The translations under genes and the position numbers were made by a program. A DNA stretch of 25,432 nucleotides. Origin: Thermoproteota archaeon. GTDB lineage: Archaea; Korarchaeota; Korarchaeia; Korarchaeales; Korarchaeaceae. Numbering within the stretch: position 1 is the stretch's first letter; each line of letters starts with the position of its first letter. Shown one piece after another: positions 1 through 25,432 of the stretch. The stretch spans positions 1-25,432 of the forward strand of contig JAVCBY010000094.1 of NCBI GenBank assembly GCA_037917625.1. The letters are read 5' to 3'. The notes under the pieces are model-generated. The model saw only the letters and a list, made by a program, of their open reading frames with translations, was not told the DNA's origin and ran no database searches.

Positions 1-309
1 CTGAGGGGTCTCGGGGGCGTCGAGGTCCGCTCAGCTATATACAGAGTGGTGTCCAGATGCTTAAAGAGAGCTGTGACGCTGATAGATGCGAGGGCAGATG
101 AACTCCTCAAGGAAGAGCTGGAGTTAACGCCCCTTCTCCTCAACATCCTAGTGGATGGTATCGTGATCTACGATAAGACTGGTGAAATAGGGGAACTTGC
201 TTCAAGAGTGCGGCAGTTCATTGACTCCATGGGCCTCATCAAATATAAGACTCCCGATGGTAAGTACGGCTGGAAGAGAGTCGATGAGAGGCCCTTATCT
301 CTTCTATGA
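1..309 (+). CDS. Minimal nucleotidyltransferase (MNT) domain protein, antitoxin-like; 5'-truncated by the window edge
   Basis: Frame is open from base 1 (LRGLGGVEVRSAIYRVVSRC...). The C-terminal PLLLNILVDGIVIYDKTG...Y.W is typical of archaeal MNTs. Its stop overlaps the ATG of a HEPN gene (ATGA, 306-309). Confidence 0.75.
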   Translation: MRGLGGVEVRSAIYRVVSRCLKRAVTLIDARADELLKEELELTPLLLNILVDGIVIYDKTGEIGELASRVRQFIDSMGLIKYKTPDGKYGWKRVDERPLSLL

Positions 310-750
310 TCAAGATAAACCCCAAGTCTGAAGTCGACTACAGGATGAAGTTAGCTCAACTATACTTAGGAGATGCAGAAGACTCTCATAGGCGTGAATA
401 CCAGAGGTGCGGTTGCCTCCTCTCAACTAGCTGTTGAAAACGCAGCCAAAGCGGTGATAGCATTATACAGAATTCCCAGTTGGTCGCACGATCCATCGCA
501 TGAACTGAGGGATATCATCGGACAAATTCCCCAGAATTTAAGGCCATTAGTGGAGGAACTGGCGGATATAGCTGAACTCCTCGCTCCAGAGCACGGTAGA
601 GCGACTTATGGTGAGCCAATTAAGGGCCTCACTCCCTGGGAGATATACAGGAGAGAGGATGCTGAAACAGCATTAAGACGCGCTAAGAGAGCTGTTGAGC
701 TGGCAAAACTCATCCTGGAGGGACTCAAAGACTGGTTAGCGGAATCGTAA
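306..750 (+). pseudogene. HEPN domain protein with a +1 frameshift near 401-402
   Basis: ATG 306 gives MIKINPKSEVDYRMKLAQLYLGDAEDSHRREY. The HEPN continues in the next frame as RGAVASSQLAVENAAKAVIAL...SWSHDP...APEHGRATYG. Removing one base gives a 147-aa HEPN. A sequencing error cannot be excluded. Confidence 0.8.
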
Positions 751-1374
751 GCTTTAGAGGATTAATAAGTGCGGGGCCCCGAAGTGTGGGCATGAAGCCC
801 CTAGTTGAGATCGTTTAAGTAGGGGATCCCCTCACTTGATGACCCCTCGGAAGTCACTCTACTCTCGATATACGTCGAGAGCGCTCCCTCATGAGATATT
901 CAGCTTTAGGCACGTGGATCTCGATGAGATCTAGAGAAGGGATATCAACTAACTAGGTTGAGGGGGATCGAGGTAGATCGCGAGTTAATAGCTAGTGGAG
1001 CTAGCAGGATCGTCAGATGAGACTCAAGATAGGCTCGCGCATAGGAGAGTGACATTAGTTATTAACTGAGGTGAGGAGGTGGAAAGTCTGCTCTCCGAAA
1101 TAATTAGATGCGGCAATTAGGGAGTTTCTCAGGTTACTGCGGGAAACTAACTGCTGGGAGATCAATGTCTACGGGAGAAAATCCACAGAAATGGGGCTTC
1201 CACTCCTGAAGGATGAGTTCCACTCATAGGAGCTGCATTATGACTGAGGAGCTGCTAAATCATATCCATAAGACCTTTGTTGAAGTTGGGCACTCGATTA
1301 GAGCTCTCAAAAACTTCAGCAGACCCTAACACACTTCATATCCATTTTTATTATTCACGAGGGGGGCATCTCCT

Positions 1375-2886
1375 ATGGAGGAGAGGCTGAGAGAAGCCGC
1401 AACTGAGGCAGCAAAAGGGAGCTTTTTCCTGATCTCAGGTAATGCTACATCAGCTGCTATACTCGCATTGAACTCAATGATCTTAGCTAGGCTCCTTGGC
1501 CCCGATAGATACGGTCTCTACTCCCTCTCTATCTCCCTCCTCCCGCTCTTAGCTGGGCTCTCCGATATCGGGATAACATCATTCCTCACTAGGACGATGG
1601 CCTTAATGAGGAATGATGAGGGAGCTAAAGGATATGCATCATTCGGCTTGATGATCGCTCTCTCAATAAGTACCTCTCTATCGATAATCGGGATCCTAAT
1701 ATCAGGCCTTTACTCATCTTACATATTGAAGAGGCCAGATCTCTGCACATACGTGAAGCTCTCAGCTTTAGCAGTTCCCTTCGTGATGGCAGCGAACTCA
1801 GCTGCATCGATACTCTTAGGCTTAGGGATGGCGAAGAGGAGCTCTATGATATCAGTTCTTCAGTCAATATCAAAGCTCATAACTTCTGTATCTCTAGTTA
1901 TAGCGGGCTTCAGCGTGCTTGGAGCTGTCTCAGGTCATCTGATAGGATACTTAGTGGCTGGTGCTCTCGGCCTCCTCCTGATAAGGGGGCATGTGAGCAG
2001 AAAGGTGAGTAGCTCCCTCTCCTCCCTCCTGGGATATGGCGTTCCCCTCTATCTCTCCTCAATCATAAATATGGTAGCTAATCAGTACTTAATAATGCTC
2101 CTTTCATCTTCCTCAGATTCCGAAGTAGGGAACTATTACGCAGCTTCATCTCTCTCATTAGCTTTAGAAATGGTAGCATCCCCCATAGCTACATCCCTTC
2201 TCCCAGCTTTCTCAACGTTCCTCGATGATGGAATTGAGAGGATGTTCAAACTCTCAGTCAAGTACTCATCCATCCTTATGGTGCCCTTAGCTACCTCCGT
2301 CATGATATTCTCACCCGATATCGTCAGAATTTTCTTCGGGAAGGGGTACAGCTCATCCCCCCTCTATCTCTCAATGCTCTCGATAAATTACCTCCTCGTT
2401 GGCTTCGGGTCCCTCTCCATGAGCCCTTTTCTCAGCAGCCTCGGAAGAACTGAGAAAATCCTCATTCTCACAGCCTCAAATGCTCTCTTCTTCATCCCCT
2501 CATCCTCAATCTTGATGAGGATCTTCGGGATACCCGGCTTAATAGCAGCTCAGATATTATCGAGCATATTTTCCCTCTCCCTGGGCCTCCTCGTCATCAG
2601 GAGCCTCAATGCGTCCATCGACTTTAGGAGCTCCGCATCAATATACATCTCATCCTTCATCCCAGCAGTCCCTCTCCTGATCATAGGAAGCTTCATCTCA
2701 CCTCCTTTCAGGATAATACTCCTCCCCCTCTACTTTCTGATCTACATCTCCATCCTCCCTATCATCTCACTGAAGAAGCGTGATCTGGATCTCCTAAAGG
2801 AGATGGCCTCGAGAATGGGGATATTGAAGAGGTTCGCTGAGCTCATTCTCTCATATGAGGAGAGGATCATGAGGATGATAAGATGA
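1375..2886 (+). CDS. Oligosaccharide flippase (Wzx/MOP, polysaccharide biosynthesis protein)
   Basis: 503 aa, hydrophobic throughout. Motifs ILARLLGPDRYGLYSL and EVGNYYAA...LLPAFS. GGGGG ribosome-binding site upstream. Confidence 0.9.
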   Translation: MEERLREAATEAAKGSFFLISGNATSAAILALNSMILARLLGPDRYGLYSLSISLLPLLAGLSDIGITSFLTRTMALMRNDEGAKGYASFGLMIALSISTSLSIIGILISGLYSSYILKRPDLCTYVKLSALAVPFVMAANSAASILLGLGMAKRSSMISVLQSISKLITSVSLVIAGFSVLGAVSGHLIGYLVAGALGLLLIRGHVSRKVSSSLSSLLGYGVPLYLSSIINMVANQYLIMLLSSSSDSEVGNYYAASSLSLALEMVASPIATSLLPAFSTFLDDGIERMFKLSVKYSSILMVPLATSVMIFSPDIVRIFFGKGYSSSPLYLSMLSINYLLVGFGSLSMSPFLSSLGRTEKILILTASNALFFIPSSSILMRIFGIPGLIAAQILSSIFSLSLGLLVIRSLNASIDFRSSASIYISSFIPAVPLLIIGSFISPPFRIILLPLYFLIYISILPIISLKKRDLDLLKEMASRMGILKRFAELILSYEERIMRMIR

Positions 2887-3014
2887 TAAGATGATAAGTT
2901 CCTCTCAAGGTGATCTTATCGAGCTCCTGAGGGGATCCGAAGCTCAGAGCTTTCATTTCAAGCTTGATGTCGGCTCATCCACTAATCTAGCTCATATTGT
3001 CATGCCCTCCTCTT

Positions 3015-3168
3015 TTACATCGCTATGTCAAACAAGTCTAGTGAATCCTCAGGGAAGGTGTATTTCACGCTTATGTTTCGCCTTTCAATAGAGATCTTGG
3101 GGAAGCCCGTTACAGTGCCGTAGTTAACAGTTCCAAAATGATAGATAAATGACCTAGATTTATAGCTC
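3015..3168 (-). other. Possible short ORF or gene remnant of unknown function
   Basis: MSYKSRSFIYHFGTVNYGTVTGFPKISIERRNISVKYTFPEDSLDLFDIAM looks protein-like, but no family was recognised. Confidence 0.2.
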
Positions 3169-3194
3169 ATTTGTGCTCCCCAACCCGAAAAACT

Positions 3195-3375
3195 AGCTGC
3201 CCCGGACGTGGGATGGTTAATGCCCCGAAAGGAGCAAAACATGTTTGATGGTCTTCCTCCAAGAAGGCTCCTCGATGAGCTGATGAAGCTTGGAGCGGGT
3301 TCACCCTGAAAGGAGGCTTATGAGGGCTCCAATGAACTCGAGAGGAGCCCAAAGCTGATGAATCCCAGATATGTG
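3195..3375 (+). mobile_element. Candidate IS200/IS605 (tnpB) 3'-end remnant or structured RNA
   Basis: Hairpin GGGCTCC(3324-3330)/GGAGCCC(3344-3350) with a TGA-containing loop. Several TGATGA/CTGA motifs. One frame reads ERVHPERRLMRAPMNSRGAQS*, recalling archaeal TnpB C-terminal tails. No tnpB ORF present. Confidence 0.3.
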
Positions 3376-3532
3376 AGTCTTAAAGACTACATAGCTCAGA
3401 ACCCCAATAATTCCCTACCTTAACCTAGCTATTATGCTCAGCGTACTGCTCGCCGCCTCAACGATTCTTGTCGGTTCATTTCAGCTGGAAAGGAATGAAA
3501 TGGAATTATATCATCAAGGCCTATGATAGGAT

Positions 3533-3682
3533 TCAAGGGCCTAATACTTCCCATCCCATTTTTAGTGGGGTTGGATGATCCCCCTGGGATTTGTGAGATC
3601 CAAAGAGTATAGCAGTCCCCTCGATGGGGGAGTTCATTCTGAGGTATGAGATCCTCAAGCTATCGAATACTCCAGGCATCAT
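3533..3682 (-). pseudogene. Degraded nucleotidyltransferase (MNT)-like fragment
   Basis: 49-codon ORF MMPGVFDSLRISYLRMNSPIEGTAILFGSHKSQGDHP... resembles the MNT motif AILFGSRARGD; the downstream DxD is absent. Confidence 0.4.
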
Positions 3683-3845
3683 CTAGCTCTTTCAGTCACC
3701 ACGCTCACCTTAAATTACTGGATAGCTCTTTTAGCTAGAACGATCCCTATTCTCGCATATTTTTCCAAAATAGGTCCTAAAAGCTAACTCTTTATTAATA
3801 CTTTTACTTTATATATAAAATAATTACCCATTCACTGTAAGAAGG

Positions 3846-3855
3846 TTTTTAAATA
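3846..3855 (+). promoter_or_regulatory. Putative archaeal TATA box
   Basis: TTTTTAAATA preceded by the purine-rich AAGAAGG, about 27 nt upstream of ATG 3882. Confidence 0.5.
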
Positions 3856-3881
3856 TCTTATCCTCTCGCGGTGTGATCAAG

Positions 3882-4154
3882 ATGAGCAGGGATCGGATCA
3901 TAGGGGCTGGAATTCTCCTCTTATCTGTTGCAGTGATCATATCATATCTCTACTTCATCTTCCTCACTGAGTTCTCCCTCCCTCTGCTCAAGATAACTGC
4001 TGCTGTAGCAGTCGTCGGAGTCTTCGGCGTGCTCGGATGGATAGGCTACACCCTAGCCACTCCCCCACCTAAGCCGATGGAGGAGATAGAGAAGGAGATA
4101 GAAGAGGAGATAAAGAAGATAGAGGAAGAGGAGAGGAAAGAAACTGCTAAGTAG
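3882..4154 (+). CDS. Conserved archaeal two-TM small membrane protein (often auto-annotated 'transcriptional regulator')
   Basis: MSRDRIIGAGILL..., two TM helices, WIGYTLATPPPKP and a charged EEIEKEIEEE tail. GGTGTGA ribosome-binding site before ATG 3882; alternative GTG at 3873. Confidence 0.8.
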   Translation: MSRDRIIGAGILLLSVAVIISYLYFIFLTEFSLPLLKITAAVAVVGVFGVLGWIGYTLATPPPKPMEEIEKEIEEEIKKIEEEERKETAK

Positions 4155-4955
4155 GGAAAATAAAGCTGTGGGCTGGGATCAAAAATCTTTCTAGGGATAT
4201 GAGTTGCCCAGCGCCCTCTCAAAGAATTATAGAGCTTATTGACTTCGTTGTCTTGCTGCTCTTGTATCAACAAGAGGGAAACGAAAGTTTCTCGCTTTTC
4301 CTTCTTCCTGATTTCGATGCCTTTTCCTCGTTCAGATGCATTTTCTCTCTCTTATGATTGTGCAACTCCCTTTATGGTAACAATCAGTCTCAGTACCCAG
4401 ATCCCTCACAATTTTACGGAAAACTTTTATTACAGGTTTCTTGCTGGCCGGTCACGTCGACATCTAAGTTCAGCATGGTCTTAGATGGCGAGGATGTCAC
4501 TGCGGCTTATCTCCTGAGCCCCCAGGTCGTCCCAATGAGCTAGAACATTAGATGGACTCTTGGAGAGGACTAAGGAAGTGAGGCTTTAACTAGAGGTTGA
4601 GGGGCCAATGACTTGAGTGAAGAGGGACTATTTATCTTCATAAGTCGGTATGAGAGCTTGAGATCGCTCCCAGTCGGTGAGGCGTATCCTCGTAAGATCG
4701 ATGCTCTCGATGCGAGGGGCCATCCTCACCGGAGGAATTGGGTATAGGACCTAGCCCCTCACCTCACGATAGGGAATGCTCGAGCCTTCTATTTCTATTC
4801 GAGTGAGGCCTCCTCAGCGGTCCTGAAATAGGATACGGCTTCAGCGCCTTACTCCGGACGCTAGTCCAAATCCTCGAGATACTCAACCATGTCTCTGATC
4901 GTGACTCATCGAAGTGAGCTGAGCGATATCTCTAAAAAGTGATATCAATGCCTAT

Positions 4956-5432
4956 ATGGCTTCGTTGTTCTCGTTATTAACTTCAATTCCCGTGCTCATA
5001 GCGGTGGTCTCTCTAGTCTACTGGCTCAACAGGAAGTTCGCTGAAATGAATAAGAGGTTCCCCGAAATATATGAGAAATTTGAGGGGCTTGAGAGCGCAT
5101 TAATATAATTCGCGATACTCTGCTCATGATCTCGGATCCGAGGATCGTTAACGGACAGAGATCCTCATGCTGAAGAGCCCCATTCATCCATGGTCCTGAC
5201 TCGACTGAGTATCGCACTTAGGAGATGAGTGAGAAGCTCCTAGACAAGGACTCGCGTGATTATACGATAAGAGATACGGAGGAGCTGAAGAGGATAGCTG
5301 ATCTAATGGAGAAGGGGCTTTGAGACGAAGAAAAGGGACCTAGTGAGATATGCATGGACGCTGAGGTACTATGCAATAGTTGTGAGGGCCGCTCACATAT
5401 ACTCAAAACTTTACAATAGAGAGATGGGAAGG
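4956..5432 (+). pseudogene. Decayed paREP15-like coiled-coil protein gene
   Basis: Pieces in shifting frames: ...AVVSLVYWLNRKFAEMNKRF...LESALI*F / DTLLMI / EILMLKS / KLLDKDSRDYTIRDTEELKRIADLMEK / GFETKKRDLVRYAWTLRYYAIVVRAAHIYSKL. These match the recalled layout of Thermoproteales paREP15 proteins. Several stops and frameshifts. Confidence 0.65.
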
Positions 5433-5967
5433 ATCGCTCTGCCCAGATTCTCCGAAAGCTTGCGGACCGATCTGCCTCCAGATCCTCTCCTCAATCATCA
5501 GGGAGCTTCTTATCTTACTGGGGGATCTCCCCAAGGGATTCATCTAGAGGGAGGGGTAGCTCATCGGAGATGTATTGGAGCTCTAGCTCTTCAGGAGATC
5601 TGGCCACCTGTACACGCCCCGAGAGTGGAGCCCCTCCTCACTCTGGTGTGACGGTGGGGAGAGACACATCGCCGGAAAAACCTGTGTTAAGTGTGATGGG
5701 GCCCCATGGGAGTATCGAGGAAGGGATTCGGGATGCGAGGAAAACTCAGGGAGACATTTTCTCCTGATACATCATCAGATGAAAAGCTTCTTTTATCCCG
5801 AAGCGATCTCGGGCAGGGCCAGGTAAGTATCTTTTACGTAGAAGGGTGATGAGGAACTGATCGTGCGTAAGGAGAGTCTCCCAAAAGCCGGTAACTCGAG
5901 GAATCTAATCATATTAATCGAGTTGATTTGGTCAATTGAGTATCTCCACGAACTTTCAAGGACTCAA

Positions 5968-6160
5968 GAATGTGGATCCACTCTCAAAATTATAGGATCT
6001 CGCCCGTCACGACGTCGCTATTTGTGTAAGGGGTAAGTCGGGCAAAAGCCTTCGAACACTCCGAAGCGAGTGATGAGGAAGTGATGTTCCCTCAGCAGGG
6101 GGTCTCGACATGCTTAATGCTCGTCTCATTTAAGCGAAGAGCTTTAATCTATCAGACATA
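5968..6160 (+). pseudogene. Possible transposase N-terminal remnant (zinc ribbon plus HTH, IS1/IS6-like)
   Basis: ECGSTLKIIGSRPSRRRYLCKG*, followed by out-of-frame GKS and GVST..ARLI fragments. Confidence 0.25.
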
Positions 6161-6437
6161 GATGATTCCAGAGGTGGAAGCTCAGAACTTCGGGAGTCCT
6201 TTCATGGAAGGGAGTAGATCACATCGACTCTGAGACTGAAATTCCTTCATCAGATACTCCATCCGCAGGTGGAGAATGATGCTGCTCTCTAAAGCTTGTA
6301 TCATAACTCCGAGTTGACAAAAAAGCTCATTTGGGAAGCTCAATCGATCCTCGAACCCCTGGCTACTATTTGTAAACGCACCTCCGGGCGATCACACCGG
6401 GGAAAATTTATTATGAGGTGATCATGAGCTTAACGAT

Positions 6438-7550
6438 GTGGCGAGGATACTCCTAACTGCATCGTTCTCAGGCATACCTAGGGTCATGAGAGCTGCGAGA
6501 GCGCTCGCGGGGAGAGGGCACGAAGTATTCGTACTCGAGTGGGATAGAGAGGGGAACTTACCTGAGGAAGAAATTAGGAATGGAATAACTTTCATAAGAT
6601 ATAGAAAGAGATCGGGATATGGGAAGAAAGCAGCTTTTAATATGATCGGCTGGCTAATCTTTCAGTTATCATTTCTCCTCTCTAAGGAGTTCGACGTGAT
6701 TCAACCGCAAAATCTGGATTCGCTTTTACCGACTTACATAGCTCTGAGGATCCTGAGGAGGAAAGATGTACCAATTGTATATGATTTAGCGGATTTTTAT
6801 GCTGATGCCTACCTAAACATCTGGCCAATAAATAAAATCGTCGCGGCAATTGAGAGGAAGTTGATATCGCGGGTAAATGCATTGATCCTCGTGAGCCCAG
6901 CTCAGATAGAGCAAATAACATCTGAGATCCCTAAGAAGGTTCTATGCGTTTATAACTCCCCTGATGATATCCGAGTTGTTGAAAGAAGCAATGAAGGGGA
7001 TCTCAAGATCCTCTATATAGGTTCATTCGAGAGGAAGAGGCTCAAATCATTATTGAAGTTCATGGAGATATCGGCCCAAGCTGGTTGTGAGTTCATCTTA
7101 GGGGGATTCGGGGAGATGGAAGATTATATAAGATCGAAGTCGAGCGAATATCGGAACGTGAGATTCATAGGTAAAGTAGATAGGAAGGGCATGTCTAAAT
7201 ATTACGCAGAAGCCGATATAATTTTCTCATATTTTGACCCAAAAGAATCGAATAACTATAAAGTTGCCGTTCCTAATAAATTCTTAGAGGCTTTAGCCTC
7301 AGGGAAGCCAGTTATAGTTGCTGAGGGAACTTTCCTAGAGGAAATAGTGAAGAAATATCAAATAGGTTTCCCCGTAAACTTAGAGAGAGAGGAAGAGGTG
7401 GTTGCTCTATTAAAGTCCCTGCCTACGGAGAGATCGCGCCTAGTTGAGATGGGGAGGAGAGCTAGGAAGGTCTACGAGGAGCTCTTCTCTTGGGATAAAA
7501 TCATGCCTGAGTACCTCGATCTCGTAGAAGGGCTAATCGGCAACGTTTAA
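6438..7550 (+). CDS. Glycosyltransferase family 4 (GT-B)
   Basis: PRVMRAARALAGRGHEVFV, IVYDLAD, ILYIGS and PNKFLEALASGKPVIV motifs; 370 aa; GTG start. Confidence 0.9.
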   Translation: MARILLTASFSGIPRVMRAARALAGRGHEVFVLEWDREGNLPEEEIRNGITFIRYRKRSGYGKKAAFNMIGWLIFQLSFLLSKEFDVIQPQNLDSLLPTYIALRILRRKDVPIVYDLADFYADAYLNIWPINKIVAAIERKLISRVNALILVSPAQIEQITSEIPKKVLCVYNSPDDIRVVERSNEGDLKILYIGSFERKRLKSLLKFMEISAQAGCEFILGGFGEMEDYIRSKSSEYRNVRFIGKVDRKGMSKYYAEADIIFSYFDPKESNNYKVAVPNKFLEALASGKPVIVAEGTFLEEIVKKYQIGFPVNLEREEEVVALLKSLPTERSRLVEMGRRARKVYEELFSWDKIMPEYLDLVEGLIGNV

Positions 7551-7551
7551 A

Positions 7552-8642
7552 TTAGCCCCTAGACCTCAAGAAATCCTTTATAATAGATACTATTTTCTCT
7601 GAAGCCCTACCATCACCAAAAATATTTTGGTTATAGCGCTCGCTTCCCTCGAAATTCATGATAGCATCTACCATCTTATATCTATCAGCTCCAACTAATA
7701 TGTTCCAACCCTCCTCAACGGTCTCCATCCACTCGGTCCTCTCCCTGAGTGTTACGCATGGGACTCTAAGGAAGTATGCTTCCTTCTGAATGCCTCCAGA
7801 GTCTGTCAATATCTTTTTAGCATTCTCCTCTAGCACTAACATTTCTAAGTAGCCCAAAGGCTTAATTATCCTGATATTTCCAGCTTCCTCAATTCTTTTA
7901 ATTAGGGAGAAGTGTTTCATAGCTGCTATAGTGCGTGGATGGGCCGGGAAGATCACTTCCCAAGGGGATCCTGAGACTCCTTCAAGGATGTTCGAAAGCC
8001 TCTCCTTCGAATCGGTGTTCTCAGCTCTATGAATGGTTAGGAGAAGATAATTCTTCGGTTTGAGATTGAGCGCTTTCATAATACCTGAGGATCTTTTCGC
8101 AAGACCATAATATATTAGAAATGAGTCAAGCATAACATCACCTGTTAAAAATATATTTTCCTTAATCCCCTCCATTTGTAAGTTAGCTACCGGCTCTTGG
8201 CGTAGGAGCGAAGAGCAATGAGCTCGTGTGATCTACGAGGACCCTATTTATCTCCTCCGGCATAAACCTCTCATAACTTCTAACGCCCGCTTCTACGTGA
8301 CCTACATCTATCTTGAGCTTCACCGCTGCAAGGGCTCCAGCTAAAGTAGTGTTCGTGTCCCCTAATACAATAACAAGCTTTGGTCTCTCCTTCTCAAGCA
8401 CGCGCTCTATCCTGATCAACATCTCCCCGGTCTGGTACCCGTGACTACCCGAGCCCACCCCTAAGTGATAATCGGGATCGGGCAAGCCTAACTCCTCAAA
8501 GAAAAGCTCGCTCATCTCATAGTCGTAGTGCTGGCCCGTATGTATCACTTTGAAATCAACCCCCTTTAGTGGACTTTATGAGAGGGGCGAGCTTTATGAA
8601 CTCGGGCCTAGCCCCAACTATATAGATGATATCAGGAGCCAT
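7552..8642 (-). pseudogene. wecB: UDP-N-acetylglucosamine 2-epimerase (non-hydrolysing), split by two +1 frameshifts
   Basis: Three pieces: MAPDIIYIVGARPEFIKLAP (8642-8556); IHTGQHYD...GDTNT...HVEAG...PEEINR (8548-8183); GDVMLD...TIHRAEN...TDSGGIQKEA...LRERTEW...FGDG (8175-7552). Removing one base near 8560-8572 and one near 8190-8193 restores a 362-aa ORF. Confidence 0.9.
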
Positions 8643-9870
8643 TTCCGTGATCCCCTGCCCCAGGTAATTTAATTATTTTGGAATAGAGCTCGATAAGCCT
8701 TCTCGATACAATGCCCCAATTCATTTTATTCTCTACGTATTCCTTGCCTCTTCTCCCCATCTCATCTAGCTGATCCATATTTTCGATTATTTTTTTAGCC
8801 AAATCTACATGATTACCGGGTTCGAAGAGGAAGCCGCATCTACATTCATTTATTATCTTTCTGATAGTGCTGAAGTCGGCCACAGCAATAGGCTTCGCGA
8901 AATACATATACTGGAATATTTTATTCGGTAAACTTATTTCCAGCTGCTTACTCCTCACACCGGGGCTTACGCATAGATCCGCGGAGGCTACATAACTCAT
9001 AGCATCCTCGAATGGTAGCCAACCGGTGAATACGACTCTGCCCTCTAACCCTAGATCTCTCACTAAAGCTCTCAGCTTAGGGAGCTTCATACCATCGCCA
9101 ACTATGATGAACTCGAGGTCTAGCTTCCCCTCAAGTTCCTTCACCGCTCTTATAGGCACATCAACTCCATGAACTGGGTCTAACCCTCCAACGTAAACTA
9201 GCCTAAATCTTCCCCCTCTCTCATATCCTTTCCTCTTAATGACCTCTTCAACTTTCCGCATCTCTTTCAGATCGACAACATTCTCAACGCTCACTACTTT
9301 CTCGCTTTTAGCCCCTCTTCTGATTATATCCTCTCTGAAGGCCTCGCTTATAGTAATAATACCGTCGGCTAACCTTATGACGAGCCACTCCTCGAGCCTG
9401 AGGAGGTAGTAGAGAGATCTAGATAGAAATCTCGAGATGAGGGAATCTGGTCTCGCCGCTAAAAGAATTAAACTCGGCCAGTCTTCACGTAGATCTACTA
9501 TAACGGGTATCCTCAAGAGCTTTCCAGCAATTATTGAGGAAAACGCAGCTGGAAGGTCATTGACATGTATCAGGCTGTATTTAGTTTTCCTCCTTCTCAG
9601 CGTTTCCAAAAGGGCTGTGTGCCTGAAGATCGCGTAGTAGAGGATTCCATATATGGTTCCTCCTCTTCTATCTAGGGGAAAGCTCACACGCTTTATGTTG
9701 AGAAGATCTCCTCCCTCTCTCTCAGGTTCACCCTCTCCCCTTCTAACTATGAGATCCACGTGGATCCCCAGATTATTCAGCGTAGAGATCTCCTTCCTAG
9801 TCCTTGGGTCGCGTGGGTAATAATTATCGAAGAGGATCATCAGAATTCTGCTCGTTACCCCCTCGCTCAT
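8632..9870 (-). CDS. Glycosyltransferase family 4 (GT-B)
   Basis: YPRDPRTRKE, LIHVND, VDLREDWP, LVYVGGL, PNKIFQYMYFAKPI; 412 aa; its end overlaps the wecB start. Confidence 0.9.
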   Translation of the reverse strand: MSEGVTSRILMILFDNYYPRDPRTRKEISTLNNLGIHVDLIVRRGEGEPEREGGDLLNIKRVSFPLDRRGGTIYGILYYAIFRHTALLETLRRRKTKYSLIHVNDLPAAFSSIIAGKLLRIPVIVDLREDWPSLILLAARPDSLISRFLSRSLYYLLRLEEWLVIRLADGIITISEAFREDIIRRGAKSEKVVSVENVVDLKEMRKVEEVIKRKGYERGGRFRLVYVGGLDPVHGVDVPIRAVKELEGKLDLEFIIVGDGMKLPKLRALVRDLGLEGRVVFTGWLPFEDAMSYVASADLCVSPGVRSKQLEISLPNKIFQYMYFAKPIAVADFSTIRKIINECRCGFLFEPGNHVDLAKKIIENMDQLDEMGRRGKEYVENKMNWGIVSRRLIELYSKIIKLPGAGDHGNGS

Positions 9871-10061
9871 CAGACGTGAATGAAGTGTCTAATTTAAAAA
9901 TACCCTCTCATCCCATAGTTGCATCACAATTGATAATATTCTTTTTTAGTTTCGATTATCGTATAAATAATAATATCATTACTGCTGAAATTATAAAAAT
10001 ATTCAGTCAGGAGGACGCGTAGTACTACAGAAAAAGACTTAAAGATGCTCCGTTACATGTC

Positions 10062-11009
10062 ATGATGCTCTCCTCAAGCGAACTCAGGGAAGTTCTCTAT
10101 GATCTAGAGAAGTGCGGTATACTAAATAATTTAGGGATCAGAAAATTTTATATAGCACACCCAATAAATGTATATATATTAGCTTCATACTATGCTCAAA
10201 GTCTAGAAACAGATCCTCTCTTAATATTGGATGCGGGGTGCGGTATCGGCTACGGGAGTCGCATAGTAGCACACATATTGTCAAAAAAAGAAAGGAAATT
10301 CAGGATTATTGGTATAGATATTGATTACAATTCCCTGCAGATTGCTAGAAATTTTTTACCACAAGCGGAGTTCAAATTAATTGATTTAGCCTCCGATGAT
10401 GTGTTACGCGAGTTCAGCGAGGGATCTTTCGATCTCATAATCGCCTCTGAGGTAATAGAGCACATACCTTCAAAATATATGGGAAAATTTTTCGAAAATA
10501 TGGAATATTTACTTAAAGAGGGTGGAATCCTCATAATATCAACGCCCCAGAGGGACGTCTACGATCTCTTCACTTATACCGAGGGTCATATCAATGAGAT
10601 GACTGCCCATGAGCTGAGGAGATTCGTCGAGGAGAAAACGAGATTAACTATATTGGATCACTTTGGCAGCGCTTTCATTAAGATTACTATCCTCAGGCTC
10701 CTCACTAGGTTAGGGATGTCCGCTCGGTATCACGATGAGAGAAGGGAGTTTAATATGTTTGTCAAGATCCTAAGAGGTATTATATTTAACGTTCTTTTTC
10801 CAATATCGCCAGATAGTCTACTTATGAGGTCTTTACCATTCAATGATATTACGAAGATGGCTATCTTAATAAAGAGTAGATATTCATTAAGGAGGGTAGA
10901 TGAGGCGTTGCGGAGGGGCGAGGTCCCGACTTTCCAGATCATGGTCCTGAGGAAACAGAGATCATCCTCAACCCAGACTCCGATGGAGGGTCGCTCTAAA
11001 AACACGTAA
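10062..11009 (+). CDS. Class I SAM-dependent methyltransferase, probably acting on surface glycan
   Basis: ILDAGCGIGYG, IIGIDID, SFDLIIASEVIEHI, LLKEGGILIISTP and HINE motifs. Confidence 0.85.
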   Translation: MMLSSSELREVLYDLEKCGILNNLGIRKFYIAHPINVYILASYYAQSLETDPLLILDAGCGIGYGSRIVAHILSKKERKFRIIGIDIDYNSLQIARNFLPQAEFKLIDLASDDVLREFSEGSFDLIIASEVIEHIPSKYMGKFFENMEYLLKEGGILIISTPQRDVYDLFTYTEGHINEMTAHELRRFVEEKTRLTILDHFGSAFIKITILRLLTRLGMSARYHDERREFNMFVKILRGIIFNVLFPISPDSLLMRSLPFNDITKMAILIKSRYSLRRVDEALRRGEVPTFQIMVLRKQRSSSTQTPMEGRSKNT

Positions 11010-11052
11010 AATTTATCATGAGGCAAGTAAATAGAGTTCAGCGGGTGAATAA

Positions 11053-11400
11053 TTAATAGACTTCTCGATCATCCTTTCGATCCCATGCGAACTCTTGGCA
11101 GAGCGAGATACTCAGCTTCTCATTCTCCTATCGTATCCTCCCACCTCGAGAGGGGAAGGGAAACTCTCTAGCTCCACTGAAGGACCCTCAGATATAGAAG
11201 CAGCGAGTAAGAGGAACTGAATACCCTTACTCAGCTTAAGGGGAATCATACATCCAATTCCGCTCCCCTCTACAATGCACTCGCCTGAATTACTCGCTTG
11301 GAAAATTCCCTAGTGGGTCTCTAAGACCTCAAGCAGCTGGGACTCATGAGATCAATAGGATGATGACTCCGAGCGTTAAGCAGTAATATGAGAGCGGGCT
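11053..11400 (-). repeat. Degenerate tandem copy of ~11508-11862 (uppP 3' end, spacer and the 78-aa gene), pseudogenised
   Basis: On +, CAATAGGATGA...CAGTAATATGAGA occurs at ~11353-11393 and ~11815-11854, and GATATAGAAGC...CCTTACTCA at ~11191-11233 and ~11644-11689. The offset is a consistent ~455-462 nt. Confidence 0.8.
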
Positions 11401-11507
11401 TCAGCCTTAACTCCCGATTCTGAGACCTCTTTATACTCGGATTCCTCCAATCACTGTTTTCAGAAGGACTAAAAATGTTCAAATTTTAATATCTTATTGT
11501 GGATATC

Positions 11508-11744
11508 TTAGTAAACTTTTCTGATTATCCTCTCAGTGCCATCCATACTCCTGACGGAGTAGGATACCTCCACCCTCCCGTCATACCTCTTCCTTATCTC
11601 GAAGGAGAAGGGGCCAGATCTGAACTTAGCTGAGAAATCCTCGGATATAGAAGCTGCGAACAAAAGACAATCCCAAATCTCCTTACTCAACTTAAAGGAA
11701 AGGGATACAGCCTCCTGGATCTCGTCCCCCTCCTTTCCCTCCAT
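11508..11744 (-). CDS. Hypothetical protein (78 aa)
   Basis: Host-like codon usage, TTTTTAAG box upstream, and a diverged decayed copy next to it. Confidence 0.65.
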   Translation of the reverse strand: MEGKEGDEIQEAVSLSFKLSKEIWDCLLFAASISEDFSAKFRSGPFSFEIRKRYDGRVEVSYSVRSMDGTERIIRKVY

Positions 11745-11805
11745 AACGCATCATGTCAATCGCTACTTAAAAATATTATGCCAAGTGCATTGAACAGTTG
11801 AGGTC

Positions 11806-12594
11806 TTACATGAGCAATAGGATGACAACTCCAAGTATCGAACAGTAATATGAGAAGAGATGGAGTCTGCCCTTCCTTATCACAGAGAGCAGGAATTTTA
11901 TTGCAATTAAGCTAGTGATGAATGAGCTCAATAGACCCACTATATTCTCTGCGCTCAATATCTCACGAACTGGAGATACGAGTAGCTCTAAGATCAGGAA
12001 TCCAGCTAATGCTGGTATTGAGAGGAGGAAAGAATATCCTATAGCCTCATCTCTCCTCAATCCGCTCAGGAGGGCAGCTGATATAGTGGATCCCGATCTA
12101 GATATCCCTGGGAATATGGCTATGGATTGAGCGAACCCTACGATTAGAGCTCTCTTCAGATCGAGGGGCCTCCCATCCCTAGCCCATCTCGTCGAGTAAA
12201 GTAAGGCTGCTGTGATCAAGAGCCCTGCTCCCACTACCCTCGAGCTCCCGAATATCTCCTCGATATCTCGAGCTAACGCTAAGCCGAGGACGGCTAGCGG
12301 GATCGTACCCACTAAAATATAGAGGGGAAGCTTCCTCTCAGGTAAGGAGAACGCTGAAGGCTTAGGCAGCTCTGAGAGGCCCTCAAAGAATGATTTGATG
12401 ACGCGAAATACTTCCTCATTGAAGGCTACGATCACCGCGAGCAGAGTCCCCGCATGCACTATCGCGTTGAAGGTGACTGAGCTTCGGGATATTAAGATCA
12501 TCTGAATTAAGACGAGATGGCCTGAGCTACTTATCGGGAGCCACTCAGTCAGCCCCTGGATTATCCCTAAGATCAAAGCTTGAGCTATTTCCAT
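11806..12594 (-). CDS. uppP: Undecaprenyl/polyprenyl-diphosphate phosphatase (BacA family)
   Basis: GIIQGLTEWLPISSSGHL, HAGT, PGISRSGSTI and YSFLLSIP signatures. Confidence 0.95.
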   Translation of the reverse strand: MEIAQALILGIIQGLTEWLPISSSGHLVLIQMILISRSSVTFNAIVHAGTLLAVIVAFNEEVFRVIKSFFEGLSELPKPSAFSLPERKLPLYILVGTIPLAVLGLALARDIEEIFGSSRVVGAGLLITAALLYSTRWARDGRPLDLKRALIVGFAQSIAIFPGISRSGSTISAALLSGLRRDEAIGYSFLLSIPALAGFLILELLVSPVREILSAENIVGLLSSFITSLIAIKFLLSVIRKGRLHLFSYYCSILGVVILLLM

Positions 12595-12651
12595 AGCTGC
12601 TCTCGGGACATGATCATTTTAATTTTTATCTAGAGCTAGCGGAGGGGTATT

Positions 12652-12900
12652 ATGGAAGTAAGGGAAGGGAGACTCACAGCTAGGGTAAGTCTGAGGGATG
12701 ATGAGAAGGGGATATCTCTAGATTTAGAGCTCAAGAGGAATGGAAGGCTCGGGTTGAAGATACATGAGAGATTATCTGATATTAAGGAAGTATTGGAACT
12801 CCTAGAGAGGCCTCCTTGGCTCGGGGAGGAATCAAATAGCTTAGTGAGGAAAGCTCTGCTCTCAATAATCGATGCTAAGTTGAGCGGTACTGGAGAGTGA
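12652..12900 (+). CDS. Hypothetical protein (82 aa)
   Basis: GGAGGGG ribosome-binding site, typical codon usage, divergent from uppP across a short AT-rich spacer. Confidence 0.7.
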   Translation: MEVREGRLTARVSLRDDEKGISLDLELKRNGRLGLKIHERLSDIKEVLELLERPPWLGEESNSLVRKALLSIIDAKLSGTGE

Positions 12901-12930
12901 GGCTTATAAGATAGCCCTTCATCCAGCTTT

Positions 12931-13206
12931 ATGAGGAGGCTCAAGGTAATACGCAGGATCGATATTGTGTGCAGAGGAGCTCATAGAGTGGATGAGTACA
13001 GAGCTGAGGGCTACCTCCTCTCGGATCCACCTGAGGTCATAGCTATCATAGTTGAGAGGGATAATGAGAGAGGGGTAACTCCTTACATATGGCTCGGCAC
13101 TTTCAAGAGCTCGGATGAAGCTATGAACTCCCTCAGGGATATGCTGTACAACATAGGGAGGAGGGAGGACAGGGGATTTGGATGTTATGAAGCGATCAAG
13201 ATCTAA
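12931..13206 (+). CDS. Hypothetical protein (91 aa)
   Basis: Typical AGG/GAG codon usage; TTATAA upstream; no family recognised. Confidence 0.65.
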   Translation: MRRLKVIRRIDIVCRGAHRVDEYRAEGYLLSDPPEVIAIIVERDNERGVTPYIWLGTFKSSDEAMNSLRDMLYNIGRREDRGFGCYEAIKI

Positions 13207-13469
13207 TTTCATTACGGAGGCCTCAACCCATCAGATACTCCCATTGAGACTGAGTTGAGATCCCTGAAATTTTCCGAGATCTTCGAAATTTATTCACGGT
13301 AATTGGCGTTCCGAAAATTGAAGCTTATATGGTCAAACAGCTCCTCGAGAGGTATGCAGATGCATAAAATGGACCTCCTGAAGAGGAGTAACTCCCACTC
13401 CTCCAGGGTCATCCATTCATAGATACTTCCTCCTTTAAATTTCTCCAGCCCGATTCATCTGAGCAGTGG

Positions 13470-13670
13470 GTAGCATCATAACTTGCGATGTTCATACACT
13501 CCAAGTGTCGAAAGGGCTTCCTCGATATCCTGTTGAGAAGGACTGATTCCCTCCAGAGCGCATTCCCGATCTCATATGAGTGAGCGTTAATATAAAATTC
13601 CCCTTGAGGTGATCGAGTGAGCCAGGTCCATCTAACTATTCAGTAGAGCTGATGCATCGAATACTATCAT
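13470..13670 (-). pseudogene. vapC: Decayed VapC (PIN-domain) toxin
   Basis: ATG 13670 overlaps the antitoxin stop and gives MIVFDASALLNS*. Other frames give GPGSLDHLKGNFILTLT / YEIGNALWRESVLLNRIS / EEALSTL / NIASYDA, i.e. PIN motifs broken by frameshifts and deletions. Confidence 0.8.
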
Positions 13671-13888
13671 CTCTCCTCACGACTCGCTCTCACAGCGTCA
13701 ACTATCTCCTCCAGTGGAATCTTCTTGAGAATAGCTTGAGCTTTCTCCAGCATTTTCCTTATCTCCTCCCTTCTCCTCACTTCCTCCTCTAGGGCCCTCT
13801 TGATGACATTACTAATCGGAATTCTGTAACTCTTCAATTTTTCGTAGAGCTCCCTCCTCACCTTCGCAGATACTGTCACATACCCCAT
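13667..13888 (-). CDS. VapB-type (CcdA-like, RHH) antitoxin
   Basis: MGYVTVSAKVRRELYEKLK...ISNVIKRALEEEV...VRASREER, coupled to a PIN remnant. Confidence 0.85.
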   Translation of the reverse strand: MGYVTVSAKVRRELYEKLKSYRIPISNVIKRALEEEVRRREEIRKMLEKAQAILKKIPLEEIVDAVRASREER

Positions 13889-14082
13889 ATTATGTCATGT
13901 AGTGTTTATTGTATAAAATACTACAATGAGTAAGAACAAGTCCGCTGCCTCTAAGTTCATGAGGGATTGAGAGGATTAGTAGCTGGATCTCATATCAAGT
14001 TACTGAAGAGCTTCAGACTCATCATCCGCAAAGAGCGGCGAAACATAGAAAACTGAGGGGGAGATGAGTCGCTCCGCTAATC

Positions 14083-14844
14083 TTATTGGCCCCCGGAAGT
14101 TTTATACAAGCGACCGTAAATCGGTCTGAAGTATGCGCATCTATCTGGACTTATCTTGAGCTCCTCAGGATCGAAATCCCCGAACTCAACAGGAGCTCCC
14201 CTTATTATGACGAAGGGGATCAAATCATCCCCCTCGCCCATCAGGAGGTGGGCAGCAGATGCTAGATCATCAGCCACGTTGAGAGTGGTAACTAATATCC
14301 TCTTCCCATAAGCGTCACTCTTCCCCCTGTAATCCCTTATCCCCCTGAAGCCAGCTATCCCTAGGGCGAATCCAGTAGTCCCCATCCTGAGTGGGGAGAG
14401 CTTACTATCAACTATTATGACCCCCACTACTTTACCGGTCCTTCTCATTATCTCATCCCTTATCCTCTTAGCCTCTAAGTTGGGATCCTCCGGCCACAAT
14501 GCTGCGAATCCTTCAGGAGCATTCTTATGATCTATCCCAGCATTAGCGACTAATATGCCATCCTTAACAGTCAATATAGTCCTCTCAGCAGTCCCCAAAA
14601 TGAGATCAGAGTTCCTTATGACTAGTTCAGCGAAACCCGGCTCTAAACCGGATTCCTCAGCTAGCTTCACTGCTTCCTCAGATGGCTCTATGTCATAATT
14701 CACGAACCTCCCCTGGCTAGCAGCTACAGCTTTATCAGCTACAGCTATCACATCTAAGTCCAGGGGATCGTAGAGATCGAGGAGCAAGCTGACTATATCG
14801 TCCCCCTCAACTATCTTACGGGTCCTTATTGCGATTAACTCCAT
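14083..14844 (-). CDS. cofE: CofE-family gamma-glutamyl ligase (F420-0:L-glutamate ligase / FolC2-like)
   Basis: DKAVAASQG, NAGIDHKN, IIVDS, PLRMGTTGFALG, DYRGKSDAYG and ADDLASAAHLLMGEG motifs. Likely start MELIAIRT at 14844, overlapping the mptE end. Confidence 0.9.
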   Translation of the reverse strand: MELIAIRTRKIVEGDDIVSLLLDLYDPLDLDVIAVADKAVAASQGRFVNYDIEPSEEAVKLAEESGLEPGFAELVIRNSDLILGTAERTILTVKDGILVANAGIDHKNAPEGFAALWPEDPNLEAKRIRDEIMRRTGKVVGVIIVDSKLSPLRMGTTGFALGIAGFRGIRDYRGKSDAYGKRILVTTLNVADDLASAAHLLMGEGDDLIPFVIIRGAPVEFGDFDPEELKISPDRCAYFRPIYGRLYKTSGGQ

Positions 14845-15515
14845 CCTCCAACCTCCAGCGGGCATCCTATCTCAATAGATAAATTCAATAACTCTCTAGC
14901 TATCCTCAGCTTCTCCATCTTCCTCCTTATATCCTTACCAGCTGCGATATCATACTCACTCACGGCCTCGAAGTCCATACCAGCTAGCCTTATTGACTTA
15001 GCCCCGCACATACAAGCTAGGAAGACTGATCTATCTCCATCGGTGAAGCCCCCGAAGTTATGAACTCTCTCCGTAGGCTCTACTTGAGTGGTCGCTACTA
15101 GCTCTTGAATGCTGGGGACGAACTTAATTAGCCTCTCCACATTATCCCCATGAGCGTGCAGGACTTTGATGGAGCTCATCGATAGTATCTCCGGAGGACC
15201 GTCTAAATCGCTCACTATAACATCAGGCTCCCTCCCGAAGAGCTTCAAGTAGTTCAGCGAGGCTGCATCAGCTGTTATAACTATGCCACCGAAATCGAAC
15301 CCCCTGCTCAGAGAGGGGCCATTCCCCACGACTAAAACATTCTCACCTCTTATCAAATCTTCTAGCTCCTCAGAGAGGTCCTTCTTCCCGATCATGAGGG
15401 AGTCCATGACTCTAGTAGCCCTTCTATCAGCTTCAACATCTAGCTTCAACCTCTCAGCTATCTTGAAGTAGATGGGCATCCAGAACCCTAGATCTATCTC
15501 CCTCACAGAGGCCAA
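14835..15515 (-). CDS. mptE: 6-hydroxymethyl-7,8-dihydropterin pyrophosphokinase, archaeal type
   Basis: GNGPSL, DVIVSDLDG, VLHAHGDN, TTQVEP, NFGGFTDGDR and LAGMDF motifs. Confidence 0.9.
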   Translation of the reverse strand: MASVREIDLGFWMPIYFKIAERLKLDVEADRRATRVMDSLMIGKKDLSEELEDLIRGENVLVVGNGPSLSRGFDFGGIVITADAASLNYLKLFGREPDVIVSDLDGPPEILSMSSIKVLHAHGDNVERLIKFVPSIQELVATTQVEPTERVHNFGGFTDGDRSVFLACMCGAKSIRLAGMDFEAVSEYDIAAGKDIRRKMEKLRIARELLNLSIEIGCPLEVGGWS

Positions 15516-15525
15516 CTGAGGTCAC

Positions 15526-15537
15526 TTTAAATAAAAA
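15526..15537. promoter_or_regulatory. Putative bidirectional TATA element for mptE and folP
   Basis: TTTAAATAAAAA is the only AT-rich stretch in the 46-nt divergent spacer. Confidence 0.45.
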
Positions 15538-15561
15538 CCACTCAGCTCGAGGGGGGAGAGG

Positions 15562-16779
15562 TTGTTCCTAAGGGCGGACCTCTCTGGAGTCAAGATAGGA
15601 TTAGGTGAGCCTGTTAAAGTAATGGGCGCGATAAATCTGAGTCCTGAGTCCTTCTACAAGGGGTCAGTGGCTAGAGATCCTGATGAAGCCCTGAAGAGAG
15701 CTGAGAGGATGGTGGAGGATGGAGCTTCCGTAATAGATGTGGGTGGGATGAGCACAGCTCCCTATTTAGATACTCAAGTGAGCCCTGAGGAGGAGAAGAG
15801 GAGAGTAATACCTGTCCTGAGGAAGCTCTCTGATTTAGGCGTGCCAATCTCGATAGATACTCAGAGGTATGAGGTAGCATTAGCTGCTGTGGAAGCGGGG
15901 GCCACGATAATAAATGATGTGTCGGGCCTCTCCGATCCCAAGTTAGCGGAGCTTATAGCATCAATGGACCTCTCCTTGATCTTAGGGGCTAGGGGGAGCG
16001 TCATCGGGGAGGATCCGATGAGGGAACTCAGGAAGTTGTTGAGAGAGGCTTTGAAGAGAGCGATTGGGATAAAGGAAGATAGGATAGTCATAGATCCCTT
16101 AATAGGTTTCTTCAGGGAGCAAAAGGTCCCTTGGTACGTCTGGGACTCTGAGGTGATAAGGAGGCTGAGGAGCCTCCTCATACTGGGGAGACCAATTTGC
16201 ATAGGTGTATCGAGGAAATCATTCATAGGGAAGATTACAAGTGAAGAGGATCCTGAAAAAAGGCTTTTCGGGAGTCTCTCAGCTACAGCTATAGCTGTTT
16301 ACAATGGAGCTAGTTTGATAAGGACCCATGACGTTAGGGAGACTGTCCAAGCGATAAGAGTGGCTGAGTTCATAAGGGAGGAAGTTGCTCATGTGAGGGT
16401 AGGGGAGGTAGAAGCCTATCAATTCAGTTTCGATCTGAAAGCTGAGGACCTCGAGGACTTCTTCATCGAGATAGGGTCCCATCCTCAAGGAGCTGCGAGG
16501 ATGTCTGAGAAAGCTGAGATGAGAGTGATATACATGAGGGGGGTCAGTAATCCAGTGGCTCTAGTGATAAAGCAAGAGATGTTAGCATCTGGAGGGGAAG
16601 CAGCTCTCCCATCTAGCTCAATAGTGTTCGGGAGTGAGAGAGTGGATTTAGTCGTGATAGGGAACATGAAGCAACTCAAGAGGTTGATGGAGAAGATGGA
16701 TCTCAACTATAAGATAGGCGGGAGCCTCTCAAAAGATTTCGAAGCAGTTAGGGATGCATTATCAAATTTGATAAGATGA
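15562..16779 (+). CDS. folP: Dihydropteroate synthase with a ~130-aa C-terminal dihydropteroate-reductase-like domain
   Basis: DHPS barrel motifs MGAINLSPESFY, IDVGGMSTAP, SIDT, INDVSG, IDPLIGF, GVSRKSFIG, RTHDV. Extension contains IGSHPQGAARMSEK...ALVIKQEMLASGGEAALP...VIGNMKQLKRL. Confidence 0.92.
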   Translation: MFLRADLSGVKIGLGEPVKVMGAINLSPESFYKGSVARDPDEALKRAERMVEDGASVIDVGGMSTAPYLDTQVSPEEEKRRVIPVLRKLSDLGVPISIDTQRYEVALAAVEAGATIINDVSGLSDPKLAELIASMDLSLILGARGSVIGEDPMRELRKLLREALKRAIGIKEDRIVIDPLIGFFREQKVPWYVWDSEVIRRLRSLLILGRPICIGVSRKSFIGKITSEEDPEKRLFGSLSATAIAVYNGASLIRTHDVRETVQAIRVAEFIREEVAHVRVGEVEAYQFSFDLKAEDLEDFFIEIGSHPQGAARMSEKAEMRVIYMRGVSNPVALVIKQEMLASGGEAALPSSSIVFGSERVDLVVIGNMKQLKRLMEKMDLNYKIGGSLSKDFEAVRDALSNLIR

Positions 16780-17610
16780 ATCAAATTCTTCTCTTATCTC
16801 ATCCAATGTAGAGGATCTCTCAGCGTATATATCGTGCATGTGCACGCTCTCCATACTCCTTACGGCAGCGAAGATATGCGTATCCCCGGGCATTTGTCCG
16901 AACTCCTCTAGGAATAGGTGCAATATCTCCCTGACCACGTCCTCAGCTAGCTTAGCGTTACTCAAGGAGTGGAGTACTAAGCCCCCCTCATCTGGCCTCT
17001 TCGTGTAAGTCCTCAGCGGGGAGCTCATAGCCCTCTCAATTATGCTAGCTAACTTATCCGGATCTGGATGAGCTTCCCTAGTGCTCACCTCTAGTATGCC
17101 CAAGCTCCTCTGAGTGTGGGTCGCTGGAATCTCAGAATTAGTGTAGGCCCTTATGAGCTCAGCTGTGCATGGACAAGCTGTCATGCCCAAGACCTCAACT
17201 CTAGTCTTATTTATGACTCCATTAGAAGCCACAGAGCTTATCTCAACTCTGTAATATTTGAGGGATTTAGAATCTTGAAGGGGAGCATCGAACTTAATTG
17301 AGATACCGGAGGCATCAGCGTAATTCAGCCTCTCAAGGAGCAAAATTGCCACTTCCTTACAGAGGTCCCAAGGCTCTTTAGGGGGATCGGAGAGCTCATA
17401 TATGACTTCCACTTGCCTGCTGAGATCGACCCCTCTCCTCTCCTTAGGTAAGCTGACCCAGATATCTGCATCAGCGAGCAAGAGGAAGCCGTTGAACTTC
17501 ACTGGGACCTTCAGTCCAAAGCTACCAACTCTATCGAGCTTTATCTTGTGAGAAGGGGCCTCTGAATGTATATCTCTTACTCTCTCAAGTAGTTCCTCCG
17601 GAAGCCGCAT
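16762..17610 (-). CDS. mptA: GTP cyclohydrolase, FolE2/MptA family
   Basis: RGVDLSR, MTACPC, THTQRS, KRPDE, EDVVR and ESVHMHD motifs; 18-nt convergent overlap with folP. Confidence 0.88.
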   Translation of the reverse strand: MRLPEELLERVRDIHSEAPSHKIKLDRVGSFGLKVPVKFNGFLLLADADIWVSLPKERRGVDLSRQVEVIYELSDPPKEPWDLCKEVAILLLERLNYADASGISIKFDAPLQDSKSLKYYRVEISSVASNGVINKTRVEVLGMTACPCTAELIRAYTNSEIPATHTQRSLGILEVSTREAHPDPDKLASIIERAMSSPLRTYTKRPDEGGLVLHSLSNAKLAEDVVREILHLFLEEFGQMPGDTHIFAAVRSMESVHMHDIYAERSSTLDEIREEFDSSYQI

Positions 17611-17704
17611 GAGGCTGAGGATCGAAAGCCCAATAAAACTCTTTCGCTATATTTCTCAAGCATCGAAGATGAAAGTATTTTTAATTAGAGTGCCATGAGC
17701 CCTT

Positions 17705-19165
17705 ATGAAGCTGAGCATCCTCAATCACGTCATAGGCCCCGTGATAAGGGGGCCCTCCAGCTCTCACACGGGGGCATCTTACTTCATCGGGAAGTTAGCT
17801 AGGGGTCTTCTCTTGGACGATCTCCTCGAAGCTAGGATAATATTCGATGAGAAGGGCTCGTACGCTAGAGTCTACAAGCAAGAAGCTGGCGATCTCGCGT
17901 TCGTCTCCGGATTATTGGGCTTAGATTTAGCGGATGAGAGGTTCAAGAGATCTATTGAGTTAGCTGAGGAGCTAGGGATAAAGGTGGAGTTCTTCCTATC
18001 CGATTTAGGCAGGGAAGCTCATCCGAATGAAGTGATCATAGAGATGAAGGGAAGGGAGGGGGAGCTGGTAGCTAGAGCTAGATCCATAGGAGGGGGAATG
18101 TTCGAGTTCCTAGAGCTCAATGGCAGTCCAGTTAAGTTGACTGGGGAGGAGTACATCCATTTGGTAGAGGGACCTGAGTCTGAGAGATCTTATTCCTTCG
18201 AATCCGGGGGTAGGAGGATCTCGATAGTCAAGAGCGCTGAGCCCCTCCCTATAGAGAGTGAGAGGGTCCTCGAGCCCATATTCCTACCCATGAAAGGTGA
18301 GGAGATATTTTCGAGCGGATCTGAGGTAGAGAAGTTCTGTGAGAGGGAAGGGATCAGCTTAGGGGAAGCGGGATTACGCTATGAAGCTGAGCTCCTAGGG
18401 ATGAGCGAGAGAGATGTGTTAAAAATAATGATGGAGAGGTACAGGATAATGAAGAGATCGATAGAGGAGGGGTTGAGCGGTGAGCTGAGCTTGAAAATAC
18501 TGAAGCCATCAGCTAACTCCATCTTGAGGAAGCTTGAGAGAGGTGAGTTAGCTGTTGGAGGATTGCATACTAAAGCTGCAGCTCTATCTATGGCTGTTAT
18601 GCATGCTTGCAATTCCAATGCTTTAGTCGTAGCTGCTCCGACTGGCGGATCTGCTGGCGTCATCCCAGGAGTATTAGCAGCTTTAGAGGAGAGATTCGGC
18701 CTATCAGAGGAGGAGATAGCTAGATCTCTCTTCGCAGCTGGTGTTGCAGGTCTCATAATCGGGAAGAGAGCTACTTTCGCTGCTGAGGAAGCTGGCTGCC
18801 AAGTGGAGATAGGGGCAGCTGGAGCTATGGCATCAGCGATGGTCGTAGAAGCTTTCAATGGATCTTGCAAGCAGGCCCTAGATGCTGCAGCTATCTCCCT
18901 CCAGAATGTAGTTGGGATGGTCTGCGATCCTGTAGGAGGCTTCGTAGAGGTACCCTGCCATACTAGGAACGCTATAGCTGCTGCCTCAGCCTTCGTCAAT
19001 GCCGACCTAATAATAGGGGGATATGAGAACCCCATACCCTTCGATGAGACCGTAGATGCTATTTACTCAGTTGGGAAGATGATGGCATGGGATTTAAGAT
19101 GTACAGCGATGGGAGGATTAGCTGTTTGCCCATCAGCGATGAAATTCATGCCTAAAACGGGCTAA
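17705..19165 (+). CDS. Fe-S-dependent L-serine dehydratase, fused beta-alpha chain
   Basis: N-terminal GPVIRGPSSSHTG, HPN and SIGGG (beta). C-terminal AAPTGGSAGVIPG, GCQVEIG and CDPVGGFVEVPC (alpha, three Cys ligands). Confidence 0.92.
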   Translation: MKLSILNHVIGPVIRGPSSSHTGASYFIGKLARGLLLDDLLEARIIFDEKGSYARVYKQEAGDLAFVSGLLGLDLADERFKRSIELAEELGIKVEFFLSDLGREAHPNEVIIEMKGREGELVARARSIGGGMFEFLELNGSPVKLTGEEYIHLVEGPESERSYSFESGGRRISIVKSAEPLPIESERVLEPIFLPMKGEEIFSSGSEVEKFCEREGISLGEAGLRYEAELLGMSERDVLKIMMERYRIMKRSIEEGLSGELSLKILKPSANSILRKLERGELAVGGLHTKAAALSMAVMHACNSNALVVAAPTGGSAGVIPGVLAALEERFGLSEEEIARSLFAAGVAGLIIGKRATFAAEEAGCQVEIGAAGAMASAMVVEAFNGSCKQALDAAAISLQNVVGMVCDPVGGFVEVPCHTRNAIAAASAFVNADLIIGGYENPIPFDETVDAIYSVGKMMAWDLRCTAMGGLAVCPSAMKFMPKTG

Positions 19166-19269
19166 AGGTCGATGATAAAGCCCGGGTAATTTAATTAATT
19201 TTCATAAAGAATTCTTGGACTTTTTCGTAAAATTTATTTCGAACAGAGGGCGTCGACTCGCACTAAAAG

Positions 19270-19277
19270 TTTAAAAA
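19270..19277 (+). promoter_or_regulatory. Putative TATA box of the aminotransferase gene
   Basis: AAAAG-TTTAAAAA about 29 nt upstream of ATG 19306. Confidence 0.5.
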
Positions 19278-19305
19278 ATTAAGGGGGGTAGCTCCGCGGG
19301 TCCTT

Positions 19306-20610
19306 ATGGGCAGGTTATCCAGGAAGGACATCATAGAGTTATCCAATAATTATATGATGACGAACATCTTTAGATGGTGGGAAGACGATCCTATAGTCGT
19401 TGAATCCGGAAAGGGAGCGATAATAAAGGATGTGGATGGGAGGGAGTACATAGATCTCCATGCTATGCACGCAGTCGCATCCCAAGGTTACTCTCACCCT
19501 AAGATAATAAACGCAATTAAGGAGCAGCTCGAGAAGATCTTCATAGTCGCTACAGATTTCTACAACGAGCCTCAGGCTTTACTCGCTAAGAAACTGGCTG
19601 AAATAACGCCAGGGAAACTGAAGAGGAGCTTCTTCGTGAACTCAGGTGCTGAAGCAGTTGAGACAGCCATATTGCTCGCGAAGAGAGCTAAGAGCAGGCC
19701 CGGGATAATGGCCTTATGGATGGCCTTCCACGGTAGGACTCATATGCCCAGAACTCTTACGGGCTTCTCGAAATATAAGAAGGGGATGGGTGCATTCCCA
19801 TACGGCGTCTTCCATATTCCGAATTACTACTGCTACCGTTGCCCCCTAGGCTTGGAGTATCCTTCATGCAACTTACAATGCGCTAGGATGGTGGATGATG
19901 CTCTGAAGTATGCAGCGCCTGAGGAAGTAGCAGCTTTCATAGCTGAACCGATTCAGGGGACTGCGGGGAATATAGTACCGCCCGATGATTACTTCAGGAC
20001 CGTTAAGAAAATCTTAGACCAATATGATATACTGTTCATAGCTGATGAAGTCATAACGGGATTCGGGAGGACTGGGAAAATGTTCGCAATAGAGCACTTC
20101 GGTGTCGAGCCCGATATAATGACTATGGCTAAAGCTTTGGGCGGTGGATTCCCCGTAGCTGCAGCTATAGCTACTGAGGAAGTTGGGACATCGTTCAAGC
20201 CCCTAGATCATTACTCCACATACGGTGGCAACCCCCTGGCTATGACAGCAGCTTTAGCGGCGATAAGCGTCATAGAAGAGGAGGGGCTCGTTGAGAAAGC
20301 TGCGAGAGACGGGGAGTACATGCTGAAGAGGTTGAGGGAACTCATGGATAAGCATGAGATCATAGGGGATGTGGATGGGAAGGGCCTCCTGATAGGGATG
20401 GAGTTGGTCAAGGATAGGAGGACTAAGGAACCGGCTGTCGAGGAGACAGTGAAATTCAGGTCTGAGTTGAGGAAGAGAGGCGTCATAATAGGACCTCCTG
20501 GATGGACGGGCTCTAGGGTTAGGATAAATCCTCCGCTCGTGATCACGCGGGAGCAAATAGATGCTGCAGTAGAGGCGATAGATGATTCTCTAAAGGCTAT
20601 TAAAGGATAA
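19306..20610 (+). CDS. PLP-dependent class III aminotransferase (GabT/AGXT2-like)
   Basis: DVDGREYID, NSGAEAVE, FHGRT, EPIQGTAG, FIADEVITGFGRTG, MAKALGGG (PLP lysine), TYGGNP, RINPPL. Confidence 0.93.
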   Translation: MGRLSRKDIIELSNNYMMTNIFRWWEDDPIVVESGKGAIIKDVDGREYIDLHAMHAVASQGYSHPKIINAIKEQLEKIFIVATDFYNEPQALLAKKLAEITPGKLKRSFFVNSGAEAVETAILLAKRAKSRPGIMALWMAFHGRTHMPRTLTGFSKYKKGMGAFPYGVFHIPNYYCYRCPLGLEYPSCNLQCARMVDDALKYAAPEEVAAFIAEPIQGTAGNIVPPDDYFRTVKKILDQYDILFIADEVITGFGRTGKMFAIEHFGVEPDIMTMAKALGGGFPVAAAIATEEVGTSFKPLDHYSTYGGNPLAMTAALAAISVIEEEGLVEKAARDGEYMLKRLRELMDKHEIIGDVDGKGLLIGMELVKDRRTKEPAVEETVKFRSELRKRGVIIGPPGWTGSRVRINPPLVITREQIDAAVEAIDDSLKAIKG

Positions 20611-20620
20611 TTTTTATTGA
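20611..20620 (+). terminator. Putative oligo-T terminator
   Basis: TTTTTATT immediately after the stop codon. Confidence 0.4.
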
Positions 20621-20748
20621 TCCTAAGATTTTTAAGGGATAATCCTAACATTTTTTAAATATTCGAAAAATTAATTCTAATCTCTTCATTAAAAATTTTT
20701 AACAGAAAGATGACAAGGGATTTTCATTATGAATTTTCACACGATAAG

Positions 20749-20756
20749 TTTATATT
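20749..20756 (+). promoter_or_regulatory. Putative TATA box of the ABC transporter operon
   Basis: GATAAG-TTTATATT about 32 nt upstream of ATG 20788. Confidence 0.5.
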
Positions 20757-20787
20757 ATAATGGACGACGCCTCCTCGGGGGTCCCTT

Positions 20788-22152
20788 ATGGAGAGGACCG
20801 CATGGGTATTGGGAATCATCCTTCTCATAGTTGGGCTAGCGATCGGCTACTTCGCTGCTGGCCCTGGAACCGTAAAGACCGTTACGCAGACAGTCACGCA
20901 AACTGTCACACAAACCGCTACAGTACCTGCTGTAACGACACCTCCAATTAAGGAGGTCGTAGTGAAGGTGGGGGTCCTCCTCCCGCTTTCAGGCGGTTCA
21001 GCTTTCGATGGGCAGGAGGATCTCAGGGGAATACAGCTAGCAGCATTGCACATAAATCAGAGTAAATATGAGAACATAAAGTTCAAGATAAAGCTAGTAA
21101 TAGCAGATACTCAGACGAGGCAGGACGTCGGAGTGACTGAGCTCAGGAGGCTCGATCGAGAGGGCGTAGTTGCGATCCTAGGAGCTTTCAACTCCGCAGT
21201 GACCTATCCCACAGCAGGCGAAGCTGAGAAGATAGGCCTTCCTTATGTAGTACCAGAGGCAATTGCTGATAGGATAACGGCTCAGGGATGGAAGTATGTC
21301 TTCAGGACTTGTGCAAACGCTAGCAAATATGCATACGACACTCTCTGGGCTCTATCCGATATGGCGAAGGCCAAGGGTGTCGAGATAAAGACAGTAGCTT
21401 ATATATACGAGAACTCCGACTTCGGAGTGTTCACTGTAGAAGGTCTCAAGAAGTCCCTAAACAAATTCTTCCCTGATGCTAAGGCCGTATATGAGGAGAG
21501 CTATCCAGCTGAACAGGTAACTAGTATGGACGATATGGTCGCGAAGCTCAAGGCTGCGAATCCAGATGTCGTGTTCCATGTAGCTTATCTGAAGGATGCG
21601 GTGCTCTTCGTCCAGACGATGAAGAAACTGGGATGGTATCCTAAGGCTTACATAGGGACTGGGGCAGGAGGACAGGCGAGAGTGGAGTTCATAGATCAGC
21701 TCAAGGGTGATGCAAACCTCGTCTTCACTCAAACAGAGTGGCAGCCCGACTTCCTGACGTCAAAGAGCTTGGCTAAGTGGGCTTGGATAGATGAGGATTT
21801 CAAGAAGATCCATGGGAGGAGCATGACAGGGAGCTCGGGCCTCAACTACGTTGGCACTTACGTGCTGGCGGTCGCTATACAGAAAGCTTTGGACTCGGGA
21901 GCAGATCCGAATGATCTCGTAAGCTTCAGAAAAGCCATAAGAGATGCTCTTGAGACCGTAAAGATACCAGCTGGTGAGCTGCCCCTAATGCCTTGGGGAG
22001 TCGACTTCACTAGAGCTCCGAATCACCAGAACCCAGAAGCTGCTGTTGCGATGGCCCAGATATTAGAAGGGAAGTTCAGAGTGGTCTGGCCATTGGAGTT
22101 CGCACCTGTTGAACCTGTACTCCCGGTTCCAAGCTGGGGATCCAGATCATAA
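20788..22152 (+). CDS. Branched-chain/hydrophobic amino acid ABC transporter substrate-binding protein (LivK/LivJ family), membrane anchored
   Basis: N-terminal TM helix, Thr-rich linker, KVGVLLPLSG, GAFNSAVT, YVFRT, YENSDFG, KLKAANPDVV. Confidence 0.93.
   Translation: MERTAWVLGIILLIVGLAIGYFAAGPGTVKTVTQTVTQTVTQTATVPAVTTPPIKEVVVKVGVLLPLSGGSAFDGQEDLRGIQLAALHINQSKYENIKFKIKLVIADTQTRQDVGVTELRRLDREGVVAILGAFNSAVTYPTAGEAEKIGLPYVVPEAIADRITAQGWKYVFRTCANASKYAYDTLWALSDMAKAKGVEIKTVAYIYENSDFGVFTVEGLKKSLNKFFPDAKAVYEESYPAEQVTSMDDMVAKLKAANPDVVFHVAYLKDAVLFVQTMKKLGWYPKAYIGTGAGGQARVEFIDQLKGDANLVFTQTEWQPDFLTSKSLAKWAWIDEDFKKIHGRSMTGSSGLNYVGTYVLAVAIQKALDSGADPNDLVSFRKAIRDALETVKIPAGELPLMPWGVDFTRAPNHQNPEAAVAMAQILEGKFRVVWPLEFAPVEPVLPVPSWGSRS
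20878..20925 (+). repeat. 12-nt degenerate coding repeat: TVTQ x3 plus TATV linker
   Basis: accgttacgcag acagtcacgcaa actgtcacacaa accgctacagta. Confidence 0.8.
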
Positions 22153-22153
22153 A

Positions 22154-22167
22154 CTTCTTTTTTTGTT
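22154..22167 (+). terminator. Putative intra-operon oligo-T terminator after the binding-protein gene
   Basis: ACTTCTTTTTTTGTT directly after the stop codon. Confidence 0.5.
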
Positions 22168-22186
22168 CACGGGGGGAGCAGTTTTG

Positions 22187-23074
22187 ATGGAATGGGGAGC
22201 TTACAGTCAGCTTATAATATCATATGCTATACTAGGTGGAGTTTATGCACTAACAGCTCTAGGTCTCTCGTTAATCTGGGGAGTTATGAGGGCCGTGAAT
22301 TGGGCTCACGGAGACTTACTCATGCTTGGAATGTATACGGCATACTGGATGGTCTTACTGCTCGGGATAGATCCTTTAATGGCTGCTATAGTTGCTTTCT
22401 GCCTCTTAGGTGCTCTAGGCGGGATAATCCATCTGATCGCGATAGAGCCCGTGATAGAGAAACCGGGAGGGCATGAAGCGACATTACTATCGACATTAGG
22501 GATCTCAGTGGCAATAGAAAGCATAGCTCTCATACTCTGGTCTCCGAGCCCTAGATCCTACGATAATATCTATAAGGGAATTTATCTAGAGTTCTTTGGG
22601 GTGAGGACGAGCCTAGCTGAGGCTATCGCCTTCTCTTTATCATTAATAGCGATTTTCCTGACGGATCAATTCATGAAGAGATCTAGATTGGGGAAAGCGA
22701 TAAGGGCTGTATCTCAGAACCCTATAGGGGCTAGAGTAGTCGGTATAGATGTATCTAAGATAAGGCTCTTCACTTTCGCGATCGGGGTAGCGCTCGCTGG
22801 AGTAGCTGGTGTTCTCGTATCAACATTCTATCCTAATATAAGGCCCCTCGCAGGTTACGTTTGGGATATAGCCTCTTACGTCGTAGTGATATTCGCGGGA
22901 CTGGGATCGATATACGGTGTGATATTCTCAGGCCTGATAATAGGGGTCTTGGAGGGGATCGGCGCGGTAATGTTCACGAATGCCTTCAGGCATATCTTGG
23001 TTTACTCGGTATTCCTAGTAGTACTCCTCCTTAAACCGGAGGGGCTATTCGGGAGAGCTCTCAGGAGGGTCTGA
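22187..23074 (+). CDS. livH: Branched-chain amino acid ABC permease, LivH family
   Basis: YALTALGLSLIWGVMRAVNWAHGD, GKAIRAVSQN, LLKPEGLFG. Start placed at MEWGAY after the GGGGGGAG ribosome-binding site. Confidence 0.92.
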   Translation: MEWGAYSQLIISYAILGGVYALTALGLSLIWGVMRAVNWAHGDLLMLGMYTAYWMVLLLGIDPLMAAIVAFCLLGALGGIIHLIAIEPVIEKPGGHEATLLSTLGISVAIESIALILWSPSPRSYDNIYKGIYLEFFGVRTSLAEAIAFSLSLIAIFLTDQFMKRSRLGKAIRAVSQNPIGARVVGIDVSKIRLFTFAIGVALAGVAGVLVSTFYPNIRPLAGYVWDIASYVVVIFAGLGSIYGVIFSGLIIGVLEGIGAVMFTNAFRHILVYSVFLVVLLLKPEGLFGRALRRV

Positions 23075-23075
23075 T

Positions 23076-24026
23076 ATGAGGAGATATCTAGTGATAGCAG
23101 TTATTCTCCTCGCATTGATACTCCCTCCCTTCTTGGATGAATTCTCCCTCACTGTCTTAGTGCAGATGCTCATGTGGGCTTACCTCGCTATGGCGTGGGA
23201 CGTTATAGGTGGGTATGGAGGCCAGTTCTCGCTGGGTCATGCGGCTTTCCTGGGATTAGGGGCATATATCTCTACCCTCCTCTTGGAGAACTTCGGCTTA
23301 ATTCCATGGATAGGGATCTGGATCTCGGGGATCGTCGCTGCAGGAGCAGGTGCTCTCGTCGGTTTCGCTTCCCTCAGGTTAAGGGGACCGTTCTTCGCTC
23401 TCGGTACGATAGCGTTCGCTGAGTTGACGCAACTCCTCCTAACTTACCTGAAGGATATAACTGGGGGGCCCCTGGGAATCATGATCAATAAGGTGGGATT
23501 CGAGTACATGGTATTCGATAAGCAGATCTACTATTACTACTTAATGCTCGCTTTCGCCATCTTCGGGATCTTATTCCTCAAATACTTCGAGAGATCTAAA
23601 TTCGGAATAGCTCTGATAGCTCTTAGGGAAGATGAGGATGCTGCTGAAGCAGTAGGGATCGATGTCTATAGAGCTAAAGTGCTGGGGGCTACGATAAGCG
23701 CTTTCCTCACTGGCATAGGGGGTACTCTCTACGCGCAATGGATACACTACATAAGGCCTGATACTCTAGTTAGGTTGGATTTCTCAACGCAAATAGCAGC
23801 AATAGATGTCGTAGGTGGAGCTGGGAGTCCATACGGTGGTATCATAGGTGCTCTGATACTAGTTCCCATCTCCCTATACTTAAATGCCCTCTTCGGTGGG
23901 ATGATAGCAGGCTTAAGCGTCCTCCTTTACGGCATAGTTCTGCTGATAGTAGTGGTCCTCATGCCTGGCGGTATATACGGATTCCTGAGGAGGTTAGCGA
24001 GGAGGGGGGATCATGCTCGAGGTTAG
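23076..24026 (+). CDS. livM: Branched-chain amino acid ABC permease, LivM family
   Basis: GGYGGQFSLGHAAF, LRLRGPFFALGT, ALREDEDAAEAVGI, MPGGIYG. Confidence 0.92.
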   Translation: MRRYLVIAVILLALILPPFLDEFSLTVLVQMLMWAYLAMAWDVIGGYGGQFSLGHAAFLGLGAYISTLLLENFGLIPWIGIWISGIVAAGAGALVGFASLRLRGPFFALGTIAFAELTQLLLTYLKDITGGPLGIMINKVGFEYMVFDKQIYYYYLMLAFAIFGILFLKYFERSKFGIALIALREDEDAAEAVGIDVYRAKVLGATISAFLTGIGGTLYAQWIHYIRPDTLVRLDFSTQIAAIDVVGGAGSPYGGIIGALILVPISLYLNALFGGMIAGLSVLLYGIVLLIVVVLMPGGIYGFLRRLARRGDHARG

Positions 24027-24735
24027 GGATGTAACGAAGAGATTCGGTGGATTAGTTGCCCTCAATAATGTCTCCTTGAACGTCAGTAAGGGAGAATTGC
24101 TTGGCTTGATCGGGCCTAACGGCTCCGGGAAGACGACGCTCTTCAACGTGATAACTGGCTTCTACAGGCCGGATAGCGGTAGGGTGATCTTCAAGGGGAT
24201 GGATATAACGGGGATGAGACCCCATAAGATCACTAGGTTGGGCATAGGGAGGACCTTCCAGATCCCGAAACCATTTGGGAGGATGTCAGTCCTTGAGAAC
24301 GTGATGACAGCAGCTTTCTACGGTGGGAACGCTTCAGGTTCGGAGGCTAGGGAGATAGCGGAGAGATGGATAGATTATGTAAGACTAAGGGAGAAAGCTC
24401 ATCAGGAGGCTAGGACATTGAACATAGTTGAGAGGAAGCTCATGGAACTTGCAAGAGCTCTCTCAACGAACCCCGAGCTCCTCCTCCTCGATGAACCCGT
24501 AGCAGGCCTCAATCCCTCAGAGACGATGGAAGTAGCGAATTTAGTCAGGAGGCTCGTCGATGAATTTGGGATAACAGTTATCATGGTAGAGCATGTTATG
24601 AGAGCTGTGATGACAGTCTCCGACAGGGTTTTCGTTCTGCACAGGGGGATGAAACTCGCTGAGGGAACCCCTGAGGAGATATCGAGGGATCCTAGGGTCA
24701 TAGAAGCTTACTTGGGGGAGCAGGTGAGATTATGA
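24013..24735 (+). CDS. livG: ABC ATPase, LivG family
   Basis: GPNGSGKTT, GRTFQ, LLLLDEP, VEHVM, VIEAYLG. Confidence 0.93.
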   Translation: MLEVRDVTKRFGGLVALNNVSLNVSKGELLGLIGPNGSGKTTLFNVITGFYRPDSGRVIFKGMDITGMRPHKITRLGIGRTFQIPKPFGRMSVLENVMTAAFYGGNASGSEAREIAERWIDYVRLREKAHQEARTLNIVERKLMELARALSTNPELLLLDEPVAGLNPSETMEVANLVRRLVDEFGITVIMVEHVMRAVMTVSDRVFVLHRGMKLAEGTPEEISRDPRVIEAYLGEQVRL

Positions 24736-25432
24736 GGATGCTCGAGTTGAGGGATCTAGATGCGGGATACGGGGATCTCCAAGTCTTATGGGATGTGAGC
24801 CTCGATGTTGAGCGTGGTGAGATCGTCAGCCTCTTAGGGAGTAATGGGGCCGGGAAGACGACGCTCCTAAGGACTATCTCTGGACTCTTGAGACCATTTA
24901 AAGGGAAGATATTACTCAAAGGAGAGGACATAACACAACTTCCAAGCCATAAGAGGGTGGAGCTGGGGCTCTCCCTAGTTCCTGAGGGCAGGCAACTCTT
25001 CCCGATGATGACCGTGACGGAGAACCTAGAGATGGGGGCTTATACTCCTGGAGCCAAGGAGAAGATGAGTGATAGCTTGGAGTGGGTATTCACGCTCTTC
25101 CCTGTCTTGAAGGAGAGGAAGAACCAGTTAGCTGGTACTATGAGCGGTGGGGAGCAGCAGATGCTCGCTATAGCTAGAGCCCTCATGAGTAGACCGGAGC
25201 TATTAGCTTTGGATGAGCCCTCGATGGGCCTCGCACCTAAGTTAGTTATGGAGATATTCAGGACGTTGCAGAGGATGAGGGATGAGGGAGTGACTATACT
25301 CCTAGCTGAGCAGAACGCTAGAGCTGCCCTCGAGATATCTGAGAAGGCTTACATAATTGAGACAGGTAGGATCGTGCTGCATGGACCATCTAAGGAATTG
25401 ATCCAGATGGATGAAGTCAGGAGGGCTTACCT
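24732..25432 (+). CDS. livF: ABC ATPase, LivF family; 3'-truncated by the window edge and absent from the ORF track
   Basis: MRMLELRDLDAGYGDLQVL...GSNGAGKTT...VPEGRQLF...MSGGEQQMLA...LDEPSMGLAP...EQN...VRRAY, open to the last base. Confidence 0.93.
   Translation, partial: MRMLELRDLDAGYGDLQVLWDVSLDVERGEIVSLLGSNGAGKTTLLRTISGLLRPFKGKILLKGEDITQLPSHKRVELGLSLVPEGRQLFPMMTVTENLEMGAYTPGAKEKMSDSLEWVFTLFPVLKERKNQLAGTMSGGEQQMLAIARALMSRPELLALDEPSMGLAPKLVMEIFRTLQRMRDEGVTILLAEQNARAALEISEKAYIIETGRIVLHGPSKELIQMDEVRRAY

Follow-up and report, generated by a model that had tools for sequence, protein, structure and literature searches.

In FolP of Helicobacter pylori, the reductase domain is reportedly located at the N-terminus and is said to bind FMN. 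This protein (HP1232 type) is the bifunctional dihydropteroate synthase (DHPS) and flavin-dependent dihydropteroate reductase known as 'DHFR2' (Levin et al. 2004, 2007). PMC1971073 describes H. pylori as having FolP fused to a flavin-dependent dihydropteroate reductase, with FolA and FolM being absent, and dihydropteroate reduction is the only activity reported there for the family of the FolP extension. The same FolP-reductase logic was applied to M. infernorum (PMC2474590). Moreover, FolC activity was predicted for a chlamydial homolog of CofE, which was shown to complement (PMC1971073).

The window analyzed here, 25,432 nucleotides of contig JAVCBY010000094.1 from a Thermoproteota archaeon of the Korarchaeaceae, contains a folP gene that encodes an additional C-terminal domain, named X in the following (Table 1). 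The gene, folP-X, is one open frame of 405 codons that starts with TTG and has no internal stop in the ORF translation. DHPS enzymes carry the substrate-binding motifs N-x-[ST]-P-[DE]-S-F and R-x-H-D. Judged by profiles and motifs, the product is a two-domain archaeal FolP whose barrel is an ordinary DHPS: Pfam Pterin_bind (PF00809) matches residues 21-256 with an E-value of 4.2e-57 over its full length (profile positions 1-244 of 244), the NCBIfam DHPS equivalog TIGR01496 matches residues 19-270 with 225 bits and therefore above its cut-off of 162.6, and near the barrel ends the translation contains both motifs, in the forms NLSPESFY and RTHDV. A preliminary description had placed the end of the barrel at ~16380 (RTHDV...AEFI), followed by ~130 extra residues with several motifs. 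The barrel was indeed found to end at residue 270 (RTHDV...AEF), about base 16371, and 135 residues follow (271-405), which contain IGSHPQGAARMSEK, LVIKQEMLASGGEAALP, and IGNMKQLKRLMEK exactly as quoted there. This tail alone (bases 16372-16776) is referred to as P0002; the core of X has a size of about 115 residues, and up to 135 with the linker. In the profile scan, X matched none of the Pfam or NCBIfam models.

Table 1. Features of the folP-X locus (positions within the window).
Feature	Coordinates	Strand	Remarks
folP-X gene	15562..16779	+	405-aa DHPS fused to C-terminal X; stop codon 16777-16779
DHPS TIM barrel, residues 19-270 (NLSPESFY ... RTHDV)	15616..16371	+	PF00809, TIGR01496
Linker, residues 271-289, predicted beta-hairpin into X	16372..16428	+	predicted strands at P0002 residues 4-10, 13-18
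X domain core, residues 290-405, FolP N-terminal-extension family, putative flavin-dependent dihydropteroate reductase, ThyX-like predicted fold	16429..16776	+	
Signature motif KQEMLASGGEAA, residues 337-348	16570..16605	+	alignment columns
MptE-like 6-hydroxymethylpterin diphosphokinase, divergent neighbor, makes DHPS substrate	14835..15515	-	PF01973, E 2.5e-16
CofE/F420-ligase-family gene	14083..14865	-	PF01996, E 1.4e-63
GTP cyclohydrolase IB (FolE2/MptA type), convergent, first pterin-branch step	16762..17610	-	PF02649, E 1.6e-44

The tail represents a genuine domain that is conserved, with matches above chance. Searched alone, it matched 18 of 446 scored candidates with E-values from 1e-76 to 2.5e-41, all of which carry PF00809 and are mostly 404-406 aa long, the named ones belonging to Candidatus Korarchaeum or Korarchaeota. 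A tail-only search gave 246 representatives of 50%-identity clusters at E <= 1e-3 among 1.84 billion, and among the best 150 of these phmmer distinguished 54 with X ahead of the DHPS barrel (X-DHPS), 19 with the order DHPS-X, and 77 with X only. The X-DHPS representatives reach E-values down to 3.6e-11 against the Korarchaeal tail (phmmer), and Pterin_bind was confirmed in all six full-length fused examples that were scanned (P0022, P0024, P0029, P0031, P0038, P0045). Sequence comparison therefore makes X a homolog of the extension that many FolPs of bacteria and Thermoplasmata carry at their N-terminus; from the motifs, the preliminary description had likened the tail to the N-terminal extension of H. 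pylori FolP. Two lysines, K317 (bases 16510-16512) and K337, are invariant in the X alignment A1 (60 rows), and Q338, L341, G344, G345, and G367 (16660-16662) are nearly invariant; the same invariant and nearly invariant columns are obtained with alignment A3. The motif KQ..L..GG together with the two lysines is conserved across bacteria, archaea, and all three arrangements, and the pattern KQ[EDQ][MI]L[SA]xGG[DE] occurs at at least 571 confirmed genomic loci. X behaves as a module that keeps company with folate genes. Among 15 X-only loci, six have a separate DHPS ORF directly after the stand-alone X ORF, split pairs of X and DHPS genes are seen in Thermoplasmatales, one stand-alone X adjoins SHMT (locus L030), and one protein fragment, P0032, is a FolE2-X fusion; the other nine stand-alone X loci have no DHPS in the flanks fetched. 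The best score in the ESM Atlas (0.87) belongs to a 122-aa cluster automatically named "Dihydropteroate synthase", which we regard as a lead only.

In the preliminary description the order of DHPS followed by the reductase-like domain was considered unfamiliar, and a survey of domain order was proposed. Of the 65 complete fused loci in named genomes, 29 show this order and the remaining 36 X-DHPS, and since it also accounts for 19 of the 150 clusters, the arrangement is common in the databases and its supposed rarity had to be given up. Our literature search found no paper on a C-terminal reductase-like DHPS domain, supplements aside, where that of PMC1971073 may list FolP fusions. DHPS-X occurs in Korarchaeota, Odin- and Baldrarchaeota, Methanosarcinales, Methanotrichaceae, and Methanocellaceae. 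Among the Korarchaeota, X was found in 21 of 43 genomes, in open frames of mostly 404-440 aa, and it is patchy even at the genus level (8 of 21 Korarchaeum genomes searched, source genome included). In the phylum sample, X and a canonical DHPS match go together, both being found in one and the same set of 12 genomes; Pterin_bind gives weaker matches in this sample as well, which come from frames of 493-540 aa. In the DHPS tree, the barrels of DHPS-X and X-DHPS part on one branch with an SH-aLRT support of 100%. The barrels that carry the Korarchaeal X form a distinct clade, which is archaeal, in agreement with the archaeal-type DHPS described before. The X-domain tree, with 33 of 76 branches open and long branches meeting, is too poorly resolved to distinguish one from several C-terminal fusions. 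The X-DHPS FolPs of Bacillota, Thermodesulfobacteriota, Omnitrophota, and Thermoplasmata, e.g., of Desulforamulus putei DSM 12395 and Phascolarctobacterium succinatutens, have the same X family, the invariant lysines, the KQEML..GG motif, and the same predicted fold. However, they carry X ahead of the barrel, and their barrels lie on the other side of the fully supported branch. Their loci differ as well, since FolE2 is located upstream in 10 of 36 and a CofE-like gene in none of the 36, whereas a CofE-like gene is found at a distance of <=3 kb in 14 of 29 DHPS-X loci.

Similar to FolP of H. pylori, the Korarchaeal protein consists of a DHPS barrel covalently joined to a further domain, of ~110 residues there and with 135 extra residues in one ORF here, and both genomes lack FolA and use ThyX. 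In contrast, the domain is C-terminal in the Korarchaeal protein, the barrel groups with archaeal DHPS in a separate clade, and the partner ligase is of the CofE type instead of FolC. No Helicobacter protein was present among the best 120 of 131 matches, the 80 genome loci, or the 30 cluster look-ups, and a search that started from the representative with the motif nearest to that given in the preliminary description gave five matches. By analogy with the published description of H. pylori FolP, X is a putative H. pylori-type dihydropteroate reductase domain.

The model predicted for X has a pLDDT of 91.6, and it suggests a ThyX-like fold, as ThyX (PF02511; PDB 2af6, 4fzb, 5chp, 3ah5) came first in the structure ranking; PolB (4p5a) is grouped with ThyX as a close known counterpart. 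In the literature searched, no paper assigns a ThyX-like fold to the FolP extension. Foldseek of the model against the PDB gave no match at E <= 1e-3; its weak rows were small KH-like alpha/beta domains, and X was not accepted as a KH domain. A profile search of the PDB with X had a best E-value of 0.41, all matches being spurious coiled helices. Common ancestry of X and ThyX is unsupported by sequence: the Pfam profile Thy1 (PF02511) has no match at E <= 1 in the folP-X protein, and hhalign of X against a thin ThyX profile of 6 rows gave a probability of 0.3% and an E-value of 0.18. ThyX is a tetramer with a chain length of about 190-250 aa and the dUMP-binding motif RHRxxSxxxxSxR. X is about half this size, has no RHR in the 135 residues of P0002 and thus lacks the RHR...S...S.R motif, and is predicted to be a dimer instead of a tetramer. 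The homodimer was predicted with an ipSAE of 0.74 compared to 0.00 for the best control. Of 30 proteins solved as same-chain pairs, 20 attain this value, compared to 1 of 23 that were solved as single chains; these counts are only roughly valid as reference since X was predicted with an alignment of our own and with FMN included (unscored). Contact agreement between the runs was at least 94% and partner pLDDT at least 89, and the predicted interface comprises P0002 residues 44-48, 73-76, and 96-98 as well as the linker residues 6-18.

The FolE2/MptA-type gene overlaps the 3' end of folP-X by 18 bases and is kept beside DHPS-X in all five Korarchaeal-clade loci tabulated, the MptE-like gene in four of them (L002, L003, L005, L006). 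The F420-ligase-family gene is the sole genomic copy and adjoins DHPS-X in five of five genomes, and in the same number of genomes neither FolC above cut-off nor CofD was found (0/5 each). A gene of the F420_ligase family in genomes without CofD or above-cut-off FolC corresponds to the argument made for Chlamydia (PMC1971073), where FolC2 (CT611) is a CofE-family folylglutamate ligase; by analogy, the CofE-type neighbor is probably a FolC2-like glutamate ligase for the pteroate product. It differs from the chlamydial protein, as it is archaeal and of another subfamily, and its putative substrate would be tetrahydropteroate instead of dihydropteroate if X acts first. DHFR_1 (PF00186) was found in none of 31 relatives, source genome included, 21 of which are at least 90% complete, with the search control being positive in 10 of 14 genomes. 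ThyA is likewise absent from all 26 genomes of the phylum within this sample, ThyX is present in 23 of the 31 relatives including the source genome, and SHMT in five of five genomes searched. Thus, with neither DHFR nor ThyA, with ThyX and SHMT present, with neither FolC nor CofD, and with a CofE-type ligase alongside, the genomic surroundings are compatible with FolA and FolC being bypassed, and they agree with the DHFR-free route to reduced folate envisaged earlier.

We assign a probability of roughly 0.6 to the reading that the DHPS barrel and X, acting as dihydropteroate reductase, together with the CofE-type ligase lead to tetrahydrofolate without FolA or FolC. The barrel would join 6-hydroxymethyl-dihydropterin diphosphate to p-aminobenzoate, giving 7,8-dihydropteroate. 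X is predicted to dimerize through a two-fold interface to which, in the model, the invariant Lys317 and three nearly invariant glycines (Gly344, Gly345, Gly367) contribute, and where a ThyX-like site may hold a flavin against the pterin ring. X would then reduce the dihydropteroate made by the barrel to tetrahydropteroate, and the adjacent CofE-type ligase would add glutamate, yielding tetrahydrofolate. Since the organism uses ThyX, dihydrofolate is not regenerated. X therefore probably allows the cell to make reduced folate without a canonical DHFR.

That the fusion merely reflects an error in the assembly or the reading frame, which links two adjacent genes, might be suspected from a metagenome-assembled source genome that is 84% complete in 116 contigs, and from the split gene pairs of Thermoplasmatales. 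This is ruled out for practical purposes, as the unbroken frame recurs in almost half of the phylum genomes, including the one-contig genome G012, and in independent lineages. More serious, albeit unlikely, is the idea that X is a flavoenzyme or pterin module with another reaction. Candidates are the reduction of glutamylated dihydrofolate, the reduction of a dihydropterin that is modified or of the methanopterin type, and a one-carbon transfer similar to that of ThyX. This idea would suit the abundance of DHPS-X in Methanosarcinales, Methanotrichaceae, and Methanocellaceae, the stand-alone X loci without a nearby DHPS, the FolE2-X fusion, and the fact that ThyX, from which the likened fold is taken, performs methylene transfer plus reduction. 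However, in most cases X is fused to a canonical DHPS or adjoins one (73 among the best 150 representatives, and 65 complete fused loci), it has half the length of ThyX and lacks its dUMP-binding motif, and dihydropteroate reduction is the only activity of the family reported in PMC1971073. Somewhat less likely still, X could be a non-catalytic part for dimerization, regulation, or sensing of a ligand such as pABA, a pterin, or the folate end product, with the reductase being an unrecognized enzyme elsewhere, which might be of the short-chain-dehydrogenase type (FolM/PTR1-like). The strong predicted homodimer, the lack of a recognizable cofactor motif and of any Pfam/NCBIfam match, and the KH-like weak rows of Foldseek would be compatible with such a role, but two invariant lysines plus a nearly invariant KQ..L..GG are seen more typically in active or cofactor sites than in scaffolds, X also survives as a gene of its own, and in this phylum the presence of X goes together with the lack of DHFR.

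Returning to X as a dihydropteroate reductase, a more far-reaching version can be put forward tentatively, to which we give less than even odds. X may be a miniature, dimeric flavin-plus-pterin site of the ThyX lineage, with ~115 residues and without the nucleotide-binding insert, so that the enzyme replacing DHFR and the one that makes recycling of dihydrofolate unnecessary, ThyX, would both descend from one ancestral flavin/folate-binding fold. In a broad set of archaea (Korarchaeota, Asgard lineages, Methanosarcinales, and relatives), DHPS-X plus a CofE-type ligase would then provide the standard way to reduced folate that needs neither FolA nor FolC, the fusion having arisen separately from the bacterial X-DHPS. 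Methanogens with methanopterin frequently carry DHPS-X as well, and the physiological substrate may therefore not be the same in all lineages.

In many archaea, among them Asgard lineages and methanogens, DHFR and FolC are not recognizable, and therefore their route to reduced folate is poorly annotated. The X-bearing proteins are all annotated as plain "dihydropteroate synthase", and X has no Pfam or NCBIfam model despite its at least 571 loci. Once recognized, DHPS-X together with the CofE-type ligase would fill two gaps in the reconstruction of archaeal folate metabolism and in the prediction of auxotrophy. Because X is patchy within the genus, it marks those Korarchaeum lineages that may make their own folate. 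If the ThyX-like fold is real, it would offer, for the first time, a structural hypothesis of how the flavin-dependent dihydropteroate reductase of the H. pylori type works, and it would unite the two "DHFR-avoiding" inventions.

The folP-X gene of the window forms, on translation, a single unbroken frame of 405 codons. The Pfam profile Pterin_bind (PF00809) covers residues 21-256 of the product over the whole profile (E 4.2e-57), and the NCBIfam DHPS equivalog TIGR01496 scores 225 bits (cut-off 162.6) over residues 19-270. Both matches end by residue 270, so that a DHPS barrel and an extra tail share one ORF, as the preliminary description had stated, and the three motif strings it quoted are all present in the tail. 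This tail, the domain X (P0002, numbered so that residue n is protein residue n+270), comprises 135 residues and matches no Pfam or NCBIfam family. When the tail by itself served as query, 18 proteins were retrieved with E from 1e-76 to 2.5e-41; each has PF00809, most are of 404-406 aa, and those with names belong to Candidatus Korarchaeum/Korarchaeota. The source genome (G000), that of a Korarchaeote, is 84% complete, with 1.22 Mb on 116 contigs.

Features of the window and of related genomes
Feature	Position	Strand	Remark
folP-X	15562-16779	+	
X tail (P0002)	16372-16776	+	last 135 residues, beyond the barrel
MptE-like hydroxymethylpterin diphosphokinase	14835-15515	-	flanks folP-X
F420-ligase/CofE-family gene	14083-14865	-	flanks folP-X
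FolE2/MptA-type GTP cyclohydrolase	16762-17610	-	flanks folP-X
73-aa ORF, CcdA antitoxin-like	13667-13888	-	E 1.5e-06
486-aa serine dehydratase	17705-19165	+	alpha-chain domain in C-terminal half
Class-III aminotransferase	19306-20610	+	
Branched-chain amino-acid ABC transporter operon, start	20788-25430	+	
ThyX of the same genome	G000:C68:3419-4246	-	
DHPS-X match, same phylum (L004)	G024:C175:7828-8193		one in-frame TAA
ORF after stand-alone X (L065)	3346-4095		
ORF after stand-alone X (L031)	3365-4123		
Weak Pterin_bind frames	G008:C55, G013:C170, G023:C21, G024:C142, G025:C65, G027:C1		

An exhaustive phmmer search of 1.84 billion cluster representatives matched the tail to 246 of them at E <= 1e-3. 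The domain order was classed locally with phmmer for the best 150 of these 246: X precedes the barrel (X-DHPS) in 54 and follows it (DHPS-X) in 19, while the remaining 77 contain X and no detectable barrel, many of these being proteins or fragments of 100-165 aa. Pfam confirmed Pterin_bind in all six full-length examples scanned, which include both orders. The 54 X-DHPS representatives show the tail to be homologous to the N-terminal extension of other FolPs, in partial support of the earlier proposal on that of H. pylori FolP. Named X-DHPS proteins come from the Bacillota Desulfotomaculum, Pelotomaculum, Thermosyntropha, Calderihabitans, and Phascolarctobacterium, and from Thermodesulfobacteriota, Omnitrophota, Elusimicrobiota, and Thermoplasmata. 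A 60-row alignment of X has the consensus IG..P.G..IM..KA ... ANIIKQEMLS.GGDAA ... GT..Q, in which the lysines K47 and K67 of P0002 (K317 and K337 of the protein) are invariant and A63, Q68, L71, G74, G75, and G97 nearly so; all of these are kept in the window protein. The pattern KQ[EDQ][MI]L[SA]xGG[DE], scanned over a single genome of each species, gave at least 599 stretches, 571 of them confirmed, and the X family is therefore large and unannotated.

The domain order was classed at 87 loci, namely 80 named loci of the pattern scan and seven of the window's phylum, with the window's own locus counted twice as overlapping copies; 38 are X-DHPS, 34 DHPS-X, and 15 X-only ORFs. Removal of incomplete domains and of the duplicate left 65 fused rows, 36 X-DHPS and 29 DHPS-X. 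X is found in 21 of 43 Korarchaeota genomes (14 of the 25 of high quality; 8 of 21 in the window's genus, own genome included), always within one long frame of mostly 404-440 aa. The preliminary description had implied that the DHPS-then-X order is rare, which these numbers contradict. The archaeal DHPS-X rows belong to Korarchaeota, Odinarchaeota, Baldrarchaeota, Methanoperedens, Methanothrix/Methanotrichaceae, Methanolobus, Methanococcoides, Methanovorans, and Methanocellaceae, with a Geothermarchaeales member among the cluster names. Every source that names DHPS-X proteins calls them "dihydropteroate synthase". DHPS-X is widespread in archaea, yet no description of a C-terminal reductase-like domain on DHPS was found in the literature searched, outside of which lay supplements and the Levin papers. 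The only DHPS-X row labelled otherwise than archaeal is a 1.6-kb contig binned as Bacteroidales (L042, 1580 bases); it is nested in Methanosarcinaceae in both the barrel and the X tree and is probably a misbinned archaeal contig rather than a bacterial DHPS-X. On Scaffold13 of Methanococcoides seepicolus, X occurs in two genes with about 8 kb between them (L051 and L082), one a full DHPS-X of 416 aa and the other a 258-aa frame with a partial barrel before X. The interrupted L004 match has a long branch in both trees and possibly represents a pseudogene or an error of sequencing.

The preliminary description left open whether the fusion arose independently or by permutation. In a quick maximum-likelihood tree of the 65 barrels alone, one branch with 100% SH-aLRT splits X-DHPS from DHPS-X, so that one state change suffices and the tail-end order is tied to an archaeal clade of barrels of its own. 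X itself gave a poorly resolved tree (79 rows), with the DHPS-X rows in two groups; a single origin of DHPS-X is neither shown nor excluded by it. At six of the 15 X-only loci, all from Thermoplasmatales/Thermoplasmata, a separate DHPS ORF begins at or just before the X stop, in another frame at the locus where this was checked (L037), and at L030 a stand-alone X adjoins SHMT. In the 231-aa fragment P0032, X (133-222) comes after residues 2-117, which are the C-terminal half of FolE2/GCHY-1, and X has thus been joined to GTP cyclohydrolase IB as well in some genome. Because X occurs free-standing, is mobile, and is joined to different partners at different ends, we infer that independent fusion fits better than circular permutation. 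In a Micrarchaeota genome and an unclassified archaeon (L065 and L031), an ORF of 250-253 aa without Pfam match follows the stand-alone X in the place of DHPS.

Three pterin-pathway genes flank folP-X in the window. Each of five Korarchaeum genomes with DHPS-X has its sole CofE-family gene within about 1.5 kb of it, and in none of the five was CofD found, nor FolC over the cut-off (best 31.5 bits against 162.65). Of 29 DHPS-X loci, 14 have a CofE-like gene within 3 kb, against none of 36 X-DHPS loci; the 14 is an undercount, since only short flanks were available for the Korarchaeal loci compared. For the chlamydial CofE homologue CT611, FolC activity was predicted and complementation reported (PMC1971073), and by analogy with CT611 the CofE-family neighbour most likely serves as glutamate ligase in this pathway. 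The CcdA-like ORF immediately precedes the folate genes; the serine dehydratase, the aminotransferase, and the transporter operon follow downstream, and serine dehydratase adjoins FolE2 in all four Korarchaeum loci checked.

The reductase domain of H. pylori FolP is said, in a 2007 abstract by Levin, to be N-terminal and to bind FMN. Among 31 relatives, own genome included, none has a DHFR match (PF00186; control positive in 10 of 14 genomes), no ThyA was detected in the 26 that belong to the phylum, and ThyX is present in 23 of the 31, again with the own genome. The 12 X-bearing genomes of this sample are exactly the 12 with a canonical DHPS match, and SHMT occurs in each of five DHPS-X-bearing Korarchaeum genomes searched. 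This context fits the predicted role of X as a dihydropteroate reductase. De Crecy-Lagard et al. (PMC1971073) describe H. pylori FolP as fused to a flavin-dependent dihydropteroate reductase, and in their table FolP/Dhfr2 is a fusion there while both FolA and FolM are missing. Hou et al. (2008, PMC2474590) applied the same logic to Methylacidiphilum. Frames of 493-540 aa hold weaker Pterin_bind matches, in genomes both with and without DHPS-X, and look like MJ0107/TIGR00284-type "DHPS-like" proteins. The ThyX of Korarchaeum aligns with Pfam Thy1 as two segments, at profile positions 8-79 and 56-185, about 79 codons apart within one frame of 290-330 aa, and the frames elsewhere in the phylum have 218-235 aa, which looks like a genus-specific insertion.

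AlphaFold2 gave confident models for X of the window (pLDDT 91.6, pTM 0.75) and for its N-terminal counterpart in Desulforamulus putei FolP (pLDDT 96.6, pTM 0.87). Foldseek of X against the PDB returned nothing at E <= 1e-3. An exhaustive VIA-align search over 48,161 chains placed the flavin-dependent thymidylate synthase ThyX at ranks 1-4 for both models.

VIA-align results for the two X models
Structure	Values (one model; other model)
2af6 (ThyX)	7.8 / 106; 8.9 / 110
4fzb (ThyX)	7.3 / 109; 8.7 / 109
3ah5 (ThyX)	7.0 / 103; 8.2 / 107
5chp (ThyX)	6.6 / 101; 8.3 / 104
4p5a (PolB, ThyX relative)	5.6, rank 7; 6.7, rank 5

However, hhalign of X against a six-row ThyX alignment gave a probability of 0.3%, X is half as long as ThyX, and the ThyX motif is absent from X. 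The modelled likeness is therefore a lead to a ThyX-like fold and not to ThyX membership. Such a fold would be mechanistically attractive, since ThyX stacks the pterin ring of folate on the flavin. Two copies of X were modelled with FMN, the latter unscored, and reached an ipSAE of 0.74 (runs 0.74, 0.73, and 0.75), whereas the best of three controls scored 0.00. The runs share at least 94% of contacts, with partner pLDDT of at least 89. Of 30 proteins solved as one-chain pairs, 20 attain this ipSAE mark, as does one of 23 solved as single chains, rates that are only rough here because our own alignment was used and the ligand was present. The interface has 191-199 contacts and includes P0002 residues 44-48, 73-76, and 96-98, thus covering K47, which is invariant, and the nearly invariant G74, G75, and G97; residue 74 contacts its counterpart across the two-fold axis. 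This supports a predicted dimer in which conserved residues would form a composite site, and the score may come partly from the model's memory if it recognises ThyX-like assemblies. The preliminary interpretation was largely right on homology and context. It is well motivated to regard X as a putative H. pylori-type reductase domain and DHPS-X as the H. pylori-type DHPS/reductase fusion reversed, on an archaeal barrel and with a CofE-type ligase, and the new leads are the ThyX-like fold of X and the placement of invariant residues at the predicted interface.
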